Sequence record: OK254197.1
Origin: Escherichia phage PNJ1902
Direction: 5' to 3' (one strand)
DNA length: 64,000 nucleotides
Numbering within the stretch: position 1 is the stretch's first letter; each line of letters starts with the position of its first letter. Below the pieces are notes generated by a model, which saw nothing but the letters and a program-made list of their open reading frames with translations, ran no database searches and had not been told where the DNA came from. Positions 1-64,000 of this stretch are shown here, in pieces. The position numbers and the translations under genes were made by a program.

Positions 1-1317
1 ATGGAAGTATCAAGACCCTACGTTAATACGGTAGATGTTATTGATTTCGGAATAGATAAACGTTTCTTTCGTCTACCCGTTTCAGGAATATTAGCACAAG
101 AAGGTATTACACCTAATGGTCCTCAAATAGCAATTATTAATGCTCTAGAAGACCCTAGACATCGTTTTGTAACGGCGTGTGTATCACGCCGTGTGGGCAA
201 GTCCTTCATCGCATATACACTGGGGTTCCTAAAATTGCTGGAACCTAATGTGAAGGTGTTAGTAGTTGCCCCTAACTACTCACTGGCTAATATCGGATGG
301 TCTCAGATTCGTGGTCTCATTAAGAAGTATGGCCTACAAACCGAACGTGAGAACGCTAAAGATAAAGAGATTGAGCTGGCAAACGGCTCACTGTTTAAAC
401 TAGCTTCCGCGGCGCAGGCTGACTCAGCAGTCGGACGTTCATATGACTTTATCATCTTTGACGAGGCGGCAATTTCCGATGTAGGTGGTGATGCCTTCAG
501 AGTTCAGCTGCGTCCTACTCTAGATAAGCCTAATTCTAAGGCTCTATTTATCTCTACTCCTCGTGGGGGTAACTGGTTTAAAGAGTTTTATGCCTATGGA
601 TTTGATGATACATTACCTAACTGGGTATCTATTCATGGTACATATCGTGATAACCCACGTGCTGATCTGAATGATATCGAAGAAGCACGTCGTACAGTTA
701 GTAAAAACTACTTCCGTCAGGAATATGAGGCTGACTTCTCTGTATTCGAAGGTCAGATCTTTGATACCTTTAATGCTATTGATCATGTTAAAGACCTTAA
801 AGGTATGCGTCACTTCTTTAAAGATGATGAAGCATTCGAAACGTTGCTTGGCATTGACGTGGGTTATCGTGATCCTACAGCAGTTCTTACTATCAAGTAT
901 CACTATGATACGGATACTTACTATGTTTTAGAAGAGTACCAGCAGGCGGAGAAAACTACAGCTCAGCATGCTGCTTACATTCAGCACTGTATAGATCGTT
1001 ATAAAGTTGATCGTGTTTTTGTTGACTCTGCCGCAGCTCAATTCCGCCAGGATTTAGCTTATGAACATGAAATTGCATCAGCTCCAGCTAAAAAGTCTGT
1101 CCTAGACGGTCTAGCATGTTTACAGGCGTTATTCCAGCAGGGTAAGATTATTGTAGATGCTTCATGCTCTTCATTAATCCATGCATTGCAGAACTATAAG
1201 TGGGATTTCCAAGAAGGCGAAGAAAAATTATCACGTGAAAAACCACGTCATGATGCTAACTCTCACCTCTGTGATGCTCTGCGCTATGGAATTTACTCTA
1301 TTTCCCGTGGTAAATAA
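1..1317 (+). CDS. Terminase large subunit (ATPase/nuclease); ORF begins at window edge, N-terminus may be complete or truncated
   Basis: 438 aa; Walker A-like VSRRVGKS near N-terminus, Walker B-like FIIFDEAA, C-terminal nuclease-like acidic motifs; lies upstream of portal. Confidence 0.88.
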   Translation: MEVSRPYVNTVDVIDFGIDKRFFRLPVSGILAQEGITPNGPQIAIINALEDPRHRFVTACVSRRVGKSFIAYTLGFLKLLEPNVKVLVVAPNYSLANIGWSQIRGLIKKYGLQTERENAKDKEIELANGSLFKLASAAQADSAVGRSYDFIIFDEAAISDVGGDAFRVQLRPTLDKPNSKALFISTPRGGNWFKEFYAYGFDDTLPNWVSIHGTYRDNPRADLNDIEEARRTVSKNYFRQEYEADFSVFEGQIFDTFNAIDHVKDLKGMRHFFKDDEAFETLLGIDVGYRDPTAVLTIKYHYDTDTYYVLEEYQQAEKTTAQHAAYIQHCIDRYKVDRVFVDSAAAQFRQDLAYEHEIASAPAKKSVLDGLACLQALFQQGKIIVDASCSSLIHALQNYKWDFQEGEEKLSREKPRHDANSHLCDALRYGIYSISRGK

Positions 1318-1325
1318 ATAAGTAT

Positions 1326-1360
1326 AGGATGGGATACTACTCAGTTGGTATCCCATTCCT
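1326..1360 (+). terminator. Stable stem-loop just after terminase stop (possible attenuator/terminator or processing site)
   Basis: About 11 bp stem GGATGGGATAC/GTATCCCATTCC with 10 nt loop; weak U-tract after it. Confidence 0.3.
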
Positions 1361-1488
1361 GCATTTTAAAATCCCCTTTACAAATTCGATACGATTATGT
1401 ATACTATATTCATTGATCGGGAGAACTTCTCCCATAATAGAACGTAAACAAGAAAAATTAGTGCTCTACATGGGGTGTAGGAGATTCT

Positions 1489-2181
1489 ATGGGTCGACAA
1501 AAGCTAACAATAAAAGATATAAATACTAGATTAGCTGATCGTGGAATCCGAATTGTCGGTGAATATGTAAACCAACGTACAAAAACATTATTTATGTGCC
1601 AAAGAGCACACGTTTGGGAAGCAACGCCGCATTCTATACTTCATATGGGAAGGAGTTGCCCACATTGCGCTCCTAATAATATATCGCTAGATGAAGTTAA
1701 TAATAGGGTATCCAGTATAGGGTATACACTATTAAATAACTATACTAATGCAAAAACAAAACTGCATCTACGCTGTAACAATGGTCATGAATGCTATATT
1801 ACCTTAGATGGGTTGACGCAGGGTAGAAGATGTCCTTATTGCTCCCTTAAATGGGATAATGGTGGATTTCTCTATATCATGTCCTCCTCTATGGGTACTA
1901 AAGTAGGTATAAGTTTATACCCCGAGAAGCGGTTGAACGAGGTTAAAAGAGAGTCTGGATTTTCAGATTTATACTTGTTTACCACATATCATCTACCTGA
2001 TAGAGAAACTGCTCTAGATTTAGAAAAAGAAGTCCATAGAGAGTACTATAATAAAAACTGTGGGTTTTCAAAATTTACAGGAAGCACAGAATTTTTTAAT
2101 GTTGCTCCAGAGGATATAGTAGTCTTTCTAAGTAACTTTGGATTGGAGGAACATGGCCACCAATGTAAAATTCAAACGTGA
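1489..2181 (+). CDS. Putative endonuclease: two N-terminal zinc-ribbon-like motifs plus C-terminal T5orf172/GIY-YIG-superfamily-like domain
   Basis: 230 aa; repeated H...GRSCPHC / GRRCPYC motifs; GFLYIM..KVGIS..EKRLNE resembles a GIY-YIG core; C-terminal GSTEFF resembles the T5orf172 signature. Confidence 0.5.
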   Translation: MGRQKLTIKDINTRLADRGIRIVGEYVNQRTKTLFMCQRAHVWEATPHSILHMGRSCPHCAPNNISLDEVNNRVSSIGYTLLNNYTNAKTKLHLRCNNGHECYITLDGLTQGRRCPYCSLKWDNGGFLYIMSSSMGTKVGISLYPEKRLNEVKRESGFSDLYLFTTYHLPDRETALDLEKEVHREYYNKNCGFSKFTGSTEFFNVAPEDIVVFLSNFGLEEHGHQCKIQT

Positions 2182-2590
2182 CGCCATATCGATTATGCGT
2201 GACGGCATTAAATCTAGGTATAGGAGGGGTGATTGCTGTGCAATCTGTGGTAGTAATGATGACCTAGAGTTACATCATTATTTTACTATTTCTCAATTAG
2301 TTAAAAAATTCGCTAAAGAAAATCAATTAGATTTCACTGATGAGGAGATTACCCTATCTAATAGGGAAGCATTCTATAAGCAATATGAGCGAGAGCTAAT
2401 TGAAGAAGTAGTAACACTCTGCCAGCATCACCACCAACTATTACATAAGGTTTACACAAAAGAACCTCCTTTATTTTCTGCTAATAAGCAAAAAGTGTGG
2501 GTTCAAAAGCAGAAAGACAAATTACAGAATCCTCAAGAAAAGACACAAGTCAAGACTGAAACAAAATCAGGATTCGCAAGGTTCTTATAA
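2138..2590 (+). CDS. HNH endonuclease
   Basis: CCAIC...ELHH...CQHHHQLLH gives a classic HNH zinc-finger/catalytic motif; overlaps the previous ORF by 44 nt in another frame (alternative ATG at 2153); stop overlaps portal ATG (TAATG). Confidence 0.75.
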   Translation: MDWRNMATNVKFKRDAISIMRDGIKSRYRRGDCCAICGSNDDLELHHYFTISQLVKKFAKENQLDFTDEEITLSNREAFYKQYERELIEEVVTLCQHHHQLLHKVYTKEPPLFSANKQKVWVQKQKDKLQNPQEKTQVKTETKSGFARFL

Positions 2591-3807
2591 TGGGTTTTAA
2601 AAGCTGGATTACTGAAAAGCTAAATCCGGGTCAACGTATTATAAGAGACATGGAACCAGTTAGTCATCGCACTAACCGTAAGCCTTTTACCACTGGACAA
2701 GCCTACAGTAAAATTGAGATTCTCAATAGAACTGCTAATATGGTTATAGATAGTGCGGCGGAGTGTTCTTATACTGTCGGAGATAAATATAATATTGTCA
2801 CGTATGCTAACGGCATCAAGACAAAGACTCTAGACACTCTCTTAAATGTACGACCTAATCCATTCATGGATATAAGCACATTCCGTAGACTTGTAGTCAC
2901 TGACCTACTTTTTGAAGGTTGTGCATACATCTATTGGGATGGCACAGCACTTTATCATGTCCCGGCTGCTCTTATGCAGGTCGAGGCAGATGCCAATAAG
3001 TTTATCAAAAAATTTATATTTAATAATCAGATAAACTATCGCGTAGATGAGATTATCTTTATAAAGGATAACAGTTACGTGTGTGGCACAAACTCTCAAA
3101 TTTCTGGACAATCTCGTGTTGCCACTGTTATTGATTCTCTTGAGAAGCGTTCCAAGATGCTTAACTTTAAAGAGAAGTTCCTAGATAACGGAACCGTGAT
3201 TGGTCTTATTCTTGAGACGGATGAAATCCTGAACAAGAAATTGCGTGAGCGTAAACAAGAAGAATTACAACTAGATTATAATCCTAGTACTGGTCAGTCA
3301 TCTGTCCTGATTCTAGATGGTGGTATGAAAGCTAAACCGTACTCCCAAATATCCTCTTTTAAAGATCTAGACTTTAAGGAAGACATTGAAGGATTTAATA
3401 AATCCATCTGTCTAGCCTTTGGTGTTCCGCAAGTGTTACTTGATGGCGGTAATAATGCGAACATTCGACCAAATATCGAACTGTTCTATTACATGACTAT
3501 CATCCCTATGCTGAACAAGCTGACTAGTTCTCTTACTTTCTTTTTTGGTTATAAGATTACTCCTAATACTAAGGAAGTAGCTGCACTAACACCAGATAAA
3601 GAAGCTGAGGCTAAACATTTAACCTCATTGGTTAATAATGGTATTATGACTGGTAACGAAGCTCGTTTAGAGCTGAACCTTGAACCTTTAGATGATGAGC
3701 AGATGAATAAAATTCGTATTCCTGCCAACGTTGCTGGTTCTGCAACAGGGGTATCTGGTCAAGAAGGTGGCAGACCTCAAGGTTCCACCGAGGGAGATAA
3801 AGAATGA
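2590..3807 (+). CDS. Portal protein (pb7-like)
   Basis: 405 aa ORF between terminase and head genes; size matches my recollection of the T5 portal; overlaps downstream gene start (ATGA). Confidence 0.8.
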   Translation: MGFKSWITEKLNPGQRIIRDMEPVSHRTNRKPFTTGQAYSKIEILNRTANMVIDSAAECSYTVGDKYNIVTYANGIKTKTLDTLLNVRPNPFMDISTFRRLVVTDLLFEGCAYIYWDGTALYHVPAALMQVEADANKFIKKFIFNNQINYRVDEIIFIKDNSYVCGTNSQISGQSRVATVIDSLEKRSKMLNFKEKFLDNGTVIGLILETDEILNKKLRERKQEELQLDYNPSTGQSSVLILDGGMKAKPYSQISSFKDLDFKEDIEGFNKSICLAFGVPQVLLDGGNNANIRPNIELFYYMTIIPMLNKLTSSLTFFFGYKITPNTKEVAALTPDKEAEAKHLTSLVNNGIMTGNEARLELNLEPLDDEQMNKIRIPANVAGSATGVSGQEGGRPQGSTEGDKE

Positions 3808-4289
3808 TTGATTATAATGGTCTAAAGACCATTTTTGGTGAAAAACTACCAGAATCTCATATCTTCTTTGCTACGGTTGCTGCGCATAAATATGTTCCTA
3901 GCTATGCTTTTCTGCGTAGAGAACTAGGACTTTCATCTGCGCATACTAACCGTAAAGTATGGAAGAAATTTGTAGAGGCTTATGGTAAAGCAGTTCCACC
4001 GGCTCCACCATTAACTCTTTCTAAAGATTTAACTGCTAGCATGTCAGTTGAAGAGGGAGCAGCATTAACACTTTCTGTTACTGCAACTGGTGGTACTGGT
4101 CCATATACTTATGCATGGACTAAAGATGGTTCTCCTATTCCTGGTGCTTCAGGAGCTACCTATACTAAGCCTGCAGCAGCTACAGAGGATTCTGGAGCCT
4201 ATAAAGTAACTGTAACAGATAGTAAGCAAGTAAGCAAGGACTCTGCTACATGTGCTGTGACAGTTAATCCTACTGTTCCTGGAGGCTAA
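3804..4289 (+). CDS. Head decoration protein with C-terminal Ig-like domain (pb10-like)
   Basis: 161 aa; C-terminal GGTGPYTYAWTKDGSPIPGASGATYT...DSGAYKVTVTD is an Ig-like (I-set) signature; sits between portal and protease. Confidence 0.7.
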   Translation: MIDYNGLKTIFGEKLPESHIFFATVAAHKYVPSYAFLRRELGLSSAHTNRKVWKKFVEAYGKAVPPAPPLTLSKDLTASMSVEEGAALTLSVTATGGTGPYTYAWTKDGSPIPGASGATYTKPAAATEDSGAYKVTVTDSKQVSKDSATCAVTVNPTVPGG

Positions 4290-4292
4290 TAA

Positions 4293-4925
4293 ATGACACA
4301 AGCTGCTATTGACTATAACAAGTTAAAATCAGCACCCGTTCATTTAGATGCTTATATTAAATCTATTGATAGCGAATCCAAAGAGGGCGTTGTAAAAATC
4401 CGTGGATTCGCTAATACAATTAGTAAAGATCGCGCTGGTGATGTAATTCCTGCTTCTGCGTGGAAAACATCTAATGCACTTACTAACTATATGAAAAACC
4501 CGATTATTCTTTTCGGACACGATCATCGTCGTCCAATCGGTAAGTGTATTGATCTTAACCCTACTGAAATGGGTCTCGAAATCGAATGCGAGATCTATGA
4601 AAGTTCTGACCCGGCTATCTTTTCACTAATTAAAAACGGTGTACTGAAAACTTTTAGTATCGGATTCCGCTGCCTAGATGCAGAGTGGGATGAAGCTACT
4701 GATATATTTATTATTAAAGATTTAGAACTATACGAAGTTTCGGTAGTTTCTGTACCTTGTAATCAGGACTCAACGTTCAATCTCGCTAAGAGCATGAATG
4801 GTCATGATTATACTGAATGGCGTAAATCTTTTACTGCAATAAGTTCTAAAGCTGTCCCAGCTCAAGAACGTAATCTTTCTGAACTAGAAAAACTTGCGAT
4901 AGCTTTAGGCTACGTTAAAGAATAA
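4293..4925 (+). CDS. Prohead maturation protease (pb11-like, HK97-type)
   Basis: 210 aa ORF immediately upstream of major capsid gene; position and size as in T5. Confidence 0.75.
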   Translation: MTQAAIDYNKLKSAPVHLDAYIKSIDSESKEGVVKIRGFANTISKDRAGDVIPASAWKTSNALTNYMKNPIILFGHDHRRPIGKCIDLNPTEMGLEIECEIYESSDPAIFSLIKNGVLKTFSIGFRCLDAEWDEATDIFIIKDLELYEVSVVSVPCNQDSTFNLAKSMNGHDYTEWRKSFTAISSKAVPAQERNLSELEKLAIALGYVKE

Positions 4926-4942
4926 CGGAGAATTATTTAAAA

Positions 4943-6319
4943 ATGACTATTGATATTAATAAGCTGAAAGAAGAACTTGGTCTGGGTGATCTGGCTAAAT
5001 CTCTGGAAGGTCTGACCGCTGCTCAGAAAGCTGCTGAAGCTGAACGTATGCGTAAAGAGCAGGAAGAAAAAGAACTGGCTCGTATGAATGATCTGGTTTC
5101 TAAAGCAGTTGGCGAAGATCGTCAGAAACTGGAACAAGCTCTGGAACTGGTTAAGTCCCTTGATGAAAAATCTAAAAAGAGTGCAGAACTGTTTGCACAG
5201 ACTGTAGAAAAACAGCAGGAAACTATTGTTGGTCTTCAGGACGAAATCAAATCTCTGCTAGCAGCTCGTGAAGGACGTTCCTTCGTTGGTGATAGTGTAG
5301 CTAAAGCACTGTATGGTACTCAAGAAAACTTTGAAGACGAAGTGGAGAAACTGGTTCTTCTGTCCTACGTGATGGAAAAAGGTGTATTTGATACTGAACA
5401 TGGCCAGAGACACCTGAAAGCTGTAAACCAGTCCTCTTCAGTAGAAGTTTCTAGTGAAAGCTATGAAACTATTTTCTCTCAGCGTATTATTCGTGATCTG
5501 CAGAAAGAACTGGTAGTTGGTGCACTGTTTGAAGAATTGCCGATGTCCAGCAAAATTCTTACTATGCTGGTTGAACCAGATGCTGGTAAAGCTACTTGGG
5601 TAGATGCTGCTACTTACGGTACTGATGCTACTACTGGTGATGAAGTTAAAGGCGCTCTTAAAGAGATCAGCTTCAAAACTTACAAACTGGCTGCTAAATC
5701 CTTTATCACTGATGAAACTGAAGAAGATGCAATCTTCTCTCTGCTGCCTCTGCTGCGTAAACGTCTGATTGAAGCACATGCTGTTTCTATCGAAGAAGCG
5801 TTTATGACTGGTGATGGTTCCGGTAAGCCGAAAGGCCTGTTGACTCTTGCTAGCGAAGATGGTGCTAAAGTTACTACTGAAGCTAAAGCTGATGGTTCTG
5901 TTCTGGTAACTGCTAAAACTATCTCTAAACTGCGTCGTAAACTGGGCCGTCATGGTCTGAAACTGAGCAAACTGGTACTGATTGTATCTATGGATGCTTA
6001 TTACGATCTGCTGGAAGATGAAGAATGGCAGGATGTTGCACAGGTTGGTAACGATGCTGTTAAACTGCAAGGTCAGGTTGGTCGTATTTATGGTCTGCCG
6101 GTTGTAGTTTCTGAATACTTCCCGGCTAAAGCAGTAGATAAAGAGTTCGCAGTTATTGTTTATAAAGATAACTTCGTAATGCCGCGTCAGCGTGCTGTTA
6201 CTGTTGAACGTGAGCGCCAAGCTGGTAAACAGCGTGACGCGTACTACGTCACTCAGCGTGTTAACCTGCAACGTTACTTTGCAAATGGCGTTGTATCCGG
6301 TGCTTACGCTGCATCTTAA
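4943..6319 (+). CDS. Major capsid protein precursor (pb8-like, HK97 fold with N-terminal scaffolding domain)
   Basis: 458 aa; N-terminal coiled-coil-like delta domain MTIDINKLKEELGLGDLAKSLEGL... recognised as T5 major head protein; codon usage is host-optimal (CTG/CGT/GGT rich). Confidence 0.95.
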   Translation: MTIDINKLKEELGLGDLAKSLEGLTAAQKAAEAERMRKEQEEKELARMNDLVSKAVGEDRQKLEQALELVKSLDEKSKKSAELFAQTVEKQQETIVGLQDEIKSLLAAREGRSFVGDSVAKALYGTQENFEDEVEKLVLLSYVMEKGVFDTEHGQRHLKAVNQSSSVEVSSESYETIFSQRIIRDLQKELVVGALFEELPMSSKILTMLVEPDAGKATWVDAATYGTDATTGDEVKGALKEISFKTYKLAAKSFITDETEEDAIFSLLPLLRKRLIEAHAVSIEEAFMTGDGSGKPKGLLTLASEDGAKVTTEAKADGSVLVTAKTISKLRRKLGRHGLKLSKLVLIVSMDAYYDLLEDEEWQDVAQVGNDAVKLQGQVGRIYGLPVVVSEYFPAKAVDKEFAVIVYKDNFVMPRQRAVTVERERQAGKQRDAYYVTQRVNLQRYFANGVVSGAYAAS

Positions 6320-6340
6320 TACAGGCTTTTCAGCCGATAA

Positions 6341-6366
6341 GGAGAGCTTCGGCTCTCCTTTTTTAT
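6341..6366 (+). terminator. Rho-independent terminator after capsid gene
   Basis: GGAGAGC-TTCG-GCTCTCC hairpin followed by TTTTTTATT. Confidence 0.75.
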
Positions 6367-6378
6367 TGGGAAAAATAA

Positions 6379-6891
6379 ATGCAAATCATCACAGCCGAAG
6401 ATTATAGATTATACGGTAGTTTAAAACGACCTGAATTAGAGTCTGGTGTAGAAATGATGATTACTGCTGCCAATGCGCTGATTACGAGCCTTCTAGGCAT
6501 GGATGATGCTGATGCGGTAGACCAGTTAATCAATACAAAACCTACACGTAGGAAATATTTTCTGAGCTCACCATCTGCTACCTCCGTAACTAAAGTGACG
6601 ATTAACGATAATGAGATTGACCCAGAGCAGTATAAGTTATACTCTGACGGTATTATCCTTCTCAAATTTAATCCTCCGGAAGGTTATATGGATGTAGCAT
6701 ATACACAAGGTGGATTCAATCCAATACCTGAAGATCTCAAACTTGCAGCGTGTATGCTAGTAGATCATTGGCATAAACAAGATTACCGCCAAGCTAAAAC
6801 AATTGGTGGTGAAACAGTAACCTTCAATAGCACTAAGTCTGGTATCCCAGAGCATATTCGTACTATTATTGAAGTATATAGGAGAGTATAA
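6379..6891 (+). CDS. Putative head completion / head-tail adaptor protein
   Basis: 170 aa ORF directly after capsid terminator; position in morphogenesis operon; stop overlaps next ATG. Confidence 0.5.
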   Translation: MQIITAEDYRLYGSLKRPELESGVEMMITAANALITSLLGMDDADAVDQLINTKPTRRKYFLSSPSATSVTKVTINDNEIDPEQYKLYSDGIILLKFNPPEGYMDVAYTQGGFNPIPEDLKLAACMLVDHWHKQDYRQAKTIGGETVTFNSTKSGIPEHIRTIIEVYRRV

Positions 6892-7658
6892 TGTCTCTTT
6901 CCGATCTAGCTAAACAAATTATTAAAGAGCAGCTAGATACTGCAGGACGATCTGAAAATAATAAGAATACTGTTGTATACTCTGTTGAAACAGGGTTAAA
7001 AGATCCTACCAGAGATGGTACTGTTGCTCAAGTATCTTTTAAGTTTTCAAAACCTGTATCCCAAAATCTTCTTGATGTTAGAACAGCCTCTATACTAAAA
7101 GCTGTATCCTCTAGTCTAGATCTTTCGGGAGATTTAGGTGCTCTAGAAAATCTTATACAGGCAACTGCTGGCAAAAAATCTGCTGTAGGTAAAAAACGTT
7201 CTACAGGCAGAGTAGAGGTAAACTTTGGGGATCCTAGAGACGTAGAGGATGGATACTCAGGTGCAATAACAGGTGCTTCCGGACGCTTCGTGTCTAATAG
7301 CAATATGAAGGTTATACTAGAGATAGTTGCTAAAGAATACTTAATAAAGGATATGAAGAAGACAGGAGCACCACTAAAATTTAGAACAGGTCGCTTTGCA
7401 AACTCTTTAAAAATTAAAGATGTTATGCTCCGTGATTCTGAGGCTAGTAAAGGCTCCCCTGAATTGAACGTAACATATAATTATATGACTCGTCCATATT
7501 CTGTGTTCAACCCTGCAGTATCTACCTACAGGAGACTATCTCTACGACCTTATCCTGGTGCTAGAAACCCCCAAAAACTTATTGGTGAGGCTATAGCAAA
7601 AGCTGCAAGAGACCTGATTCACTCTAGATATAAAATCAAGGTTAATCAAGGAACATAA
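6891..7658 (+). CDS. Putative neck / tail completion structural protein
   Basis: 255 aa ORF, translationally coupled, between head completion and tail terminator candidates. Confidence 0.4.
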   Translation: MSLSDLAKQIIKEQLDTAGRSENNKNTVVYSVETGLKDPTRDGTVAQVSFKFSKPVSQNLLDVRTASILKAVSSSLDLSGDLGALENLIQATAGKKSAVGKKRSTGRVEVNFGDPRDVEDGYSGAITGASGRFVSNSNMKVILEIVAKEYLIKDMKKTGAPLKFRTGRFANSLKIKDVMLRDSEASKGSPELNVTYNYMTRPYSVFNPAVSTYRRLSLRPYPGARNPQKLIGEAIAKAARDLIHSRYKIKVNQGT

Positions 7659-7661
7659 TAA

Positions 7662-8147
7662 ATGGATCATAGAACAAGTATTGCACAAGCTCTGGTTGAC
7701 CGTATATCTAAACAGTTGGATGGCTCTCAACCTGACGAATATTTTAATAACCTATATGGAAACGTTTCTCGTCAAACTTATAAATTTGAGGAAATACGAG
7801 AGTTTCCTTATGTGGCAGTTCATATCGGAACTGAAACTGGGCAGTATCTTCCTTCGGGCCAACAGTGGATGTTTTTAGAACTTCCAATCCTGGTGTATGA
7901 TAAAGAGAAAACAGACATTCAAGAGCAACTTGAAAAACTCGTAGCGGATATAAAAACCGTTATTGACACAGGTGGAAATTTAGAATATACTGTTAGTAAA
8001 CCTAATGGATCGACCTTCCCATGTGAGGCAACTGATATGATCATTACATCAGTTAGTACAGATGAGGGTCTACTGGCCCCATATGGTTTAGCAGAAATAA
8101 ATGTAACAGTGAGGTATCAGCCTCCACGTAGGTCACTTCGCAGATAA
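7662..8147 (+). CDS. Putative tail terminator / tail completion protein (p142-like)
   Basis: 161 aa ORF immediately upstream of tail tube gene. Confidence 0.45.
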   Translation: MDHRTSIAQALVDRISKQLDGSQPDEYFNNLYGNVSRQTYKFEEIREFPYVAVHIGTETGQYLPSGQQWMFLELPILVYDKEKTDIQEQLEKLVADIKTVIDTGGNLEYTVSKPNGSTFPCEATDMIITSVSTDEGLLAPYGLAEINVTVRYQPPRRSLRR

Positions 8148-8173
8148 GTTACAGATTAGGAGAAAATAATTAA

Positions 8174-9568
8174 ATGTCTTTACAACTATTACGTAATACT
8201 CGAATCTTCGTGTCTACGGTTAAGACTGGTCATGATAAGACCAACACGCAAGAGATTCTAGTTCAGGATGATATTTCTTGGGGTCAGGACAGTAACTCAA
8301 CAGATATTACTGTTAATGAAGCTGGTCCGCGTCCAACTCGTGGTTCTAAACGTTTTAATGACTCTTTAAACGCGGCTGAGTGGAGTTTCTCTACTTATAT
8401 CCTGCCATACAAAGATAAAACTACTAATAAACAGATTGTTCCTGACTATATGTTATGGCACGCTCTTTCTAGTGGTAAAGCTCTTAACCTGGAAGGTGAT
8501 ACAGGGGCACATAATAACGAAACCAATTTTATGGTTAACTTTAAAGATAACGCGTACCACGAGCTGGCAATGCTGCATATCTACATCCTGACTGACAAAG
8601 CATGGAGTTATATCGATTCCTGTCAGATTAATCAGGCAGAAGTTAACGTTGATATTGAGGATATTGGTCGTGTAACTTGGTCTGGTAATGGTAACCAGCT
8701 TATTCCTCTGGATGCGCAACCATTTGATCCAGATGAGGTAGGTATTGATGATGAAACTTATATGACTATTCAGAGTTCTTATATCAAGAACAAATTGACT
8801 ATCCTGAAAATTAAGGATATGGATTCTGATAAGGCATATGATATCCCTATTACTGGTGGTACTTTCACCATTAATAATAACATCACGTATCTAACCCCGA
8901 ATATTATGTCCCGTGTAAATATTCCGATCGGTTCATTTACTGGCGCATTTGAACTAACTGGTTCATTAACTGCTTATCTGAATGATAAATCTCTTGGTTC
9001 TATGGAGCTGTACAAAGATCTTATCAAAACCCTGAAGGTAGTTAACCGCTTCGAAATTGCTCTAGTACTTGGTGGTGAATACGATGAAGAACGTCCTGCG
9101 GCTATTCTGGTAGCTAAACAAGCACACGTTAATATTCCTACTATTGAAACTGATGATGTACTTGGTACTTCAGTAGAGTTTAAAGCTATTCCATCTGATC
9201 TGGATGCTGGTGATGAAGGTTACTTAGGCTTCTCTAGTAAATATACCAAAACAACTATTAATAACTTGATTGTTAATGGTGATGGTGCTACTAATGCTGT
9301 AACCGCAATTACTGTTAAATCTGCTGGTGATGCTACTACAGTAAACAACTCGGCTACTCTTCAAATGAGTGTTGAAGTTACTCCTTCTTCCGCAAAGAAT
9401 AAGGAAGTTACTTGGGCTATCACTGCCGGTGATGCAGCTACTATCAGTGCAACCGGACTGTTAACAGCAGATGCTATTAAAACTGGTGCAGTTACTGTAG
9501 AAGCTACTGCTAAAGATGGTTCTGGAGTTAAAGGTACTAAACAGATTACTGTAACAGCAGGTGGCTAA
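8174..9568 (+). CDS. Tail tube protein (pb6-like) with C-terminal Big_2-type Ig-like domain
   Basis: 464 aa; C-terminal ITVKSAGDATTVNNSATLQMSVEVTP...VTVEATAKDGSGVKGTKQITV Ig-like domain; host-optimal codon usage; size equals T5 pb6. Confidence 0.85.
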   Translation: MSLQLLRNTRIFVSTVKTGHDKTNTQEILVQDDISWGQDSNSTDITVNEAGPRPTRGSKRFNDSLNAAEWSFSTYILPYKDKTTNKQIVPDYMLWHALSSGKALNLEGDTGAHNNETNFMVNFKDNAYHELAMLHIYILTDKAWSYIDSCQINQAEVNVDIEDIGRVTWSGNGNQLIPLDAQPFDPDEVGIDDETYMTIQSSYIKNKLTILKIKDMDSDKAYDIPITGGTFTINNNITYLTPNIMSRVNIPIGSFTGAFELTGSLTAYLNDKSLGSMELYKDLIKTLKVVNRFEIALVLGGEYDEERPAAILVAKQAHVNIPTIETDDVLGTSVEFKAIPSDLDAGDEGYLGFSSKYTKTTINNLIVNGDGATNAVTAITVKSAGDATTVNNSATLQMSVEVTPSSAKNKEVTWAITAGDAATISATGLLTADAIKTGAVTVEATAKDGSGVKGTKQITVTAGG

Positions 9569-9572
9569 TTAA

Positions 9573-10472
9573 ATGTACTACTCTCTAATGAGAGAGTCAA
9601 AAGTTATAGTTGAGTATGATGGTAGGGCATTTCATTTTGATGCCCTATCAAACTATGATATACAGACTTCCTACGAGGAATTCAAGACTCTTCGTAGGAC
9701 TGTTCATCGTAGAACTAACTATGCAGACTCTATTATAAATGCTCAAACTCCCTCTTCTATCTCTCTAGCAGTAAATTTCAGCAATACTCTTACGGAGGCT
9801 AACTTCTTTGAATGGTTAGGTTTTGATAGAAAAGGTAATACTTTCTTACTCCCACTATATAGTAATAATATTGAACCTATTATGTTCAATATCTATATAG
9901 TAAACAAAGATAATAACTGTGTATATTTTGAAAACTGCTATGTATCTACAGTAGATTTTTCTTTAGATAAGAATATACCAATTCTTAATGTTGGTATTGA
10001 ATCGGGGAAATTTTCCGAAGTATCTACATATAGAGAAGCAGCTTCTATTATACAGGGTGAAGTAATGTCTTATAGCCCAGTAGTAGCTTCTACTAATGGT
10101 AGCATCTTACCCGGTCTTATCTCTGCCTCTTTATCTTTCCAGCAGCAGTGCTCTTGGAGAGAAGATAAGAGTGTTTTTGATATAAATAAAATTTATAATA
10201 ATAAAAGAGCTTATGTAACCGAAATGAATGCTTCGGCAACCATTTCTCTATACTACTTAAAACGTTTTGCAGGAGATATGGTTTATAATATAGAACCGGA
10301 GATAGATGTACCTTTAACGATAAGAAATAATAATATTTCTATAGATTTTCCTTCAGCACGTATTACAAAACGCCTAGAGTTCTCAGATGTGTATAGAGTT
10401 GAGTGGGATATTATACCTACTACTTCTTCAGACCCAGTGAGAATAGATTTCTTTGGAGAAATTAAAAAATGA
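9573..10472 (+). CDS. Putative tail protein (p140-like, tube-associated/collar)
   Basis: 299 aa ORF after tail tube; AT-rich codon usage; synteny with T5. Confidence 0.45.
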   Translation: MYYSLMRESKVIVEYDGRAFHFDALSNYDIQTSYEEFKTLRRTVHRRTNYADSIINAQTPSSISLAVNFSNTLTEANFFEWLGFDRKGNTFLLPLYSNNIEPIMFNIYIVNKDNNCVYFENCYVSTVDFSLDKNIPILNVGIESGKFSEVSTYREAASIIQGEVMSYSPVVASTNGSILPGLISASLSFQQQCSWREDKSVFDINKIYNNKRAYVTEMNASATISLYYLKRFAGDMVYNIEPEIDVPLTIRNNNISIDFPSARITKRLEFSDVYRVEWDIIPTTSSDPVRIDFFGEIKK

Positions 10473-10873
10473 TTAATTTAAAAGATATTACTCTTGATAC
10501 TCGTACTATTACTCTTTCCTACCCAGGTATGCCGAACTTTAAACTAGAACTTAACTATATGTCTCGTGCTACCTCTAAACGTGTTATTTCTTCTGCTAAA
10601 CGCGATGAATGGGTTAACGGTACTTTGGTTCAGGTACAGGATGATGATAAGTTTATTGAAGCTTTCGTCGATGCTGCGATTAAAGGTTGGACTGGTTTGA
10701 CTGTAGGTGACGTTGAAAAACTGATGCTGATTGAAACAGATGCTGATCCTGAGACTGAAGTTCCTTTTAGTCGCGATAATGCTGTAATGCTTATGCAGAA
10801 CTCTGCTGCGTTTGATTCTTGGATCAACCAGACAGTGTTCCACTTAGACACTTTTCGTAGCCCAAAAGCGTAA
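10469..10873 (+). CDS. Putative tail assembly chaperone
   Basis: 134 aa acidic ORF upstream of tape measure gene; ATGA overlap with previous gene. Confidence 0.35.
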   Translation: MINLKDITLDTRTITLSYPGMPNFKLELNYMSRATSKRVISSAKRDEWVNGTLVQVQDDDKFIEAFVDAAIKGWTGLTVGDVEKLMLIETDADPETEVPFSRDNAVMLMQNSAAFDSWINQTVFHLDTFRSPKA

Positions 10874-10934
10874 AGAACTTCTAGATGCTGTTGCTGATTT
10901 TGCAGATAAATGTATTAAAAGCTCAGCATCTAAA

Positions 10935-11303
10935 ATGACTAAACAACAATATTTAATACTTTGCGAGTCAATGGGTATAGAGCCTGATCCTAAGGCTATG
11001 CCCGTTGAACTCGAAGATTTTCCACCTATTGTATCTATTAGTATGAATATTTATAATAGTCTAATTGACTGTTTCATACCTGGTGACTTTCCTATTTTTA
11101 TAGGCAAGGATAAGGCTGCATTAGGTGTTTTATTTGATATTTATGGGATTACTGATCCTATAGAAAAAGAATTTGTTCTACACATTATCAATATATTTGA
11201 TGCTAAAGCTGTAGATGCTGCACGTAAACGTGCTGAGAAGCATAAACCGCAAAACGGGAGGATTCCTAACGTTAAGCCACATGCTAGATCTCGTGCACGG
11301 TAA
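10935..11303 (+). CDS. Hypothetical protein (possible second tail assembly chaperone)
   Basis: 122 aa ORF between chaperone candidate and tape measure gene. Confidence 0.3.
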   Translation: MTKQQYLILCESMGIEPDPKAMPVELEDFPPIVSISMNIYNSLIDCFIPGDFPIFIGKDKAALGVLFDIYGITDPIEKEFVLHIINIFDAKAVDAARKRAEKHKPQNGRIPNVKPHARSRAR

Positions 11304-11338
11304 AAGTTTCCTCCAATGGGCGTTCCACGATGAGGCTT

Positions 11339-11370
11339 GGCTCTGGGTGATTTGCCCAGAGCCTTTTTTA
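11339..11370 (+). terminator. Rho-independent terminator upstream of tape measure gene
   Basis: GGCTCTGGG-loop-CCCAGAGCC hairpin plus TTTTTTA; followed by the same TTATTGGGAAAATAAA motif seen after the capsid terminator. Confidence 0.7.
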
Positions 11371-11385
11371 TTGGGAAAATAAAAC

Positions 11386-14300
11386 ATGACTGATAAGCTA
11401 ATACGAGAATTACTAATAGACGTTAAACAGAAGGGGGCAACTCGTACTGCAAAGTCTATTGAAAACGTATCTGATGCGTTAGAAAACGCTGCTGCTGCTT
11501 CCGAACTGACAAATGAGCAGTTAGGTAAAATGCCCAAAACCCTTTACTCCATTGAGAGGGCAGCAGATAGAGCAGCAAAAAGTCTTACTAAAATGCAAGC
11601 AAGCCGAGGTATGCTTAGTGTTACTAAATCTATAAATGATATAGGGGCTAAGTTAGATGACCTTGCTATCCAACTTATTGAAGTAACAGATAAACTAGAG
11701 ATGGGATTCGATGGAGTTTCTAGATCTGTTAAAGCAATGGGTAATGATGTTGCAGCTGCAACAGAGAAAGTTCAAGATAGATTATATGATACTAATAGAG
11801 CATTAGGTGGCACATCTAGGGGTTTTAATGATACTGCTGGTGCCGCTGGTAGAGCTTCTAGAGCTATTGGTAATACTTCTGGTTCAGCACGTGGCGCCAC
11901 TCGTGATTTTGCAGCAATGGCTAAGATCGGTGGTGGTTTACCTATACTATATGCAGCTATTGCTTCCAACATCTACGTTTTACAATCTGCATTCGAACAA
12001 CTTAAACTAGGTGATCAGCTAAACAGATTGGAACAGTTTGGTGTTATAGTAGGTACTCAGACAGGTACTCCTGTTCAGTCCCTTGCTAGATCGCTACAAG
12101 AAGCTGCTGGATATGCAATCTCTTTTGAAGAAGCTATGCGTCAAGCATCTACTGCCTCCGCTTATGGATTTGACAATGAACAACTGGAGCAGTTTGGTTT
12201 GATAGCACGTCGTGCGGCTGCTGTTCTTGGTGTTGATATGACTGATGCACTTAACCGTGTAATTAAGGGTATATCTAAACAAGAAATCGAACTTATGGAT
12301 GAACTTGGTATTACTATTCGTCTTAACGATGCTTATGCTGACTATGTTAAACAGCTAAATGCTGCTAACACGGGTATAACTTATAACATTAATAGTCTTA
12401 CTACTTTCCAGAAACAGCAGGCATACGCTAAGGCTGCTATAGCAGAATCTACTAAACAATTCGGGTATCTAGATGAAGTTCTGCGTGCTACTCCGTGGGA
12501 GCAGTTTGCTGCTAACGCAGATGCTGCACTAAGAACAATACAACAAGCTGCTGCTAAGTATTTAGGGCCAGTAGTCGATGCCATCAATACGGTATTCTAT
12601 ATATCTCAGGCTTCTATATCTGCTGAAGCAGCTAGAGCTCAAGAAAAAACTAATAAACAGATAGATCCTACCAACGTTGGTGCTGTTGCTTTAAGTTTAT
12701 CTGCTTCTGAAGAGGGGTATAATAAAGCTCTGGATATGTATAGAGAGTCTCTGGATAAACGTAACAAACTAAAGGCCGAGTTTGATAAACGTATGTCCCA
12801 AGCAGATGCTAGTACTGCAGCCGCTATTAGATTGGTGGGTGAGGGAATGCCTGTTGGGTTAGCTGCTGGAGGATTTGAAGTAGGAGGAGTGCGCATAGGT
12901 TCTTCCGAAGCTAACAAACAATTTGTAGCAGAAACTGCCGCTATGGGACTACAAGTAGCACGCTTAGATAAAGAAGTTGCAGATTCTACTGAAAACCTTA
13001 ATGCTTGGAAATCAGCGTTTCAAACTGCCGGAGCTGCTGTTGCAAAAGCTAATCCAGAGTTCCAGAAACAGATTAATCTACAGAAAGATGCTACGGATCC
13101 TGATGCTGTATATGACTTTAACTCTGCTGCTCTAAAGGGTCTAGTAGAGCAACAAAAAGCATATAATCAAACTAAGAAAACTTCTGGTGATTTAGCTAAT
13201 GACTTTCAAAATATAGCTAGTAGCACAGATACTGCTGCTAAAACTAGTGCAACTTTTGAAGAGGTAATTAGAAATGTAGAATCTCTCTCCGCAGGAACTG
13301 GTAAGAGTGCTGATGAGTACGTTAAAAGTCTCAACTTAGGGTTTAACACTCTATCTGAAATGAAAACTGCATCCCAGGCGCTATCTGAATACGTTAAATT
13401 AACTGGTAATGAAACTAAAAATCAGTTAGCAGTCCAACAGAAGATAGCTGACGTATACAACCAAACTAAAGATAAAGAAAAGGCACAGGAAGCCGGTAGG
13501 CATTTAGAACTCCAACAGTTAGAAGAGCGAGAAGCTGCTTTACGCCGTGTTCTTCAAACAAACCAGGGAAATAAAGCTGTTGAGAAAGAAATTGAAAAAG
13601 TTCAGCTGGAGAAACTTAAACTTACTAACCAGGATATGGAAGCTAAGAAGAAAGTTAAGGACTATACGGATAAAATTCTTGGTGTTGATCGTGAGATAGC
13701 TCTTCTGAATGACCGTACTATGACTACTACTCAGTATCGTTTGGCGCAGTTAAGACTAGAGCTACAGTTAGAGCAGGAAAAAACGGAATTATACTCTAAA
13801 CAAGCGGATGGCCAAGCTAAAGCAGAACAGTCTAGACGTGCTCAAGCGCAAATAAGTAGAGAACTATGGGAAGCGGAGAAACAAGCTACTGCCTCGCATG
13901 TGTCAGCTCTCATGGATGCCTTAGAGGTTAGCCAAACGCAGAGAAATGTCACTGGTCAGTCCCAGATTCTCACTGAAAGGTTATCTATTCTGCAGCAACA
14001 GCTGGAGCTATCTAAAGATAATACTGAAGAAGAAATTAAATATCGTAATGAGATTTATAAAACTTCAGCAGCCTTAGAACAGCTTAAAAAGCAAAGAGAG
14101 GATCAAAAGTACAAATCAGTCGTATCCTCACTAGGGGGTACCTTCACTCCTACCTATGGATTATCTGGTGCTGATAAGGAGTTTGCTGATTTTGAGAATA
14201 GAATGTCTATGTATGATCAGGCTATAGCTAAGATGTCAGAAGTAGATTCTGCTTCTACAGCACTGGCTAACAGCATAGGTAATTTCTCCTTAGCAGTGGT

Positions 14301-15093
14301 GGCTAATGCACAAGATAGCTTGGATAGTATAACAACCATATCTGCAGGTATGCAGATGGTGGGACAGATGATGGCATATTCCGCTAACCAGCAAATAAGT
14401 GCAATAGACCAGGCTATTGCAGCAGAACAGAAGCGTGATGGTAAATCTGAGGAATCTAAAGCTAAAATCAAGAAGTTGGAGGCAGAAAAGACTAAGATAC
14501 AGCAGCGAGAAGCTAAAAAGCAAATAATCATATCTACAGCCGTAGCTATGATGAACGCTGCAGCTACCCGTCCGTTCTTACCATTAGGGTTAACGATGAT
14601 GGCCACTGCGGCTGCTGCAGGTGCACTATCCTTAGCCTCTGCTTCTAGTGCATCCTCTATACCCTCTGTGGATTCTGGAGCAAATACAACTAGTTACTTA
14701 ACCTTAGGAGAGCGCCAAAAGAATATAGATGTGTCTATGTCTGCTAATGCTGGTGAATTATCTTATATTCGTGGCGATAAAGGCATAGGCGGTGCTAACT
14801 CTTTCGTTCCTCGTGCTGAGGGTGGTAATATGTACCCTGGGGTTAGCTATCAAATGGGTGAACATGGTACAGAAGTAGTTACCCCTATGGTTCCTATGAA
14901 AGCTACACCTAATGATGAGCTAAAAACTTCATCTAACTCAACTTCAGGAAGACCTATCATCCTGAATATTAGTGCTATGGATGCTGCAAGTTTTAGAGAG
15001 TTTGCTTCTAGTAATAGTGGTGCTCTAAGAGACGCAGTAGAATTAGCTCTGAATGAGAACGGTGCTAGTCTGAAAACATTGGGAAATTCTTAA
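11386..15093 (+). CDS. Tail tape measure protein (pb2-like)
   Basis: 1235 aa; long alanine/glutamine-rich coiled-coil regions, C-terminal hydrophobic segment; position before distal tail protein. Confidence 0.9.
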   Translation: MTDKLIRELLIDVKQKGATRTAKSIENVSDALENAAAASELTNEQLGKMPKTLYSIERAADRAAKSLTKMQASRGMLSVTKSINDIGAKLDDLAIQLIEVTDKLEMGFDGVSRSVKAMGNDVAAATEKVQDRLYDTNRALGGTSRGFNDTAGAAGRASRAIGNTSGSARGATRDFAAMAKIGGGLPILYAAIASNIYVLQSAFEQLKLGDQLNRLEQFGVIVGTQTGTPVQSLARSLQEAAGYAISFEEAMRQASTASAYGFDNEQLEQFGLIARRAAAVLGVDMTDALNRVIKGISKQEIELMDELGITIRLNDAYADYVKQLNAANTGITYNINSLTTFQKQQAYAKAAIAESTKQFGYLDEVLRATPWEQFAANADAALRTIQQAAAKYLGPVVDAINTVFYISQASISAEAARAQEKTNKQIDPTNVGAVALSLSASEEGYNKALDMYRESLDKRNKLKAEFDKRMSQADASTAAAIRLVGEGMPVGLAAGGFEVGGVRIGSSEANKQFVAETAAMGLQVARLDKEVADSTENLNAWKSAFQTAGAAVAKANPEFQKQINLQKDATDPDAVYDFNSAALKGLVEQQKAYNQTKKTSGDLANDFQNIASSTDTAAKTSATFEEVIRNVESLSAGTGKSADEYVKSLNLGFNTLSEMKTASQALSEYVKLTGNETKNQLAVQQKIADVYNQTKDKEKAQEAGRHLELQQLEEREAALRRVLQTNQGNKAVEKEIEKVQLEKLKLTNQDMEAKKKVKDYTDKILGVDREIALLNDRTMTTTQYRLAQLRLELQLEQEKTELYSKQADGQAKAEQSRRAQAQISRELWEAEKQATASHVSALMDALEVSQTQRNVTGQSQILTERLSILQQQLELSKDNTEEEIKYRNEIYKTSAALEQLKKQREDQKYKSVVSSLGGTFTPTYGLSGADKEFADFENRMSMYDQAIAKMSEVDSASTALANSIGNFSLAVVANAQDSLDSITTISAGMQMVGQMMAYSANQQISAIDQAIAAEQKRDGKSEESKAKIKKLEAEKTKIQQREAKKQIIISTAVAMMNAAATRPFLPLGLTMMATAAAAGALSLASASSASSIPSVDSGANTTSYLTLGERQKNIDVSMSANAGELSYIRGDKGIGGANSFVPRAEGGNMYPGVSYQMGEHGTEVVTPMVPMKATPNDELKTSSNSTSGRPIILNISAMDAASFREFASSNSGALRDAVELALNENGASLKTLGNS

Positions 15094-15098
15094 AACTG

Positions 15099-15128
15099 GA
15101 GGAGGACTTTGAGTCCTCCTTTTCTTTA
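15099..15128 (+). terminator. Rho-independent terminator after tape measure gene
   Basis: GGAGGAC-TTTGA-GTCCTCC hairpin followed by TTTTCTTTAT. Confidence 0.7.
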
Positions 15129-15146
15129 TGGAAAAATAAAAATTTC

Positions 15147-15175
15147 TTGATAAAATTTTCTAATACTATTATAAT
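15147..15175 (+). promoter_or_regulatory. Sigma70-like promoter upstream of distal tail protein gene
   Basis: TTGATA - 17 bp - TATAAT, followed by strong RBS AAAGAGGAGAAA. Confidence 0.5.
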
Positions 15176-15202
15176 ATTGTTATTAAAGAGGAGAAATTAA
15201 CT

Positions 15203-15817
15203 ATGAGATTACCAGACCCATACACGAATCCAGAACTTTCAGGCTTAGGATTCGAAAGTGTTAACCTGATTGATAATGACCCAGTAATTCGTGATGAGTT
15301 ACCAAATGGTAAAGTTAACGAAGTTAAGGTATCTGCTCAATACTGGGGTATAAATATTTCTTATCCAGAATTATTTCCAGATGAATATAGTGTTCTAGAT
15401 GCTTTTATTCTAGAATACAAAAGGACTGGTGGTTATATTGATGTTATACTACCACAATACGAAGCTTTTAGAGTTAGAGGTAATACTAGTCTAGTAAGTA
15501 TACCTGCTGGACAGAAGGGTTCTAATATAACTATGGATACAAAAGGACTTCTTACAGGTACTCCAAAACCTGGTGACCTGTTTAAGCTGTCCAACCACCC
15601 AAAAGTATATAAAATAACATCATTCAGTAAATCAGGCAATACGTGGTCTATGAACTTATACCCTGATTTATTTATAACTACTACTGGAGCAGAGAAGCCA
15701 GTATTTAATGGAATACTATTTAGAACAAAACTTATGAATGGTGATGCTTTTGGATCTACACTAAATAATAATGGAACATACTCCAACATCTCATTAAACT
15801 TACGGGAAAGTCTATGA
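15203..15817 (+). CDS. Distal tail protein (pb9-like)
   Basis: 204 aa, same length as T5 pb9; directly after tape measure; ATGA overlap with next gene. Confidence 0.8.
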   Translation: MRLPDPYTNPELSGLGFESVNLIDNDPVIRDELPNGKVNEVKVSAQYWGINISYPELFPDEYSVLDAFILEYKRTGGYIDVILPQYEAFRVRGNTSLVSIPAGQKGSNITMDTKGLLTGTPKPGDLFKLSNHPKVYKITSFSKSGNTWSMNLYPDLFITTTGAEKPVFNGILFRTKLMNGDAFGSTLNNNGTYSNISLNLRESL

Positions 15818-18663
15818 AAAAAATATTAGATAGTGCTAGAAGCTACTTAAAAACTAACAGCAGAATAAAAACTGCTAGTCTAATTTCTCTAGAGTTGCCT
15901 AGCTCTACTGGTACTAGTACTGCTTTTATTTATTTAACTGATTATTTTAGAGATGTACTATATAATGGTATTTTGTATCAGGCTGGTAAAGTTAAATCTA
16001 TTAGCGCACATAAACAAAACAGAGATTTATCTATTGGCAGTCTATCTTTTACTATTACGGGTACAGCGCAGGATGAAGTACTGAAATTAGTGCAGAATGG
16101 TGTGTCCTTTTTAGATAGAACAGTATCAATCCACCAAGCAATTATTACAGAGGATGGTTCTATTTTACCTGTAGACCCAGACACAAACGGGCCTTTATTA
16201 TACTTTAGAGGTAGAATTACTGGTGGAGGTATTAAGGATAATATTAGTACTTCGGGAGTTGGAACCTCCACAATTACTTGGAATTGTTCTAACCAATTCT
16301 ATGATTTTGATAGGGTTAATGGTAGATTTACTGACGATGCTTCTCACAGAGGGCTTGAAGTTGTGGCAGGACAATTAGTTCCATCTAACGGGGCTAAAAG
16401 ACTTGAATATCAAGAAGATTATGGGTTCTTTCATGCTAATAAAAGTATCTCTATTTTAGCAAAATATCAGGTACAGGAAGAAAGATACAAGCTAAAGTCT
16501 AAGAAAAAGCTATTTGGCTTATCTAGAAGCTATAGTCTTAAAAAGTATTATGAGACTGTTACTAAAGAAGTAGATATAGATTTTAACCTTGCTGCTAAAT
16601 ATATACCAGTAGTTTATGGTGTACAGAAAATACCTGGAATACCTATTTTTGCGGATACGGAATTACATAATCCTAATATAGTTTACGTAGTATATGCTTT
16701 TGCTGAAGGAGAGATAGACGGTTTTCTTGACTTTTCCTTTGGTGATAATCCTATGATTTGTATGGACTCTAATGATAGCTCTGCTAGAACCTGCTTCGGT
16801 GTTAAAAAAGTAGCAGGAGACACCATGCAAAGAATAGCATCAGGAATATCTTCTAGTAGTCCTTCTGTGCATGGCCAGGAATATAAATATAACGATGGTA
16901 ATGGTGATATAAGGATTTGGACTTATCATGGAAAAGCCGATCAAACTGCTTCTGAAGTATTAGTAAATATAGCGAAGGAGCGTGGGTTCTATCTCCAAAG
17001 TATGAACGGTAATGGACCTGAGTACTGGGATGCTAGATATAAACTATTAGATACTGCATACGCGGTAGTACGCTTTACTATTAATGAAAATAGAACTGAG
17101 ATCCCAGAAGTTAGTGCTGAGATTCAGGGTAAGAAGATAAAAATCTATCATTCTGATGGTAGAGTAACTGCTAATAGCACTAGTTTAAATGGTATCTGGC
17201 AAACACTTGATTACTTAACTTCAGATAGATACGGTGCCAACATTACTATTGATCAGTTCCCTCTTCAACAATTGATACAAGAAGCTGCTATCCTAGATAT
17301 TATAGATGAATCTTACCAAGTATCCTGGCAGCCATACTGGAGATATGTTGGGTGGACTGATCCATTAGCAGAAAATAGACAAATAGTACAAATGAATACT
17401 ATTCTAGATACATCTGAATCTGTATTTAAAAACGTGCAAGGTTTACTAGAGTCCTACGGTGGGGCTATTAACAACTTATCTGGTCAATATAGAATTACTG
17501 TAGAAAAATATTCTAATACTCCATTAGAGATTAATTTTCCGGATACTTATGGTGATTTAGAGCTATCAGATACTACTGGTAGAAATAAATTCAACTCAGT
17601 TCAAGCATCTATCGTAGACCCGGCTCTTAGCTGGAAGACTAACTCTATTACCTTTTACAACTCTAAATATAAAGAGCAAGATAAAAATTTAGACAAAAAA
17701 TTACAATTATCTTTTGCAAATATAACTAACTACTATACTGCTAGAAGTTTTGCAGACAGAGAACTTAAGAAATCTAGGTATTCTAGAACCCTCTCATTTT
17801 CTTTACCATATCAATTCATTGGTATTGAACCTAACGATGCTATTGCATTTACATACGACCGTTACGGATGGGATAAGAAGTACTTTTTAGTAGATGAAGT
17901 CGAAAACTCTAGGGAAGGAAAGATAAATGTTACTTTACAGGAGTATGGGGAAGATGTATTTATCAACTCTGATCAAGTAGATAATAGTGGTAATGATATA
18001 CCAGATATTAGTAACAATGTTCTTCCTCCTAGAGATTTTAAATATACCCCTACACCCGGTGGTTTAGTTGGTTCTATAGGAAAAAATGGTGAGTTATCTT
18101 GGCTTCCAAGCTTAACTAATAATGTAGTTTATTACTCTATCGTGCATTCCGGTCATGCTGAGCCTTATATTGTGCAGCAACTAGAAACAAATCCCAATGA
18201 ACGCATGATCCAAGAGATAATTGGAGAGCCTGCAGGTTTAGCAATATTTGAAATAAGGGCTGTGGATATAAATGGTAGGAGAAGTTCTCCAGTAACATTA
18301 TCTATAGAACTTAACTCTGCTAAAAACCTAAGCGTAGTATCTAATTTTAGGGTAACTAATACGGCTTCTGGGGATGTAACTGAGTTTGTAGGCCCAGATG
18401 TAAAACTAGCTTGGGATAGGATACCAGAAGAAGATATAATAGAAAGTATATTCTATACTCTGGAGATCTATGATTCTCAGAATAGAATGCTAAGAAGTGT
18501 ACGTATTGAAAATCAGTATACTTATGACTATTTATTAATGTATAATAAGGCAGATTTTGCTCTTCATAACAGCGATGCTCTAGGAATCAATAGAAAACTA
18601 TATTTTCGTATTAGAGCAGAAGGAGATGATGGAGAACAGTCTGTGGAGTGGGCATCCATTTAA
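15814..18663 (+). CDS. Baseplate hub / tail tip protein (pb3-like)
   Basis: 949 aa, same length as T5 pb3; synteny. Confidence 0.85.
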   Translation: MKKILDSARSYLKTNSRIKTASLISLELPSSTGTSTAFIYLTDYFRDVLYNGILYQAGKVKSISAHKQNRDLSIGSLSFTITGTAQDEVLKLVQNGVSFLDRTVSIHQAIITEDGSILPVDPDTNGPLLYFRGRITGGGIKDNISTSGVGTSTITWNCSNQFYDFDRVNGRFTDDASHRGLEVVAGQLVPSNGAKRLEYQEDYGFFHANKSISILAKYQVQEERYKLKSKKKLFGLSRSYSLKKYYETVTKEVDIDFNLAAKYIPVVYGVQKIPGIPIFADTELHNPNIVYVVYAFAEGEIDGFLDFSFGDNPMICMDSNDSSARTCFGVKKVAGDTMQRIASGISSSSPSVHGQEYKYNDGNGDIRIWTYHGKADQTASEVLVNIAKERGFYLQSMNGNGPEYWDARYKLLDTAYAVVRFTINENRTEIPEVSAEIQGKKIKIYHSDGRVTANSTSLNGIWQTLDYLTSDRYGANITIDQFPLQQLIQEAAILDIIDESYQVSWQPYWRYVGWTDPLAENRQIVQMNTILDTSESVFKNVQGLLESYGGAINNLSGQYRITVEKYSNTPLEINFPDTYGDLELSDTTGRNKFNSVQASIVDPALSWKTNSITFYNSKYKEQDKNLDKKLQLSFANITNYYTARSFADRELKKSRYSRTLSFSLPYQFIGIEPNDAIAFTYDRYGWDKKYFLVDEVENSREGKINVTLQEYGEDVFINSDQVDNSGNDIPDISNNVLPPRDFKYTPTPGGLVGSIGKNGELSWLPSLTNNVVYYSIVHSGHAEPYIVQQLETNPNERMIQEIIGEPAGLAIFEIRAVDINGRRSSPVTLSIELNSAKNLSVVSNFRVTNTASGDVTEFVGPDVKLAWDRIPEEDIIESIFYTLEIYDSQNRMLRSVRIENQYTYDYLLMYNKADFALHNSDALGINRKLYFRIRAEGDDGEQSVEWASI

Positions 18664-20720
18664 TGATTTCGAATAATGCACCAGCCAAAATGGTCTTAAA
18701 TAGTATAATGACTGGATATACAATGGCATATGTCCAGCACTCTATATATACTGACTATGACGTTATTGGTAGATCTTTTTGGTTAAAGACAGGAGAAAGT
18801 ATAGATAGACGTGATTATACTGGTATAGATACTTTCTTCGTAATGATTAATAACCTGACCCCTTCAACCTCTTATGAGATTCAAGGGGCTTTCTACGACT
18901 CTATTATTGATTCTGAACTGCTAGAGGCTAAGATTGGTATCAATCTCTCTAATGAGACTAACTTTAGGACAAAAGAGAAGCCAACAATTGTTGCAGCAAG
19001 ATCCGAGTCAGAACCTGTGGATGTTGGGGTAGGTGCACCGATAGTTGTTGTAGAAACAACTGGTGAAGCAAGCTACTGTACTATTGAGTTAAAAAGTACA
19101 GCTACTGAAGACAGTCCTTGGACTAAGTATTACATTGGTGCTTTAGGTTCTACTATTAAATTTGGTGGAGTTCCTATCGGAGATTATAAGATCAGAATAT
19201 CTGGTCAAGTAACTATGCCTGATGGTGTTACAGTTGATTCTTCTGGGTACTATGAATTCCCTAATATTTTAACAGTAGCTTATAATTTTGTTCCTCCTAC
19301 CGCACCGATTAATATTATTTTTAAAGCTGCACGAATTGCTGATGGTAAAGAACGCTATGATGTTAGAATTGAGTGGGATTGGGAACGCGGTGGTGGTGCT
19401 AATGTTCGTGAGTTCTTAGTTACATATATAAATTCTGAAGAATACGCTAAGACTGGCTGGGCTAAAGCTCAAAAGATAAACGTTGGTGCTGCCAGAGCTG
19501 CAACAATTATATCCTTTCCATGGAAAGTTGAGCATACTTTTAAGGTATCATCAATTGCCTGGGGACCAAATAAGCAGGACATAACAGAATCAGCTCCTGT
19601 AACATTTATATTGAATGAAGATACTCCTCTAGATAACAGCTTTGTCAATGAGACTGGTATTGATGTTAACTATGCCTTTATTAAGGGCAGTATGAAAGAT
19701 GGAGAAATCTGGAGACAGACATTCTTAATCGATGCAGCTACTGGTGCTATTAACATTGGTCTGCTAGATGAAGAAGGAAAAGCACCTATTTCTTTTGATC
19801 CTATAAACCGGGTTGTTAACGTTGATGGTAAAGTAATTACTAGAGATATTAATGCTGCGAACTTTATCATGACTAACTTATCTGGTAAGGATAATCCAGC
19901 AATTTACACTCAGGGTAAATCTTGGGGAGATAATAACTCCGGTATTTGGATGGGCATGGATAATACCTCTGCCAAAGCAAAACTAGACATTGGTAATGCC
20001 ACACAATGGATTCGTTATGATGGTGATACTCTTCGTATCTCTAGTGGAGTTGTTATTGGAACTCCTAATGGTGACGTAGATATTGGTACTGGGATGCAGG
20101 GTAAACAAACAGTATTTGTTTATAAGTTAGCAACATCTCTACCCGCTAAACCACTAGAACAAGATTATCCGCCTCCTGGTTGGTCAAAAACTCCACCTAA
20201 TCGTACAGATATGACACAAAATATCTATGCGACTACGGGTACACTTGATCCAGTTACTAATAAACTTCTTGCAGGTACTAGCTGGTCTGATGTAGTTCAA
20301 TGGAGTGGTACTGAAGGTACTATCGGTGCAGATGGGCAAAGAGGTCCTGGCATGTATTCCTTAGGTATTCCAGGTCTTGGAGGCTGGGATGACGGGCAAG
20401 CTAACGCCTTCTTCCAGAATAACTTTGGTAGTCCACCAGTTAGATATGATGTATTGACTGAGTTTAATAGTAATGCTCCGCAATCCGCATTTACAAGGCA
20501 ATGGAATGGATCTGGTTGGGTTAACCCTGCAATGGTTCTACACGGAAACATGATTGTTAATGGAACGGTGACGGCAGATAAAATTGTAGCAGGAAATGCT
20601 TTCTTATCTCAGATCGGTGTTAACATCATTTATGATAGGAACGCTGCGTTATCAGGAAATCCTGAGGCATACTACAAGATGAAGATAGACCTGAATAGTG
20701 GGTATATCCATATAAGGTAA
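18663..20720 (+). CDS. Tail tip central fibre protein (pb4-like)
   Basis: About 685 aa from ATG at 18663 (TAATG overlap with pb3 stop); alternative GTG start at 18648; synteny with T5 pb4. Confidence 0.8.
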   Translation: MISNNAPAKMVLNSIMTGYTMAYVQHSIYTDYDVIGRSFWLKTGESIDRRDYTGIDTFFVMINNLTPSTSYEIQGAFYDSIIDSELLEAKIGINLSNETNFRTKEKPTIVAARSESEPVDVGVGAPIVVVETTGEASYCTIELKSTATEDSPWTKYYIGALGSTIKFGGVPIGDYKIRISGQVTMPDGVTVDSSGYYEFPNILTVAYNFVPPTAPINIIFKAARIADGKERYDVRIEWDWERGGGANVREFLVTYINSEEYAKTGWAKAQKINVGAARAATIISFPWKVEHTFKVSSIAWGPNKQDITESAPVTFILNEDTPLDNSFVNETGIDVNYAFIKGSMKDGEIWRQTFLIDAATGAINIGLLDEEGKAPISFDPINRVVNVDGKVITRDINAANFIMTNLSGKDNPAIYTQGKSWGDNNSGIWMGMDNTSAKAKLDIGNATQWIRYDGDTLRISSGVVIGTPNGDVDIGTGMQGKQTVFVYKLATSLPAKPLEQDYPPPGWSKTPPNRTDMTQNIYATTGTLDPVTNKLLAGTSWSDVVQWSGTEGTIGADGQRGPGMYSLGIPGLGGWDDGQANAFFQNNFGSPPVRYDVLTEFNSNAPQSAFTRQWNGSGWVNPAMVLHGNMIVNGTVTADKIVAGNAFLSQIGVNIIYDRNAALSGNPEAYYKMKIDLNSGYIHIR

Positions 20721-20726
20721 TAAATA

Positions 20727-21149
20727 ATGAGTACTGAAAATAGAGTTATAGACTTAGTGATAGATGAGAAAGTACCTTATGGTCTAATGATGCAATTCTT
20801 AGATGTTGATGATAGTACTTATCCACCTACAAATACCCCTGTTAATTTAACAGGGTATTCCCTAAGGGGTACTATAAAGGCCGGGCTTGATGAGAACGCG
20901 GAAACTTTGGCATCTTTTACTACTAAAATTATTGATGCTGCTCAAGGTGCTATAGCTATAAGTTTACCTGTAGAGGCGGTAGATAATATTGGCGAAAAAG
21001 CTACCAAAGAGAGAGATAAGTATAACCCTCGCCAACGTTTTGCAGGATACTATGATATAATTATGACACGAGACGTCATAGGATCAGCTATTAGTTCTTT
21101 TCGTATAATGGAGGGTAAAGTATTTATCAGTGATGGGGTAACTAAATAA
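20727..21149 (+). CDS. Collar protein (p132-like)
   Basis: 140 aa ORF between pb4-like and tail fibre genes; size matches T5 p132. Confidence 0.6.
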
Positions 21150-23839
21150 TGGCAGTAACTACTAAAATTATTGTGCAACAAATACTAAATATAGATGATA
21201 CGAAAGCTACTGCTAGTAAATTTCCTAGATACACAGTAACTCTTGGAAATTCTATTAGCTCTATTACTGCTAATGAGTTAGTATCCTCTATAGATGCCGC
21301 TGCTAAGTCTGCCGCGGCTGCAAAAGATTCTGAAATAGCTGCTAAGACTTCAGAGCTTAATGCTAAGAATTCTGAACAGGAAGCTGCGATTTCCGCGGAA
21401 GCTTCTGAAGCATCGGCTACCCAATCAGCTACCTCTGCTACTCAGTCGGCAACGTCAGCCAATAAGTCTGCAGAATCCGCTGCCGCAGCTAAAACATCCG
21501 AGACTAACTCGAAGACTAGTGAAGCTAATGCAAAGACTAGCGAAACTAATGCAAAGACAAGTGAAACTAACGCTAACGCATCAGCTGCTGTTGCAAAAAT
21601 TAGTGAGACTAATGCAAAGACAAGTGAGACTAATGCAGCTCAATCAGCTGTTGCTGCAAAACTTAGCGAGGGTAGTGCAAAGGTCAGTGAGACTAATGCA
21701 GCTCAATCAGCTGCTGATTCTAGCGGTTTTAGGAATGAGGCGGAAATATTCTCTGGGCAAGCTGCTGCATCAGCAGCTGATGCAAAAACCTCTGAAACTA
21801 ATGCAAAAGCCTCTGAGACAAAAGCTAAGGCTAGTGAAACTAATGCTGCAGGGTCTGCAACTTCCGCCAACCAATCTGTAACTACTATTCAAGGACTTAA
21901 ATCAGATGTTGAACAGTTAAAATCTGATACCCAAGCCATTAAAAATAGTGCTGTAACAGAGACAACAGCTTTAAAAGCAGATGTTGAACAGTTAAAATCT
22001 GATACCCAAGCCATTAAAAATAGTGCTGTAACAGAGACAACAGCTTTAAAAGCAGATGTTGAGCAATTAAAAACAGATACACAAGGTATTAAGGATAGCG
22101 CGGTATCTGAGACAACAACTTTAAAAGACCAAGCTGCTGCTTCTGCTACACAAGCGGGTAATAGTGCTGTTGAGGCTGGGCAACAAGCTAGCAATGCTGC
22201 TAGTAGCGCACAAAGCGCATCTACCTACGCTGGACGTGCAGAAGTGGCTGCTGGAAAAGCTGAAGGTATTATTGGTAAATCATTACTAAAAGAAAATAAT
22301 CTTTCGGATCTTTTTAACGTAGAAATCTCCAGAAAAAATATTCGTGTAGACAGGTTAGAGCAGTATCCTAATGAAACTGTGTTATTCTCTCCCGGAAGAG
22401 GAAAATACCTAACAATAAGTGAATCGTCATGGGGTGTTTATTCAACGGAAGAAGGTAATGTTGGATTTATTCCACTTCCTATATCTTCAGGTGGTACTGG
22501 CGCCGTTAATATAACTGCCGCTAAGAAAAATCTGGAGATTGCATCATTCAAAAGTGCAGACGAACAAAGTTTAATGTACTCCCCTGATACTTCCAAATAT
22601 GCAATTTTTATAAAGGATAATGGCGATTGGGGTTGCCTTACAGTGTCTGACGGAGAAAGACATCCTTTAGCTATCAACGCTGGCGGTACAGGTGCAACAA
22701 CGCCAGATGGAGTAAGGCACAATTTAGGGCTTGCGACAAATCATATTCCTGTGTTCTTGGGTGTACATCTTGATGGAAACAACGGTGAAAACTCCGGCAT
22801 TCTTTACCTTAGAAACAAGAACGCAGAAGGTGTGCAACTTTCATACTCAAGGATCTACAATGAAATTCTAGGTGGTACTGCTTATGCAACAATACAGGTA
22901 ACAAGAGAAGGTGGAGACACAAATTATTATCAATTTGACGAAAGCGGAAACGCCATAAATTACAATACAATAGCAATTGGTAGAGGCATTATAAATTCAC
23001 TTGGGACTAATTCGTTAGCTATAGGTGATAGCCGCACTGGATTTAAGCAAGGTGGTAACGGAGTATTGCAGGTTTTTTGTAATGGTACAAATGTTGCATC
23101 ATTTGATCATCAAAACCTTCATCTTAACGGTCTTTTAAACATATGGCCTATTGATAATAATGCAAATGGCATTAGAGTTTCAGGATCTAGAACTGGTGGC
23201 GGCAATGCTCTAATTGGCGGTCAAGTATCTGGAGGTGCTTTTGTTGATTGGAGGGACCGAGCGGCTGGTCTTCTTGTTGAGTTGCCAAGCGATGGTGCAG
23301 CATCAAACGTCTTTAAGGCCGTTCGGTGGGGTTATGATTGGGTTGCTGGTCTTGATGTTGTCAGATTTAACACTGGAGCTTGCGAGGCTCGTTTTAATGT
23401 AAGGGGTGCGATTTACTCATTTAATGAAGCTGGTTACGCCTCATGTGTTCAATGGGTCAGTACGTCAGATATTAGACTGAAAGCAAACTTGAAGGAGATT
23501 AAGAGCGCTAGAGAAAAAGTGAAGTCAATCAAGGGTTACACTTACTTTAAGCGCAGTAATCTTTATGAAGATGAACATTCTGTATATTCGGAGGAGGCTG
23601 GTGTAATCGCTCAAGATGTGCAAACAGTTCTGCCGGAAGCGGTTTACAAGGTTTCAGATTCTGAATATTTAGGTGTTAGCTATGGCGGGGTTACTGCTCT
23701 TTTGGTTAACGCATTCAACGAAATGAGCGATCAAGTTGACAAGCAACAAGAGGAGATCGAAACACTGAAATCTGAAATTGCAGATCTTAAGGCGGCGGTA
23801 GCGGCGTTACTCAACAAACCAACAACGCTGGAAAGTTAA
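21149..23839 (+). CDS. L-shaped (side) tail fibre protein with C-terminal intramolecular chaperone domain
   Basis: 896 aa; N-terminal repeat-rich stalk; C-terminal ...DIRLKANLKEIKSAREKVKSIKGYTY...GVIAQDVQTVLPEAV... resembles the autoproteolytic chaperone of tail fibres and endosialidases. Confidence 0.85.
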   Translation: MAVTTKIIVQQILNIDDTKATASKFPRYTVTLGNSISSITANELVSSIDAAAKSAAAAKDSEIAAKTSELNAKNSEQEAAISAEASEASATQSATSATQSATSANKSAESAAAAKTSETNSKTSEANAKTSETNAKTSETNANASAAVAKISETNAKTSETNAAQSAVAAKLSEGSAKVSETNAAQSAADSSGFRNEAEIFSGQAAASAADAKTSETNAKASETKAKASETNAAGSATSANQSVTTIQGLKSDVEQLKSDTQAIKNSAVTETTALKADVEQLKSDTQAIKNSAVTETTALKADVEQLKTDTQGIKDSAVSETTTLKDQAAASATQAGNSAVEAGQQASNAASSAQSASTYAGRAEVAAGKAEGIIGKSLLKENNLSDLFNVEISRKNIRVDRLEQYPNETVLFSPGRGKYLTISESSWGVYSTEEGNVGFIPLPISSGGTGAVNITAAKKNLEIASFKSADEQSLMYSPDTSKYAIFIKDNGDWGCLTVSDGERHPLAINAGGTGATTPDGVRHNLGLATNHIPVFLGVHLDGNNGENSGILYLRNKNAEGVQLSYSRIYNEILGGTAYATIQVTREGGDTNYYQFDESGNAINYNTIAIGRGIINSLGTNSLAIGDSRTGFKQGGNGVLQVFCNGTNVASFDHQNLHLNGLLNIWPIDNNANGIRVSGSRTGGGNALIGGQVSGGAFVDWRDRAAGLLVELPSDGAASNVFKAVRWGYDWVAGLDVVRFNTGACEARFNVRGAIYSFNEAGYASCVQWVSTSDIRLKANLKEIKSAREKVKSIKGYTYFKRSNLYEDEHSVYSEEAGVIAQDVQTVLPEAVYKVSDSEYLGVSYGGVTALLVNAFNEMSDQVDKQQEEIETLKSEIADLKAAVAALLNKPTTLES
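21490..21860 (+). repeat. Imperfect 21-nt (7-aa, TSETNAK-type) tandem repeats within tail fibre gene
   Basis: Repeated ACTAATGCAAAGAC(A/T)AGTGA(A/G) units encoding ...KTSETNAKTSETNAKTSETNA... Confidence 0.8.
21898..22125 (+). repeat. Three tandem copies of a 75-bp (25-aa) unit within tail fibre gene
   Basis: ATGTTGAACA recurs at 21906 and 21981 (75 bp apart), third diverged copy at about 22056; encodes LKADVEQLKSDTQAIKNSAVTETTA x3. Confidence 0.85.
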
Positions 23840-23854
23840 CAAAAAATAATCACA

Positions 23855-23882
23855 AGGCGCGTCTTCGAGCGTGCTTTTTATT
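23855..23882 (+). terminator. Putative terminator after tail fibre gene
   Basis: GCGCGU/GCGUGC hairpin (includes G-U pairs) followed by TTTTTATT. Confidence 0.45.
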
Positions 23883-24218
23883 GGCTGTCAACCCTAATTT
23901 ACAAAATCTTTACATATGGATCATTGTAAAAACCATGTTAAGGGGTATGCTTACTTCGTAACCCGTTGATTACATTCGCTTAACAAGCCCATATATGGGA
24001 TTTTTCCATATCTGAGATAATTCTTTACCTCTAGTAAAGGTGAGGCTGGTTTTGGGGGTCGCAGCACCATAGCCCAACCCCTCAGTAAACAAACATAAGA
24101 TTTTAGGGTAAAAGTAGCCGTGCTAAAAGTACTACAAAACCCACTCAAGTAGGGGGCAAACTTGAAGCAGAAGTTAAAGAACTAAAAATATTAGCCAATA
24201 AGCTAATATCATAATAAG

Positions 24219-24252
24219 AAACCCCAGTGGACAAAATCCACTGGGGTTTTTC
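24219..24252. terminator. Bidirectional rho-independent terminator between convergent late (+) and early (-) units
   Basis: CCCCAGTGG-ACAAAAT-CCACTGGGG hairpin flanked by A-run upstream and T-run downstream. Confidence 0.6.
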
Positions 24253-24254
24253 TA

Positions 24255-24518
24255 TTATTCGCTTCTACAACCTTCTATAATACCAAGATTATAAATAGTT
24301 AGTAGTAATTTTAACTGCTCATTATCTGTATTAGTACAAAGCTCTACAAAACCTTCAGGATCCCAGAAGGTAACATTACCCTCTTTATCTGTTTTTAGCA
24401 CAAACGTTTCTGGTTCAGTAGTTTTAATCTGGTAAGTTAATGTATTAGTATCAACACCTACCGTATTAGGATCAGTAAAATTATTTGCTTCCTGAACTTC
24501 CAAATCCACCTTCCCCAC
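24255..24518 (-). CDS. Hypothetical protein
   Basis: 87 aa ORF with GTG start preceded by GGGAGA RBS; overlaps dUTPase 3' end. Confidence 0.45.
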   Translation of the reverse strand: MGKVDLEVQEANNFTDPNTVGVDTNTLTYQIKTTEPETFVLKTDKEGNVTFWDPEGFVELCTNTDNEQLKLLLTIYNLGIIEGCRSE

Positions 24519-24927
24519 GATTAGTCTCCCCTAGTTCGTCAACGATTTCAAAATTATGAGTTGAGTAGTGTGGTACTACTACTAGCTGACAAAGTCTTTC
24601 AAAATTTTCCAGAGTTTGAATTTCAGAACCATAGTTATAAAGGTTCATCTTAATAGTTCCACGATAGTCTGAGTCAATCACTCCTGCGGTGTTTGCAATC
24701 ATCAGATGACGCTTACCTAAGGAGCTACGAGGAACTACCAAACCGAACCAACCTCGCGGAATTTCTACCGCGACACCGGTGTCAATCATAAGAGATTTGC
24801 CTGGTGCAATAGCACGTAAATCTGCAGCAGGGTTAGTACCAAAGAACGCTCGCAGATCCATACCTGCGGCATCTTCAGAGCCAATCTTAGGCATACAATC
24901 TGGATGAGTTAATTTAATTTTAATCAT
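24481..24927 (-). CDS. dut: dUTPase
   Basis: 148 aa; dUTPase motifs AGMDLRA, PRSSLG, GVIDSDYRG, RGEGGFGSSG. Confidence 0.9.
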   Translation of the reverse strand: MIKIKLTHPDCMPKIGSEDAAGMDLRAFFGTNPAADLRAIAPGKSLMIDTGVAVEIPRGWFGLVVPRSSLGKRHLMIANTAGVIDSDYRGTIKMNLYNYGSEIQTLENFERLCQLVVVPHYSTHNFEIVDELGETNRGEGGFGSSGSK

Positions 24928-25799
24928 TGTTCTGCAATCTCCAAAATATCTTTTGTAAATTTATCTAATACATCTTGACCTACAGCAGCAATAGCATCCA
25001 CACAGTAGGTAGGTAAATCAACCAGAATTAGGTTTCGATAAAGCAATTCTTCCGAAGCATTTAAATTCTGTATATATTTCTGTTTTCCAGGCAATGGAAG
25101 CTGATCAATAATATCCAGAACGTTACCAAATTCACGAATAATATTATACCCGCGTTTTGCCCCAATACCTTCAACACCTCGGATATTATCCCCTAAATCA
25201 CCCATAATTGCTTTCAGAGAGATAAACTGCTCTACATCGTCAACATTATGATGCTCATACATATCACGAAGATGATATTCACGACGTGTTGTGAAAGAGA
25301 AGCGAGAAACTTTATCAGTTAATAAAGTATCCCAGTCACCATCAGTAGAAATCAGCCAAACGTGGTCATATAGATGCCCAATGAGCTTAACAATATAAGC
25401 TGCCATATCATCTGCTTCTACCCCACGAATAGTGAAAGTTGGGAATGTAGTTTCACATAATTCGAAAGCATCTTTCAAATACTCGAAGAACTGCTCATCT
25501 AACATTTTCTCCTCTTCCGTACGCTGCGAGTATTTCTCATCTCGGTTCCCTTTATACTCGGGGAGATGCTCCAGGCGGAATGCAGACTTCCCTTTATCTC
25601 CTAAAACTATTGTAGTTCTAGCAGAATAAGATTTTGCAAGAGACTGAATAGTGGAAACATAACTTGAGGCAAATGGTTTTTTACTATTGTTATGCTTGAA
25701 GCGAAAGCCTAAGTTAGTTCCATCGACAATCATTAGGTTACGACGGGAAGCCATTTCAGCTTCCTCTTCTTCAATAAATTTTCCCCAGGATTTACTCAT
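24924..25799 (-). CDS. Flap endonuclease / 5'-3' exonuclease (T5 D15-like)
   Basis: 291 aa; acidic metal-binding clusters (IVDGTNL, GVEADDMAAY, STDGDWDTL) and H3TH-like region typical of 5' nucleases. Confidence 0.88.
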   Translation of the reverse strand: MSKSWGKFIEEEEAEMASRRNLMIVDGTNLGFRFKHNNSKKPFASSYVSTIQSLAKSYSARTTIVLGDKGKSAFRLEHLPEYKGNRDEKYSQRTEEEKMLDEQFFEYLKDAFELCETTFPTFTIRGVEADDMAAYIVKLIGHLYDHVWLISTDGDWDTLLTDKVSRFSFTTRREYHLRDMYEHHNVDDVEQFISLKAIMGDLGDNIRGVEGIGAKRGYNIIREFGNVLDIIDQLPLPGKQKYIQNLNASEELLYRNLILVDLPTYCVDAIAAVGQDVLDKFTKDILEIAEQ

Positions 25800-26281
25800 T
25801 ATTTAATTAAGTCCTCAACAGATGCATGATGTAGCCACGGCTCAAATAAACCAATTACGATTTCCATGTCTTTCTTATTTAACACCATATGGGTACGACT
25901 CATTAAGTTGTCAACCATCGGGTCTGAGCTATCCAAAGCTATTAACCACTGTCCTCTGTCTTTTTTGAATATTAATGCAGGCTTGGAGTTCATCTGCTCA
26001 CCTTCACGTGAGCACTGCTGCCACCACTTCTCTAGAGTGGATTCACCAACATTAAATAAATTACTTGATATATTATCATCTTTATACCACTTAACTTCGA
26101 AGCAGTATTTACTAATGTGTCCGCTTTGTGGTGGAAGGTAGATGTCACCCTTCAGTCCATGGCTCTGGCCAAAAGCACCAGAACCAGGAACACGTTCCCA
26201 CTCAAGACCTGTACGCTCGCGTAGAATATCTCTTACCTGATATTCACCACGTTTACCTTTCTCTCTACTATCTACAGCCAT
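25799..26281 (-). CDS. D14-like protein, putative PD-(D/E)xK-type nuclease
   Basis: 160 aa; E..G...E...GSG...KGDI...E.K pattern resembles restriction-endonuclease-like fold; sits in recombination-gene cluster. Confidence 0.45.
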   Translation of the reverse strand: MAVDSREKGKRGEYQVRDILRERTGLEWERVPGSGAFGQSHGLKGDIYLPPQSGHISKYCFEVKWYKDDNISSNLFNVGESTLEKWWQQCSREGEQMNSKPALIFKKDRGQWLIALDSSDPMVDNLMSRTHMVLNKKDMEIVIGLFEPWLHHASVEDLIK

Positions 26282-26284
26282 GTT

Positions 26285-28123
26285 TTATTCTAGGTAGGAA
26301 AATCCTTCTGCATCTTTTTTGACAGTAATCTTATGAGCCAATGGATGCGTATGCCCATGAGAAACAATGATAGAGTTTAGACTTTCTTCCTCATTTAATA
26401 ATTCAACAAGAGTGTCAAGTCCTTTCGTATCAATAAAGCTAATTACTTCATCAAGGAATAGAAGATTAATATTAACTTTACTGATAGATGTTAGTAGCAT
26501 TCGAATAGCTAACAGAGTTGCTAGGTTGATTCTACTTTGCTGACCAGTAGAGCAGTTCTCCATACTGGTACGGTTTCCATCATTGAAGATTACTACTTGT
26601 AATTTCGTTTCATCAAGCTCAAATCCAAGTGCGAACTTACCACCAGTCATAATGGAAAGGTATTTATTGATAAGCTCTTCAAATACTTTCACACTATGCT
26701 CTAGCTTATATCCTACCAGATTCTTTAATGCAGCGATCAGAATATCGAGATCAGCAACAGCTTCTGATACCTCATCCAGTTTGGAAGTAATCTCAGACAT
26801 TTCTGCCTCAGCTTTCTCAATCTGTTCTAGTTTCGCTTTATATTTTGCATTGGCTAATTCGACATTTGCATTATGCTCTTTGGCAATTGCAACCTTAGAA
26901 CGGCCATCAGCTATTTCCTGTTCTAGTTGTCGGATTTGCACCTGTAGGATTTGCACATTGAGTTCTTCAAAAGAAGCATCACTCATTGAATTTTTGAACT
27001 CGTCTCTAGCTACCACTGCTTTATCCAAAGCATCCTTTGCTCTAATATACGCAGTGTATTCAAGTTGTTCTTTCTTCAGCTGTTCTAGCTTAGCTTCAAG
27101 AGATTGCTTCTCTTTGAACAGAGGATCATATTCTGTTCTAGCCATATCCATTGCTTTTTGAGCAGCAGTTGTATCCAGATGAGTACCACAAGTAGGACAT
27201 TCAGTATTTGAAGCCTCTTGCTTGAACTTCTGATAACGTTTCTTGACTTCGCCCGCACGTGAGGTCACAATCGTTAGGTCACGCGTAACACTTGAGATCT
27301 CTTCGTTTTGGTCAGTGGGCGCAGGCAAATTTTTGAAAGGCTCGAAAGATTGTTCGGCAACTTGTACAGCTTTGTCCAAATTACGCAATTTAGTAATATT
27401 AGCCTCTTGAGACTTGGCTAATGCCGCCTTAATTTTCGATTCAGTAAGTTCTTGTGCTAATGGCTCTTCATCAAACTCAGGCACTTCTACAGGTTCCTGC
27501 AAAGTTCCCAGATTATTCTTTCCATTAAGGATTTTCGTAATTACAGCCATTTGGCCCTGCAAATTATTCAAGGTATTTGCTATTTCTTTACGGTCAGCCT
27601 TAATAGTTTCCGACATTTCTTTATACTGTTCTTGATTGAACAAGTTAACAAGAAAAGCCTTACGTGTCGCATCTGTTGCTTTTAGGAAGTCTAGATTTGA
27701 ACCCACTGATTGATAGATTAGTTTAGTGAATGTTTGGAAGTCACCGCCCATAATCTCTTCAATCATCTTGTACGTTTGGGTTGCCGTGTGTCCACTAATA
27801 TCTTCTCCATTCTTAATAAGAGTTACTTTAGCAGTTGACTTAACTACTTTATGCAGTTCGTACTCATCTTCATCTTTCGAGAAGTAAGCGTGCATATCAT
27901 ACTCTTTTTTCGGAGAAGACCAAGAGAACAGAGCATCCTTCTTAATACCACGTGAGTTCTTATTATAGAATAGTTCTTCAATAACAGTGGCGATGGTGGA
28001 TTTCCCTAGCCCGTTGCCACCAATTAGTTGAGTAACTGGATTCTTATCGAAATGAATTACGATGTCCTTACCGTAAGACATAACGTTACTAAATTTTAGT
28101 GTCTTAATTGTAATCTTTGACAT
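26285..28123 (-). CDS. SbcC/Rad50-like recombination ATPase (D13-like)
   Basis: Walker A GGNGLGKST near N-terminus, long coiled-coil middle, CPTCG zinc hook, C-terminal signature region; start moved to internal ATG (MSKITIKTL...). Confidence 0.85.
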   Translation of the reverse strand: MSKITIKTLKFSNVMSYGKDIVIHFDKNPVTQLIGGNGLGKSTIATVIEELFYNKNSRGIKKDALFSWSSPKKEYDMHAYFSKDEDEYELHKVVKSTAKVTLIKNGEDISGHTATQTYKMIEEIMGGDFQTFTKLIYQSVGSNLDFLKATDATRKAFLVNLFNQEQYKEMSETIKADRKEIANTLNNLQGQMAVITKILNGKNNLGTLQEPVEVPEFDEEPLAQELTESKIKAALAKSQEANITKLRNLDKAVQVAEQSFEPFKNLPAPTDQNEEISSVTRDLTIVTSRAGEVKKRYQKFKQEASNTECPTCGTHLDTTAAQKAMDMARTEYDPLFKEKQSLEAKLEQLKKEQLEYTAYIRAKDALDKAVVARDEFKNSMSDASFEELNVQILQVQIRQLEQEIADGRSKVAIAKEHNANVELANAKYKAKLEQIEKAEAEMSEITSKLDEVSEAVADLDILIAALKNLVGYKLEHSVKVFEELINKYLSIMTGGKFALGFELDETKLQVVIFNDGNRTSMENCSTGQQSRINLATLLAIRMLLTSISKVNINLLFLDEVISFIDTKGLDTLVELLNEEESLNSIIVSHGHTHPLAHKITVKKDAEGFSYLE

Positions 28124-29081
28124 ATTTCGCAGCTCTAGCCAAGATTCTATCAATGTCGCCTTGAGATAGCTTCTCGACTTCACGGAAGTAAAGTTCAAGT
28201 TCACCTAACATATCAAGATCAACAAGATTTAACTTAGCGTCTTTAGTAACTCGATGGTTAATCTTCTTATCTAATAAATCAGAGTCTTTGATCGACTTTA
28301 ATTGAACAACGTCACCGGTAACTTCATAGACTACACGATCATAATCACTAGGTTCCATCTCTTCACCAGCCCCGATTGTTTTACGAATCAGTTGTGGTAA
28401 ATCACCGAGTTCAATCCACTCTACTTTTAATGTATCGGTATCAACGATAAAGCAACCATTTGTACCTTTTGTGCGTTCTCTATGGAACGATGTAGTTAAT
28501 GGAGACCCGGGGTAGAGGAGTCTAGTAGATCCGATAGTCTGGCTATTAGTATAAGAATGTAAATCGCCAGCAATTACAGTATCATAACAGTTGTACTTAG
28601 TTAGATCAATTTCTGGTTTTACATGTGGAGGGATTTCACCACGAACATGCGTGAAACATAGTTTTGATTCAGATGGTTTCCACTTAGACTTATGGATCTC
28701 ATCATACGGAACAATATCAAATTCAGGGGAACGATATGGTTTGGTAACTACTTCCCACTTCCCACTCGTTACTTTATTAATAACTCCTGCATAATGATAT
28801 AGGCATGAAATGGTTTTAGTTAACATTTCATGATTTCCAGTAAAGATTTTGCCTGGATGGTCAAGTCTTGACATGAACTGTTCAAGCAGTTCTATTTCTT
28901 CTGACGACGGGTCGGCAACATCAAGTATATCACCACCAGCAATATGAAGATCACAGTTATGATTATGGAATATATCATTTAACCGTTCTCCTAGCATCAG
29001 GAAGCGACGCTTCTGCCATTCCTTTGGAACTTTATCTTGTCCTAGTTTGATATGATGATCAGCACTAAATAATATTCTCAT
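28104..29081 (-). CDS. SbcD/Mre11-like nuclease (D12-like)
   Basis: 325 aa; calcineurin-like phosphoesterase motifs DHH, GDILD, GNHE. Confidence 0.85.
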   Translation of the reverse strand: MRILFSADHHIKLGQDKVPKEWQKRRFLMLGERLNDIFHNHNCDLHIAGGDILDVADPSSEEIELLEQFMSRLDHPGKIFTGNHEMLTKTISCLYHYAGVINKVTSGKWEVVTKPYRSPEFDIVPYDEIHKSKWKPSESKLCFTHVRGEIPPHVKPEIDLTKYNCYDTVIAGDLHSYTNSQTIGSTRLLYPGSPLTTSFHRERTKGTNGCFIVDTDTLKVEWIELGDLPQLIRKTIGAGEEMEPSDYDRVVYEVTGDVVQLKSIKDSDLLDKKINHRVTKDAKLNLVDLDMLGELELYFREVEKLSQGDIDRILARAAKYVKDYN

Positions 29082-29082
29082 T

Positions 29083-29110
29083 GGTTAAAAAGAAAGGGGC
29101 CGAAGCCCCT
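29083..29110 (-). terminator. Stem-loop terminator/attenuator between D11-like and SbcD-like genes
   Basis: AGGGGC-CGAA-GCCCCT tetraloop hairpin followed on the minus strand by TTCTTTTT. Confidence 0.45.
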
Positions 29111-29117
29111 CTATTTA

Positions 29118-29891
29118 TTAGTCGTCCAGATCGCTTGCAGCTTCTGTGTCAATACCTTTCTGGGAACCTGCATTGCTATTACCAGATTTGGCATCATCAT
29201 CTTTATTCTCACGACCCTCCATGAAGGCTAGAATTGCTTCTTTCTGCTCTTCATAGGTAGGAACCGGATAGGTTTGTTCCAGAGAAGGAACTTTTTCGAA
29301 CTTAATGATGTCGCCATCTTCATCACACATAGCTTCACCGATCAGATCTACATCCGCAGCATACTGCTTGGATTCCGCACTGTTAGGATCTTGCAGCTTA
29401 ATCTGGAACTGCATAGCAGCAATCTGCTGTACATCATACTCAGTATCGAAACCTTTACCTTTTTTCTCGATAGAAATATCAATATCAAACGGAGTTGCCA
29501 GACTCAACTGCTTCATGATAGACTGGATGCCTTTCAGAATAGTAGCCTTGACTTCCATTACTTTCAGTTTGTTATCAGAACGGTCGATAACAAAAGCGAT
29601 ATAGTTTTTCTTCGGTTTCAGCGGAACACGATTACCATCTTTATCCAGCTCTTTCTCGAAGAAGCCCATCTCATGAACCGGATCAGCTTTACCACGAACA
29701 AAGCTCTCTTTGTCACGGTTAAAACGGAGACATTCGAAAGGAGCTGCGTTACCATCTTTATTAGTCAGCCAATAGACATAACGTGGAAGAACACCAGAAA
29801 CGATACGGACACGAGTGATACCGTTGTTGAACTTCAGGAATTCGATTTTATCGTTAGAACCGCCAGTAGTTTCGCCCCAAGACTTAGCCAT
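29118..29891 (-). CDS. D11-like protein; possible ssDNA-binding protein (acidic C-terminal tail)
   Basis: 257 aa; RBS AGAGGA; C-terminal ...DTEAASDLDD acidic tail; host-optimal codon usage. Confidence 0.5.
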   Translation of the reverse strand: MAKSWGETTGGSNDKIEFLKFNNGITRVRIVSGVLPRYVYWLTNKDGNAAPFECLRFNRDKESFVRGKADPVHEMGFFEKELDKDGNRVPLKPKKNYIAFVIDRSDNKLKVMEVKATILKGIQSIMKQLSLATPFDIDISIEKKGKGFDTEYDVQQIAAMQFQIKLQDPNSAESKQYAADVDLIGEAMCDEDGDIIKFEKVPSLEQTYPVPTYEEQKEAILAFMEGRENKDDDAKSGNSNAGSQKGIDTEAASDLDD

Positions 29892-30269
29892 ATTTTATTT
29901 CCTCTTTAAAGATTAATTTTGATTTGTTAATTGCGATTAGTGGGTTAGTGTCGATTACTAAACGTGGTATCCATACTGGAACATATTGTATGTCCAAACT
30001 AGGATCGTTTGTAAACTTGTATTCGGCATAATTTCGTAGACTTAAAATTCCTAGATATTCTGCCAGTTGTCTATTAGACAATTTATTTGGATTATCAACT
30101 ATTGTTGATTCATTCAAAATGAATGAGGAACCGACCAATAATTGGTGAGCATCAGGCTCTGTAAGAATTCTTTTGAATAACTTAATAATTAGGTCGGAAT
30201 TTCCTCTAGCTAGTAAGTATAGCTTTTCATAATCGAAGAATTTAATTTTTGTTTTCTCCTCGAATTTAT

Positions 30270-30306
30270 GTATATATTATACTAGATTTCGAGAGAATTT
30301 AGCAAC
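30270..30306 (-). promoter_or_regulatory. Early promoter (minus strand)
   Basis: TTGCTA - 18 bp - TATAAT followed by ATATACATAAATT box typical of this promoter family. Confidence 0.55.
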
Positions 30307-30375
30307 TAAAATTTTTATTTTTCTGCTTCGGACTTTCTTATCAATCCGAAACTTTCTCTCTCAAATTTATGTATA

Positions 30376-30406
30376 TATTATACATCATTTATGAGCTGTT
30401 GCCAAA
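30376..30406 (-). promoter_or_regulatory. Second tandem early promoter (minus strand)
   Basis: TTGGCA - 17 bp - TATAAT plus CATAAATTTGAGAGAG discriminator, nearly identical to the neighbouring promoter. Confidence 0.4.
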
Positions 30407-31741
30407 TGCAATTTTAGCTAATTGAACTGCTTTCTCCGGAGTCATAGTAATAGTTTTCCACCCATTATTACGATATACTGCCATACGTCCAGAAGCCTGT
30501 CTTAGTCCAGTGCCGCCTTTCATAATTAGATCTACAACAATAGGGTCGAGTTTACCCTCGACAATACGTTGAACACGTCCTGCAAGCTGTTCGATGAGAG
30601 ACTCATTATTAATAAGACTTCCCATTATTAAACAAGACAACTCATTAAGAGAAATACCTTCAGAGAAGATACTTTGAGCTGCTGCAAGTACACAGGGTCC
30701 ACCTTTTGCTATATCTTCCTGAATTTTTAATCGGTCATCTAAGTGGGTTGCCCCTATAATTTCATATGTTGTAACACCACGCTGTGTAAGAGCTTCTAGT
30801 ACTGTTTGGATTAACTCTGTTCTATCACTTACAATGAGTACTTTATGCCCCATATTCACGTATAAATGTGCCAGGTTTATAATAGTCTCTCGATATTCAG
30901 GATGATTATACACATCGTTAGCACGTAATGCCCACGGTACGTTTTGGTTTCCTGATAACTCAACAGGCACGGAGTACCTATGGATTGTAGGTGCAACAGT
31001 ATTATTAACCGGCGGACTAAAGATCTTATATCCAAAGAAATCTTTGAACATAACTTGTAGACCATCTTTCCGTTTTAATGTTCCAGATAGTCCAATCTTA
31101 TAGCGAGCGCATGATATTTCTAGGAAGTTAGTGAAAGTTGTAGCCACACAATGGTGAACTTCATCAACTATAACAGTACCGAATACTTTAGAAAGATTAT
31201 TCGCATGTTTATTCACTGTTTGAATATTACTGACCACAATTGGCGGATCAATATTGTACTTCCCAGAACCTATGATGCCTGGTTCAAACCCAAACCATTT
31301 ACGAACTTCTGCTGCCCACATCTCACGAATGGATGTATTCGTACATATTACCAGAGTTTTCTGGCCAAATTTATATGCAAGTGCAAGAGCTAGGATAGTT
31401 TTGCCAAATCCGGGCTTACCATTAATAATACAGGTATCATCACACTCTTCATATATTGGGAGCTGGTCTTCTTCACGCAGTTTGAACTTAGGTTTTGGTA
31501 TATCTACCGGGGCTAATGTGCGTTTATCAACTAATTCGTATTTTACTCCTTTAGCATCTAGTAAATCCAGACGCGTGATAGGAATCCACTTAATCTCTTT
31601 AGCAACAACACCACTATTCTTATACATAATAGGGTATTTACTAGTCATTGTCTCTATGTGATAAGTGGTTTGCTTACTACAATAATCCCAAAGTTCATCA
31701 TCGGGCTTGAAATAGGCTTTATTAGATATAACAACCTTCAT
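30389..31741 (-). CDS. SF2-type DNA helicase (D10-like)
   Basis: 450 aa; Walker A GKPGFGKT, DEVHH box. Confidence 0.8.
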   Translation of the reverse strand: MKVVISNKAYFKPDDELWDYCSKQTTYHIETMTSKYPIMYKNSGVVAKEIKWIPITRLDLLDAKGVKYELVDKRTLAPVDIPKPKFKLREEDQLPIYEECDDTCIINGKPGFGKTILALALAYKFGQKTLVICTNTSIREMWAAEVRKWFGFEPGIIGSGKYNIDPPIVVSNIQTVNKHANNLSKVFGTVIVDEVHHCVATTFTNFLEISCARYKIGLSGTLKRKDGLQVMFKDFFGYKIFSPPVNNTVAPTIHRYSVPVELSGNQNVPWALRANDVYNHPEYRETIINLAHLYVNMGHKVLIVSDRTELIQTVLEALTQRGVTTYEIIGATHLDDRLKIQEDIAKGGPCVLAAAQSIFSEGISLNELSCLIMGSLINNESLIEQLAGRVQRIVEGKLDPIVVDLIMKGGTGLRQASGRMAVYRNNGWKTITMTPEKAVQLAKIAFGNSS

Positions 31742-32235
31742 AATTTTATTCTAAGTCTAGGAATTTCAGGCTCCTCTTGATGGACTTGATAAATAACAGG
31801 GCTATTATTTACCAGAATATAGCTTATATAAGCTGGAACATAGGATAATACAAATGGGTATGGAACTTTAGCTACATAGCATTGGTATTTTCCGTTATAA
31901 ATTCTAGCTGAATGCAAAACTTTAGAGGTGACAACATCATAGAACGTAGTTTTCTTCCAGTTAATAAGATTTCCATCAGAATCTATAAATTGGCTACGCT
32001 TTGACCCAACTAATTGAGACAACATTGATATTCTACCTCTAATAGGATAGAGCTTGTATGGTAATTCTTTCCGTTTCTCAAATAGAATAAGTCTACGTTG
32101 AGAAAACGTGCCAGGCAACTTCCTGTTATCTAGCACATATTTATTATACCTTGTTGTAATTACGGAATAATCACCTTCTTGCTCAATTGATACAAACGCC
32201 CGTAAAGCATATACGGGCAATTTGAAATCAAGCAC
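31738..32235 (-). CDS. Hypothetical protein
   Basis: 165 aa ORF between DNA polymerase and helicase, overlapping both. Confidence 0.5.
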   Translation of the reverse strand: MLDFKLPVYALRAFVSIEQEGDYSVITTRYNKYVLDNRKLPGTFSQRRLILFEKRKELPYKLYPIRGRISMLSQLVGSKRSQFIDSDGNLINWKKTTFYDVVTSKVLHSARIYNGKYQCYVAKVPYPFVLSYVPAYISYILVNNSPVIYQVHQEEPEIPRLRIKL

Positions 32236-34795
32236 CGAGAATCCTTCTCACGTTATCCAAATCTTTACATACAGCAATAAACTTATCATCCTTGTATTTG
32301 CTATGATCTGGATGCTCTTTATCCATTGCAGCTAGTTTCTTATACTCGAACTCTGCATCAAGTAATACACCCTTGACATAACGAGTATATTCATCATCAT
32401 CAATACAAGCGATTGATGGGTGCTGTTTCTTCATCTTACCACAAGAGTAGTCACGAGAACCTCCAGCTTCAGAATCTGAATCAATACCAATCGGACAGCC
32501 AGGAATACTGATACCACGGTCTTTCTGAATATTACGAATCAGGATTTCATTGTATTGATCAATCAAGTCTTCACGAACAATAGCAACCACGGAGTCGTGA
32601 ACCAGCATAACAATCTTCATCTCTTGTTCTAGGCCAAGAGAAATGATCTCATTATCTGCGTCTACAGCACCTAAAAGGAGACTATCAGAAGAAGCAGACT
32701 GAATGATTGCGTTAAATCCAGAACGAATTTCTTCACCCTGAACACCACGGTCTTCGGAATGAATATTATGCAGACGACGCTTACGACCAAAGTGGCTATA
32801 GATAAATCCATGATTCTTGATCTGATCGTGGCACTTATCAATCCAACGCTTAAGCTGTGGGAACTGACCGAAGTAAGTTTCAATGTACTCTTTAGCATCT
32901 GCAACAGTACACTCTACAAACGGTTCGCCTGTCTTAGCAGCCTGCTCCAGAAGAGCTTCGTTAACAGAATGAGCTACTTTAGCTGGGCCAGAACCATATA
33001 GAATACCAAAGGTGATTGCTTTAGCTGCTTGACGCAGAGCTGGGAATAACTTTTTAACATCACGAGGCTCGCATTGGAGTTTAAATACCATGTGTGCGAT
33101 GTTAGAGTGGAAGTCAGGGTATTTATCAGGTTCATTTCTCATGTTGATAAATACTTGTTGCATATTTCTATCACCAGATAGAACAGCAGCATAATAAACT
33201 TCCGCAGTTGTTAAGTCCCATGCGATTACACGATACCCAGGAGGAGCTACTACACAACCCTTGATAATAGATTCATCACGAGGTAACTGTTGCAGGTTCA
33301 GTTTACCAGAAGAACTCAGACGACCAGAAGTAGTCATATGTTCGTGGAAACCAGTACGAATGCAACCATCAGCATCAATACTCAGAAGAATTTTCTCAAC
33401 GTAAGTAGAGATCAGCTTAGTCAGCTTACGAATCTCTAGTAGAGTCTTAGCAATTGGATGCTGCGTAGACAATTCGTTCAGAGCTTCTGCATCTGTAGAG
33501 TCTGCTCCAGTATCCGTCAATTTACCTGTTGGAGTTAAGCCAACATAGTCAAACAGAAGAACACGGAGTTGTTTAACAGAGTTTGGGTTAAACGCTTCGT
33601 TCTGATCCTTCTCTAGCTGAACGACTTCTGGATAAGTATACAGCTTCTCACGAGCTTTATTCAGATTATGGGTTAACTGGTACTGAGCTTCTTTTAAACG
33701 ATCAATAGAAATAGGTACACCACGATCCTCAACACGCTGGAGAAATACGCAACCAGGCATTAGAACATCATAATACAGACTGCAAAGTTTTTCATTCTTC
33801 TCAATTTTTGGTAAGAAGAAGTTGTGCAAACGTATAGTGGCATCGGTATCTTTTGCAGCGTAAGGCCACATAATATCAAACGGAATTAAATCATAGGTGA
33901 AATCTTCTTTCTTGATTTTATGTGTTTTGCAGTAATCATCCTTGAACTTATCTAGTTCAAAGTCATAGTCACCCATATCGGTATACTTCATTGCTAAAGA
34001 TTTCAAGCCATGAGTACCACGACGCTCATCTAGAACATAATGCTGCAACATGGTATCATGGAGCCTACGTTCTTTATGTGCTTTATCAAAAGTAAGTCCC
34101 AGATGGTACTTATAAAAGTGCATATCAAACTTCAAGTTGTGAAAAACAATAATGTGGTTTTCACTATCCAGAATTTTCTGGAGATAATATACTGCAACCT
34201 CTGTGAGACAATCAGAATCGATATATACACCCTGATACTCTTGGTGAGACATAGAAACACCAAGCAGATAACCATCTCGACAGTATAGTGCTGAGGTTTC
34301 GGAGTCGAATGCGACAGGTCCGATAACCATATTATACACCATCTTGATATATTCTTCCGCCTCATCGGGGTCAGTAATAGGACGGTAATCACCAGCTTTT
34401 GCAATCTTCTCACGACCATTGATAATATCGTGGATACTCTCTACTGTTGCATCAAAAACTGGTTTCATTTCAGGCTTAAAGTGTAACTGGGCTGGGCTGA
34501 TACTCGCAATCCAGTTAGCATATCCATTATACTCTACACGTTTACCAGTATAGTCACCGATACCTTTCTTACCTGCAAAATATAGGAAAGGTTCAGCACC
34601 TACTAGTATAACAAAATCATAATCATTCGGATCAAATGGGTTTTCTGGTGTTCCAATAGTAATATGTTTTTTAAGCAAACGACCAGATAACTTCTCGTTA
34701 CACATATGGAATACATCAACTTCCTCGCCATATAGCTGGAAATGTTTATCGTAACGAGTGTTATTTAGAGCTTTATCAACTACTGCGATTTTCAA
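32228..34795 (-). CDS. DNA polymerase (family A, with 3'-5' exonuclease domain); TTG start codon
   Basis: 855 aa (same as T5 polymerase); exo motifs and polymerase motifs (e.g. KAITFGILYG-like); strong RBS AGAGGAGA 6 nt upstream of TTG. Confidence 0.93.
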   Translation of the reverse strand: MKIAVVDKALNNTRYDKHFQLYGEEVDVFHMCNEKLSGRLLKKHITIGTPENPFDPNDYDFVILVGAEPFLYFAGKKGIGDYTGKRVEYNGYANWIASISPAQLHFKPEMKPVFDATVESIHDIINGREKIAKAGDYRPITDPDEAEEYIKMVYNMVIGPVAFDSETSALYCRDGYLLGVSMSHQEYQGVYIDSDCLTEVAVYYLQKILDSENHIIVFHNLKFDMHFYKYHLGLTFDKAHKERRLHDTMLQHYVLDERRGTHGLKSLAMKYTDMGDYDFELDKFKDDYCKTHKIKKEDFTYDLIPFDIMWPYAAKDTDATIRLHNFFLPKIEKNEKLCSLYYDVLMPGCVFLQRVEDRGVPISIDRLKEAQYQLTHNLNKAREKLYTYPEVVQLEKDQNEAFNPNSVKQLRVLLFDYVGLTPTGKLTDTGADSTDAEALNELSTQHPIAKTLLEIRKLTKLISTYVEKILLSIDADGCIRTGFHEHMTTSGRLSSSGKLNLQQLPRDESIIKGCVVAPPGYRVIAWDLTTAEVYYAAVLSGDRNMQQVFINMRNEPDKYPDFHSNIAHMVFKLQCEPRDVKKLFPALRQAAKAITFGILYGSGPAKVAHSVNEALLEQAAKTGEPFVECTVADAKEYIETYFGQFPQLKRWIDKCHDQIKNHGFIYSHFGRKRRLHNIHSEDRGVQGEEIRSGFNAIIQSASSDSLLLGAVDADNEIISLGLEQEMKIVMLVHDSVVAIVREDLIDQYNEILIRNIQKDRGISIPGCPIGIDSDSEAGGSRDYSCGKMKKQHPSIACIDDDEYTRYVKGVLLDAEFEYKKLAAMDKEHPDHSKYKDDKFIAVCKDLDNVRRILGA

Positions 34796-34856
34796 ATTTA
34801 ATCTCCTCTTGGTAAGTAAGTATAACTTCAGTGTTTCTTCTCTAACTTACCAATAT

Positions 34857-34886
34857 ATTATACCAAATCTTTAAGCGATTCAGCAA
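34857..34886 (-). promoter_or_regulatory. Early promoter for DNA polymerase gene
   Basis: TTGCTG - 18 bp - TATAAT overlapping the 3' end of the primase ORF. Confidence 0.5.
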
Positions 34887-35748
34887 CTAAAATTTCAATA
34901 CGTTTTGCTAACATATCAATTTCATCTTTGTTTAAATCACCTGGATCTTTGCCTTCAGGCAGGAGAAAGTTAGCAACTACAGGTGTTAAACGCGTTTTTG
35001 TACGAATTAGCTTGGCCAACGCTTGTGCAGCTTTATTACCAGAAGCATCATTATCTAGTAAGATAACAACAACTTTTACACCAGCAATAATATAAGGACT
35101 GAACTTATCTGCAATGTTATCTGAAGTGAACTGATGTGTACCAAAGCAGCAAGAAGCATAGTCTATACCATTATCCTCTAGGTTCAGCATATCAAAGATA
35201 CCTTCAACTAGAATAAGAACTGGAGTATTATATCGTACAGGGAAAATCGGTGGTGAAACTTGTTTTGGTTTTACTAAGTATTTAGGAGGGGCAGAACTGT
35301 TTATAGAACGACCCAAAAATAGGATATTGCGTCCAACAGCATCTGTGATTGGGAATACAATTCTGCCTTCCCAGTCTGCTTGGTGTTGGAAAGCAAAATA
35401 TTTCTTCAAGGTCTTAGAACTTATACCTCGGAAATCACCTTCGAAAAGGTAAGCAGATTCAGGAATTGCAAGATTTGTAGATCCATTCCTAATCTCTGAA
35501 ATCTTTTTACGTACCTGCGATAGTCTTGGGGACTGTCGGTACTGAGTCTCATTAAAATAATGGTAAATGCTCGGTATACCTTTACCGAAGCCACAACTCA
35601 AGCAGTGCATAATACCTGTTTCAGGATCAATACGCAAACTTGGGTGTTTATCGTCATGATCTGGATTGAGACAACAGATGAGGATGTCCCCACCTGTGTC
35701 TTTATATTCAATGCCTTTCAGATCAAGTAGTTCTGTTATTCTACTCAT
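34858..35748 (-). CDS. DNA primase (DnaG-like, zinc finger + TOPRIM)
   Basis: 296 aa; zinc motif CCLNPDH...HCLSCGFGKG; TOPRIM-like LVEGIFDMLNL and ILLDNDASGNKAA. Confidence 0.8.
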   Translation of the reverse strand: MSRITELLDLKGIEYKDTGGDILICCLNPDHDDKHPSLRIDPETGIMHCLSCGFGKGIPSIYHYFNETQYRQSPRLSQVRKKISEIRNGSTNLAIPESAYLFEGDFRGISSKTLKKYFAFQHQADWEGRIVFPITDAVGRNILFLGRSINSSAPPKYLVKPKQVSPPIFPVRYNTPVLILVEGIFDMLNLEDNGIDYASCCFGTHQFTSDNIADKFSPYIIAGVKVVVILLDNDASGNKAAQALAKLIRTKTRLTPVVANFLLPEGKDPGDLNKDEIDMLAKRIEILVAESLKDLV

Positions 35749-37217
35749 ATATCGCTGGCCTGTTCACCTGTTGAATTTTCAGTTTTGTCTTTCTTAGCAC
35801 GTTTAGGTTGAGCTGGCTTATCCTTCTCAATAGGGATAACGAACTCAGCTTCCATTTGAGATATATCTTCCATTGCTAGGTTGGTAGTGTTATCCATTCG
35901 CAGAGTTTCCCAGTTCATTTTAGGCATAAACTTCACGCTATCAGAAGAACGAGTCTTAACGAAGTCAAACATAATAGCACCTTGACCATTATCAGCTTTT
36001 GCAGCATTAAGATTAGCAGCCATGTCAGCGGAATCAAGAATCCCCTTTGACATACGTGTTCTACCGTCTTGATCGATCTGGTAAGGAGCTACACCAGCCA
36101 CGTTATGTTTCTGGCAGATAGATTTGAAAGACGAGCTAACAACCATCTGTTCTTTCCAGTCATACATATCAATGGTTTTAGAGTCTGGAAGTCGGGTTTG
36201 GTTAATATAGTCCAGTAAAGCTACTGTAACTTTATCTCCATATCTAGCAACTAATTTATTTAGTTCTACGTCAACTGTTGTAATAGACAGCTCAGGGTCA
36301 TAAACAATAATCATAGGAGTATGTAGTTCATATCCCTCTATTAGCTTACTCTCCATATCGTAGAAATCGCTCATCTTAGCCATTGTGTACTGTTTAACGA
36401 AGCTATCGAAAAGCTCTTCACCTCCATTAAACATTCTAGCTCTAGTTCTGGCCAATCTCAACAGAGCTGCACCTTCTAGAGTATTATTACGCATTGCTAA
36501 TGCTGATACACCAGCTAACATGGCTAGATTACGTCTAAATACTTCATGTTCTTTCATCTCAATTGAGAAGTATGGAGCAATATCTCCATTCAAATATTGC
36601 TGAACCTGTATGTTTGAACAGATAATGGATTTACCAGTACCACGCCAACCACCAAGCAGTAACGTTTCTGTGCGAGCTAAACCAATTTGAGCGTCGAACT
36701 CATTACAAATACCAAGAGCGATTAAGTTCAGTTTGGTATCTTCTTCTCTCTGGAAAATACGCATGTTATCTGCGTTGAATACTTTTCCAGTATTCGTTAC
36801 TTTCTCTTCTAATTTTAAGTGAAGGGAGGCAACTCGGTTGAGAATTTCTCCCTGATCCAGCATTGTTAAATCTTGAAGCACGTCTGTTTCTAGAAGCTTC
36901 AGGAATAAATCCTGCGTATATTCGGCTTCTAGGACTTCAAGTGCCTGTTCCATGCTCACTTCTGGAATTTGAGTGTTAGCTAAGACGACTAGAGCTTGAG
37001 AAAGGCGGGCGTTCCTATTAGCTTCAAGCATAAGTGCGTCAATGGACGGCATTGTGTTATATTTTTTATAATAATTCTGGACGGCTTGGTAAATTGAGGA
37101 GAAAGCGTCATTAAAATGATCTTTATGCAGTTTTGAGAATGTTTCCAATGCTATTTGCTTCTGTTCGGAAGCTAGAAGCATCTTCAACACTACAGCTTGC
37201 ACGTTAAACAAGGTCAT
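35745..37217 (-). CDS. DnaB-like replicative helicase
   Basis: Walker A GGWRGTGKS followed by FSIEM; start placed at internal ATG (MTLFNV...) preceded by AAGGAG, because a terminator hairpin overlaps the longer ORF. Confidence 0.75.
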   Translation of the reverse strand: MTLFNVQAVVLKMLLASEQKQIALETFSKLHKDHFNDAFSSIYQAVQNYYKKYNTMPSIDALMLEANRNARLSQALVVLANTQIPEVSMEQALEVLEAEYTQDLFLKLLETDVLQDLTMLDQGEILNRVASLHLKLEEKVTNTGKVFNADNMRIFQREEDTKLNLIALGICNEFDAQIGLARTETLLLGGWRGTGKSIICSNIQVQQYLNGDIAPYFSIEMKEHEVFRRNLAMLAGVSALAMRNNTLEGAALLRLARTRARMFNGGEELFDSFVKQYTMAKMSDFYDMESKLIEGYELHTPMIIVYDPELSITTVDVELNKLVARYGDKVTVALLDYINQTRLPDSKTIDMYDWKEQMVVSSSFKSICQKHNVAGVAPYQIDQDGRTRMSKGILDSADMAANLNAAKADNGQGAIMFDFVKTRSSDSVKFMPKMNWETLRMDNTTNLAMEDISQMEAEFVIPIEKDKPAQPKRAKKDKTENSTGEQASDI

Positions 37218-37243
37218 TCTCCTTTGCACGCTTTCGTGCCTTC

Positions 37244-37281
37244 TAAATGCAAAAAGGGGAAGGAGCATAGCCCCCTCCCCT
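37244..37281 (-). terminator. Rho-independent terminator (minus strand) after DNA-binding protein gene
   Basis: GGGGAGGG/CCTTCCCC hairpin followed by TTTTTGCATTT on minus strand. Confidence 0.5.
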
Positions 37282-37299
37282 TAGGTTTAATTTACCAGA

Positions 37300-38067
37300 T
37301 TATTCAGCAGCCGCAGCTTTTGCATCCAGTTTAGCACGCTTAGCGGCACCATCATAGTCCTTAGCAACCAGACCACGACGAGACAGCATAGATTTAACAC
37401 CGCGCTCAGACTTACCAGTTTTCTCAGCGATCTCAGCAACAGTCATGTTAACCAGATCCAGACCTTCTAACAGATCTTCACGAGTTTTAGCACTTGAAGT
37501 TTCCTGTACCGGCATAGCAGCGATACGACCTTCACGAAGCAGGCTCAGAGCTTTACCACGGATCTGCTTGATATTACGACCGAAGTGAGCAGCGATAGCT
37601 TCAATAGTAGCACCAGCAACAACCTGATTAACAAAATCAGTTTCTTCATCCGGAGTAAAGGAACGAACAGCGGCAGCTTTTTCGGTTGGCTTAACAGAAG
37701 CGGTCATTTCCAGACTCAGGATCTTACCCTGTACCTGTTTAGCACCGAACTGACCACCAGCTACAGCAGCAGCGATTTCAGCATAGGTATACTGACCAGC
37801 ATGAGCGTTCAGGAAATCAACCAGTTCAGCTTCCTGCTCAGGAGTCCACGGGGATTTCTGTACTTCGTTAGCTTTTTGTACTTCAAAACCTTCTTTACGC
37901 AGTTTAGAGCCAACAGAGCGAGCAGTAACATCTTTGCCAGTTTCAGCAGCCAGTTCAGCAGCGATAGCAGCTACTTGTTCTTGAGAGATTACAGCAACAC
38001 CCAGAGCAGTGGCTTTTGCTTTCAGAGACTCAGTTACACCTTCTACGTTCCAGTTCAGTTTAGACAT
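37300..38067 (-). CDS. Putative DNA-binding protein with four tandem HTH-like modules
   Basis: 255 aa; four internal repeats of about 35 aa (e.g. ...IAAELAAETGKDVTARSVGSKLRKEG... / ...IEAIAAHFGRNIKQIRGKALSLLREG...); host-optimal codon usage. Confidence 0.5.
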   Translation of the reverse strand: MSKLNWNVEGVTESLKAKATALGVAVISQEQVAAIAAELAAETGKDVTARSVGSKLRKEGFEVQKANEVQKSPWTPEQEAELVDFLNAHAGQYTYAEIAAAVAGGQFGAKQVQGKILSLEMTASVKPTEKAAAVRSFTPDEETDFVNQVVAGATIEAIAAHFGRNIKQIRGKALSLLREGRIAAMPVQETSSAKTREDLLEGLDLVNMTVAEIAEKTGKSERGVKSMLSRRGLVAKDYDGAAKRAKLDAKAAAAE

Positions 38068-38842
38068 TATTATTTTTCTCCAATAGTTCTTTAATCGACA
38101 GGATTTCTATCCCATTCGTTTCGGCTTTCTTATAAGATGAGGAAGAACGTTTTGATTCATCCTCACAGATTAGGTATTTGACGTCTTTAGTAACGGATTT
38201 CTTAACCGTATACCCTAGACTTTCTAAATAGTTTGTTGCATCCGTTCTATTTGCAAAATCTTGCAAAGATCCGGTAATACATACCGCGATTCCTTTTGGC
38301 TGGGCAACTAATTCATCTGTAATGATGATATTAGCTTTTGCACCTCTGATACCTGTTGAGAATTTCCACGGTAGTTCGATAACATCCTTGCCTTGTGGGG
38401 AATTTAGCCAGGCTTTATAGTTTTCTCCAGCCTTACCGTCAGCCTTCACATCGTGGAAGCTAGTGCAATTTTGGGATAATTTCTTTGCTGCAACCTCTCC
38501 AATTAGAGGGATTCCTAAAGAACCGAGAACTGAACCAAAGTCAATGTCTCCGCGAACTTTAGTATTTAATTCGCTAATTAACTTAGCGGCAACCTTGCTA
38601 CCCACGGCTCTAACCAAATCTTCTTCGGTTAGGTAAAATAGTTCTGAAATCTTCGTCAGCTCCAGCTTCTCAATAGTTTTTGGGCCAAAGCCCTTTAACT
38701 TCATTTTTGAACAGAAGTTCTCAATTAACTTACTTGATTGCGCTGGACAGTTGGACTTATTCCGACAGAATAATTGTCCGTTGACAAGATCTAGCTTAGA
38801 ACCACAAGAGGGACATTGTGTTGGAATTTCGATTTTCATCAA
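38060..38842 (-). CDS. NAD-dependent DNA ligase, C-terminal part (Zn finger, HhH, BRCT)
   Basis: 260 aa; CPSCGSKL...CRNKSNC zinc finger, HhH-like GIPLIGEVAAKKL, BRCT-like C-terminus. Confidence 0.8.
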   Translation of the reverse strand: MMKIEIPTQCPSCGSKLDLVNGQLFCRNKSNCPAQSSKLIENFCSKMKLKGFGPKTIEKLELTKISELFYLTEEDLVRAVGSKVAAKLISELNTKVRGDIDFGSVLGSLGIPLIGEVAAKKLSQNCTSFHDVKADGKAGENYKAWLNSPQGKDVIELPWKFSTGIRGAKANIIITDELVAQPKGIAVCITGSLQDFANRTDATNYLESLGYTVKKSVTKDVKYLICEDESKRSSSSYKKAETNGIEILSIKELLEKNNNV

Positions 38843-38869
38843 ATTTCTTCCTTATCAATTTATATAAAT

Positions 38870-38898
38870 ATTATAGCAAGTATTTAAGCATTTAGCAA
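38870..38898 (-). promoter_or_regulatory. Early promoter within ligase spacer
   Basis: TTGCTA - 17 bp - TATAAT then ATTTATATAAATT, followed by RBS AAGGAA. Confidence 0.6.
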
Positions 38899-38962
38899 CT
38901 ACAATTTTAACTAACTTTGCTTACCCTCGCCATAACTTTCTATCCCTCAACTGAATGATAAT

Positions 38963-38991
38963 AGTATATACCTAAGCGGCGAAAATGTCAA
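38963..38991 (-). promoter_or_regulatory. Second promoter within ligase spacer
   Basis: TTGACA - 17 bp - TATACT. Confidence 0.4.
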
Positions 38992-39041
38992 TAACCACTT
39001 TATAATTCCGATATGGTAGATGGGTAGCAAAGGGTTATGTA

Positions 39042-40013
39042 TTAATCGTATACTCGCTCTACGATGCACGGGATTACACCACCAGCACGAATTACTCGAA
39101 TCTGGCAACCGATCTCTAGATCGAGAGAGTTAATATAATCAACGTTATTAAGAGTCGCTTTAACAATTGTAGCATCATCAATAATTACCGGTTCGAAATA
39201 ACCAACTGGAGTTACTTTACCAGAAGCCCCTACCTGCCATTCAACTTTAGTAAGAGTTGTAATCTCGCCTTCTTCATCCTCTTTAATAGCGAATGCTCCA
39301 CGAGGAAATTTATTAGTCCAGCCTTCACGGAAGAATTTGTTGTTGTCATTAATACGAACAACTTTACCATCCGTCGGAATCCATTTAAAGAAGGAACGCA
39401 CATTAACAACTGTTAAGAAGTCCTCATTCTCTAGCCAGAGCATATCTTTTAAATACGATTCTGTAATACCTACAGATTCAGCAGAACACTGGATACCGTA
39501 TGCAACGAAGATTAGACCACCTTCTCCGATACGTTGTACGAAATCATCACTATCTTTGAGGTTAATAGCACCAGAGGCAAAGTTACGTTTATTTTCTACT
39601 TCTTTTGTAATTAGAACTTCACCAGTGATTTGAGTAGGTACTTTTTGGGAAATCTTTTTAGGGATGTTCAGCAATCTTACGTTGCTTGTGACATCATTCC
39701 CTAGAATGCCATTACCACGAGTTAGTGCTTGAACAAATTCGCCATTAATATATAACAGAGAAATCGCACAACCATCTAACTTATCAGTTTCTACCTGACC
39801 TAATGGATTAAACGGAGGTTTATCTCCACGATTATAATAAACTTTCTGTAAAGAATACATACGATACAGATGTGGAATATCTCCCTTAGGCCCAATCTCT
39901 TCTTCTAACGGAAATCTTTTAATCAGACGATCATATTCTTCGTCAGAGATTAAAGACATGCCTTGATAATATGCTTCTTGACAGCGTTTAATAAATTCTT
40001 TTACATTAGTCAT
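39042..40013 (-). CDS. NAD-dependent DNA ligase, N-terminal part (adenylation + OB domain)
   Basis: 323 aa; KxDG adenylation motif (ETDKLDGCAIS), NAD-ligase-like N-terminus. Confidence 0.8.
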   Translation of the reverse strand: MTNVKEFIKRCQEAYYQGMSLISDEEYDRLIKRFPLEEEIGPKGDIPHLYRMYSLQKVYYNRGDKPPFNPLGQVETDKLDGCAISLLYINGEFVQALTRGNGILGNDVTSNVRLLNIPKKISQKVPTQITGEVLITKEVENKRNFASGAINLKDSDDFVQRIGEGGLIFVAYGIQCSAESVGITESYLKDMLWLENEDFLTVVNVRSFFKWIPTDGKVVRINDNNKFFREGWTNKFPRGAFAIKEDEEGEITTLTKVEWQVGASGKVTPVGYFEPVIIDDATIVKATLNNVDYINSLDLEIGCQIRVIRAGGVIPCIVERVYD

Positions 40014-40044
40014 TTATTTATATCTCTCATCAATTTATATAAAT

Positions 40045-40073
40045 ATTATATAATAAAACTGAGTTGAAAGCAA
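40045..40073 (-). promoter_or_regulatory. Early promoter for ligase N-terminal gene
   Basis: TTGCTT - 17 bp - TATAAT, ATTTATATAAATTGA discriminator. Confidence 0.6.
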
Positions 40074-40084
40074 ATACATTTATA

Positions 40085-40117
40085 AAGAAAAAGCCAAGAA
40101 CTAGGCATTCTTGGCTT
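40085..40117 (-). terminator. Rho-independent terminator (minus strand)
   Basis: AGCCAAGAA-loop-TTCTTGGCT hairpin followed by TTTTTCTTT on minus strand. Confidence 0.55.
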
Positions 40118-40409
40118 TGAGTTCTTCAGCTCGTTTCTGTACTTCATGTAAAACCTCAGATTCACTAAGAATCTGTGTAAACGCATAGAAAAGCTGTGAT
40201 GTTGTTTCTAGGGTGTAAGGAAAAGAGAAGCCAGATTTCGTTGGAAACCATTCATCATTAATATCAAGAAGCCAGTAACGAATACCCATGTATAGATTCC
40301 CACGAAATTCAGATACTGTTAATCTTACTTGTTCTCCCTCCTTCTCCCAGAGTATGATGGACTGGTCATCAACGTGTCCTTCATAGTTTTGATTTACCTG
40401 TTCGCTCAT
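40101..40409 (-). CDS. Hypothetical protein
   Basis: 102 aa ORF, acidic. Confidence 0.5.
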   Translation of the reverse strand: MSEQVNQNYEGHVDDQSIILWEKEGEQVRLTVSEFRGNLYMGIRYWLLDINDEWFPTKSGFSFPYTLETTSQLFYAFTQILSESEVLHEVQKRAEELKAKNA

Positions 40410-40423
40410 TTACATATCCCAAA

Positions 40424-40449
40424 TACACAAAAAGCCCCATATAGGGGCT
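40424..40449 (-). terminator. Rho-independent terminator (minus strand)
   Basis: AGCCCC-TATAT-GGGGCT hairpin followed by TTTTTGTG on minus strand. Confidence 0.5.
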
Positions 40450-40459
40450 AATTGGTTTC

Positions 40460-40756
40460 TTATCGGCCTACTGGAGAAGCACGATCTAACTCTGATTGGA
40501 GGCTAGTCACACGACGGACTTTCTCGACAGGAATAAAACGGAAGCTATCATTAGTACGAGAGAAGACAAGGATCTCATCATCTTTCGCTTTACGAATACG
40601 TTCACGTTTAATACGCTCAGCCAGATATTTATCTTGGGCTGGATCAAATTCCATCGTACCCTGAAGGTACGTGGTTCCTTTCTGACGAAGTTTCTCGTAA
40701 TGAAGATAAAACTCACCAAATTTTTCACATTGTGCGATAATTTCAGCTTTGGTCAT
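40460..40756 (-). CDS. Hypothetical protein
   Basis: 98 aa ORF. Confidence 0.5.
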   Translation of the reverse strand: MTKAEIIAQCEKFGEFYLHYEKLRQKGTTYLQGTMEFDPAQDKYLAERIKRERIRKAKDDEILVFSRTNDSFRFIPVEKVRRVTSLQSELDRASPVGR

Positions 40757-40792
40757 AACTGTGTTCCTTTTGTTGGTGGATTTATCTAAAAA

Positions 40793-41203
40793 TTACTTAG
40801 TGATAGCTCGGATTGCTTCTGCCAGATGAGCGGCTGCTTTACCGGTCAGTTTGTCGATAATTGCATCATCCAGAAAATCTGGTGCTAGGCCAGCATCAGA
40901 GAATGCTGAACGAAGATCGGCATGAGCTTGGGCTTTGGAAGTACGAGAACCACCAGAAGCTTTTTCTCCAGTAGATGCGCTAGATTTAGAAGCAGAGCCA
41001 GCAGCTTTCTTGATATACAAACCTGCTTTAGTCAGCTTCATACGAAAACCGTTCGGAGTTACACCATTTTCCTGGGCAATTTCGCTAACAATTTCCATGC
41101 TAACACCCGGACGTTCATCCTCTGGGAATTGCTCCATACGAGCAACGTATTCGGAAGACATTTTTTCGAACAGTTCATCAGTCCACTGAGTTGGAGTAGT
41201 CAT
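40793..41203 (-). CDS. Hypothetical protein with one HTH-like module and low-complexity Ser/Ala-rich region
   Basis: 136 aa; ...EIVSEIAQENGVTPNGFRMKLTKAGL... resembles the modules in the 37300-38067 protein. Confidence 0.5.
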   Translation of the reverse strand: MTTPTQWTDELFEKMSSEYVARMEQFPEDERPGVSMEIVSEIAQENGVTPNGFRMKLTKAGLYIKKAAGSASKSSASTGEKASGGSRTSKAQAHADLRSAFSDAGLAPDFLDDAIIDKLTGKAAAHLAEAIRAITK

Positions 41204-41260
41204 ATTTTATATTTCCTTAATTAAGAATTAAACAGAATAGTTCTTTCAAACTATGAGAAT

Positions 41261-41289
41261 ATTATATCAAGAATTATAGGATTAAGCAA
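41261..41289 (-). promoter_or_regulatory. Early promoter
   Basis: TTGCTT - 17 bp - TATAAT. Confidence 0.6.
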
Positions 41290-41309
41290 CTGAAATTTTT
41301 CGGTAACTG

Positions 41310-41564
41310 CTACACATCTAGCTCAACAATCTCCCAATCATCCGCTAGAGCTTCTTCTAGAGTAAGGTTTACTTGACGGATAAGTGGGGATTCCATACCG
41401 TTCTCCCACACATGTTCAGTCACTGTACCCTGCTCTACGTTAAATTCTAAAACCACTGTAAAGTGTTTATTATTTTCCCAGCAATCTCGCTGGAGATATT
41501 TTACGTCCCCAGCTTTCAGCAAATCTGTTAGCTTACTCACGGCGTTTTCCTTTTTCTTTATCAA
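41310..41564 (-). CDS. Hypothetical protein
   Basis: 84 aa ORF. Confidence 0.45.
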   Translation of the reverse strand: MIKKKENAVSKLTDLLKAGDVKYLQRDCWENNKHFTVVLEFNVEQGTVTEHVWENGMESPLIRQVNLTLEEALADDWEIVELDV

Positions 41565-42237
41565 ATTTCAAGGCAGCCTTAACAGCTTCATTAATTAATG
41601 AAATTACTTCTTCACGAGTCCACTTGTACCCTAGAGATTTTACGTCAACCCCTAATTTTTCCAGATGTTTAACAGAAGCCAGCTCGTAATTCATATAATG
41701 GACGTTCTGTTGTTTGCCTTCTGATAGAAGCCATACACGATAGCAACCAACAGGATTATCCATTGCTTTTTTGATTTCACCAATACACTGGTATCCAGGA
41801 ACCCAAACAAGCTCACCAACTGCAAATTCTTCTGCTACAGCATCATCAGGAATAATTGGAGGATTCAATGGATCTACAATATCGTTCAAACGAAGTAGAG
41901 CACCATATCGTTCCAGAACAGATTTAACCATTGCTACAGAGCGGTAATTACGATCGGCAATTTCTTCGAAAGAATCACCAGATAAATACTGCTCAATAAC
42001 GTTAGCTAACTCAATGCCTTCAATGAGTGTGCCACGTTTCTTTTTCTTCATTTCGGCAACTTGAATCTGGCGGTCTTGCCATTCTTCAATCATCCTTTCC
42101 ATAGTTGGATTGGATGATACGCCGAGCATTTCACATGCTGCTTTCTTAGTACCACCGTTCTCCAGATGCTCTATAACCTTTTTAAAGACTTCATCCGGGA
42201 TTTCATGGATATGTTTCTTTCTACGAGAACCAGCCAT
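41533..42237 (-). CDS. Putative HTH DNA-binding protein (possible regulator)
   Basis: 234 aa; N-terminal HTH-like GGTKKAACEMLGVSSNPTMERMI; immediately downstream of a PN25-like promoter. Confidence 0.55.
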   Translation of the reverse strand: MAGSRRKKHIHEIPDEVFKKVIEHLENGGTKKAACEMLGVSSNPTMERMIEEWQDRQIQVAEMKKKKRGTLIEGIELANVIEQYLSGDSFEEIADRNYRSVAMVKSVLERYGALLRLNDIVDPLNPPIIPDDAVAEEFAVGELVWVPGYQCIGEIKKAMDNPVGCYRVWLLSEGKQQNVHYMNYELASVKHLEKLGVDVKSLGYKWTREEVISLINEAVKAALKFDKEKGKRRE

Positions 42238-42268
42238 ATTTAAACTCCTCTCTCAAATTTATGAATCT

Positions 42269-42297
42269 ATTATACAGAAAAATTTTCCTGAAAGCAA
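42269..42297 (-). promoter_or_regulatory. Strong early promoter, near-identical to the classical T5 PN25 promoter
   Basis: Minus strand reads AAAATTTATTTGCTTTCAGGAAAATTTTTCTGTATAATAGATTCATAAATTTGAGAGAGGAG: A-rich UP region, TTGCTT, 17 bp, TATAAT. Confidence 0.8.
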
Positions 42298-42305
42298 ATA
42301 AATTT

Positions 42306-42548
42306 TTACGATTCCTTGAGCAAAGAAGCAAGTTCAGCATAGACTTTATCTAACTCAAAGCCGATGCGAAGAGACACGTTTGTTTTCCGTTGTTTAAGTA
42401 ACCACTCGGATATGTTAGGGATGCCAGCTAATCTATGTGGTACCACCCTACATAGCTTCTCCGAAGTGTCGTAAACAGGAACTTTACGCTCTTTTACTGG
42501 GAACTTCCTTGTTTCCCATTTTTTATTCTTCACTGTCATTTCTAGCAC
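42306..42548 (-). CDS. Hypothetical protein
   Basis: 80 aa ORF. Confidence 0.45.
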   Translation of the reverse strand: MLEMTVKNKKWETRKFPVKERKVPVYDTSEKLCRVVPHRLAGIPNISEWLLKQRKTNVSLRIGFELDKVYAELASLLKES

Positions 42549-45312
42549 CTAGCTCTGCCATTGCTTCATCATGCATATGTTTCTCCTCATCAGTCATAAA
42601 CTTATATGGGATTGGCATACACTCGATTTTACAATAGGTTCTGTACCAGTCTACAATATTCTCCGTGTTCATATCCTTACCAATACCCATCATACCAAGA
42701 TACATTCTCGCATATTTTGGGTTAGCACTCTGACCTGTTTTAAGGAAGAAATCTTTCTTCTTACCTTTCAGAGCTTCTATGAATGGTTTGATAGTGACAT
42801 TTGAACACTTCTTAATATCTTCCCAGAACATCTCGTGCATTTTATGGAAGAATGCCGCTCGATCATTCGGTTTATCTTTGATATATTGTTCAACGTGCTC
42901 AACTGTTACATCTTTAATAGACTCAAGATGATAGTAGCGAACAAGAAGTAGTTTAGCCTCATACGCATCTGCATGGCGTGGAGCACAATAATCAGGAGTT
43001 GAATACAAAATGGCTTTGATTCGCTCTTCCGTATACTCTTTTCCTGCACCTTCGATAGTTCCCCAGCTTTCACTGAAAATATCAATAGTTGCACCCTGAT
43101 CAAGCAAGTAATAACGTAAGGTACTAGTATAGTTTCTAGATTCCAGCTCTCTACGACGTGCGTATAATTGCTGTGCTAACTCCAGCCAACCTTCATCAAT
43201 GTTATATTGTTCAGAACCTGCGGAGAATCCACTCGTAGATTTATCAATAAAATAATAAATGTTCTGAGCGCCACGGTCGCGCCTGATTGCTTGGAAACGC
43301 ATGTTTGGCGCTTGGTTACTGGTTCTAGTAATAACGAATACGTTATCAAAGTAGTTGAAGTCAACGCCACTCGTTACGGATGGACTACATAATAAGCAAT
43401 CAATTTGTTGATCAATTAGCTCATTAGTTGTGTAATCCAGAATACGTCGAATATCTACATCAGACGTAGAATTTGAGTGGATTTCCTTAACTAGGGCACC
43501 TGTATTACGACGTAATGCCATACCCTTCTCATTCAGTTCATCCGGCCCACAGTCAGATACTAGGATAGATTTCTCACCCATCTCTAGAGAAGTCTGAAGT
43601 GCAACCCAAATACTGGATTCATCCGGGAACTCATAAGCATGAGCTTTTGACAGCATCTTACGGTGATGGTTGTAAAATGCAACCGGTTTATCAAAATCAA
43701 TTAGAGAACCGTAGGCTTCAATCGTCTCAGCACTAATATCACCATCAGATAAGATTACAGTTTTAGCTGTCATGAGGATGTCACGTAGAACTTGAATACA
43801 TTCGCGACGTTGTTTAACAACGGGGGCGAATAATAGATCATTCATTACAGCGTCACATTCATCAATAAAAATGGTGTCTATTTGACCAATAAAACTCTTG
43901 AACTTATGCAAAGAGTGAATAGTTGTGGACATACGGTCAATAGCGCCACGCTTAAAATTAAGCATATCTACAGACTTATCATATTGTCCTGCACTAAATT
44001 TCTTAGCATTTGAAGATACCAGCGCTCTAGTATTTGTAACTGCTAAAAAGTTGCCAGGAAGAACACCTGCGTCCAGCCATTTAGTTACTGCCGTAGTTTT
44101 ACCAGTACCAAGACTTGCCTTAACAAATGTTATATGGCCTTTTGGGGGCACAATGTTAATCTTCAGGTATGGAACTTCTGGTGGAGAATCCACTTCTAAT
44201 TTCTTGAGTGGAACACCTTTCAGATTTAATGGAATCTCACGTTTAGAATTATTAACAAACGCTTTGAGAGCCTGCTTGCGACCGTTATTAAAGTAATCTT
44301 GAATATTACGACTATTATCTTTAGTTGCAATATATTCAGATAAAGCGGGTTTAATCTCACGTTCTAGCCATGCGAAATCAACACCATCCTCTAATGCTCT
44401 ATGGTATAGTTTGGGGATAATACGCAAGTACACCCCATCCTCAGCTTCTTCCAATTCGCTGATGGTTTCTTCTACTTTATCAGACGCGATCTTTTTGCCT
44501 TTAATTTGGTCAAGTAAGGAATAGAATTCCTCTTTAAACTCTCCTCTAGTTGTTTCATAATCAACCAGATTATTGGGCAAATTTACCTTCGAACCTTTAA
44601 CATACACCAGACGTGGCTTACTCTCCGCTTTAAACGGATCTACAATACCATCGCTAAATAAAGGGTCGGCAAAATAGTGAAGCTGGACAGATGAATAATA
44701 AGCTAAGTCGGCAATGTCAAAACCGAATTTTTGCTTACTACTATCGTTGATGGATGTAAATAAGAACTTTAGCTGACCCTGAGTTACCTTGACGTTAGAT
44801 TCTAGCATTAAGTGCATTCGGATACCTGGTTTTAGGCCAGCCGAAGATGATGCATGAGCAATAAACCCTGCATCAAGAGGAAACATGTCCTCACTAATAC
44901 TATTCAACATCTTAATAATGTGGCGGGCCATGCCTACAAGATTAAACTTGTCGTACCCACCGGTATCTAGGATACCATCCACGTCCATAGCAATAATATT
45001 GCTGGGGTTGGATACATTAAAGTTACCTTTCTTACGCCGCACGTTATTTTTAGGTGCAAGACATCGACCTCGTACCGCAACGATATGAGGATCAGACGTT
45101 AAACGTCTCATAAGTGGTAACATTTCGGCAAGGCTTTGCGGGTCATGCTCTTCTATTACATCAAATTTGAAGGGCATAGAGGCTGGTTTACCTTCTGGAT
45201 GCTCTTTCGAGAATCGCTTGGCAAAGGTATAATCCTCCGCTTTGATTTCTCGCCAAATACCTGTTGCTAAATCACGAGAAAATCCGGCGTGACCTTGAAG
45301 AATAGAAAACAC
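42523..45312 (-). CDS. Large P-loop NTPase, putative replication-associated helicase / origin-binding-type protein; GTG start
   Basis: 929 aa; Walker A ASLGTGKTT and Walker B IFIDECD; RBS AGGAG 7 nt upstream of GTG. Confidence 0.75.
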   Translation of the reverse strand: MFSILQGHAGFSRDLATGIWREIKAEDYTFAKRFSKEHPEGKPASMPFKFDVIEEHDPQSLAEMLPLMRRLTSDPHIVAVRGRCLAPKNNVRRKKGNFNVSNPSNIIAMDVDGILDTGGYDKFNLVGMARHIIKMLNSISEDMFPLDAGFIAHASSSAGLKPGIRMHLMLESNVKVTQGQLKFLFTSINDSSKQKFGFDIADLAYYSSVQLHYFADPLFSDGIVDPFKAESKPRLVYVKGSKVNLPNNLVDYETTRGEFKEEFYSLLDQIKGKKIASDKVEETISELEEAEDGVYLRIIPKLYHRALEDGVDFAWLEREIKPALSEYIATKDNSRNIQDYFNNGRKQALKAFVNNSKREIPLNLKGVPLKKLEVDSPPEVPYLKINIVPPKGHITFVKASLGTGKTTAVTKWLDAGVLPGNFLAVTNTRALVSSNAKKFSAGQYDKSVDMLNFKRGAIDRMSTTIHSLHKFKSFIGQIDTIFIDECDAVMNDLLFAPVVKQRRECIQVLRDILMTAKTVILSDGDISAETIEAYGSLIDFDKPVAFYNHHRKMLSKAHAYEFPDESSIWVALQTSLEMGEKSILVSDCGPDELNEKGMALRRNTGALVKEIHSNSTSDVDIRRILDYTTNELIDQQIDCLLCSPSVTSGVDFNYFDNVFVITRTSNQAPNMRFQAIRRDRGAQNIYYFIDKSTSGFSAGSEQYNIDEGWLELAQQLYARRRELESRNYTSTLRYYLLDQGATIDIFSESWGTIEGAGKEYTEERIKAILYSTPDYCAPRHADAYEAKLLLVRYYHLESIKDVTVEHVEQYIKDKPNDRAAFFHKMHEMFWEDIKKCSNVTIKPFIEALKGKKKDFFLKTGQSANPKYARMYLGMMGIGKDMNTENIVDWYRTYCKIECMPIPYKFMTDEEKHMHDEAMAELGARNDSEE

Positions 45313-45810
45313 AACAATACTCCTGTGTTGGTTAATCGAAAATCTTTTCTTTAGGACTATTCAGAAAGAATAGAACAACTATTACTACTGTTTACGTAAA
45401 CATCAATTATCATCAAGCAATATGAATAAGTTATCATATCTCAGTGCTGTGCTCTCTTCGCTCATATACAGAATAGAACCTAGGTCATTGGCCGCTAAGC
45501 CGATTCTATTTGTCCTCACTATCCTATTGGTAGGTGACTACTGTACGTGCCGCCATTCGCTGCTCTTTTCGTTCGCACCCCCATATAAAGCTCTGCCTAT
45601 ATAACGAGCTAAATATGCACGGTTTGGATTTACCTTTCCGAATTCAGGGTACACAGATCACTTAATTGAAGATTAACTAATGCAATATAAACACTAGTAA
45701 TAGTTAAAACAACCCTTAATGGGGCAGCCTAACTGTTCCGTATCGCGGATTGTAAACAAGAAAAATTAGCAAAATCAATTTTTACTAATGTCTCTCAATT
45801 CAATATAAAT

Positions 45811-45839
45811 ATTATATCAAGATTTTGGGCATCCGGCAA
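45811..45839 (-). promoter_or_regulatory. Early promoter firing into an ORF-free leader of about 480 nt
   Basis: TTGCCG - 17 bp - TATAAT followed by ATTTATATTGAATTGAGAGA. Confidence 0.5.
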
Positions 45840-45933
45840 GTAAAATTTTCCGGATGGTGCTATCAGTGTCTTTGAGCATAGAGAAAACCGAGCCAAAATG
45901 ACTCGGTAATCAGAGTTCAGCTAATAAAAATCA

Positions 45934-46323
45934 TTAGTCATTTAATCCCGGAACATAGATCCCAACACGGCTTAACTGTTCTTTAGCTTCTGCGAGAATA
46001 TCTGGAGTGTACTCCCAAATATCATCTTCCACCTGTAAAAGATGGGGCGAACAACCGTCACCAGGCACACGACATATGGCCAAACCACGTGGATGGAATA
46101 TAGAGAAGTTTAGGGCAACAATTAAACCCATAGCGGACAATTCATTCCAGTCCATCTCCCACTCCCTGGCATATCCAGATAGGAAAACGCCAATGCATGG
46201 ATCATCTATTTGCTGCTCAGGAAAAGTGAAGGAGGCTTGTCTTACCCCCAACCAACGTTGTAGCAGCTTCTCCGCACGTTTCACCAAACTAGGGTCAATC
46301 TGACGCCAATATACTTGTTCCAT
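45934..46323 (-). CDS. Hypothetical protein (tandem paralog 2)
   Basis: 129 aa; shares PCIG..., EL.xMGL(I/V)(V/F)ALN(F/Y) and C-terminal (I/Y)(Y/M)(V/I)PGL motifs with upstream neighbour. Confidence 0.55.
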   Translation of the reverse strand: MEQVYWRQIDPSLVKRAEKLLQRWLGVRQASFTFPEQQIDDPCIGVFLSGYAREWEMDWNELSAMGLIVALNFSIFHPRGLAICRVPGDGCSPHLLQVEDDIWEYTPDILAEAKEQLSRVGIYVPGLND

Positions 46324-46332
46324 TCTGCCTCC

Positions 46333-46761
46333 TTAAGCAGTTAAACCTGGGATCATATACCCGAAACGGCGAAGTTTCTGAATCCCCTCATTTACTTCTT
46401 CCGGTGAGTAAGACCAACCATAACGTTCATTAACCTGAAAACCAGGAGATTCACTAGTTTTATAGTTAACAACGAGGCGATGCTTAACAGGCATAAACAG
46501 CTTATAATTTAACGCAAAAACTAAGCCCATTTCGTCTAACTCTTTCCAGCCGACAATCTCTTCAAGACCCTCCTCTACCTGAACAATTAAACCAATACAG
46601 GGAGCCTCATCAATATCATCTTTAAAAGCAAAGGAGATTTCGTTATTCTCACACCATATTTTCAAGGAATTAATAGCCTCATTATACAGGCTAGAGGGGA
46701 GAGTACGCCAAAAGTTAACTAAAATTGGGTTAACTTCTTTAGAGAAGACATTATTGAACAT
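46333..46761 (-). CDS. Hypothetical protein (tandem paralog 1)
   Basis: 142 aa; paralogous motifs as above. Confidence 0.55.
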   Translation of the reverse strand: MFNNVFSKEVNPILVNFWRTLPSSLYNEAINSLKIWCENNEISFAFKDDIDEAPCIGLIVQVEEGLEEIVGWKELDEMGLVFALNYKLFMPVKHRLVVNYKTSESPGFQVNERYGWSYSPEEVNEGIQKLRRFGYMIPGLTA

Positions 46762-46763
46762 AT

Positions 46764-47270
46764 TTACACCTTAAATTGTTGTAAGGATTTACACATTTCA
46801 AGATCTGGGCTAAATTCTAGCATATAGCTAACAGCTTTTAAATCTTGAAGATTTATCCCAGTCCTACCGTTGACTATAACCGTTGGATACTGATACATCA
46901 TAGCACCCGCATCATCAAGCACACACCAATGTTTGAGCTTATGATTTTCAACAAAGCGAAGAACAGAATTACCCCTAGATAATCCACCCCCAGTAAAATC
47001 CGTTGTACCAAGAAAACGATCGATAAGACCTAATCTGGTCATAATCTGAACGTTCTCCATTTCATTTCTGACAGAAAACCAAGATGATACTCCAACAATC
47101 ATTATCGGAGAAGGACGAATAAAGTCCTGAAAAGCCTTGAGAAGCGGTTTGAAAACCCAATCACTTCCAAAGAAAATCTTTTCATCATCAGGTGCATGAT
47201 GGTGGGAGATGCTCGAATTGAGCACCCCATCAATATCTAGAAAAATAATTGGAGTATTACTTATTTCCAT
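46764..47270 (-). CDS. HAD-superfamily phosphatase-like protein
   Basis: 168 aa; motif I IFLDIDGVLN (DxDGx), later VLDDAG acidic motif. Confidence 0.6.
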   Translation of the reverse strand: MEISNTPIIFLDIDGVLNSSISHHHAPDDEKIFFGSDWVFKPLLKAFQDFIRPSPIMIVGVSSWFSVRNEMENVQIMTRLGLIDRFLGTTDFTGGGLSRGNSVLRFVENHKLKHWCVLDDAGAMMYQYPTVIVNGRTGINLQDLKAVSYMLEFSPDLEMCKSLQQFKV

Positions 47271-47439
47271 TTTTGTTCCTTTCTAAGAACGTATCATACT
47301 CAACCGTATCAACATATATAACACCATAGTCATCGGATTTATAGTCCATTTCCCACAGCTCACAGCGATAGCACCAACTACCATCCGCCCACACAAATAT
47401 ATCATCGGGATGTGTATACACAGGTTTAACTATGGACAT
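47257..47439 (-). CDS. Small hypothetical protein
   Basis: About 60 aa from internal ATG (MSIVKPVY...); overlaps neighbours in operon. Confidence 0.35.
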   Translation of the reverse strand: MSIVKPVYTHPDDIFVWADGSWCYRCELWEMDYKSDDYGVIYVDTVEYDTFLERNKNGNK

Positions 47440-48262
47440 ATCTGTTTCCCTTGCTTCTCGACACATAAGGTCTACCCTCTAAATGAGCTTCTACACGAGC
47501 AATAAAATTAGGGTCACTAAAAGCATCTACCGCACCTTTACTCCAGTAGGGGATACCACGTTCTTCTAGCTGGTACATCTCACTACGAGTCATACCTTGA
47601 TAGCCCGGTTCCGCCGCTAGGGCACTATCATAGTAGTTAACAACCATAAGTTTCGCAGCAGTCAAATTAAGAACAGGAAATAATTCCCAGTAGAAGTTAA
47701 TTACTTGGTTAGAGCAACCAACCACAATGATCATATCTTGACTGGTAATACCATCAAAAACATTATACATTTCTGCGTATGCAGGAGCATGCTCCCCAAA
47801 GAAGATTACATTAGGTTTAACCCATTTATAATCATCTGGGTCAATAGAATTGTATCCTACATCAATAATCCGTTTATTGCTACTATTGTAGCTATCAGCT
47901 ACAACAACCTCTTTTAAATATCCGTGAATGTGCAGAATGTCACTATGTGGAACGCCAGCACGCTCAATAAGGTCATCAACGTTGGTAGTCAAGTTTACTA
48001 CTTGACCTGGATATTGTTTATACCATTCACCAATACGCAAATGCGCAAGATTGGGTTCAACAGTTTTTAGCTCTTCACGACGCTTGTTGTAAAACATATG
48101 GGTTTTATGGTAAAAATTACCACGAAAGGCATGAATATTACATACTTCTTCTAGGTCATAATCATCCCACAGTGCTTTACCACTAGCAGTATCAGTACGA
48201 AAAGCTCGTACACCACTTTCAACACTCAAACCTGCACCGCTAATAATAATTAATCTACGCAT
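47426..48262 (-). CDS. Sir2-family (sirtuin-like) NAD-dependent enzyme, apparently lacking the zinc ribbon
   Basis: 278 aa; GAGLSVESGVRAFR (cf. sirtuin GAGISxxSGIPxFR), NLTTNVDDLIERAG (cf. TQNIDxLHxxAG), catalytic HG in ILHIHGYL, PNVIFFGE, VVGCSNQV; no CxxC pairs. Confidence 0.75.
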   Translation of the reverse strand: MRRLIIISGAGLSVESGVRAFRTDTASGKALWDDYDLEEVCNIHAFRGNFYHKTHMFYNKRREELKTVEPNLAHLRIGEWYKQYPGQVVNLTTNVDDLIERAGVPHSDILHIHGYLKEVVVADSYNSSNKRIIDVGYNSIDPDDYKWVKPNVIFFGEHAPAYAEMYNVFDGITSQDMIIVVGCSNQVINFYWELFPVLNLTAAKLMVVNYYDSALAAEPGYQGMTRSEMYQLEERGIPYWSKGAVDAFSDPNFIARVEAHLEGRPYVSRSKGNRYVHS

Positions 48263-48458
48263 TTTTCACCTGTTCTCTGAAGTTTTGCCCAATACTGTCT
48301 AATAGCTCAGCTAATTCTTTATTGCCTTTCTCCATGAAGGTATTGGCAATAACTTCTAGCATAGTAGCGCAGGATTCAACACCATCCTTATAGCCAGTCT
48401 CCCAGTGCTGCATTAATGCGTTTTCCAAAGCGGAGTTTAAACCCTTATCTGGCAGCAT
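48255..48458 (-). CDS. Small hypothetical protein
   Basis: ORF in Sir2 operon; start uncertain (48476 or 48458). Confidence 0.4.
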   Translation of the reverse strand: MLPDKGLNSALENALMQHWETGYKDGVESCATMLEVIANTFMEKGNKELAELLDSIGQNFREQVKNA

Positions 48459-48648
48459 CAGCTTCGAGAATGCCATAAAGTTTCTCCTCTAGTTCCATAA
48501 CACGATTTTCATAAGAGGCACGCAACTTTTCAATTGCCAGCGCACGCACTGTAACCTCATTAGAATTAATAGCTAACTGGGCCAGGTCTTCTGTTTCCAT
48601 ACGTCCGTTGTAAATTAAGCGATATTTAAGATGTTTTACGTTTTTCAT
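48445..48648 (-). CDS. Small hypothetical protein
   Basis: 67 aa ORF in Sir2 operon. Confidence 0.4.
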   Translation of the reverse strand: MKNVKHLKYRLIYNGRMETEDLAQLAINSNEVTVRALAIEKLRASYENRVMELEEKLYGILEADAAR

Positions 48649-48657
48649 TCTTGTTCC

Positions 48658-48939
48658 TTAGTTCTGTACTGTAAACTCATTCTTATCACAGTGAGCATAA
48701 TAATACCCATACATACGATAAATTTTCACAGCCTTAGTAGACCCCTTCGATTCTTCATAATCAATCCAGAGCCACTTGTCTTTACCTACATAATGTACCC
48801 GAAACTTCTTAACTTTCTTATCATTCCATGTTGCAACAACACGACGATAATCAAATCCTCCCAACCAATCTAGAGCCTTACGTTCTTCGCTAGGCTCTCC
48901 AAAATGGGAGACATCTACTTTAGGAAGCAACTCACTCAT
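48658..48939 (-). CDS. Hypothetical protein (first gene of Sir2 operon)
   Basis: 93 aa; RBS GAGGAG downstream of PN25-like promoter. Confidence 0.5.
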   Translation of the reverse strand: MSELLPKVDVSHFGEPSEERKALDWLGGFDYRRVVATWNDKKVKKFRVHYVGKDKWLWIDYEESKGSTKAVKIYRMYGYYYAHCDKNEFTVQN

Positions 48940-48967
48940 AGCTTTCTCCTCTCAAATTTATAAATCT

Positions 48968-48996
48968 ATTATATATAAATTTTTGGCTGAAAGCAA
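48968..48996 (-). promoter_or_regulatory. Strong early promoter (PN25-like) driving the Sir2/HAD operon
   Basis: TTATTTGCTTTCAGCCAAAAATTTATATAATAGATTTATAAATTTGAGAGGAG on minus strand: TTGCTT - 17 - TATAAT. Confidence 0.7.
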
Positions 48997-49002
48997 ATAA
49001 AA

Positions 49003-49032
49003 TAAAAGCCAGGTCGACTAGCAACCCGGCTG
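49003..49032 (-). terminator. Putative terminator after nrdD (minus strand)
   Basis: GCCGGG-loop-CCTGGC hairpin followed by TTTTATTTT on minus strand. Confidence 0.45.
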
Positions 49033-49038
49033 ATTAGC

Positions 49039-50913
49039 TTATTTAGCTCGAATATCCTGATGTTTCACCCTGCCCATCACCTCGTGCTGTTTGCCGGGGT
49101 TAAATGGACGAGCACCCGGATTTCCAAGATACCCACAAACTCGACGAGTTACTTCAAGAGTTTCGGGGTCATGATTACCACAGATAGGGCACTTAAATCC
49201 ATCTTCGGATGCTATTGTTTCACCTAAGAATCCACATTTACCACAAGAATCCACTGGGGTATTAATACCGAAATAATGAACCTTACTAGCAGCATAATTA
49301 ATAACCCATTCCAGTGCATCTGGGAATCGTTTCATATCCGGTAGTTCTACATAGGAAATGCACCCACCAGAAGCAATAGGAGTAAAGTTAGATTCATAAT
49401 CAAATTTCACATTGGGAGCAACTTTACGTTCTACATCAAGGTGGTGCGAGTTAGTGTAGTATCCTTTGGACAGAATATCTTCATGCTCTGGGAAATATTC
49501 ACGGTCTAGACGACAAAAACGGTCACATAGGGATTCTGATGGTGTAGCATACAGGCTATAACCTAATTTAGTTTCTTCCTTCTTCTGATCGACTCTATCC
49601 CGCATGTATTGCAATACACGCTGAACAAACTTGATGCAGGTCTCGGACATTGTGTCTACCTCTTTGCCAAACATGAACTGTAGCATTTCATGGCAACCAA
49701 TATACCCTAGAGATACAGAAGCACGGTTATAGAAATGATCGAATACATATTCATCAGGCCCCAAGCGTAACCCAAAGGCTCCTGACATATAGAGGATAGG
49801 TGCAGCTTTAGCTTGAATGTATTTTAAGCGATCAACTCTCCATTCCAACGCTTTTAATGCTGTATCCACACGTAGCTCAAGCAAATCAAAGAATAGATCA
49901 ATATTTCCTTCAGCTTCGATAGCAATTCTAGGCAAGTTTACAGAAACAACACCTAAGTTATTACGACCGGCAGTTTCACCATCTTCTGTAGCAGCTAGGA
50001 ATGAACGGCAGCCCATAGAAACTTTGTAGTCTCCAGTAACCTCTACAACCTTGTCATAGCTGATATAATCTGGATACATACGTTCAGCAGTACATTTCAT
50101 AGCTAACTTCTTGATGTCATAATTAACATCTCCTGGTTTCATATTTACTCCATCACGAAGTACAAATACCAGTTTCGGGAAGATAGCTGTACGTTTATTG
50201 ATACCTAAACCATCCATGCGTACTTTCAGTATTGCTTTCTGTACTAGACGTGCTTCCCAAGAAGTTCCTAGACCAAAACCAAAGGTAATAAATGGACTCT
50301 GACCATTAGAGTTGAACATGGTATTGATTTCATATTCTAAACCCTGACAAGCGTCATAGACTTCTTTTTCAGTCATCTCCGTAGCCATTACGGATGCTTT
50401 GGCTTCATCCTTAGTCCAACGTTTTGCAAACGCATGATTTTTATCATAGGATTTACGTACATAAGGGGCTAATACTTCATCAAGGCGATCTACAGAAGTA
50501 CCACCATACTGATGGGAGCTAACCTGAGTGATAATCTGAGCAGTAATAGCCGCCGCAGTAGTGATAGAGTTTGGAGTGCTAATTTCAGCATTACCAACCT
50601 TCATACCATTCTTCAACATATCTTCCAGAGCTACCAGACAACAGTTAGTCATACCTAATGCAGCATAATCAGCATCATGGAAATGAATATCCCCAATCAT
50701 ATGAGCATTTCGAATCTGAATTGGCATTTCTTCTAGAATCAGATACTTACTCAATTCACCTGCAAGCATATCCCTTTGTGTAGGGAAACGTTCTGAGGGT
50801 TTATTAGCATTATTAAACAGCAGCTCTTCATCTGCTGACCCTTCGATAATCTCTTTGCAGTTTCTAATTAACGCCTGCATTTCTTTATACTTTAATTCTT
50901 CATTGCGATTCAT
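49039..50913 (-). CDS. nrdD: Anaerobic ribonucleoside-triphosphate reductase (class III, NrdD)
   Basis: 624 aa; C-terminal zinc ribbon CGKCGF...CPICG and glycyl-radical motif RVCGYLG; RBS AAGGAG. Confidence 0.9.
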   Translation of the reverse strand: MNRNEELKYKEMQALIRNCKEIIEGSADEELLFNNANKPSERFPTQRDMLAGELSKYLILEEMPIQIRNAHMIGDIHFHDADYAALGMTNCCLVALEDMLKNGMKVGNAEISTPNSITTAAAITAQIITQVSSHQYGGTSVDRLDEVLAPYVRKSYDKNHAFAKRWTKDEAKASVMATEMTEKEVYDACQGLEYEINTMFNSNGQSPFITFGFGLGTSWEARLVQKAILKVRMDGLGINKRTAIFPKLVFVLRDGVNMKPGDVNYDIKKLAMKCTAERMYPDYISYDKVVEVTGDYKVSMGCRSFLAATEDGETAGRNNLGVVSVNLPRIAIEAEGNIDLFFDLLELRVDTALKALEWRVDRLKYIQAKAAPILYMSGAFGLRLGPDEYVFDHFYNRASVSLGYIGCHEMLQFMFGKEVDTMSETCIKFVQRVLQYMRDRVDQKKEETKLGYSLYATPSESLCDRFCRLDREYFPEHEDILSKGYYTNSHHLDVERKVAPNVKFDYESNFTPIASGGCISYVELPDMKRFPDALEWVINYAASKVHYFGINTPVDSCGKCGFLGETIASEDGFKCPICGNHDPETLEVTRRVCGYLGNPGARPFNPGKQHEVMGRVKHQDIRAK

Positions 50914-50942
50914 TATACTCTCCTTCTCTAACTAAGACTACT

Positions 50943-50971
50943 ATTATAACTCATTCGAGGGCGGATGTCAA
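50943..50971 (-). promoter_or_regulatory. Consensus sigma70 promoter for nrdD
   Basis: Perfect TTGACA - 17 bp - TATAAT on minus strand about 30 nt upstream of nrdD ATG. Confidence 0.7.
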
Positions 50972-51163
50972 CAATATTTTACTATAAAGTTCTGTAACAT
51001 GATCTGAGTCAAAAAATTTTATTTGCCAATCTCTATTAAAAATTGTATAATCACGCACTCGTGCACGCGATATAAAATGATTATCTAGTATCACACATCT
51101 CACGTTAAAAGCAAGCAAATTTTTTATTTAAATGCAATATCATAGGCTTATTTAAAATTGTAG

Positions 51164-51192
51164 TTGCTTTTTACTGTATATATTGGTATAAT
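51164..51192 (+). promoter_or_regulatory. Early promoter for phoH unit
   Basis: TTGCTT - 17 bp - TATAAT. Confidence 0.6.
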
Positions 51193-51265
51193 ATATTTGT
51201 AAGTTGATAAACAAGATCTTTTTGTTGATCCTCTGTTAGCGAAGTACACTATAGGAGTGTTATTT

Positions 51266-52018
51266 ATGGGAAAAGCACGTCAAAAAAGAGAGAACCGCAA
51301 TGGTTCAAGAAAGCGTGGCAACAAATATGAGAACAACGTAATTCAGGCTGATTTTTCTAATGATTACGCTAATCCAGTTGCTAAATCCCTAGTAGGTAAA
51401 AACCGCGAGCAAAAATCATATATCAATATGATCAAGAACAACACAGTGACTGTGGGTATCGGTGAGCCGGGTACTGGTAAAACCTTTATTCCGTCCGTTC
51501 TTGCAGCTCAGGAACTCGTAGACATTCACTCAGATATTGAGCAAGTGATCCTCGTACGTCCTAATGAACCTCTAGGTAAGTCTCTTGGTATGCTTCCTGG
51601 TGATCTAGCGGAAAAGCTAGAGCCTTGGTTGGAACCAATAGCTGATGGTATGAAATGGGCCATCGGCGATCATGCATATAAGGGATATGTCGAACGTCAG
51701 AAAATTAAATTTTTGGCTATCGAACATGCTCGTGGCAGAACTTTCAACAACTCCTATGTAATTGTCGATGAAGCTCAGAATATTTCCGTTGAGGCAATGA
51801 TTTGTCTCCTAACTCGTGTAGGACAAGACTGCCGTTTAATTATCTGCGGAGATATAGCTCAGAAAGACATTAAAGGTGACTCAGGTCTAGCACTCCTTAT
51901 GGAAGTCTATGAAAAATACGAAAATGCCCCATTCTCAATGATCGAATTGATTGATAACGTTCGTTCTGCTGAGTCTAAAGCATTCTATGACATTTTTAAA
52001 GACATGGGGAAGGTGTAA
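51266..52018 (+). CDS. phoH: PhoH-like ATPase
   Basis: Walker A GEPGTGKT, Walker B VIVDEAQN; ATG at 51266 preceded by AGGAG. Confidence 0.85.
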   Translation: MGKARQKRENRNGSRKRGNKYENNVIQADFSNDYANPVAKSLVGKNREQKSYINMIKNNTVTVGIGEPGTGKTFIPSVLAAQELVDIHSDIEQVILVRPNEPLGKSLGMLPGDLAEKLEPWLEPIADGMKWAIGDHAYKGYVERQKIKFLAIEHARGRTFNNSYVIVDEAQNISVEAMICLLTRVGQDCRLIICGDIAQKDIKGDSGLALLMEVYEKYENAPFSMIELIDNVRSAESKAFYDIFKDMGKV

Positions 52019-52019
52019 T

Positions 52020-52262
52020 ATGGGAAACGTCGTTCATCTGAGCCGTAAAACTAAAATACATCGTACTTCACTGAGTGCTGCTAATATGATTACACGTAAG
52101 GAAGGGGAAGAAAGTCCTAAGACAACCCTAGCGTGGAAAATTGTAACCTCAAATCCAAATAAACCATTCAATTATAACGAGCTGAGCACCTCCATAGATA
52201 TTCTATTAAAAGAGGCAGCTAGAGCTAAAGTAATTGAACAAGCTAAAAAGCTAGACTGGTAA
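52020..52262 (+). CDS. Hypothetical protein
   Basis: 80 aa from ATG overlapping phoH stop region; RBS GGGAAGG. Confidence 0.45.
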   Translation: MGNVVHLSRKTKIHRTSLSAANMITRKEGEESPKTTLAWKIVTSNPNKPFNYNELSTSIDILLKEAARAKVIEQAKKLDW

Positions 52263-52268
52263 TATACA

Positions 52269-52300
52269 GGGCCTGGGTATGAAAATACCCGGGCCTTTTC
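52269..52300 (+). terminator. Rho-independent terminator
   Basis: GGCCTGGGTAT-GAAA-ATACCCGGGCC hairpin followed by TTTTCTAT. Confidence 0.7.
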
Positions 52301-52383
52301 TATCAGAAAATTTTATTTGCCTAATGACCGATAATAAAGTAGAATATTCCTTAAATCCTGATAACTATAAAAAGGAAAGCCAA

Positions 52384-54714
52384 ATGAGCCATCGCATTGA
52401 AAAAGTAATTAAACGTGACGGTACTGTAGAAGACTTTGCTCCCGAAAAAATCAATGGTTGGGCAGAGTATGGTTGCAAAACAGTTGATGTAAGTTGGTCA
52501 GCCATTACTATGGCTGCTCAAAAAACTCTGCCTAAAGGGGTTGTAGATTCCGACACTCTGATGGATGCATTAATTAAAGCTGCTGAAAGTCTTATTAAAG
52601 ATAATCCAGCATATGATGTGCCAGCAAAGGAATTACGTCTTGCGCAAATGCGTAAACGCCTTTATGATTCTTTCGAACCACCTTCTCTACGCTTCTTCCA
52701 TGATCACATGGTTAGCGTAGGTGCATGGGAAGACATGAGTGCATGGATTACCGATGAGCAATTTGAAGCTCTGAATCAAGTTATCGACCATGATCGTGAT
52801 CGTCTTTTTACTAGTGGTGGACTGAAACAGTTCTTTGATAAGTATTCCCGTCGTAACATAGCCACTGGTGAAATTTATGAAACTCCGCAGTTTGCCTACA
52901 TGGGTATGGCAATGGCGATGTTATCTCAACCTAACTGGACAATTCTAGATGCAATCGACCTCTACAACGCAATGTCACTCCACAAAATCAACGTTCCTAC
53001 GCCGCCACTGGTTGGTCTGCGCTCTAGTGACCGTGGATTTGCTAGTTGCTGTCTCGTGGATTCCACTGACACGTTGGATTCAATCGACACCGCCGAGCAC
53101 ATCGTCTTCAAAATGGTCGCAGCCAGAGCGGGAATCGGGTATCATCTTGAAAGCCGATCAATTGCTGATCCGGTGCGAAATGGGGCATTCCCGCATTCCG
53201 GAAAACTGCCATATTATCGACACATTGACCGCTCAGTAAAGGCCAATACTCAGCAAACTCGTGGTGGTTCTGCCACAGTGTCTTATCCGTACTTCGACCC
53301 TGAAATCATTCAATTGATGCAGGTTAAGCAACAACGTGCTACAGATGAGAATAAAATCGATAAGATGGATTATTCTCTGAGCTTTAACAATCTTTTGTTA
53401 AAACGTTATCTTAAAAACGAAGATATTACGCTAATGTCATACTTCTATGCTCCAGAAGTTCATGAAGCGTTTTATAGTGATGACGAGGCTAAATTTGAAG
53501 AAATCTACGTGGCAGCGGAGAAACGTGTGGCATCTCTTACAAAGATCGACCACGAAGGAAAAACAGTTCCTGCAGCTCCTAAAGTCTCTGCAAAAGAAAT
53601 CCTAGATACTTGGCTACGTATCCGAATGGAAACAGGACGTATGTATGCTCACCACATTGGGGAATCTAATCGTCACGGTAACTTCCTTGATCCGATCCGT
53701 ATGACAAACCTTTGTGTTGAAATTACTCAGCCTACACGCCCGTTCCATCACATTACAGAGCTGTACAAGACAAAAGAGCAGCTTGATCAAATGAAGCCGG
53801 AGGATATTGGTGAAGTATCTCTGTGTAACTTAGGTGGTGTTGTACTTGGACGCATGGAATCTCTGGCTGAGTGGGAAAAAACTTGCTACATCCTTCTGAA
53901 ATTCGTTGATACAATTATTGAAATTCAGGATTATCCGTTCCCAACTATGGAATATACGGCTAAGAAACGTCGTAATGTTGGTATTGGCCTGATGAACGCA
54001 GCAGGTGCAATGGCAGCAGAAGGTCTGGCTTACGAAGGTATTGAAGCTCGTAACTGGATTCACCGTGAGGCTGAAAAACTGTCTTACTTCCTGCATAAAG
54101 CCTCTGTACGCCTAGCTAAAGAACAGGGTGCATGTGAGTGGTTTGATCGTACTAAACCATCTAAAGGAATCCTGGTAATCGACACGTACAAGAAAACTGT
54201 TGATGAACTGGTATCCGTAGGTCTAGAAATGGATTGGGAGTCTCTGCGTGCAGATATTCTGAAATATGGTATGCGTAACTCTGTTCTGACTGCTCAGATG
54301 CCAGGAGAAAGTTCTTCTGTTCTGTTAGGTGTTACTAACTCTATCGAACCACCTCGTAAGATTGTATCTATCAAGGGTAGTGCAGTAAATAAAGTAATTG
54401 CAATTGCTCCAGGTGCAACCGATTGGGAAACGTTAATGAGCTATAAACTGGCTTATGATGTAGATCGTATCGAGTGGATCAAGTGGGTAGCAACTATGCA
54501 GAAATTCTTCAGTCAGTCTATCAGTACGAATATGTACTATGACTACACCAAGTTTGAGAATGAAATCATTCCTGGCCCAGTAGTAGTTCGTGATTTCATG
54601 ACTGCTGTTAAGTATGGATGGAAAACTTGGTATTATGCTAACTTCAATACCGCAAATGGTGGAGGTGCTGGAGAAGAAGCAGCCGGTTGTGCATCCGGTG
54701 GTTGTACTATTTAA
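52384..54714 (+). CDS. nrdA: Ribonucleotide reductase large subunit (class Ia, NrdA)
   Basis: ATP-cone VIKRDGTVEDF at N-terminus, active-site region NLCVEI, C-terminal CASGGC; start moved to ATG at 52384 with RBS AAGGAAA. Confidence 0.9.
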   Translation: MSHRIEKVIKRDGTVEDFAPEKINGWAEYGCKTVDVSWSAITMAAQKTLPKGVVDSDTLMDALIKAAESLIKDNPAYDVPAKELRLAQMRKRLYDSFEPPSLRFFHDHMVSVGAWEDMSAWITDEQFEALNQVIDHDRDRLFTSGGLKQFFDKYSRRNIATGEIYETPQFAYMGMAMAMLSQPNWTILDAIDLYNAMSLHKINVPTPPLVGLRSSDRGFASCCLVDSTDTLDSIDTAEHIVFKMVAARAGIGYHLESRSIADPVRNGAFPHSGKLPYYRHIDRSVKANTQQTRGGSATVSYPYFDPEIIQLMQVKQQRATDENKIDKMDYSLSFNNLLLKRYLKNEDITLMSYFYAPEVHEAFYSDDEAKFEEIYVAAEKRVASLTKIDHEGKTVPAAPKVSAKEILDTWLRIRMETGRMYAHHIGESNRHGNFLDPIRMTNLCVEITQPTRPFHHITELYKTKEQLDQMKPEDIGEVSLCNLGGVVLGRMESLAEWEKTCYILLKFVDTIIEIQDYPFPTMEYTAKKRRNVGIGLMNAAGAMAAEGLAYEGIEARNWIHREAEKLSYFLHKASVRLAKEQGACEWFDRTKPSKGILVIDTYKKTVDELVSVGLEMDWESLRADILKYGMRNSVLTAQMPGESSSVLLGVTNSIEPPRKIVSIKGSAVNKVIAIAPGATDWETLMSYKLAYDVDRIEWIKWVATMQKFFSQSISTNMYYDYTKFENEIIPGPVVVRDFMTAVKYGWKTWYYANFNTANGGGAGEEAAGCASGGCTI

Positions 54715-54723
54715 TAAAAACAA

Positions 54724-54747
54724 GGAGATCTTCGGGTCTCCTTTTTC
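54724..54747 (+). terminator. Rho-independent terminator after nrdA
   Basis: GGAGATC-TTCG-GGTCTCC hairpin followed by TTTTTCTTT. Confidence 0.7.
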
Positions 54748-54760
54748 TTTGAAATTTTAC

Positions 54761-54790
54761 TTGCTAATCGCTACCAGATTTGCTATAATA
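54761..54790 (+). promoter_or_regulatory. Early promoter for nrdB-frd-thyA unit
   Basis: TTGCTA - 18 bp - TATAAT. Confidence 0.65.
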
Positions 54791-54820
54791 TTCCTGAAAT
54801 AGTGAGAAAGAGGAAAATCA

Positions 54821-55966
54821 ATGACTACTTTACTAAACCTGAATTGGGATCATACTAACGCTGACCTTTTCCTGGGAGATTCTCTCGGTATCGCAGATTA
54901 TGTACGTGTAGCACACCCAGAACTAGAACGTCTAGCACTTTTGCAACGCTCTCAATTTTGGACTGAAACTGAAATCAGTCTAGAAGCAGATAAGAAACAA
55001 TGGCCTAATCTCCCACGTGAAATTCAGGAAATTACACTCCTGAACTTAGCATGGCAGACTCAAACTGATTCCTTTATCAGTCGTGCTCCTGAAGCAGCTA
55101 TTATGCCGCTTGTAAGTCGTCCAGAATTGGAAGGTATGCTCAAACAGTGGAGCTATTTTGAAGACCTGCATAGTCGTGCTTATAGCAATATTATTCGTAA
55201 TGTGCTAACTGATCCAGCAGAATTTATTGATTCTGTAACCAAAAACCAAGAAGCATTCGCACGCATCGCTGATTCTGTTGAACTATTCGATGAACTGTAC
55301 CAGTTAGGTCAGTATTTCATCGCAGTACGCGATCATCGTGGTGACAATACATATCCAGAAACTGAGTTCCCTGAAGTTAAACGTGAAACTCAGGCTAAAC
55401 TATTAGACGCTTACTTTGCGATCTACGGTCTGGAAGCAATGCAGTTTTACGCATCCTTTGCATGTACCTTTGCATTAGCAGAAAACGATATTCTGCAAGG
55501 TATTGCTAAAAATCTGCAATTAATCGCTAAAGATGAAGCTCTGCACACTCAGATGTCCAAAGCAATCATCCAGATTATGTTTCAACAATTTGACAAAGAT
55601 CTGGTAGAGGAAGCAGTGGCTAAAGCACCAGCACAGCTCCTGAAAACTCTGAAAACTGAAATTGAATGGGGTCATTTCATTTTCAAAGGTCGTAGTCTGA
55701 TTGGCTTGAATGCAGAACTTCTAGAAGAATATCTGTACTTTGTGGGGCGTAATGCATTTATGCACATCGGTGTAGAATGGCCAAGTAACCTGCCGGTAAT
55801 CACCAAGAACCCTATTCCATGGATCATGAACTGGTTGGATACCACTTCTTTACAGCCTGCTCCACAAGAAATCCAGATTGGTGCAGCATATCGTGTAGGT
55901 CAGGTAACTGAGACCTCTACTGATACTCTGAAAGATCTGGGCAATGAATTTGGAGATTTCTTATGA
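54821..55966 (+). CDS. nrdB: Ribonucleotide reductase small subunit (NrdB)
   Basis: 381 aa; di-iron ligand regions (E..H-type, e.g. DEALHTQ) in a ferritin-like helical protein; follows nrdA. Confidence 0.9.
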   Translation: MTTLLNLNWDHTNADLFLGDSLGIADYVRVAHPELERLALLQRSQFWTETEISLEADKKQWPNLPREIQEITLLNLAWQTQTDSFISRAPEAAIMPLVSRPELEGMLKQWSYFEDLHSRAYSNIIRNVLTDPAEFIDSVTKNQEAFARIADSVELFDELYQLGQYFIAVRDHRGDNTYPETEFPEVKRETQAKLLDAYFAIYGLEAMQFYASFACTFALAENDILQGIAKNLQLIAKDEALHTQMSKAIIQIMFQQFDKDLVEEAVAKAPAQLLKTLKTEIEWGHFIFKGRSLIGLNAELLEEYLYFVGRNAFMHIGVEWPSNLPVITKNPIPWIMNWLDTTSLQPAPQEIQIGAAYRVGQVTETSTDTLKDLGNEFGDFL

Positions 55967-56496
55967 TAACGGCATTATATGCAGTTGGGCCGAATGGGGA
56001 GTTCGGCCTCCGAGGTAAACTCCCCTGGGGTTCCTTCAAAGAAGAACTAGATGCTTTCTACTCTCAACTGGACGTGTTGAACCCAGATAACATCATCATT
56101 GGTGCGGGCACTTATTTAGCACTTCCAGAAGTTGTTCGGCAACGTATGATTGGAGAATCTGACCTCTTTATTCGTGCGGATCGTCCTCTGCCTGATGATA
56201 TTAAACATGGTATTTACACTCCAATTTCTAAGATTGGGGATACATTACCTACATTCTTAAAAGATCAACAGACAGTGGTTTTAGGTGGCGCAACATTATT
56301 GTACGAAATGTATATTCATGGACATATTGAAAGTGCTTTTGTATCCACAATCTTTAGTAATCAAAAACTAGAGGCAGATGTACATCTGGATAATACGATT
56401 CTAGATTACAACTATGAATCTACTCGTTTAGTTTACGCAACTGGCGCAAACAGTGATAACAGCCTGCGATTTGTACAGGAATTGGTTACTTATTAA
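55963..56496 (+). CDS. frd: Dihydrofolate reductase
   Basis: 177 aa; N-terminal [25 protein letters not shown]-like; overlaps nrdB stop and thyA start. Confidence 0.8.
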
Positions 56497-57350
56497 TGGA
56501 TCAGTATATCGAAGTTGGAAAACGTATTCTATCAGAGGGTCAGTGGGTAACGAATCCTAGAACAGGGGTTCGTTGCCTAACTATTATTGACGCAGATTTT
56601 ACTTTTAACGTAGGTGCAGGTGAATTCCCCCTTATTACTACCCGTAAGGCGTTTGCAAAACAAGCAATAATGGAAATGATTGGGTATCTACGTGGATATG
56701 ACTCAGCAGCACAATTCCGCGCTATTGGTGTTAACACATGGAATGCTAATGCAAATGAAAACTTAGCTTGGCTAGACAATCCATACCGTAAAGGTGAGGA
56801 TGATATGGGGCGAGTCTATGGTGTTCAAGGACGTCAGTGGACTAATTCCGATGGTCTTATGTTTGACCAACTAGCCAAGATTTATCATAATCTGAAGAAG
56901 GGCATTGATGATCGTGGGGAAATTCTAACATTCTGGAATCCGGGAGAGTTCTCAAAGGGTTGCTTACGTCCATGTATGCACACTCATCAGTTCTCTATTT
57001 TGGGAGATACATTATACCTGAACTCTTTCCAGAGATCTAATGACTTCCTGTTAGGCCAAGTATTTAACATGGTTCAGTGCTATACGCTTCTAGCATTAAT
57101 GGCACAGATTACAGGCCTTAAACCAGGAATTGCACGCCAGAAGATTATCAATCTTCATATCTATGAGGATCAGTATAATGTTTTGATGGAGCATAAGCAA
57201 TTCGATCGTGAACCTTTTGCACATCCTACTCTAGAAATCAATCCAAATATCCGAACTCTGGAGGATGTATTGACCTGGGTAAGTAAGGATGATTTTACTG
57301 TCCGTGGTTACGAACACCACCCTGCTATTGCATATCCATTCACTGTGTAA
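56496..57350 (+). CDS. thyA: Thymidylate synthase
   Basis: 284 aa; catalytic-Cys region [10 protein letters not shown], other ThyA conserved blocks. Confidence 0.9.
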
Positions 57351-57355
57351 TTTAA

Positions 57356-57380
57356 ATAGCCCTTCGGGGCTATTATATTT
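57356..57380 (+). terminator. Putative terminator after thyA
   Basis: ATAGCCC-TTCG-GGGCTAT hairpin followed by T/A-rich tract. Confidence 0.5.
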
Positions 57381-57389
57381 AAATTTCAT

Positions 57390-57419
57390 TTGCTTATTTA
57401 GTGAAATTTAAATATAATA
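57390..57419 (+). promoter_or_regulatory. Early promoter
   Basis: TTGCTT - 18 bp - TATAAT. Confidence 0.6.
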
Positions 57420-57443
57420 TATTTTATAAATTGGAGGCATATA

Positions 57444-57725
57444 ATGATCTCAGCCAAAGAAGCTCAAGAACTTGCAGGATTAACAGAAGTACCTGCATTT
57501 CTAAAGTTTATAGAAGAAAAGATCGTAGAAGCTGCTAAGTCTGGAAATACAGAAGTAATTATTCGAGATAATCCTTACGCTAGGTGGCTATATAATCCTA
57601 GAGAAATGCCAGGAGCAGCTAAATCGGTACTAAAAACCTTATCGGATAAGGGGTATCATATCTCTCAATACTACCGAGAAGCTGCCTTTGTAGACATGGG
57701 TCTTAAAATTAGTTGGGAGGTATAA
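57444..57725 (+). CDS. Hypothetical protein
   Basis: 93 aa; RBS GGAGG; stop overlaps RNase H start (TAATG). Confidence 0.5.
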   Translation: MISAKEAQELAGLTEVPAFLKFIEEKIVEAAKSGNTEVIIRDNPYARWLYNPREMPGAAKSVLKTLSDKGYHISQYYREAAFVDMGLKISWEV

Positions 57726-58201
57726 TGTCGGTTTTCCACATTTACACAGATGGTGCTTGTAAGTCTAACCCAGGTCCAGGTGCTTGGGGTTTTATTGTCT
57801 ATAATGATAACGACGATCGTTTAGGTTCTAAATCTGGTTATAATCCTAAAACTACAAATAATGAGATGGAACTCACAGCTATTGTAGAGGCTTTACGTTG
57901 GTCTGTTAAAAAAGATAATAGACCAATTGCTATCTATACTGACTCTGCTTATTGCAAAAATGGCATGGAAAGTTGGATGTTTTCTTGGCAAAGGAAAGGC
58001 TGGAAGAAAGCAGATGGTGAAGCTCCTCTTAATCTAGAACTTTGGCAGGAAGCATTTAAATTAACACAGCAGTATATCAACTTTCATAATACTAACCCTA
58101 CCTTTATTAAGGTTAAAGGACACTCTGGTATTAGTGGTAATGAAGCTGTAGATGCATTGTGTAATACAGTTATTACTGAAGCTGAAATGGCTGAGATGTA
58201 A
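57725..58201 (+). CDS. rnhA: Ribonuclease H (RNase HI type)
   Basis: DEDD-type acidic residues in YTDGAC, ELTAIVEAL, IYTDSAY, plus GHSGISGNEAVD; ATG at 57725 after GGGAGG. Confidence 0.85.
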   Translation: MSVFHIYTDGACKSNPGPGAWGFIVYNDNDDRLGSKSGYNPKTTNNEMELTAIVEALRWSVKKDNRPIAIYTDSAYCKNGMESWMFSWQRKGWKKADGEAPLNLELWQEAFKLTQQYINFHNTNPTFIKVKGHSGISGNEAVDALCNTVITEAEMAEM

Positions 58202-58221
58202 TAAATAAATTAAAAATTCAC

Positions 58222-58250
58222 TTGCTTAAAGCCCTCTAATTTAGTATAAT
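58222..58250 (+). promoter_or_regulatory. Early promoter flanked by a 9-bp inverted repeat
   Basis: TTGCTT - 17 bp - TATAAT; AAAGCCCTC at 58228-58236 and GAGGGCTTT at 58268-58276. Confidence 0.6.
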
Positions 58251-58277
58251 ATTCGTATTGAAAGTGAGGAGGGCTTT

Positions 58278-58562
58278 ATGCGGATTTATAACTCAAATTC
58301 ATTAGGATTTAAGCCATTGAGAAAACGTGCACAATCACCTCGTCAAATAAGAAAGGCTAATATTGGTGAGCCAGAAACACGTCTTCCACCTCCTCCAGAG
58401 CAACGTTTAGTTTATCTGGACGAAGAGTTAGCTGAACGCGAAAGAAAAGCTCAAGAAGAGATTGAGCGTAAGAAAATGTGTACTGCTCCAGCCTACTCCA
58501 AAGGAGCTTATCAGTATATCTATACAGCCGAGGAGGCTAAAGATGCGGGGCGTAAAAAATGA
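58278..58562 (+). CDS. Hypothetical protein
   Basis: 94 aa; RBS GAGGAGGG. Confidence 0.5.
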   Translation: MRIYNSNSLGFKPLRKRAQSPRQIRKANIGEPETRLPPPPEQRLVYLDEELAERERKAQEEIERKKMCTAPAYSKGAYQYIYTAEEAKDAGRKK

Positions 58563-59008
58563 AGATTACCGAATTTAAAGGTACTTATAGTTTCTTATCT
58601 AACTTTTATTTATCACCAATTACTTTCGAATACCTAAACGAGATATGGCATGCTGATACTGTAGAACATGCTTTTCAGGCTATGAAATCCGACCAAAAAG
58701 ATGATGTAGCTCATGTACTGCGCTCCCTAAATGCAGGAGTTGCCAAACGTAGAGGACGTAAATTAACTCTACGCTCTGACTGGGATAAGGTAAAAGATGA
58801 TGTAATGCTAGAGCTTTTACGGTTAAAGTTTGCAATCCCTGATTTGAGAGACAAACTGTTAGCAACAAAAAATGCAACTTTGATCGAAGGAAATACCTGG
58901 GGAGATACATATTGGGGTGTTTGCCGAGGCATCGGGGATAATACTCTAGGTGTTCTTTTGATGCAGGTAAGGTCTGAAATTAAAAGAAGCTTACAGTTAA
59001 TAAATTAA
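58559..59008 (+). CDS. NADAR (YbiA-like) domain protein
   Basis: 149 aa; FLSNF, EHAFQA, AKRRGRK, WDKVKDDVMLELLRLKF, GNTWGDTYWG, GDNTLGVLLMQVR line up with E. coli YbiA blocks (FSNF, EHYFQA, ARMGR..., NDAYWG, LGYLLMELR) as I recall them. Confidence 0.75.
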   Translation: MKITEFKGTYSFLSNFYLSPITFEYLNEIWHADTVEHAFQAMKSDQKDDVAHVLRSLNAGVAKRRGRKLTLRSDWDKVKDDVMLELLRLKFAIPDLRDKLLATKNATLIEGNTWGDTYWGVCRGIGDNTLGVLLMQVRSEIKRSLQLIN

Positions 59009-59016
59009 AAATTCAT

Positions 59017-59045
59017 TTGCTAAATGCTTCAAATTCTCGTATAAT
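59017..59045 (+). promoter_or_regulatory. Early promoter
   Basis: TTGCTA - 17 bp - TATAAT then ATACTTCATAAATTGA. Confidence 0.65.
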
Positions 59046-59083
59046 ATACTTCATAAATTGATAAACAAAAAGGAAAACAAATA

Positions 59084-59599
59084 ATGGCTAAGCAGAAAAA
59101 CGCAAAAACTCAAGCAGCTCCGGCAGTTAAAACTTTCCCGCAGACCGAGGCTAATCGCAAAGCTCGCCTGGAACGTCACCTGCGTAAGCATCCTACCGAT
59201 ACCCAGGCTGCGCAAGCACTGAATAATCCGGCTCCGATTCGTCAGAAGCCTAAAGCTAAAAATGCCACCCGTAAATCCTACAAAATGGTTATGTATGTAG
59301 AAAATTACGGCCACAAATCTGTCCCAGTTTCCCTGAGCTTTAACGCTGGGGCTGAATTGTTCTCTCGTAATGGTATGTCTATGAAAGACTATGAGAAGGC
59401 AGTTAACCAGAAGCGTAAACCAACAGCAGATGTATTGCGCGATACTCGTGGACAGTTTGGTTCTGTTAAGCCAAATATCTTTGGCGTAGAGTATAGTAAA
59501 GATAATGTTCGTGCTCTGTGTTACGGTGTAGGCATTAAGTTCACGGGTGATTCTGCTTGTAAATCTGCTAAACCAGCTCGTAAGCGTAAAGCGAAGTAA
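59084..59599 (+). CDS. Hypothetical highly basic protein (possible nucleic-acid-binding, highly expressed)
   Basis: 171 aa, Lys/Arg-rich termini; strongly host-optimal codon usage; own promoter and RBS AAAGGAAAA. Confidence 0.55.
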   Translation: MAKQKNAKTQAAPAVKTFPQTEANRKARLERHLRKHPTDTQAAQALNNPAPIRQKPKAKNATRKSYKMVMYVENYGHKSVPVSLSFNAGAELFSRNGMSMKDYEKAVNQKRKPTADVLRDTRGQFGSVKPNIFGVEYSKDNVRALCYGVGIKFTGDSACKSAKPARKRKAK

Positions 59600-59608
59600 T
59601 AGATAAAT

Positions 59609-59630
59609 AGGGGCGAAAGCCCCTACAATC
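59609..59630 (+). terminator. GC-rich tetraloop stem-loop (weak terminator or processing site)
   Basis: AGGGGC-GAAA-GCCCCT; downstream tract not strongly U-rich. Confidence 0.4.
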
Positions 59631-59663
59631 GATTAATTCTCTAACTAATCAAGGATATTTTTT

Positions 59664-59879
59664 ATGTTCTCTAAGAAACCACGTTCTGTTACTGAAATTG
59701 TTGCTTCCTTTACCACTATCACTGATGAGCTTCAAGCTCGTATTGAGGCTGATCAAAAAATCGCAGCTGATATTCAGAAACAGCAGGAAGAACTCGCTTT
59801 AAAGTTGGCTGAAACTAACAAGAGTGAAAAATCTGCCCAAACTATTATGGAAAATATCCTTAAACTGCTGGGCAAGTGA
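59664..59879 (+). CDS. Hypothetical protein
   Basis: 71 aa ORF bracketed by stem-loops. Confidence 0.5.
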   Translation: MFSKKPRSVTEIVASFTTITDELQARIEADQKIAADIQKQQEELALKLAETNKSEKSAQTIMENILKLLGK

Positions 59880-59886
59880 TTTAAAT

Positions 59887-59912
59887 CAGGGGGCAAAAGC
59901 CCCTCTTATTTG
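59887..59912 (+). terminator. Putative terminator
   Basis: AGGGGC-AAAA-GCCCCT followed by CTTATTTGG. Confidence 0.5.
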
Positions 59913-59920
59913 GAGAAACT

Positions 59921-60142
59921 ATGCGTAATTTTGTAGCAAAGAATGATTTTAACCGTGCTAGCACCCATAAGTCAGCTAGGGATTATACACGACTTTCTAG
60001 TCATGAGGTAATGGATTTAGCAGTGGATGAGTTAGACTTAGATGACCCCTATATGGAAGAGAACTGGGATGTCAGTGAGGATATGCTTCCTGGTTTTAAA
60101 GACCCCAAGAAGTGGGAGTCTATTAAAGAGACAGCTCTTTAA
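59921..60142 (+). CDS. Hypothetical protein
   Basis: 73 aa acidic ORF. Confidence 0.5.
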   Translation: MRNFVAKNDFNRASTHKSARDYTRLSSHEVMDLAVDELDLDDPYMEENWDVSEDMLPGFKDPKKWESIKETAL

Positions 60143-60170
60143 TAGTTTTCTACACAATAAAGGATAAGTT

Positions 60171-60872
60171 ATGAAAGTAAAACCATTTGGTATGCTAGAT
60201 ATTGAATCTCTAGGAACTCCAGGAGATTGTGGTACTACTCATATCGCAATGCCTTCTTTCGCTTTTGTGGCTATGCATGGAATTGATAAAGACCCTGATC
60301 TAGTATTTGTTACTTTGGATGTGCAAGATCAACTTAATTCTGGTGCCAAAGTTACAGCATCTACTCTAGCATTCTGGATGGATCAAGCTAAAAATAGTCC
60401 GTCTGCTATCCACATTATGGAAGCTATGAAGGAACGTAATCCAAAACTGATTGCCTTCCAAAATGGTAAACATCATTGCACTAATAAATTAGGCTCAAAC
60501 TATGCTGCCTTCTCTATGGCTCAAAATATTATGGAGTTGGCTCTAGGCGAAAATGCTTTGTATTATGGCAATGGCCCAGAGTTTGATATGACTATCTACT
60601 CTGCAAATACGTTCCATGCTGGAACCAATGAAGAGGTAGTTCCGTGGAAATTCTGGAATTTGGGCAATGTTCGATCTCTTCGTAATCTCTGGATGCAAGC
60701 TGGATACAGTTATAAAGCTCTAGAGACCGAAGGTATTAGCTGGGCAATAGCTAAAATGGAGAAGATGGACACTATTCGTTATGGGATCTATCCGGTTAAG
60801 CACGACCCAGCATTCGATGCCTTAGTTGAGAGCTATTGTGTTGCAGCTATGATCGAAAAAATGAAAATTTGA
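60171..60872 (+). CDS. Putative DEDDh-family 3'-5' exonuclease (DnaQ-like fold)
   Basis: 233 aa; exo I-like MLDIESLG and exo III-like HDPAFDA motifs. Confidence 0.55.
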   Translation: MKVKPFGMLDIESLGTPGDCGTTHIAMPSFAFVAMHGIDKDPDLVFVTLDVQDQLNSGAKVTASTLAFWMDQAKNSPSAIHIMEAMKERNPKLIAFQNGKHHCTNKLGSNYAAFSMAQNIMELALGENALYYGNGPEFDMTIYSANTFHAGTNEEVVPWKFWNLGNVRSLRNLWMQAGYSYKALETEGISWAIAKMEKMDTIRYGIYPVKHDPAFDALVESYCVAAMIEKMKI

Positions 60873-60873
60873 T

Positions 60874-60902
60874 TTGCTTCCGGCTCCAAAATTCTGTATA
60901 AT
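60874..60902 (+). promoter_or_regulatory. Early promoter
   Basis: TTGCTT - 17 bp - TATAAT then ATATTCATAAATTTGAGA. Confidence 0.65.
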
Positions 60903-60942
60903 ATATTCATAAATTTGAGAAAACAATAAAAGGAAAACAAAT

Positions 60943-61125
60943 ATGCCAGTATCTAAAAATGTTCGTAAAAATGGTAAGAAAGCTACTCGTGATCTGGGTA
61001 TCCGTCGTATGGCTGAACGTCAATCAGGTATCCAGAAAATCTTTAATCTACTAAATCGTGCTAATCCTAAAATTGATAACAGTAACGATACTGTTCTGCG
61101 CACTCTGCTGGCAATTGGTCTGTAA
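60943..61125 (+). CDS. Small basic hypothetical protein
   Basis: 60 aa; RBS AAAGGAAAA; own promoter. Confidence 0.45.
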   Translation: MPVSKNVRKNGKKATRDLGIRRMAERQSGIQKIFNLLNRANPKIDNSNDTVLRTLLAIGL

Positions 61126-61178
61126 TAGACCAAATTTAAACAAATTCAAATCTCAAACTTCATATAAGGAAGCAAATA

Positions 61179-61817
61179 ATGACTACTCGTATTTCTAAAA
61201 CTCGTGCTCTGGCAACTATCAAATCTCTGGAAGCTAAAATCCGTAAAGCTACTGAACAGCAGCTTCTGATCGCTGTTGGTGAAGGTAAGGATAAAAACCA
61301 GGTTGTAGTTGGCGCTGCAATCGAAGTAGCCGATCTGTCTACTCGTATTAAGACTGATTTCCAGTCTCTGCTGGATATGATGTCTAAGCGTGATAGTATC
61401 AAATCTGCTCTGATTAAGAGCAATGCAGAAACAATCGTTGAGATTGGTTCTCGTAAGATGACTGTTGCGGAAGCAATTGAAGCTAAGCGTTCTATGGAGC
61501 TTAAAGCTCAGCTGCTGGCTAACATGCGTAAGCAGTTCCATGCCGCTACGGTTAAGTTTAATACGCAGAAAGCACAGTTTGACGCTAAATATGAGCGTTT
61601 GCAGGATAGCATGGCTACCCGCGATAAGAAAACTTCCGAAGATGAAGTTAAAATGCAGCTCAACCTGCTGGAACTCAAGAATACTCCATTCTTGATTGAT
61701 CCGCTGGAACTGGAGAAGCTGATTAAGCAGCATGACGAGGAATACCAGGACTTTGCAACAAATGTTGACTTTGTTCTGTCCGAGTCTAACGCCTCTACCT
61801 TCATTGAAGTAGAGTAA
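61179..61817 (+). CDS. Hypothetical protein (highly expressed early protein)
   Basis: 212 aa; host-optimal codon usage; RBS AAGGAAG. Confidence 0.6.
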   Translation: MTTRISKTRALATIKSLEAKIRKATEQQLLIAVGEGKDKNQVVVGAAIEVADLSTRIKTDFQSLLDMMSKRDSIKSALIKSNAETIVEIGSRKMTVAEAIEAKRSMELKAQLLANMRKQFHAATVKFNTQKAQFDAKYERLQDSMATRDKKTSEDEVKMQLNLLELKNTPFLIDPLELEKLIKQHDEEYQDFATNVDFVLSESNASTFIEVE

Positions 61818-62200
61818 TAATTTAAAAGCTAGTAAATCGGTAGACGAAAGCCTAAGCATCTTACCTCGCAGCAGCGGTTGAAATACGAGGTTAAATAAGA
61901 CCGCTGACCATACTATAAAGTATAATCTATTGGAGATTATGTTTATTACACCAGCCTTTTAAGCTGACACGTAAGAACAAAGCGTCGTTGATATTACCGA
62001 CACAACTTCAAAGATCAACATTTAAGTATGAAAGCTGAAAAGTTTAAAGAACTCAAACTTCTAAACTTCTAAAGCTAAAAGATGCAAAGTATTCGTTGAT
62101 GATTCAAACCCTAGATCAAAGGTACATGGCTCATAAGATATGGCCTGTGGCGCCTCTAGGCTGTTTATCGGTTTACTAGTTTCACAATTTAAAAATGTAT

Positions 62201-62229
62201 TTGCTAATCTACTAAATTATATGTATAAT
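62201..62229 (+). promoter_or_regulatory. Early promoter
   Basis: TTGCTA - 17 bp - TATAAT. Confidence 0.65.
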
Positions 62230-62259
62230 ATATTTTTAAATTGATGAAACGAGGCTATT

Positions 62260-62577
62260 ATGACTTTTCATATTTTGATTGATGATGTGCGTAATCTTCA
62301 CGGAATGGACATTATCATTCGAACCCCAGAAGCCGCTGTAGAGTTTCTGAATAAAACTGATACCACAGGCCATTTTGTTTATATGGATAATGACTTGGCT
62401 GTAGATGGTATGGAAGGTTATCAAATTCTTCGTTTACTCTTAGAATTTGGGCAGAGACCAAAGAAAGTGGTACTAGTAACCTCGAACCCAGTAGCTAAGC
62501 AAAATATGCGTAATGATTTGCTTGACTTAGGGTATAAAGAAAATCCCAATCGTGTTGAATATGATTGGCAGGAGTAA
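62260..62577 (+). CDS. Hypothetical protein
   Basis: 105 aa ORF with RBS; overlaps downstream gene. Confidence 0.5.
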   Translation: MTFHILIDDVRNLHGMDIIIRTPEAAVEFLNKTDTTGHFVYMDNDLAVDGMEGYQILRLLLEFGQRPKKVVLVTSNPVAKQNMRNDLLDLGYKENPNRVEYDWQE

Positions 62578-63032
62578 AAAGAATGAAGGCAGCTTTGCTT
62601 TTAGTAGCTGCCCTTACCTTCAGCTTTAGTAGTCAGGCATCGCACGATGCAAAAGAAATAGATTGCATTGCTAAAAATATCTATTTCGAGAGTCGTGGTG
62701 AGGGCATAAAGGGAATGACGGCGATTGCACATGTTACTAAAAACCGTGTAAACTCCGGTAAATTCCCAGATTCCTACTGTAAAGTAGTATATCAGTCTAA
62801 CCAGTTCTCTTGGGTATCTAAGAGACCAAAAGTTGATAAAACCGATGAGGCTTGGCAAACAGCCAAGAATTTAGCTAGAGTGATATACTACGTTGATTTA
62901 CCACAAGATCCTACACATGGAGCACTATACTTCCATAGTGGTAAAGATAAACCTTATTGGACAAAGAAGTTTAAGAAAACAACTAAGATTAAGGGACATA
63001 CGTTTTATAAACCTGTTGTCACTAAAACTTAA
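62565..63032 (+). CDS. Secreted cell-wall hydrolase-like protein (SleB / Hydrolase_2-like) with signal peptide
   Basis: N-terminal MKAALLLVAALTFSFSSQA signal-like segment; CIAKNIYFESRGEG...VTKNRV and SNQFSWV motifs. Confidence 0.6.
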   Translation: MAGVKRMKAALLLVAALTFSFSSQASHDAKEIDCIAKNIYFESRGEGIKGMTAIAHVTKNRVNSGKFPDSYCKVVYQSNQFSWVSKRPKVDKTDEAWQTAKNLARVIYYVDLPQDPTHGALYFHSGKDKPYWTKKFKKTTKIKGHTFYKPVVTKT

Positions 63033-63040
63033 AAATTTAC

Positions 63041-63069
63041 TTGCTTAAATACTTAAATTTCTGTATAAT
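63041..63069 (+). promoter_or_regulatory. Early promoter
   Basis: TTGCTT - 17 bp - TATAAT. Confidence 0.65.
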
Positions 63070-63100
63070 ACTTCCATAAACTAATGAGAGGAAGCGAAAT

Positions 63101-63271
63101 ATGAAATCAGTTGTAATTATTGGTGTTAACACTCGCGGTATTCGTACTACGAAAACTGTTAAAACATCTAACGTGGCTGAAATTACTACTAACCCTAAAA
63201 AGTTTGATTTCGCCAAAGTCTCGGCAGTTATGACAGAACAATCTTTTAACCAAGCGTTAGGAATGAAATAA
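63101..63271 (+). CDS. Small hypothetical protein (56 aa, below ORF-track threshold)
   Basis: ATG preceded by GAGAGGAAG RBS and a dedicated promoter; MKSVVIIGVNTRGIRTTK...; stop overlaps next ATG (TAATG). Confidence 0.35.
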   Translation: MKSVVIIGVNTRGIRTTKTVKTSNVAEITTNPKKFDFAKVSAVMTEQSFNQALGMK

Positions 63272-63714
63272 TGGAAGAGAATATTTTAGATGTTTTGCGT
63301 AGAGCTTTGCAGGATTCTAAGTTTAATGGTTCTGATAAAGAAGTCGCTAAAAGCTACCAGACCATAATCGGGGATCTTCAGCGTATTGATAAAGATTTCA
63401 TCACTTCTGAACAATTTGTGTCTTATCTCAAAGCTCAACTAAAAAGCATTAACCAGATGAAAGCTAAACTTCATGGTCAAGATCTTGATAGTTATAGCTT
63501 GCAGTCTGCTCAGTATGAGTACATTCTAAATAAATGGTTGCAGGAGTATCTGCCTCCTCAGTTATCTGATACTGAGATTCGTAAATACTTTGCAGAATTA
63601 GTTAAGCTAAACCCTGGAATTACAAAGGGTATGCTGATGAAAGCGATTAAGGAAGAATTTCCTGGGCGTTATGATGGCGGTACTGCTGCTCAGATTGCTG
63701 GCGAATTTAATTAA
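63271..63714 (+). CDS. GatB/YqeY-domain-like protein
   Basis: 147 aa; C-terminal ...PGITKGMLMKAIKEEFPGRYDGGTAAQIAGE resembles the YqeY family. Confidence 0.45.
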   Translation: MEENILDVLRRALQDSKFNGSDKEVAKSYQTIIGDLQRIDKDFITSEQFVSYLKAQLKSINQMKAKLHGQDLDSYSLQSAQYEYILNKWLQEYLPPQLSDTEIRKYFAELVKLNPGITKGMLMKAIKEEFPGRYDGGTAAQIAGEFN

Positions 63715-63722
63715 AAATTTAT

Positions 63723-63751
63723 TTGCTAAATGCCTTTAAATTCTGTATAAT
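63723..63751 (+). promoter_or_regulatory. Early promoter firing into ORF-free region at window end
   Basis: TTGCTA - 17 bp - TATAAT then ATATTCATAAATTAGGG; almost identical to the promoters at 59017 and 60874. Confidence 0.65.
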
Positions 63752-64000
63752 ATATTCATAAATTAGGGAACAGCGAGCCGATTACGCTGAGTGCAGAATC
63801 CCAACCGGAGCGCATTGAATAGAGTCGGTGGGTTAGTTGTAAAACTAGTACACAGGGGGCGGCAATCCCGGTTAGTGGCTAGAACGTGTAAAATGAGGCG
63901 TCTGAAACCTCTCCCCTAAACTCTTCTCTAATTTATAAATAGTGGGGTGTGGAAATCACTTATGTAGTAACACTGCCGTCCTAGTATAATTGGTATTATC

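Follow-up and report, generated by a model that had tools for sequence, protein, structure and literature searches.

In lambdoid phages (ori and the N-terminal domain of O) and in ColE2 plasmids (ori and Rep), a recognition element and the specificity domain of the adjacent initiator vary together as exchangeable alleles. Folded nucleic acid can also be what is recognized, as with ssiA and ssiB of RSF1010, ssDNA hairpins recognized by RepB'. In T4, gp43 and gp32 repress autogenously. At the RNase III stems of rRNA operons and of the T7 early R sites, a long, near-continuous helix flanks a folded RNA within a longer primary transcript. Comparative discovery has also yielded large structured RNAs of phages and bacteria (GOLLD, ROOL, HEARO, OLE and raiA) that are phage-associated, span several hundred nt and comprise multiple domains, some of them peripheral and optional. 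Two plasmid systems come closest to the locus described here. In ColE1, the promoter for the multi-stem RNA II lies ~500 nt upstream and the fold is conserved while the sequence diverges; no plasmid initiator is needed, and the antisense RNA I exerts control. In pSYSA of Synechocystis 6803, a strongly transcribed upstream locus and CyRepA1 are both needed for autonomous replication, which the upstream RNA "likely primes" in the spacer ahead of the rep gene (PMC9978351).

The locus studied here lies in a T5-like phage, within a 64,000-nt stretch of Escherichia phage PNJ1902 (OK254197.1; hereafter the window), upstream of the gene for D2. Like pSYSA, with its ssr7036 mRNA/asRNA1 locus and CyRepA1 (Slr7037), it combines a Rep-like protein of ~950 aa, with a helicase and a putative primase part, with a locus upstream on the same strand whose strong transcription is, in T5-like phages, predicted from promoters. 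Unlike ssr7036, a small ORF under an abundant antisense RNA, the T5 element has no conserved ORF and no antisense promoter (no promoter-like site on the opposite strand at 45200-46000). It is also three times longer than the pSYSA locus and far more structured, and it occurs in a lytic phage, where copy-number control is not evident. Its resemblance to ColE1 RNA II extends from promoter distance and multi-stem architecture to a fold that outlasts sequence divergence, and host RNase processing is expected; in contrast to ColE1, an initiator gene follows, the antisense promoter is missing and Rfam contains no RNAI match. As in the lambdoid and ColE2 modules, paired exchangeable alleles lie between conserved flanks, but the elements of those modules are short dsDNA repeats or sites, whereas in T5 a 300-nt region is conserved as RNA-type secondary structure. 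The T5 RNA resembles GOLLD and its counterparts in size, domain make-up and mode of discovery; it differs from them in being tied to one protein gene, in not lying near tRNAs and in having no Rfam match.

The gap upstream of D2

Coordinates below are window positions, and all features lie on the minus strand. The 621 nt between coding sequences at 45313-45933 are the largest non-coding stretch in the window, a spurious opposite-strand ORF being ignored; under a greedy ORF call, intergenic gaps there have a median of 27 nt and a 90th percentile of 169 nt. An earlier note on this DNA had called attention to the unusual size of the gap, to a consensus-like early promoter feeding it and to a GTG-initiated 929-aa ATPase gene downstream, and all three observations hold. 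Window positions 45.3-45.8 kb correspond to ~59.0-59.5 kb in T5.

The promoter is an early sigma-70 site, TTGCCG-17-TATAAT (45811-45839), that matches the consensus at 10 of 12 positions and has a TG-extended -10 element. It is accompanied by the T5 early-promoter downstream motif TTGAGAGA (45791-45798); the combination TATAAT-N12-TTGAGAGA occurs 10 times in the window, including at 30357, 42249 and 48948, against 1.7 occurrences expected by chance. In each of the three T5 GenBank records the leader site carries a promoter annotation, under the name T5P32, and no other feature. The upstream operon is closed by an intrinsic terminator (ACCGAGTC-ATT-TTGGCTCGGT followed by a T run; 45887-45907), which is annotated in T5 records, is conserved in alignment A1 and shows where a new transcription unit begins. 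The predicted transcription start is at ~45804, and leader conservation starts at the transcription start. In some relatives a different promoter has been swapped in, yet conservation picks up again at GAGAGAC. A strong predicted promoter precedes the element in every lineage but that of the Aeromonas phages, whose flank is too short to show one. Proteus phages have two promoters matching 12/12 consensus positions, of which the first precedes the element and the second separates it from D2, and in the lineage designated L044 a promoter likewise lies between element and D2.

No terminator between element and D2 was found in T5-like, Klebsiella, Providencia or Vibrio phages, and the element is therefore literally the 5' UTR of D2 in those phages. 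In Aeromonas phages, a terminator-like hairpin followed by a U run can be read by eye before D2; the terminator scan did not flag it.

From the predicted start to the GTG at 45312, ~492 nt contain no conserved ORF. On the transcribed strand no ORF exceeds 38 aa (the three longest are 38, 38 and 26 aa), in agreement with the earlier description of ~480 nt without a transcribed-strand ORF of at least 60 aa, and the opposite strand holds one 60-aa ORF that we judge spurious. Some genome annotations place hypothetical proteins of 33-50 aa in the leader, as might be expected if the stretch were mere spacer, a decayed gene or a set of unannotated small ORFs. These ORFs, however, are not preceded by Shine-Dalgarno (SD) sequences and are disrupted in near relatives that share the leader type, which rules out the small-ORF explanation; a conserved small ORF, which the earlier note had named as an alternative account of the region, was not found in the leader across lineages. 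Moreover, the leader is the best-conserved DNA of its neighborhood, at 92-97% identity against 63-85% in the flanking genes: between T5 and a Salmonella phage with the same leader type (type A, see below), identity is 92-97% in the leader, 63-77% in the upstream genes and 82-95% in D2. Because it is more conserved than the flanking genes, and because no ORF is conserved between lineages, the leader is not the decayed-gene remnant that had been considered. Substitutions that keep base pairing likewise contradict both spacer and decayed gene, and we regard a lack of function as scarcely credible.

D2 itself (42523-45312) is a UL9/CyRepA1-like helicase of 929 aa identified by Pfam, PDB and NCBIfam searches; its biochemistry has been described (PMC3632103). 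It matches the Pfam family Herpes_ori_bp and the herpesvirus origin-binding proteins in the PDB. Residues ~392-724 align to NCBIfam CyRepA1 (NF042913) with E=1.3e-35 and 123 bits; since this falls below the curated cut-off of 200 bits, D2 is a CyRepA1 relative and not an equivalog. Searches of the N-terminal half against the PDB (with single sequence and profile), Pfam and NCBIfam returned no significant match. Within this half, D110 and D112 are invariant, and S155, S157, G159, G163, R165, H167 and D202 nearly so. By our reading, these residues would include DxD and SxxGxxxGxRxH motifs like those of archaeo-eukaryotic primases, which are characterized by DxD, sGxGxH and a third acidic motif.

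The leader RNA belongs to no Rfam family. At permissive E-value limits, Rfam 15 gave a single match in the window region, to nuoG (E=3.3), whose 15.5 bits fall well short of the gathering score of 33; the other five lineages had no match at E<=5, and the whole window had none at the gathering score. ARAGORN found no tRNA or tmRNA genes in the window. The known small RNA or tRNA that had been envisaged for this gap therefore did not materialize, ARAGORN and permissive Rfam scans giving nothing credible in six lineages. A resemblance to RNase P, suggested by ACAGAAC..GGCU and GAGGAAGU motifs, was dropped because Rfam gave no match. When IMG/VR and metagenomes were scanned for a pattern joining the P2 motif and the UUAGCG hairpin (both described below), the known A, B and Klebsiella types came up and no new lineages. 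In our literature search this RNA was undescribed and no T5 origin was mapped here; a 1976 origin-mapping paper lay outside the search's reach.

Fold and parts of the leader RNA

T5-like leaders carry one of two core types, A and B. An alignment of 29 sequences, 27 of them distinct, gave a consensus with 92 predicted pairs, 22 of which show compensatory changes. Standard pairs occupy 99.8% of paired cells compared with 93.5% in shuffles (0/500 as high), and when pairing partners were slid by 1-3 columns, the number of double-change pairs was 2-5 instead of 22 and the covariation score 0.02-0.06 instead of 0.242; consensus structure and pair counts are drawn from one and the same alignment, in which many A-versus-B compensations may be single events and the MAFFT alignment of A against B is uncertain in the core. 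Within types, compensatory pairs number 12 in A and 6 in B, and broken cells 6/2601 and 10/1626, respectively. The fold is also strand specific: 408 cells are G.U (16% of paired cells) and 5 are A.C, and alifold energies for the transcribed strand and its complement are -125.5 versus -91.0 in type A and -134.6 versus -104.0 in type B. Folding z-scores for the whole leader, which range from -0.7 to -4.8, are modest and not decisive alone. Sequence and structure are thus both conserved among relatives, and the promoter-fed gap very probably encodes a conserved, strand-specific, highly structured RNA of ~490 nt. Where the earlier note had offered a structured regulatory leader as one option, comparative evidence for the structure is strong, and the regulatory role is compatible with our data as one of two readings we favor.

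We also considered that the element acts only as DNA, either as a protein-binding origin or as an ssDNA-hairpin initiation signal read by the putative D2 primase domain, with transcription incidental. Hairpins in the non-template strand would give the same covariation and the same tolerance of G.T; D2 is an initiator homolog, and origins usually adjoin initiator genes; and the putative primase-like motifs of D2 would fit such a signal. Nevertheless, the G.U content and pairing across 300 nt favor RNA, the conserved stretch starts where transcription does, even in phages whose promoter has been replaced, and a dedicated consensus promoter is retained where D2 has its own. Nor does the leader look like an iteron-type dsDNA origin: it contains no iterons (no set of at least three direct repeats, only 10-nt repeats that are themselves helix strands), no AT-rich unwinding element or pronounced AT trough, and no GC-skew switch or inflection. 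A DNA-only element is, in our view, highly improbable.

The RNA begins with P1, a 5'-terminal hairpin (GAGAGA-C-AUUAGUAAAA / UUUUGCUAAU-U-UUUCUU; 45758-45796) corresponding to helix 1 of the consensus, with a G.U to A-U change. The Klebsiella, L044 and My1 lineages retain P1 although its sequence differs, and inspection of the sequence shows it in Providencia as well. The core hairpin P2 follows (GAU-ac-GG-aa-CAGU-uag-GCUG-CC-cc-AUU, with the conserved motif ACGGAACAGUUAGGCUGCCCCAU; 45718-45744) and covaries across genera: its closing pair is variously G.U, A-U, G-C or C-G, and its second pair changes from G-C to A-U. In five lineages, a constant 218-222 nt separate the P2 motif from the UUAGCG hairpin.

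A long-range, interrupted closing helix of ~50 bp encloses the ~300-nt core. Its 5' strand (45650-45707) is supported by inverted repeats I1 and I2 and by compensatory changes in helices 3, 4 and 12; its 3' strand (45375-45448) is supported by duplex energy, inverted repeats and covariation. RNAduplex energies are -37 to -47 kcal/mol in types A, B, L044 and Providencia, although the sequence differs in each, and an 18-nt arm at 94% complementarity is prolonged by extensions. The helix frames the core with at least ~20 bp of nearly unbroken dsRNA, which is the layout of an RNase III processing stem; it differs from the known stems in being AU-rich and interrupted, and cleavage is inferred.

The inner part of the core (45449-45649) is the most variable in A/B comparison. 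It contains the hallmark hairpin (45473-45509), which consists of a lower stem, an asymmetric internal loop on the 3' side, an upper stem of 3 bp and a hexaloop of invariant sequence UUAGCG (45493-45498); helices 8 and 9, which form it, contribute six compensatory pairs. The same architecture recurs with unrelated stem sequences in nine lineages, including Proteus and Aeromonas phages; across lineages, MAFFT put the 3' strands out of register. Downstream of the closing helix lies a 3' hairpin (CUAUUC-uuucu-GAAUAG, helix 13; 45357-45373) that is invariant in T5-like phages and has counterparts, read from the sequences, in Klebsiella (CUAUC/GAUAG), Providencia (CCUG/CAGG) and L044 (CUUUCC/GGAAAG) phages. 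In 51 phages the leader also holds an optional 96-nt insert. Since the insert occurs once per genome and always inside this leader, a mobile repeat is ruled out.

The D2 SD sequence (AGGAG, 45320-45324) and GTG start codon (45310-45312) close the leader. These elements bear on the chief rival of the reading we prefer below, a possibility that we place on the unlikely side, namely that the folded 5' UTR is a cis-acting regulatory leader that sets D2 mRNA synthesis or stability. D2 might bind its own leader and repress autogenously, or the leader might work as in plasmid rep-gene leaders; RNase III acting at the closing helix might set mRNA half-life. In support, the element always lies on the same strand directly upstream of D2, it is a 5' UTR without a terminator in the phages listed above, and the start codon of T5-like phages sits in a small local hairpin (helix 14). 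On the other hand, SD accessibility is not consistently controlled: its predicted unpaired probability ranges from 0.01 to 0.80 between lineages, pairing partners differ, and an SD-sequestration model is inconsistent from one lineage to the next. Riboswitch features are likewise absent, with no Rfam aptamer in the window or five other lineages, no terminator before D2 in T5-like phages and no consistent SD sequestration. Promoters between element and D2 in Proteus phages (12/12) and L044, and the Aeromonas terminator-like hairpin read by eye, also argue against a leader acting in cis, as do the ~490-nt length and optional 96-nt inserts, which put the element far above known translational operators in size.

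Promoter-fed equivalents precede D2 in Klebsiella, Pectobacterium, Providencia, Proteus and Aeromonas phages, and Vibrio phages probably carry one as well. In most Demerecviridae lineages examined, the element is immediately upstream of D2 on the same strand. Exceptions are Vibrio phage D254 (locus L014), in which a 239-aa ORF directly precedes D2 with no gap, and four further loci (L053-L056) with ORFs of ~100 aa in the stretch before D2. Vibrio leaders do not have the UUAGCG loop sequence. Because an nhmmer profile built from type B, Klebsiella, L044 and My1 leaders matched nothing in the Providencia, Proteus, Aeromonas and Vibrio loci, homology among distant leaders rests only on motifs and architecture. 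The element would add a family of ~450-1100 nt to the few large structured phage RNAs.

Core alleles and the N-terminal half of D2

At full length, the type A cassette occupies transcript positions 111-415. Its core is 86-92% identical across genera within type A and 20-23% identical to that of type B, which is unalignable to A in sequence but equal in length and built on shared helices. Both leader types are present in both flanking backgrounds.

Cassette type co-segregates with a hypervariable segment of D2, residues 361-420 (44053-44232), before and around Walker A. This segment carries 18 fixed A/B differences and diverges by 27-44% between types versus 1-5% within a type. D2 sites in complete linkage with leader type number 22 at residues 1-150 and 29 at 351-450, with 5 between and none past 450. 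Three extra records follow the same rule, and database-wide, 273 records have an A-type D2 segment and 274 a full type-A leader. Core allele type and the variable N-terminal segments of D2 are thus in complete linkage, in a sample that includes many near-identical genomes. In the Vibrio clade the pattern recurs: 98% identity over the first 101 nt of the leader gives way to a core that cannot be aligned, while D2 identity is 60-87% over residues 1-420 and 93-100% over residues 421-750. Part of the linkage could reflect an old haplotype block, not co-adaptation. The family-wide distribution of the element, its two-allele cassette and its co-variation with D2 had not been foreseen in the earlier note.

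D2 binding its own mRNA would also yield co-variation with the N-terminal half, as a cis-regulatory leader would have it; allelic diversification is, however, more typical of specificity pairs than of operators. The linkage also bears on whether the RNA acts in trans, as an independent non-coding RNA excised from the early transcript and directed at a host or phage target (in takeover, as an anti-defense decoy or as a scaffold), its adjacency to D2 being mere synteny. An RNA of this kind, comparable to other large phage RNAs, would explain why the element has its own promoter even where D2 has one, and the possible terminator read by eye in Aeromonas phages would suit it. The closing helix would permit clean excision; the peripheral domains are modular and optional, as the 96-nt insert illustrates; the invariant hexaloop suggests a conserved partner; and fast-diverging cores would suit an arms race. 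Yet the near-perfect linkage, seen again in the Vibrio clade, suggests that the partner is D2, most genera examined retain the position relative to D2, and no candidate target was found. We consider a trans-acting role unlikely.

A possible role in replication initiation and the meaning of the element

Our tentative preference, which we would put somewhat short of even, is that the transcript is an origin-associated or pre-primer RNA of a D2 replication-initiation module, a reading drawn from sequence comparison. Transcription from the early promoter would run across the region beside the initiator gene and yield a folded RNA that serves as pre-primer or activates the origin. In D2, the variable N-terminal half, comprising the putative primase-like motifs and linker, would recognize its cognate RNA core or, alternatively, the displaced DNA strand of identical sequence, and D2 would start DNA synthesis there. 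The long closing helix would probably be cut by host RNase III, which would part the folded RNA from the D2 mRNA. The mRNA would then retain the 3' hairpin close to its newly made 5' end. Such a scheme would be akin to that of ColE1 RNA II and closer still to the cyanobacterial pSYSA replicon.

The origin-associated element proposed in the earlier note is compatible with these results and is favored jointly with a regulatory leader; linkage to the N-terminal half of D2 counts for it. In T5-like phages the element is the D2 5' UTR without a terminator, and there a cis-regulatory leader fits equally well. Strand bias in T5 recombitrons has been interpreted as replication that is dominantly unidirectional and starts at one end of the genome (PMC10055335), which is at odds with a dominant origin that is central and bidirectional.

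Several consequences follow for work on T5, a classic model phage in which the leader offers a testable candidate for the cis-acting partner of D2. Small hypothetical ORF calls in this leader should cease, and those who engineer T5 by removing "non-coding" DNA should treat the region as probably essential. The natural A/B allele system, represented in roughly 440 sequenced genomes, can be used for RNA-protein specificity swaps. We further speculate, as a doubtful but specific extension of the pre-primer reading, that the element stands for a new class among the large structured phage RNAs, serving as the specificity partner of a primase-helicase initiator, with the fold of the transcript or displaced strand defining the origin. 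If so, the leader would be the missing T5 origin, and RNA/protein allele pairs would give co-infecting related phages separate replication specificities.

The leader upstream of D2

The stretch between a strong early promoter and the D2 gene of this phage carries a conserved, strand-specific fold that is promoter-fed and tied to D2. The window belongs to a T5-like phage (Tequintavirus), and several records of T5-like phages match the region at 97-98% identity (phage T5, AY543070 58858-59657, at 97.3%). Downstream of the gap lies a 929-aa gene with a GTG start (42523-45312, minus strand). It corresponds to T5 D2, for which some annotations give "replication origin binding protein"; T5 D2 is the bipolar helicase that is the subject of Wong et al. 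2013. The upstream neighbor is a DUF7415 gene (45934-46323, minus), which together with 46333-46761 (minus) forms a tandem of paralogs, one DUF7415 domain each (PHROG 2502), directly 5' of the promoter. A terminator at 45887-45907 (minus) ends the upstream operon. The promoter itself (TTGCCG-17-TATAAT, 45839-45811, minus) matches 10 of 12 consensus positions and has a TG extension. From the inferred transcript start to the D2 start codon there are about 492 nt, in which the longest transcribed-strand ORFs reach 38, 38, and 26 aa. Measured from CDS to CDS, the gap spans 621 nt, more than any other in the window (median, 27 nt). An earlier note had proposed a promoter-fed, ORF-free leader of unusual size before this ATPase gene, and these measurements bear it out. 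In T5 records the gap bears no annotation beyond a promoter, in some cases joined by a terminator.

The leader promoter bears the downstream signature of T5 early promoters, TATAAT-N12-TTGAGAGA, which has 10 matches in the window versus 1.7 expected by chance. Further copies lie at 30357-30382, 42249-42274, and 48948-48973 (minus) and at 60897-60922 (plus); the one at 42249 corresponds to promoter P-N25 of the T5 annotation. At the other copies GAGAG runs directly into a Shine-Dalgarno sequence (SD) and gene, whereas the D2 leader is long. Other long ORF-poor gaps (386-408 nt) occur at 2182-2589, 28205-28590 and 28795-29117 (parted by a short ORF alone), and 61860-62259; Rfam at gathering score gave no matches in them.

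The leader does not encode a known small RNA or tRNA: ARAGORN detected no tRNA in the window, and Rfam returned no credible match at E<=10 for the region, at E<=5 for five other lineages, or at gathering score for the whole window. Rfam and full-text literature searches yielded no description of the element, which falls in no known RNA family. Some annotators call small ORFs in the leader; these are without an SD and are disrupted even in near relatives of the same sequence type. A 60-aa plus-strand ORF inside the folded core (45422-45604), which would make simple gene callers divide the gap, is unconserved and best taken as spurious.

Conservation and strand-specific folding

BLAST places the leader in 441 phage records. 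Alignments resolve three zones: about 110 nt of near-invariant 5' sequence, a core of about 300 nt in two forms, and a conserved 3' part of about 75 nt. Type A cores occur in the window, T5, and many Salmonella Epseptimaviruses, and type B in IME178, fp01, and others; the two are equal in length and only 20-23% identical. The leader is better conserved than its neighbors. Between T5 and a Salmonella type A phage, it is 92-97% identical, compared with 63-77% for the upstream genes and 82-95% for D2. The comparative alignment suggested by the earlier note reveals conservation above that of the flanking genes, as well as a fold with compensatory changes.

RNAalifold, run on 29 leaders of both types, gave 92 consensus pairs, 22 with compensatory changes as counted on the same alignment that yielded the structure; many of the A-versus-B changes may be single events, and the MAFFT alignment of A with B is uncertain within the core. 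Within types, where alignment is unambiguous, compensatory pairs number 12 in A and 6 in B, with 6 of 2601 and 10 of 1626 cells broken, respectively. Standard pairs fill 99.8% of 2484 cells versus 93.5% +/- 0.3 after shuffling (0 of 500 shuffles as high). With 3' partners slid by 1-3 columns, double-change pairs fell from 22 to 2-5 and the covariation score from 0.242 to 0.02-0.06. That a leader with such a record has no function is hardly credible.

The supported minus-strand helices comprise the 5' hairpin P1 (45758-45796), an interrupted closing helix of about 50 bp (45650-45707 with 45375-45448), an inner long-range helix (45651-45661 with 45444-45452; four compensatory pairs), a hallmark hairpin (45473-45509; six compensatory pairs), and a 3' hairpin (45357-45373). 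The outer 10-12 bp of the closing helix are A-U in the window, G.U in T5, and G-C in type B. Energies for this helix range from -37 to -47 kcal/mol across A, B, the uncultured relative L044, and Providencia phages, each with its own sequence. Because paired cells hold 408 G.U versus 5 A.C, and Alifold energies are far better than for the complement (A, -125.5 versus -91.0; B, -134.6 versus -104.0), we assign the fold to the transcribed strand. The leader has no iterons (its sole direct repeats are 10-mers forming helix strands), no GC-skew switch or AT trough, and no opposite-strand promoter. A purely DNA-level signal seems very unlikely.

The 5' end varies among relatives. Four loci (L019, L025, L029, and L038) carry an extra gene 5' of the leader, which brings a different promoter (TTGCAAGGGAGTATTATTTTATAGTATAAT); in L019, L025, and L038, identity restarts at GAGAGAC, essentially the transcript start. 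In L029 the inserted stretch (100-235) also brings a second P1 copy ahead of the normal promoter. The inserted gene with its promoter and the P1 duplicate suggest that promoter and P1 act as a recombination cassette. In about 51 phages, some of type A and others of type B, a 96-nt extra stem-loop with an 8-nt TTTTTCTT duplication follows P1 directly, once per genome and always at the same site (near window 45758/45759). Examples are L008:446-541 (Salmonella phage ende) and loci L009, L026, L031, and L048. Vibrio phage L050 has an analogous insert of about 93 nt behind its conserved 5' module.

Equivalents in other genera

A consensus-like promoter and long ORF-free stretch also precede D2 in Klebsiella Sugarlandvirus, L044, Pectobacterium phage My1, Providencia Priunavirus, and Proteus Novosibvirus. 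In Aeromonas Shenzhenvirus the ORF-free stretch exceeds 1300 nt, with no promoter within the short flank covered. Lengths across genera run from about 480 to over 1300 nt. Pairing in P1 and in P2 (window 45718-45744) is kept under different sequences, the P2 closing pair being G.U, A-U, G-C, or C-G. The hallmark hairpin is rebuilt in nine lineages from unrelated stem sequences. Above its lower stem come an internal loop, asymmetric on the 3' side, then an upper stem of 3 bp (GGC/GCC, GAC/GUC, GCC/GGU, or AGC/GUU) and an invariant UUAGCG hexaloop. By arithmetic from positions, the P2 motif and the UUAGCG loop are 218-222 nt apart in five lineages.

In Proteus phages, two perfect 12/12 sigma-70 promoters bracket an element of about 700 nt, one before it and one between it and D2 (L091:605-633 and L091:1335-1364 in phage PM135; L092 likewise), which gives D2 a promoter of its own in this genus. 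L044 has a promoter-like site between element and D2. In Aeromonas phages, inspection by eye finds a branched hairpin and U run before D2 that a simple scan did not flag. The stretch in Aeromonas phage TS3 (L015:1-1308; no ORF >=60 aa on either strand) has a perfect CCCGAAAAGC-UUAGCG-GUUUUUCGGG hairpin about 1100 nt 5' of D2 and, about 85 nt 5' of D2, a branched hairpin that resembles a terminator and has a U run; two or more RNAs may be encoded there. An analogous region in Vibrio phages, likewise fed by a promoter, measures 650-1080 nt and shows no demonstrable sequence homology to the enterobacterial forms. Exceptions are Vibrio phage D254, in which a 239-aa ORF lies immediately 5' of D2 without a gap, and L053-L056, in which ORFs of about 100 aa lie within the stretch. 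Pattern scans of IMG/VR and metagenomes recovered known types only.

Linkage with D2 and a possible role in replication

D2 matches Pfam Herpes_ori_bp and solved herpesvirus origin-binding proteins, and hits the NCBIfam CyRepA1 plasmid replication model at E=1.3e-35, under the curated cut-off. In its N-terminal half, D110 and D112 are invariant and S155, S157, G159, G163, R165, H167, and D202 nearly so. These residues can be read as putative primase-like motifs; profile and PDB searches returned no match in support of that reading. A hypervariable two-allele segment (residues 361-420, window 44053-44232) lies just before and around Walker A (e.g., LEVDSPPEVPYLKINIVPPKGH versus LETNSLETDNFLKLNTVPPEGY).

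Across 28 loci, this segment diverges by 27-44% between leader types and 1-5% within them, has 18 fixed differences, and shows complete linkage to the type of leader cassette. Completely linked nucleotide sites number 22 in residues 1-150, 5 in 151-350, 29 in 351-450, and none beyond 450; mean r2 drops to 0.02 past residue 550. Both kinds of upstream flank occur with each leader type. Three additional records fit the rule, and database-wide 273 records have the A-type segment (>=80% identity) versus 274 with a full-length type A leader. A Vibrio clade repeats the pattern independently: L049 and L051 share 98% of their first 101 leader nt, their cores are unalignable, and identity between their D2 proteins is 60-87% in residues 1-420 but 93-100% in residues 421-750. 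Same-core phages L049, L050, and L059 are 97-100% identical over most of D2. The A/B linkage and the Vibrio pattern identify RNA core plus D2 N-terminal half as the exchangeable unit, with a conserved 5' RNA module on one side and the conserved helicase on the other. Alongside this linkage, a trans-acting RNA unconnected with D2 appears improbable. In Klebsiella phage vB_Kpn_3 (MZ079855), D2 is annotated as several short CDSs, one a "portal vertex protein," and has internal stops when translated from the annotated start; a frameshift introduced in assembly or annotation is the likeliest cause.

We tentatively propose, from sequence comparison, that the leader may be the RNA part of a D2 initiation module. 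The transcript would serve as a pre-primer or origin-activating RNA, and the N-terminal half of the cognate D2 would recognize its core. The closing helix is, judged by its predicted pairing, long enough for an RNase III substrate; cleavage there would free the folded RNA, and the 3' hairpin would then sit close to the 5' end of the D2 mRNA. Among experimental precedents, pSYSA comes closest: its replication needs both the rep gene, for the primase-helicase CyRepA1, and a strongly transcribed locus 5' of that gene, whose RNA "likely primes" the process (PMC9978351). ColE1 RNA II is the classical analog. Against an initiation module stand the absence of DNA-level origin hallmarks and of an antisense regulator, and T5 recombitron strand bias, which points to replication that starts at one end of the genome and proceeds mainly in one direction (PMC10055335). 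The main rival, a cis-regulatory leader possibly bound by D2, suits the 5' UTR position, but the internal promoters, element size, and allelic diversification fit it less well and SD accessibility is inconsistent; we regard it as possible but rather unlikely.

As a kind, a transcribed structured element 5' of a replication initiator has precedents. Returning to the initiation module, there is an appreciable if minor chance that leader and D2 represent something more, namely a fold-defined origin or a specificity pair of RNA and initiator, and with it the missing T5 origin.

Follow-up and report, generated by a model that had tools for sequence, protein, structure and literature searches.

An early operon of Escherichia phage PNJ1902, equivalent to T5.100–T5.107, encodes a CobB/SIRT5-like sirtuin and a predicted RNA-repair-associated HAD phosphatase

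A described counterpart of this locus is the gene neighbourhood of the T5-like phage SP15, in which a sirtuin is found with a "Swiss-army-knife" HAD protein (Iyer et al. 2022, PMC9503650, section 3.7.3). For this neighbourhood Iyer, Burroughs, Anantharaman and Aravind predicted an NAD+-dependent RNA-repair role, analogous to that of KptA. The RNA 2'-phosphotransferases Tpt1/KptA likewise use NAD+ as ADP-ribose donor and are found, in fungi and plants, alongside a ligase/kinase/cyclic-phosphodiesterase set resembling the sirtuin neighbours of rV5-type phages. The likeness to the phage sirtuin is one of proposed function only: Tpt1/KptA have an ART-like fold, whereas that of the sirtuin is of the Rossmann type, and the two bear no sequence relationship. 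Two further groups invite comparison, the protein deacylases E. coli CobB and human SIRT5, and the NAD+-consuming defence SIR2 NADases (ThsA, DSR1/2, SIR2-HerA, SPARSA), which belong to the same superfamily.

The window analysed here is a 64,000-nucleotide stretch of PNJ1902 DNA. Its minus strand carries, from 48939 down to 45934, the eight ORFs counted in the earlier note, all of which were confirmed. They are closely packed or overlapping, lie behind one strong PN25-type promoter, predicted from its sequence, and end at an intrinsic terminator:

49031-49007, minus strand: intrinsic terminator after nrdD, 5' of the operon (terminator scan)
48963..48996, minus strand: PN25-type sigma-70 early promoter, predicted from a pattern match to the window's PN25 copy
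48658..48939, minus strand: g1, 93 aa, ORF with Shine-Dalgarno GAGGAG, phrog_7953
48445..48648, minus strand: g2, 67 aa, ORF, T5.101 orthologue, phrog_5236
48255..48476, minus strand: g3, 73 aa, ORF, phrog_5827
47426..48262, minus strand: g4, 278-aa sirtuin, T5.102 orthologue (PF02146, model and structure matches)
47257..47466, minus strand: g5, 69 aa, ORF, T5.104 orthologue, phrog_5116
46764..47270, minus strand: g6, 168-aa predicted HAD_SAK_2 phosphatase, T5.105 orthologue (PF18143)
46333..46761, minus strand: g7, 142 aa, two tandem DUF7415 repeats, T5.106 orthologue (PF24187)
45934..46323, minus strand: g8, 129 aa, two tandem DUF7415 repeats, T5.107 orthologue (PF24187)
45887..45907, minus strand: intrinsic terminator closing the operon (9-bp stem, then a run of T)

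The operon is thereby flanked by intrinsic terminators, one after nrdD and one after g8. Some neighbouring genes are separated by gaps (+9, +2 and +9 nt), others overlap (by 32, 8, 41 and 14 nt), and a Shine-Dalgarno sequence of the GAGG/AGGA/AAGG type lies 6-10 nt 5' of every ATG.

This operon is the T5.100–T5.107 block of T5-like phages, an early accessory block that is already annotated. T5 carries it at the same place, between nrdD and the replication-origin-binding gene, in the same order and on the same strand, and annotates a promoter and a terminator (after T5.107) at equivalent positions. Identity to the T5 orthologues amounts to 95% for Sir2, 98% for HAD, and 91% and 92% for the DUF7415 proteins. 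The differences concern small ORFs only: tblastn found neither g1 nor g3 in T5, and T5.103 is missing from PNJ1902. In about 190 phage records the operon exceeds 94% identity (185 at 95% DNA identity or more), and about 270 Salmonella phages carry it. It is accessory and dispensable; in phage DT57C, Sir2 and HAD have been removed together, leaving an in-frame Sir2-HAD chimera. The HAD gene is confined to the Markadamsvirinae, while Sir2 and DUF7415 extend across the Demerecviridae; Sugarlandvirus and phage Slocum possess the sirtuin without the HAD. Escherichia phage SP15 has the same gene pair of the same Pfam family, with a DUF7415 protein 90% identical to g7. In the passages of PMC9503650 consulted there is mention of neither the DUF7415 pair, nor the g5 protein, nor the restriction of the HAD to Markadamsvirinae as against the wider range of Sir2 and DUF7415. 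The description of the module as uncharacterised in the earlier note thus holds for experiment, of which the literature search found none, but not for annotation, given the T5.100-T5.107 entries and the RNA-repair role predicted in 2022.

The promoter consists of a -35 TTGCTT (48996-48991), a 17-nt spacer, a -10 TATAAT (48973-48968) and the discriminator AGATT, and transcription probably starts near 48961. It displays 0 mismatches to TTGCTTTCAG-N13-TATAATAGATT, the PN25 core pattern with 21 specified bases, for which chance alone would give 0.01 matches; the site at 42264-42297 on the minus strand, which is the window's counterpart of the T5-annotated PN25, also displays 0 mismatches. In an alignment that includes T5 PN25 and the T5.100 promoter, the predicted element shares by sequence match the -35, spacer, -10, upstream TTTATTTGCTTTCAG and downstream AGATTxATAAATTTGAGAG of the PN25 type. 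A consensus promoter scan missed it because its -35 fits just 3 of 6 positions. Judged by its sequence, it is a paralogous copy of PN25 and not PN25 itself, and the earlier wording "PN25-like" was accurate.

The product of g1 belongs to phrog_7953 (PHROG E 4e-65), has no match in Pfam, NCBIfam or PADLOC, and occupies the position held in T5 by the unrelated T5.100. The g2 protein is 89% identical to T5.101, and g3 overlaps the start of the sirtuin gene by 8 nt. The g5 gene immediately follows the sirtuin gene in Tequintavirus, Epseptimavirus and Sugarlandvirus. Its product has 69 aa when read from the first ATG and 60 aa when read from M10 (47439), the start used in T5.104; it harbors a G(S/T)WCYR motif and is 97% identical to T5.104 and 43-57% identical to the Sugarlandvirus and Epseptimavirus proteins. 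Throughout the Demerecviridae, the g5 protein and the DUF7415 pair co-occur with the sirtuin, and they may be its partners or regulators.

The 278-aa protein g4 is a genuine sirtuin with a Sir2 fold, belonging to a CobB/SIRT5-like clade, as the earlier note had proposed. The SIR2 profile (PF02146) matches it at E 8e-25, scoring 88 bits where the cut-off is 24, and no other Pfam family matches it at E <= 0.1. Its AF2 model (pLDDT 87) has as best structural matches E. coli CobB, SIRT5 and Sir2Af1, all deacylases; Foldseek retrieves the CobB structure 1s5p at E 5e-18 with a target-normalised TM of 0.85, and a sequence search with phmmer retrieves the same chain at E 2e-17. The NAD-binding and catalytic signatures quoted in the earlier note are all present: GAGLSVESGVRAFR at residues 9-22, NVDDLIERAG at 94-103 and HG at 113-114. 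In the g4 family alignment, GAGxS, F21, R22, Y58, R61, N94, D96, H113 and G114 are invariant, and the Rossmann-type NAD+-binding motifs GAGxSxxSG and FR are represented by the invariant G9, A10, G11, S13, F21 and R22. Among 141 representatives of the clade, T92, N94, H113, G114 and G182 do not vary, and D96, from the N-x-D of the (Q/T)N(I/V)D motif, is kept in 135. As all catalytic residues are conserved, g4 is probably active and NAD+-consuming. The class-III YxxR motif is also present, Y58-N-K-R61 aligning with Y-N-A-R of the CobB chain 1s5p; both residues are invariant in the phage family, and Y58 is found in 134 and R61 in 106 of the 141 representatives. We take this motif to be the acidic-acyl-recognising Tyr/Arg pair, Y92/R95 in CobB numbering.

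These resemblances raise the question of protein deacylation. A CobB-like lysine deacylase (deacetylase, desuccinylase or demalonylase) made early could deacylate proteins of the host or the phage to reprogramme metabolism, the HAD and DUF7415 genes then being unrelated neighbours. We consider this function rather unlikely, and it is a close rival of the RNA-end processing discussed below. In its favour, every characterised top match is a deacylase, the catalytic set is complete, and YxxR and FGE are conserved across the clade. With CobB and SIRT5, g4 shares the fold and the motifs GAGxSxxSG, FR, YxxR, N-x-D, HG and FGE; it differs from them in its identity of about 24%, in TTNVD replacing TQNID, in having no zinc cysteines, and in about 60 extra residues at its C-terminus. 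Enterobacterial hosts have a CobB of their own, which argues against a deacylase supplied by the phage, as do the scores of g4 against the NCBIfam CobB/deacylase equivalogs, which stay far below every cut-off (at best 100 bits against 243, and 90 against 320). Activation of acetyl-CoA synthetase by a phage sirtuin has been proposed (Skliros et al., PMC5107563).

The g4 protein has two cysteines only, C41 and C183, and none in the segment 115-148, between HG and FGE, where a Cys4 zinc ribbon would be sited; zinc-module cysteines are also missing from all 33 close homologues. In the model, three strands lie in or flank this segment (E114-122, E131-134, E147-152), so that the ribbon appears to have lost its cysteines and retained its β scaffold. 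Skliros et al. 2016 (PMC5107563) noted that related phage Sir2 proteins have salt bridges where the zinc ligands would be. Among the 141 closest cluster representatives, at least 4 zinc-module cysteines are present in 84 and none in 39, with identical catalytic residues. Zinc loss is thus a subgroup trait within the clade rather than a functional marker. The earlier note had rightly seen that the cysteines were missing, but its suggestion that such a Sir2 would be an NADase or ADP-ribosyltransferase does not hold for a protein that matches canonical PF02146, stands closest to deacylases and keeps the class-III YxxR, and most of whose clade relatives keep the cysteines.

The wider idea of that note can be framed as an NAD+/ADP-ribose arms race. 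Acting as an NADase or ADP-ribosyltransferase, the sirtuin would lower NAD+ or divert it to other uses, attach a modification to a protein of host defence, or switch off an immune signal that is derived from NAD+ or is a cyclic nucleotide; the resulting nucleotide would pass to the HAD for processing. This appears improbable, even though g4 is predicted to consume NAD+ and the operon is accessory. The protein is unlike the defence-type SIR2 models, the PADLOC defence-SIR2 search giving no match at E <= 0.01. Unlike the defence SIR2 NADases, it is single-domain and phage-encoded and keeps deacylase-type motifs; no sensor or partner (SLOG, HerA, pAgo, long C-terminal domain) is fused to it or found in its neighbours. 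Searches of the operon proteins against Pfam and PHROG revealed no Macro, ARG or NADAR partner, and the known phage phosphatase for ADPR-1''-phosphate is a Macro domain, not a HAD. Because the DNA ligase with which T5 replicates (T5.116/117) depends on NAD+, bulk NAD+ depletion would moreover harm the phage. The NARP3 pair, which rebuilds NAD+ and can be present in T5-like phages (PMC13464706), fits such a contest. Manipulation of NAD+ pools or counter-defence is nonetheless left unsupported, no evidence for either having been found. Two class assignments were also considered and rejected: SirTM, a Macro domain being found in 0 of the 8 operon proteins (Pfam, PHROG, NCBIfam), and defence-type SIR2 NADase, on the PADLOC result and the missing sensor or partner domain.

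The g6 protein is assigned to HAD_SAK_2 (PF18143, E 2e-20, 74 bits against a cut-off of 27.5), described as "HAD domain in Swiss Army Knife RNA repair proteins". The DIDGVL sequence from which a HAD-type phosphatase had been proposed lies at residues 12-17, and all four motifs are present (I LDIDGVLN, II SSW, III GGxSRG, IV VLDD). These motifs and the catalytic residues D12, D14, S62/S63, R99 and D119/D120 are invariant relative to T4-like homologues, and identify g6 as a predicted minimal HAD phosphatase of this RNA-repair-associated family. Sequence searches yielded no solved or characterised homologue. The function of the HAD_SAK_2 family is itself a computational prediction.

In several other phages, orthologous sirtuins have neighbours related to RNA-end processing. 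The g4 protein is 52-60% identical to the sirtuins of rV5, a Mydo-like phage and Schickermooser, and 43% identical, over three-quarters of the protein, to that of the jumbo phage GAP32. In rV5, the genes for RNA_lig_T4_1, cREC and Sir2 are co-directional, overlapping or abutting, and are adjoined by an AAA_33 kinase and a Metallophos phosphoesterase. The Mydo-like Klebsiella phage displays the order Metallophos ... RNA ligase - cREC - AAA_33 kinase - small ORF - Sir2, and GAP32 the order 2H phosphoesterase - Zn-binding protein - Sir2 - Nudt16-like Nudix+cREC fusion. A distant Sir2 of Streptomyces phage Annadreamy lies among tRNA genes, ~3.7 kb 3' of an annotated polynucleotide kinase. The sirtuin neighbours of Phapecoctavirus and Vibrio schizoT4 phages are uninformative. 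The functions of cREC and HAD_SAK are predictions only.

We tentatively prefer NAD+-dependent RNA-end processing by the sirtuin and the HAD, following Iyer et al. 2022, while rating it as possible rather than probable. The sirtuin would move ADP-ribose from NAD+ onto an anionic group at a broken or processed RNA end, most likely a 2'-phosphate as in Tpt1/KptA, releasing nicotinamide and ADP-ribose-1'',2''-cyclic phosphate. The HAD could remove a terminal 2'/3'-phosphate from the RNA or dephosphorylate the ADP-ribose-phosphate by-product, and both enzymes together would tidy RNA ends cut by host ribonucleases. Besides the published prediction (PMC9503650, section 3.7.3), this proposal draws on the RNA ligase, kinase, cREC, 2H and Nudix genes beside the orthologues, on the intact catalytic motifs of the HAD_SAK_2 partner in T5-like phages, on the joint loss of Sir2 and HAD in DT57C, and on YxxR, a carboxylate-binding pair in SIRT5 and CobB that is consistent with an anionic substrate. 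The recurrence of such neighbours in different phage lineages and the DT57C deletion argue at the same time against deacylation, which is favoured by the several phage groups whose sirtuin gene has no RNA-repair neighbours.

A number of observations weigh against RNA-end processing. We know of no sirtuin shown to act on RNA; g4 is not homologous to Tpt1, and its nearest matches in both sequence and fold are protein deacylases, with the FGE loop and YxxR, which serve acyl-lysine binding, kept. No ligase, kinase or cREC homologue was found within the 64-kb window using rV5 and Mydo-like queries, and the module was not assigned to the heal-and-seal systems of Pnkp/Rnl1 type, in which one phage encodes both an RNA ligase and a 5'-OH polynucleotide kinase. 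The Rnl1-type ligase search returned only 14 Salmonella-phage records, compared with the roughly 270 Salmonella phages that have this operon, and no T5-like phage among the matches listed. T5-like phages thus appear to be without an Rnl1-type RNA ligase, and sealing would fall to a host enzyme. In the rV5-type cluster, the heal-and-seal set is already complete, and a Tpt1-like step is therefore not obviously needed. The sirtuins of Sugarlandvirus and Slocum have no HAD beside them, the Phapecoctavirus and Vibrio schizoT4 contexts offer no guidance, and the cREC and HAD_SAK partners have predicted functions. The 2H protein of GAP32 is Acb1-like (anti-CBASS, PF23474, E 6e-16), which scores better than the RNA ligase-type 2H. 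This protein, the Nudix-cREC fusion, and the NAMPT and NMNAT/Nudix genes 2-5 kb from the GAP32 sirtuin speak instead for the NAD+/ADP-ribose arms race, as do the NAMPT and PRPP synthetase genes 6-8 kb from the sirtuin of the Mydo-like Klebsiella phage.

The last two genes encode paralogues, as previously noted: g7 and g8 are 32% identical (BLASTP E 7e-18), and each contains two stretches of DUF7415 (PF24187; E 4e-36 and 2e-31, respectively), a domain of ~50-75 aa with the motif DWxxxSxxGLxxxxNxxxxHPxxxAxxRxxxxGxS. The full motif, including HP...R...GxS, is retained in g8, while g7 is devoid of the conserved His and Arg. The AF2 model of g8 is a confident fold (pLDDT 95, pTM 0.88) without a match in the PDB (best E 0.15, TM about 0.2), and its matches in BFVD are DUF7415 proteins only.

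The location of the operon directly after nrdD suggests a further possibility, that it was appended to the nucleotide-metabolism cluster (thy, frd, nrdB, nrdA, phoH, nrdD), with the DUF7415 proteins as ribonucleotide-reductase accessory factors, the HAD as a nucleotidase and the sirtuin as a regulator. DUF7415 genes indeed occur within reductase pairs. Klebsiella phage PMBT63 and Providencia phage PSTRCR_121 each have one between nrdD and nrdG, which overlaps both genes in PMBT63 and nrdD in PSTRCR_121; on phage contigs from metagenomes, the nrdA-nrdB pair is interrupted in this way. We nevertheless regard a role of this kind as very unlikely. Small phage ORFs are often inserted between reductase genes, a terminator follows nrdD and a separate promoter precedes the operon, and phage Slocum possesses Sir2 and DUF7415 in the absence of nrdD. 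DUF7415 is moreover found in many contexts free of reductase genes: it can follow rnlA, sit in a tail module of P2-like type or in the early region of prophages, or be joined to an HTH domain in one protein.

The window belongs to a T5-like phage. The eight ORFs of the operon are encoded on the minus strand, from 48939 to 45934, and are tightly packed, with junctions that are either gaps of 9, 2 and 9 nt or overlaps of 32, 8, 41 and 14 nt. Each of the eight starts is preceded by a Shine-Dalgarno site. Over the 3.4-kb region, identity to Salmonella phage HMD-P4 is 98.3%, and at least 95% identity is seen in 185 phage records. In T5 (NC_005859) the equivalent block is T5.100-T5.107, with a promoter and a terminator annotated at matching places. 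The features of the operon, of its flanks and of related promoters are as follows:

49039-50913, minus strand (8962-10686 in comparison locus L002): gene of the class III ribonucleotide reductase, nrdD; a terminator separates it from the operon
49031-49007, minus strand: nrdD terminator, upstream of the operon
48963-48996, minus strand: operon promoter, TTGCTT-17 nt-TATAAT-AGATT
45907-45887, minus strand: operon terminator, at the 3' end of the operon
45313-45886: non-coding gap of ~570 bp between the operon terminator and the gene of the 929-residue replication-origin-binding protein
42264-42297, minus strand: window copy of the T5-annotated PN25, with a core identical to that of T5 PN25, upstream of the D2-helicase gene
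60874-60907, plus strand: third PN25-like site, TTGCTTCCGG-N13-TATAATATATT, 3 mismatches to the core pattern

The promoter had been described as PN25-like, and correctly so: the operon promoter and the window copy of PN25 both fit the core pattern of 21 specified bases with 0 mismatches (chance expectation 0.01), and they have in common the upstream sequence TTTATTTGCTTTCAG and the transcribed leader ATAAATTTGAGAG. The operon promoter is not PN25 itself, which T5 places upstream of D2; judged by sequence, it is a paralogous copy. The third site lies on the strand opposite to the operon promoter. The sirtuin and the HAD phosphatase both stand behind this predicted PN25-type promoter, a class annotated as early in T5. 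The gap downstream of the operon harbors an 18-nt inverted repeat, 94% complementary (arms 45377-45394 and 45688-45705, 293 nt apart), and a promoter-like site with a TG-extended -10 on the minus strand (45839-45811). An Rfam scan of 45200-49200, gap included, returned zero matches.

The fourth gene, g4 (T5.102 in T5), encodes the sirtuin. Its sole Pfam family at E <= 0.1 is SIR2 (PF02146, E 8e-25), and the nearest sequence of solved structure is E. coli CobB (1s5p, E 2e-17). An AlphaFold model built from 33 homologues (pLDDT 87) matches CobB best (E 5e-18, TM 0.85 normalised to target), with Sir2Af1 and SIRT5 next. Invariant in the phage family are GAGxS, F21, R22, the class-III Y58-x-x-R61, N94, D96 and H113-G114. 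The segment between HG and FGE is devoid of cysteines, while the model retains the three strands of the zinc module. The Sir2 fold with NAD-binding and catalytic signatures but no zinc cysteines, as read in the earlier note, is thereby borne out. With its catalytic set intact, g4 is therefore probably an active, NAD+-consuming enzyme. It resembles CobB in fold and in the class-III YxxR, but differs in scoring far under the CobB equivalog cut-offs. Sequence and fold, taken alone, would favor a protein deacylase, a role that is a close rival of the one preferred below on account of gene context.

The further proposal that a zinc-less sirtuin would be of the NADase type found no support: cysteine content is mixed within the clade, and g4 matches none of the PADLOC models of defence-system SIR2, from which it differs accordingly. 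An exhaustive search yielded 2,967 relatives at E <= 0.001; statistics were drawn from 141 of the 150 best cluster representatives (identity to g4, 32-56%). H113, G114, N94 and T92 are invariant across the 141, of which 84 keep at least four cysteines in the zinc module and 39 have none. Most of those that keep cysteines do so as CxxC...CxxC around a shared (I/V)GY...KPNVV scaffold. Because the catalytic residues are invariant on both sides of this divide, zinc loss reads from the alignment as a trait of a subgroup within a CobB-like clade, and is no mark of kinship with SIR2 NADases. This mixed zinc status may be unpublished. Skliros et al. 2016 (PMC5107563) described Vibrio-phage Sir2 relatives with salt bridges where the zinc ligands would be, and named the T5 protein as a relative of them. 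Two readings were discarded: a defence-type SIR2, given the lack of PADLOC matches and of any Pfam family besides PF02146, and a Macro-linked SirTM, as the operon has no Macro domain. For an NAD+-consuming enzyme of this kind, a role in NAD+ pools or in counter-defence is improbable. Clade sirtuins with fused domains (tandem Sir2, WG repeats, RHS repeats) give no hint of role.

The presence of a HAD-type phosphatase after the sirtuin also stands. The product of g6 (T5.105 in T5) matches PF18143, "HAD domain in Swiss Army Knife RNA repair proteins" (E 2e-20), and its sequence carries all four HAD motifs (LDIDGVLN, SSW, GGxSRG, VLDD), which are invariant in comparison with distant homologues from T4-like Proteus and Aeromonas phages. 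In many RefSeq T5-like genomes this gene is labelled "Sir2 (NAD-dependent deacetylase)"; the two Sir2 genes of those records are thus to be rejected, the second being the HAD. PHROG 18062, labelled Sir2, matches the C-terminus of the HAD as well as a fragment of Sir2, and is probably the source of the label, an origin that may not have been published. To note, DT57C gp102, the "defective sir2" (L004 5980-6252), is a chimera that joins Sir2 residues 171-212 in frame to HAD residues 131-168.

The distribution of the module was derived from tblastn with the eight operon proteins and from record annotations. Three forms of the block occur:

Tequintavirus and Epseptimavirus: Sir2, g5-like, HAD, two DUF7415 genes
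Sugarlandvirus: Sir2, g5-like, two DUF7415 genes, without HAD
Serratia phage Slocum: Sir2, one DUF7415 gene, without HAD and without nrdD

The constant core in Demerecviridae is hence Sir2 and DUF7415, usually with a g5-type small protein, and the HAD lies outside it; the Sir2-g5-DUF7415 core may be unpublished. The operon is an accessory module, since DT57C retains the DUF7415 pair while Sir2 and HAD are gone, the Sir2 gene of PSa2 is split into two ORFs (L003 5807-6001 and 6001-6815) by an apparent frameshift near residue 50-57, and the first three small ORFs differ among phages. A viable phage can do without the block. No conserved small partner immediately upstream of Sir2 was found across phage groups outside Markadamsvirinae. 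The PSa2 homologue of g3, annotated as a nicotinamide mononucleotide transporter, appears mis-annotated, being hydrophilic and 64 amino acids long.

The sirtuin clade is present in ~1,000 sequenced phages, T5-like, rV5-like, phAPEC8-like, jumbo and Vibrio schizoT4 phages among them. Orthologues of the sirtuin have the following neighborhoods:

rV5: RNA_lig_T4_1, cREC, Sir2, co-directional and overlapping or abutting, adjoined by an AAA_33 kinase and Metallophos
Mydo-like Klebsiella phage: Metallophos, then, further on, RNA ligase, cREC, AAA_33 kinase, small ORF, Sir2, DNA ligase
Jumbo phage GAP32: 2H protein, Zn-binding protein, Sir2, Nudt16-like Nudix+cREC
Phapecoctavirus and Vibrio schizoT4 phages: uninformative neighbors

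Iyer et al. 2022 (PMC9503650) described the same neighborhoods and, because of them, predicted that the clade removes RNA 2'-phosphates as KptA does; the neighborhoods are independently confirmed by our analysis. NAD+-dependent RNA-end processing, on a substrate that we infer, is our tentative reading of the sirtuin's role. It is preferred over deacylation because of the repeated, lineage-independent adjacency to RNA-end enzymes and the joint loss of Sir2 and HAD in DT57C. No Rnl1-type ligase of T5-like phages is among the matches listed, so sealing would have to fall to the host if the pair heals RNA ends. Homologues of the rV5 or Mydo-like RNA ligase, kinase and cREC are all absent from the window. 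More speculatively, the phage clade might be the first nucleic-acid sirtuin, an NAD+-dependent RNA 2'-phosphotransferase or an enzyme of RNA-end ADP-ribosylation, convergent with Tpt1/KptA, accompanied in T5-like phages by a minimal HAD end-phosphatase and DUF7415 specificity or regulatory partners. Should the clade act on RNA ends, nucleic acids would join the substrates of sirtuin chemistry and phages would have a new means of countering defences that cleave RNA; deacylation would make a clear case of a host acylome rewritten by a phage. Both outcomes are directly testable, T5 being a tractable model phage and DT57C a natural mutant without sirtuin and HAD.

Several observations concern these neighborhoods. 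GAP32 gp118 (L023 5270-5716), annotated as an RNA ligase and located two genes upstream of the sirtuin, has its best score with Acb1, an anti-CBASS 2H phosphodiesterase (PF23474, E 6e-16; the 2'-5' RNA ligase superfamily gives 1e-5). The GAP32 sirtuin also has NAMPT and NMNAT/Nudix genes on its upstream side, at 2-5 kb. Two unrelated phages, Vibrio phi-ST2 and Escherichia phage Schickermooser, encode a DUF7275 protein ~2-2.3 kb upstream of their sirtuin (L020 3245-3859; L010 4799-5740).

The earlier note called the module uncharacterised, which is true in part: no experimental characterisation was found in the literature, nor any paper on T5.102, T5.105, T5.106, T5.107 or DUF7415, but the genes have been annotated ever since the T5 genome was published, and the literature already has both the absence of zinc cysteines and the pairing of Sir2 with HAD.

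The tandem paralogs g7 and g8 (T5.106 and T5.107 in T5), recognised as such from the outset, are 32% identical and both belong to DUF7415. Each comprises two DUF7415 repeats, while stand-alone members, common in phages and prophages, are ~75 amino acids long. The conserved motif is IDWNxxSxLGLIxxINxEVLHPLGLAMTRNPETGxS, of which g8 retains the His, Pro and Arg; in g7 the His and Arg have been lost. The g8 model (pLDDT 95) has no match in the PDB (best E 0.15) and matches only its own family in BFVD. DUF7415 is a small phage domain of very wide occurrence, with a confidently predicted fold and without structural relatives; its tandem-repeat architecture and orphan fold may be unpublished.

In Demerecviridae the DUF7415 genes come after nrdD. 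In Klebsiella phage PMBT63 and Providencia phage PSTRCR_121 such a gene separates nrdD from nrdG, overlapping both in the former and nrdD in the latter, and on metagenomic phage contigs others separate nrdA from nrdB (L011 4980-5213; L033 3453-3848; L026 2431-2844 and L027 3870-4283). This recurrent placement inside ribonucleotide-reductase operons, perhaps also unpublished, may reflect a tie to the reductase or just a favored insertion slot. A role of the operon in nucleotide metabolism or ribonucleotide reduction is very improbable. No nrdG (activase) occurs among the T5 annotations from 45 to 80 kb; in the T4-like phages examined it is close behind nrdD. Outside reductase contexts, a DUF7415 gene comes immediately behind rnlA in Aeromonas phage Ah1, another separates the tail tube and tail chaperone genes in a P2-like prophage, and on a bacterial contig the domain is fused to HTH_37, with Dam and Asn_synthase genes as neighbors (L012 4995-5228; L017 5001-5231; L013 5001-5480).

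Follow-up and report, generated by a model that had tools for sequence, protein, structure and literature searches.

A NADAR gene of a T5-like phage as a probable ortholog of the anti-DarTG1 protein AdfN^Bas32

In the 64,000-nt stretch of Escherichia phage PNJ1902 analyzed here (OK254197.1; in the following called the window), the gene at positions 58559..59008 on the + strand encodes a NADAR-family protein of 149 amino acids. Because it is identical at 147 of 149 residues and lies in the same locus slot, we identify it from sequence as the ortholog of bas32_0066 (QXV80247.1), the published anti-defense protein AdfN^Bas32. The reading we favor, with a probability of about 0.87, is that it encodes an anti-DarT1 counter-defense enzyme of the AdfN^Bas32 type, a predicted DNA glycohydrolase that would remove guanine-linked ADP-ribose. 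An earlier note on this DNA, made from the letters alone, had proposed guanine de-ADP-ribosylation that counters DarT, and published experiments on AdfN^Bas32 support this proposal. Of the two roles it offered, counter-defense holds, and DNA repair is not needed as an alternative. The counter-defense reading is thus supported but already known: it is right yet not new, because the 99% identical AdfN^Bas32 was shown in 2025 to neutralize DarTG1.

Arrangement of the NADAR locus

The window belongs to a T5-like phage (Demerecviridae, Tequintavirus). The genes around the NADAR gene follow the order nrdA-nrdB-frd-thy-(93-aa ORF)-rnh-(94-aa gene)-NADAR-DUF7022 gene, with a gene for an Rv2179c-like exonuclease further downstream. 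The gene order shared with annotated T5 indicates that the locus corresponds to the early nucleotide-metabolism/replication region of T5, and early expression of the NADAR gene would fit both the nrd-frd-thy-rnh synteny and the promoters annotated in T5.

The ORF listing and the translation of the window show the 149-codon frame running from ATG to stop, as described in the earlier note. On the reverse strand opposite 58559..59008 many stops close the frames. With a GC content of 37.3%, against 39.2% in the whole window, the gene shows no hint of a recent foreign origin.

Directly upstream lies a 94-aa gene (58278..58562, +), a homolog of T5.090 assigned to PHROG 4593, whose stop codon shares bases with the NADAR start codon (ATGA). 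Because of this overlap, the two genes are probably co-transcribed and translationally coupled. The T5.090 homolog is operon context and not a demonstrated functional partner of NADAR, because T5 has T5.090 without NADAR. The leader in front of this unit (58234..58277, +) is identical to T5 base for base (alignment columns 5-50), and its T5 counterpart is annotated as a promoter directly 5′ of T5.090 (regulatory feature, T5 record 46337-46411). This leader is likely the promoter and RBS region of the T5.090-homolog/NADAR unit. A simple promoter scan called no promoter 5′ of the 94-aa gene, and we used the identity to the T5-annotated promoter instead. Directly 3′ of the NADAR stop codon, a sigma-70-like promoter (TTGCTA-17-TATAAT; 59017..59045, +) corresponds to T5 promoter P-H 207 upstream of T5.089 and starts the next unit with the DUF7022 gene (59084..59599).

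Between thyA and rnh, the window carries a 93-aa ORF (57444-57725, +) that belongs to PHROG 5321 and has no Pfam match. The same interval is a 133-bp gap in T5 and a 375-bp gap with no CDS annotated in the Bas32 record; it may be another small slot for accessory genes.

The NADAR gene is an accessory gene of T5-like phages

The 2.8-kb region surrounding the NADAR gene matches 443 phage records, almost all of them T5-like Demerecviridae, whereas the NADAR allele itself is found in 95 (megablast). T5 lacks the gene: there, T5.090 is directly followed by promoter P-H 207 and T5.089. The window and T5 are identical across the leader and over most of the 94-aa gene. In its last ~20 codons, the left edge of the indel, the sequences start to diverge, and they remain divergent through the 450-bp NADAR ORF. 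At the right edge, near-identity returns right after the NADAR stop codon, at the promoter 59017-59045, and the T5 segment AAAAATTCATTTGCTAAACGCTTCAAATTCTCGTATAATATACTTC aligns to the window from 59006 onward. These boundaries were taken from the sequences directly; a MAFFT alignment set the 3′ portion of T5 in the wrong place. Relative to T5, NADAR is therefore a clean one-gene indel, an accessory gene carried by a minority of T5-like phages and not by T5. This fits the published sensitivity of T5, which naturally lacks NADAR, to DarTG1 and its rescue by AdfN^Bas32 supplied in trans.

A second NADAR of 149 amino acids, 60% identical to that of the window, is encoded by Salmonella phage vB_SenS_UTK0009 (Epseptimavirus, NC_111487.1 49333-49782). 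It occupies a different slot of the same neighborhood: there the gene immediately follows rnh and precedes the T5.090 homolog, whereas the window gene follows that homolog. The different slot and the 60% identity suggest independent acquisition or allele replacement within a variable region of T5-like genomes. The window also appears mosaic when its positions 1-3000 and 57400-60200 are compared with public genomes: the NADAR region shares 99.7% identity with Salmonella phage vB_SalS_ABTNLsp9, while at the terminase/portal end the best match is SP01 with 97.3%, most records reaching 80-95%.

Near-identity to AdfN^Bas32

AdfN^Bas32 is the name given to the NADAR protein of the T5-like BASEL phages Bas32 (IrisVonRoten) and Bas33 (Johannesman, Awasthi, Carlson, LeRoux, Nat Commun 2025;16:1598; PMC11825919; preprint PMC11257639). 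Its gene sits in the same slot, within the order nrdB-frd-thy-rnh-T5.090 homolog-NADAR-DUF7022, in a phage of the same genus (Tequintavirus), and the two proteins are of equal length. They differ in T9 (Ala in Bas32) and K104 (Glu in Bas32). We set aside a functional weight of these substitutions; both columns lie away from the conserved motifs and are hypervariable: across 61 homologs, position 9 takes 11 different residues and position 104 takes 8. The two alleles differ in 12 codons, ten of which are synonymous, as would be expected under purifying selection. A further difference is that the closest full record of the window is a Salmonella phage and not an E. coli phage.

According to PMC11825919, ectopically expressed AdfN^Bas32 neutralizes the DarT1 toxin in E. 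coli and restores the full titer of RB69, T5 and Bas25, all three sensitive to DarTG1, on DarTG1 hosts. It does not rescue T5 from the thymidine-modifying DarTG2 and, unlike T4 AdfN, requires no phage-specific factor. In the phylogeny published there, it groups with two archaeal NADARs, apart from the YbiA housekeeping cluster. In the text consulted, the evidence on AdfN^Bas32 comes from ectopic expression; no native-phage deletion, purified-protein assay or catalytic mutant of this clade was found there. A full-text literature search on AdfN returned the original paper and one preprint on a T4 transposon screen, and no later work on T5-like AdfN.

From this near-identity we infer that the window allele has the same activity and would benefit its native phage.

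Family assignment and predicted structure

The NADAR domain named in the earlier note was confirmed by a profile search. The protein matches Pfam NADAR (PF08719, DUF1768) over profile positions 9-163 of 163 with E=6.3e-22 and 79 bits, far beyond chance and against a gathering cutoff of 35.1 bits. It also matches PHROG 1017 (“unknown function”) at 8e-45. Searched with phmmer against PDB sequences, it found E. coli YbiA (2b3w, E=2.8e-15, residues 9-141) and the P. nicotianae NADAR, PnNADAR (8bau, 6.8e-7), and no other real match. With a profile built from the 61 homologs, these matches improved to 1e-37 and 1.4e-19, respectively.

An AlphaFold2 model computed from the 61-homolog alignment reached a pLDDT of 97.8 and a pTM of 0.91. 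It shows the helical core with two small flanking beta-sheets that characterizes the NADAR fold. A Foldseek search with this model (E≤0.001) returned only YbiA (TM 0.83) and ADP-ribose-bound PnNADAR (TM 0.78); the solved structures that the model resembles, three in number, are all NADAR structures. The product of 58559..59008 clearly belongs to the NADAR superfamily. Membership in the DS32_2 NADAR anti-phage family (NF053876) was rejected, since the score of 45 bits lies far under the NCBIfam cutoff of 240 bits.

Conservation of active-site residues

From the profile alignment to 8bau, we selected E36, K43, K63, R67, W75, K79, E110, D116, and W119 as candidate active-site residues; in this order they correspond to PnNADAR E43, K50, K75, R79, W89, R93, E125, D130, and W133. 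In PnNADAR, the distal ribose is held by E43 and E125, and the pyrophosphate is contacted by K50, R79, W89, R93, W133, and D130 (Schuller et al., PMC11543638). K75 lies nearby. In the E. coli C7 NADAR, hydrolysis and rescue from DarT1 both depend on the equivalents of E43, K50, and E125, and its K75 equivalent, K115, is required for rescue in vivo (PMC11543638). The roles that we assign to individual residues of the window protein are predictions derived from the PnNADAR-ADPr structure and these E. coli C7 mutants.

The catalytic positions are conserved relative to the characterized NADAR enzymes. Five of the nine (E36, K43, E110, D116, and W119) are invariant among the 61 homologs, and the remainder are at least 79% conserved, with K63 and W75 at 98% and the position of K79 always occupied by K or R. 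The one exchange against PnNADAR that we note, R93 to K79, is shared with YbiA. At the position that defines NADAR subfamilies (E125 in PnNADAR), the window protein has a glutamate, E110. The same position is occupied by Asp in DarG1-type antitoxins and by His in T4-type phage NADARs (PMC11543638).

Proposed mechanism and substrate range

In an infected DarTG1 host, DarT1 would ADP-ribosylate guanine (N2) in the phage DNA and thereby block its replication. The phage NADAR would be made from the early nucleotide-metabolism/replication region as an orphan, antitoxin-like protein consisting of the stand-alone core domain. It is predicted to bind the ADP-ribose moiety, E36 and E110 holding the distal ribose and K43, R67, W75, K79, W119, and D116 the phosphates, and would hydrolyze the N-glycosidic bond that joins ribose to guanine. 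Hydrolysis would leave unmodified DNA and allow replication to resume. The target in this scheme would be the DNA lesion, not the toxin. If so, the enzyme should counter any guanine-directed DNA ADP-ribosyltransferase, but not the thymidine modification by DarT2.

Other NADAR substrates are on record, namely riboflavin intermediates and RNA-linked and cytidine-linked ADP-ribose. According to a 2026 study, cytidine-linked ADP-ribose is removed from DNA and RNA by members of the NADAR family and the YbiA family, but not by DarG1s or T4 AdfN (PMC12945103). The main natural target could accordingly differ from DarT1-modified DNA, for instance cytidine- or RNA-linked ADP-ribose produced by other defenses, anti-DarTG1 activity being then one facet. 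E110, a Glu of the YbiA/NADAR type where DarG1 has Asp and the T4 type His, is in line with such a target, and the authors of PMC11825919 raise DNA- or RNA-ADP-ribosylating defenses yet to be discovered as possible targets. However, the sole in vivo phenotype recorded for a T5-like NADAR is directed against DarT1/DarTG1, and no phage defense that ADP-ribosylates cytidine is described in the literature cited here. We consider a different main target improbable.

A broader range in addition to guanine is a separate matter. Because the T5-like AdfN combines the YbiA-type Glu with a bare core fold, unlike DarG1 with its Asp and unlike T4 AdfN, it may be a broad-spectrum eraser that also acts on cytidine- and RNA-linked ADP-ribose; we regard this as tentative and rather doubtful. 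If true, such an enzyme would shield the phage from ADP-ribosylating defenses beyond DarTG1. It would also account for the recruitment of a non-DarG “orphan antitoxin” and for its independence from phage-specific factors.

Comparison with YbiA, T4 AdfN, and DarG1

E. coli K-12 YbiA (PDB 2B3W) is the closest solved structure, shares the Glu at the subfamily-defining position and is 37% identical to the window protein. Most of the block-by-block alignment with YbiA drawn in the earlier note was reproduced. Both proteins have the motifs EHAFQA (36-41; EH.FQA), RGR (65-67), WDKVKDDVM (75-83; W..VK..VM), TWGDTYWG (113-120; TWGD.YWG), and LGVLLMQVR (130-138; LG.LLM..R). The first block, given there as FSNF, is FSNF in YbiA but LSNF (13-16) in the window protein. 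“YbiA-like” is an apt description of the fold and of the subfamily Glu, but not of the sub-cutoff equivalog score reported below or of the published grouping of this type with archaeal NADARs.

YbiA itself is a chromosomal housekeeping enzyme, a riboflavin-intermediate N-glycosidase encoded in the LexA-controlled dinG-ybiB operon. A corresponding housekeeping role for the phage protein, destroying reactive intermediates of the riboflavin pathway, is what annotations such as “ribA/ribD-fused” and “GTP cyclohydrolase II” imply, and we judge it highly improbable. The match to the riboflavin N-glycosidase equivalog TIGR02464 scores 66.8 bits, under the curated NCBIfam cutoff of 73.7. The context also differs: the phage is lytic, the gene lies between the T5.090 homolog and the DUF7022 gene downstream of nrd-frd-thy-rnh, its neighbors serve DNA metabolism, and no riboflavin gene is present among the neighbors scanned or among those named in the near-identical record. 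Furthermore, the published phylogeny sets the Bas32 type apart from the YbiA-like housekeeping group, and the 99% identical Bas32 ortholog rescues from DarT1 in vivo, whereas YbiA does not. On these grounds of score, context, and in vivo behavior we rejected an identity as YbiA equivalog.

YbiA hydrolyzes G-ADPr in vitro, yet does not rescue from DarT1 toxicity in vivo (PMC11125620). Because of this mismatch, the in vivo efficacy of the phage clade is not deducible from fold, residues, or YbiA similarity alone; the case that the window protein would be effective in vivo comes from its near-identity to AdfN^Bas32.

From genomic context and ahead of any biochemical work, Iyer et al. 2022 (PMC9503650) suggested that Macro, NADAR, SLOG, and Nudix proteins of phages degrade small ADP-ribose-derived immune signals or toxins, such as cADPR variants. 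For the window protein this seems no easier to accept than the riboflavin role. The idea has no experimental support for any NADAR, the neighboring genes scanned against Pfam contain no SLOG, Macro, or Nudix domain, and a DNA-directed activity suffices for the published phenotype.

The anti-DarT1 enzyme that we favor has two further relatives with which it can be compared. T4 AdfN (AdfN^T4, gp30.3) likewise stands alone as a phage NADAR and follows the same counter-defense logic, and the equivalents of E36 and K43 align. However, it is only 18% identical, belongs to a separate clade nearest DarG1, has His in place of the conserved Glu, and cannot neutralize DarT1 outside T-even infection. Membership of the window protein in the gp30.3 clade was rejected on this identity, on the retained Glu, and on the placement of Bas32 outside that clade in the literature; the two types of AdfN were acquired independently. 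For the NADAR antitoxins of the DarG1/BC4488 type (E. coli C7, G. lovleyi; PDB 8BAT), the same chemistry, hydrolysis of guanine-N2-ADP-ribose, has been proposed, and their function as DarT1 antidotes is common to them and AdfN^Bas32. The window gene is nevertheless not of the DarG1 type, since it has neither the N-terminal extension nor Asp in place of Glu nor an adjacent darT1.

The Sir2-like gene and its cluster

The Sir2-like gene mentioned in the earlier note exists (47426..48262, minus strand; PF02146 E=8e-25, PHROG 2162 6e-121), but the partnership with NADAR suggested there did not hold up. About 10 kb separates the two genes, which are on opposite strands and belong to different transcription units, Sir2 is more widespread (234 vs 95 phage records for the NADAR allele, megablast), and T5 has Sir2 (T5.102) and no NADAR. 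Although both genes are within the window and Sir2 enzymes are capable of ADP-ribosylation, as also noted in the T5.102 annotation, a pair in which Sir2 writes and NADAR erases, or a joint NAD/ADPr pathway, is the least probable reading of all, given this separation, the unequal distribution with T5 as counter-example, and the fact that AdfN^Bas32 works by itself in E. coli, no phage factor being required; we rejected it.

Following Sir2 after a short gap, a protein with a “Swiss Army Knife RNA repair” HAD domain (HAD_SAK_2, E=2e-20) is encoded at 46764..47270 (-), and next to it two paralogous DUF7415 proteins at 46333..46761 and 45934..46323 (-). T5 retains this Sir2/HAD/DUF7415 cluster (45934-48262 in the window) as T5.102-T5.107, and there the HAD protein carries the annotation of a second “Sir2”. 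By its domain content it may be an NAD-linked module for RNA repair or host manipulation.

Annotation and implications

Public records label this NADAR gene “swarming motility protein (YbiA)”, “GTP cyclohydrolase II”, “N-glycosidase”, “DUF1768 domain-containing protein”, “NADAR family protein”, or “hypothetical protein”, and one GenBank record from 2025 has “antitoxin-like enzyme”. Two other labels in public records are doubtful as well. The gene at 60171-60872 (+) is called “metallopeptidase” in many T5-like records, which looks wrong because its product matches the Rv2179c-like 3′-5′ exoribonuclease family (PF16473, E=3e-8) and its T5 homolog T5.087 is labeled “exonuclease”. OR848833.1 and OR847649.1 (2-3.5 kb), assigned to “Listeria phage LM 4-14-1 / 4-11-1”, contain the T5-like NADAR region with 97-99% identity and are probably pieces of a T5-like enterobacterial phage that were mislabeled or entered as contaminants.

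As the mechanism and the counter-defense role were published in 2025, the present analysis opens no new question. It gives an inconsistently labeled gene a literature-backed name, AdfN, anti-DarTG1 DNA ADP-ribosylglycohydrolase. The presence or absence of NADAR should predict which of the therapeutically used T5-like Salmonella and E. coli phages infect DarTG1 hosts.
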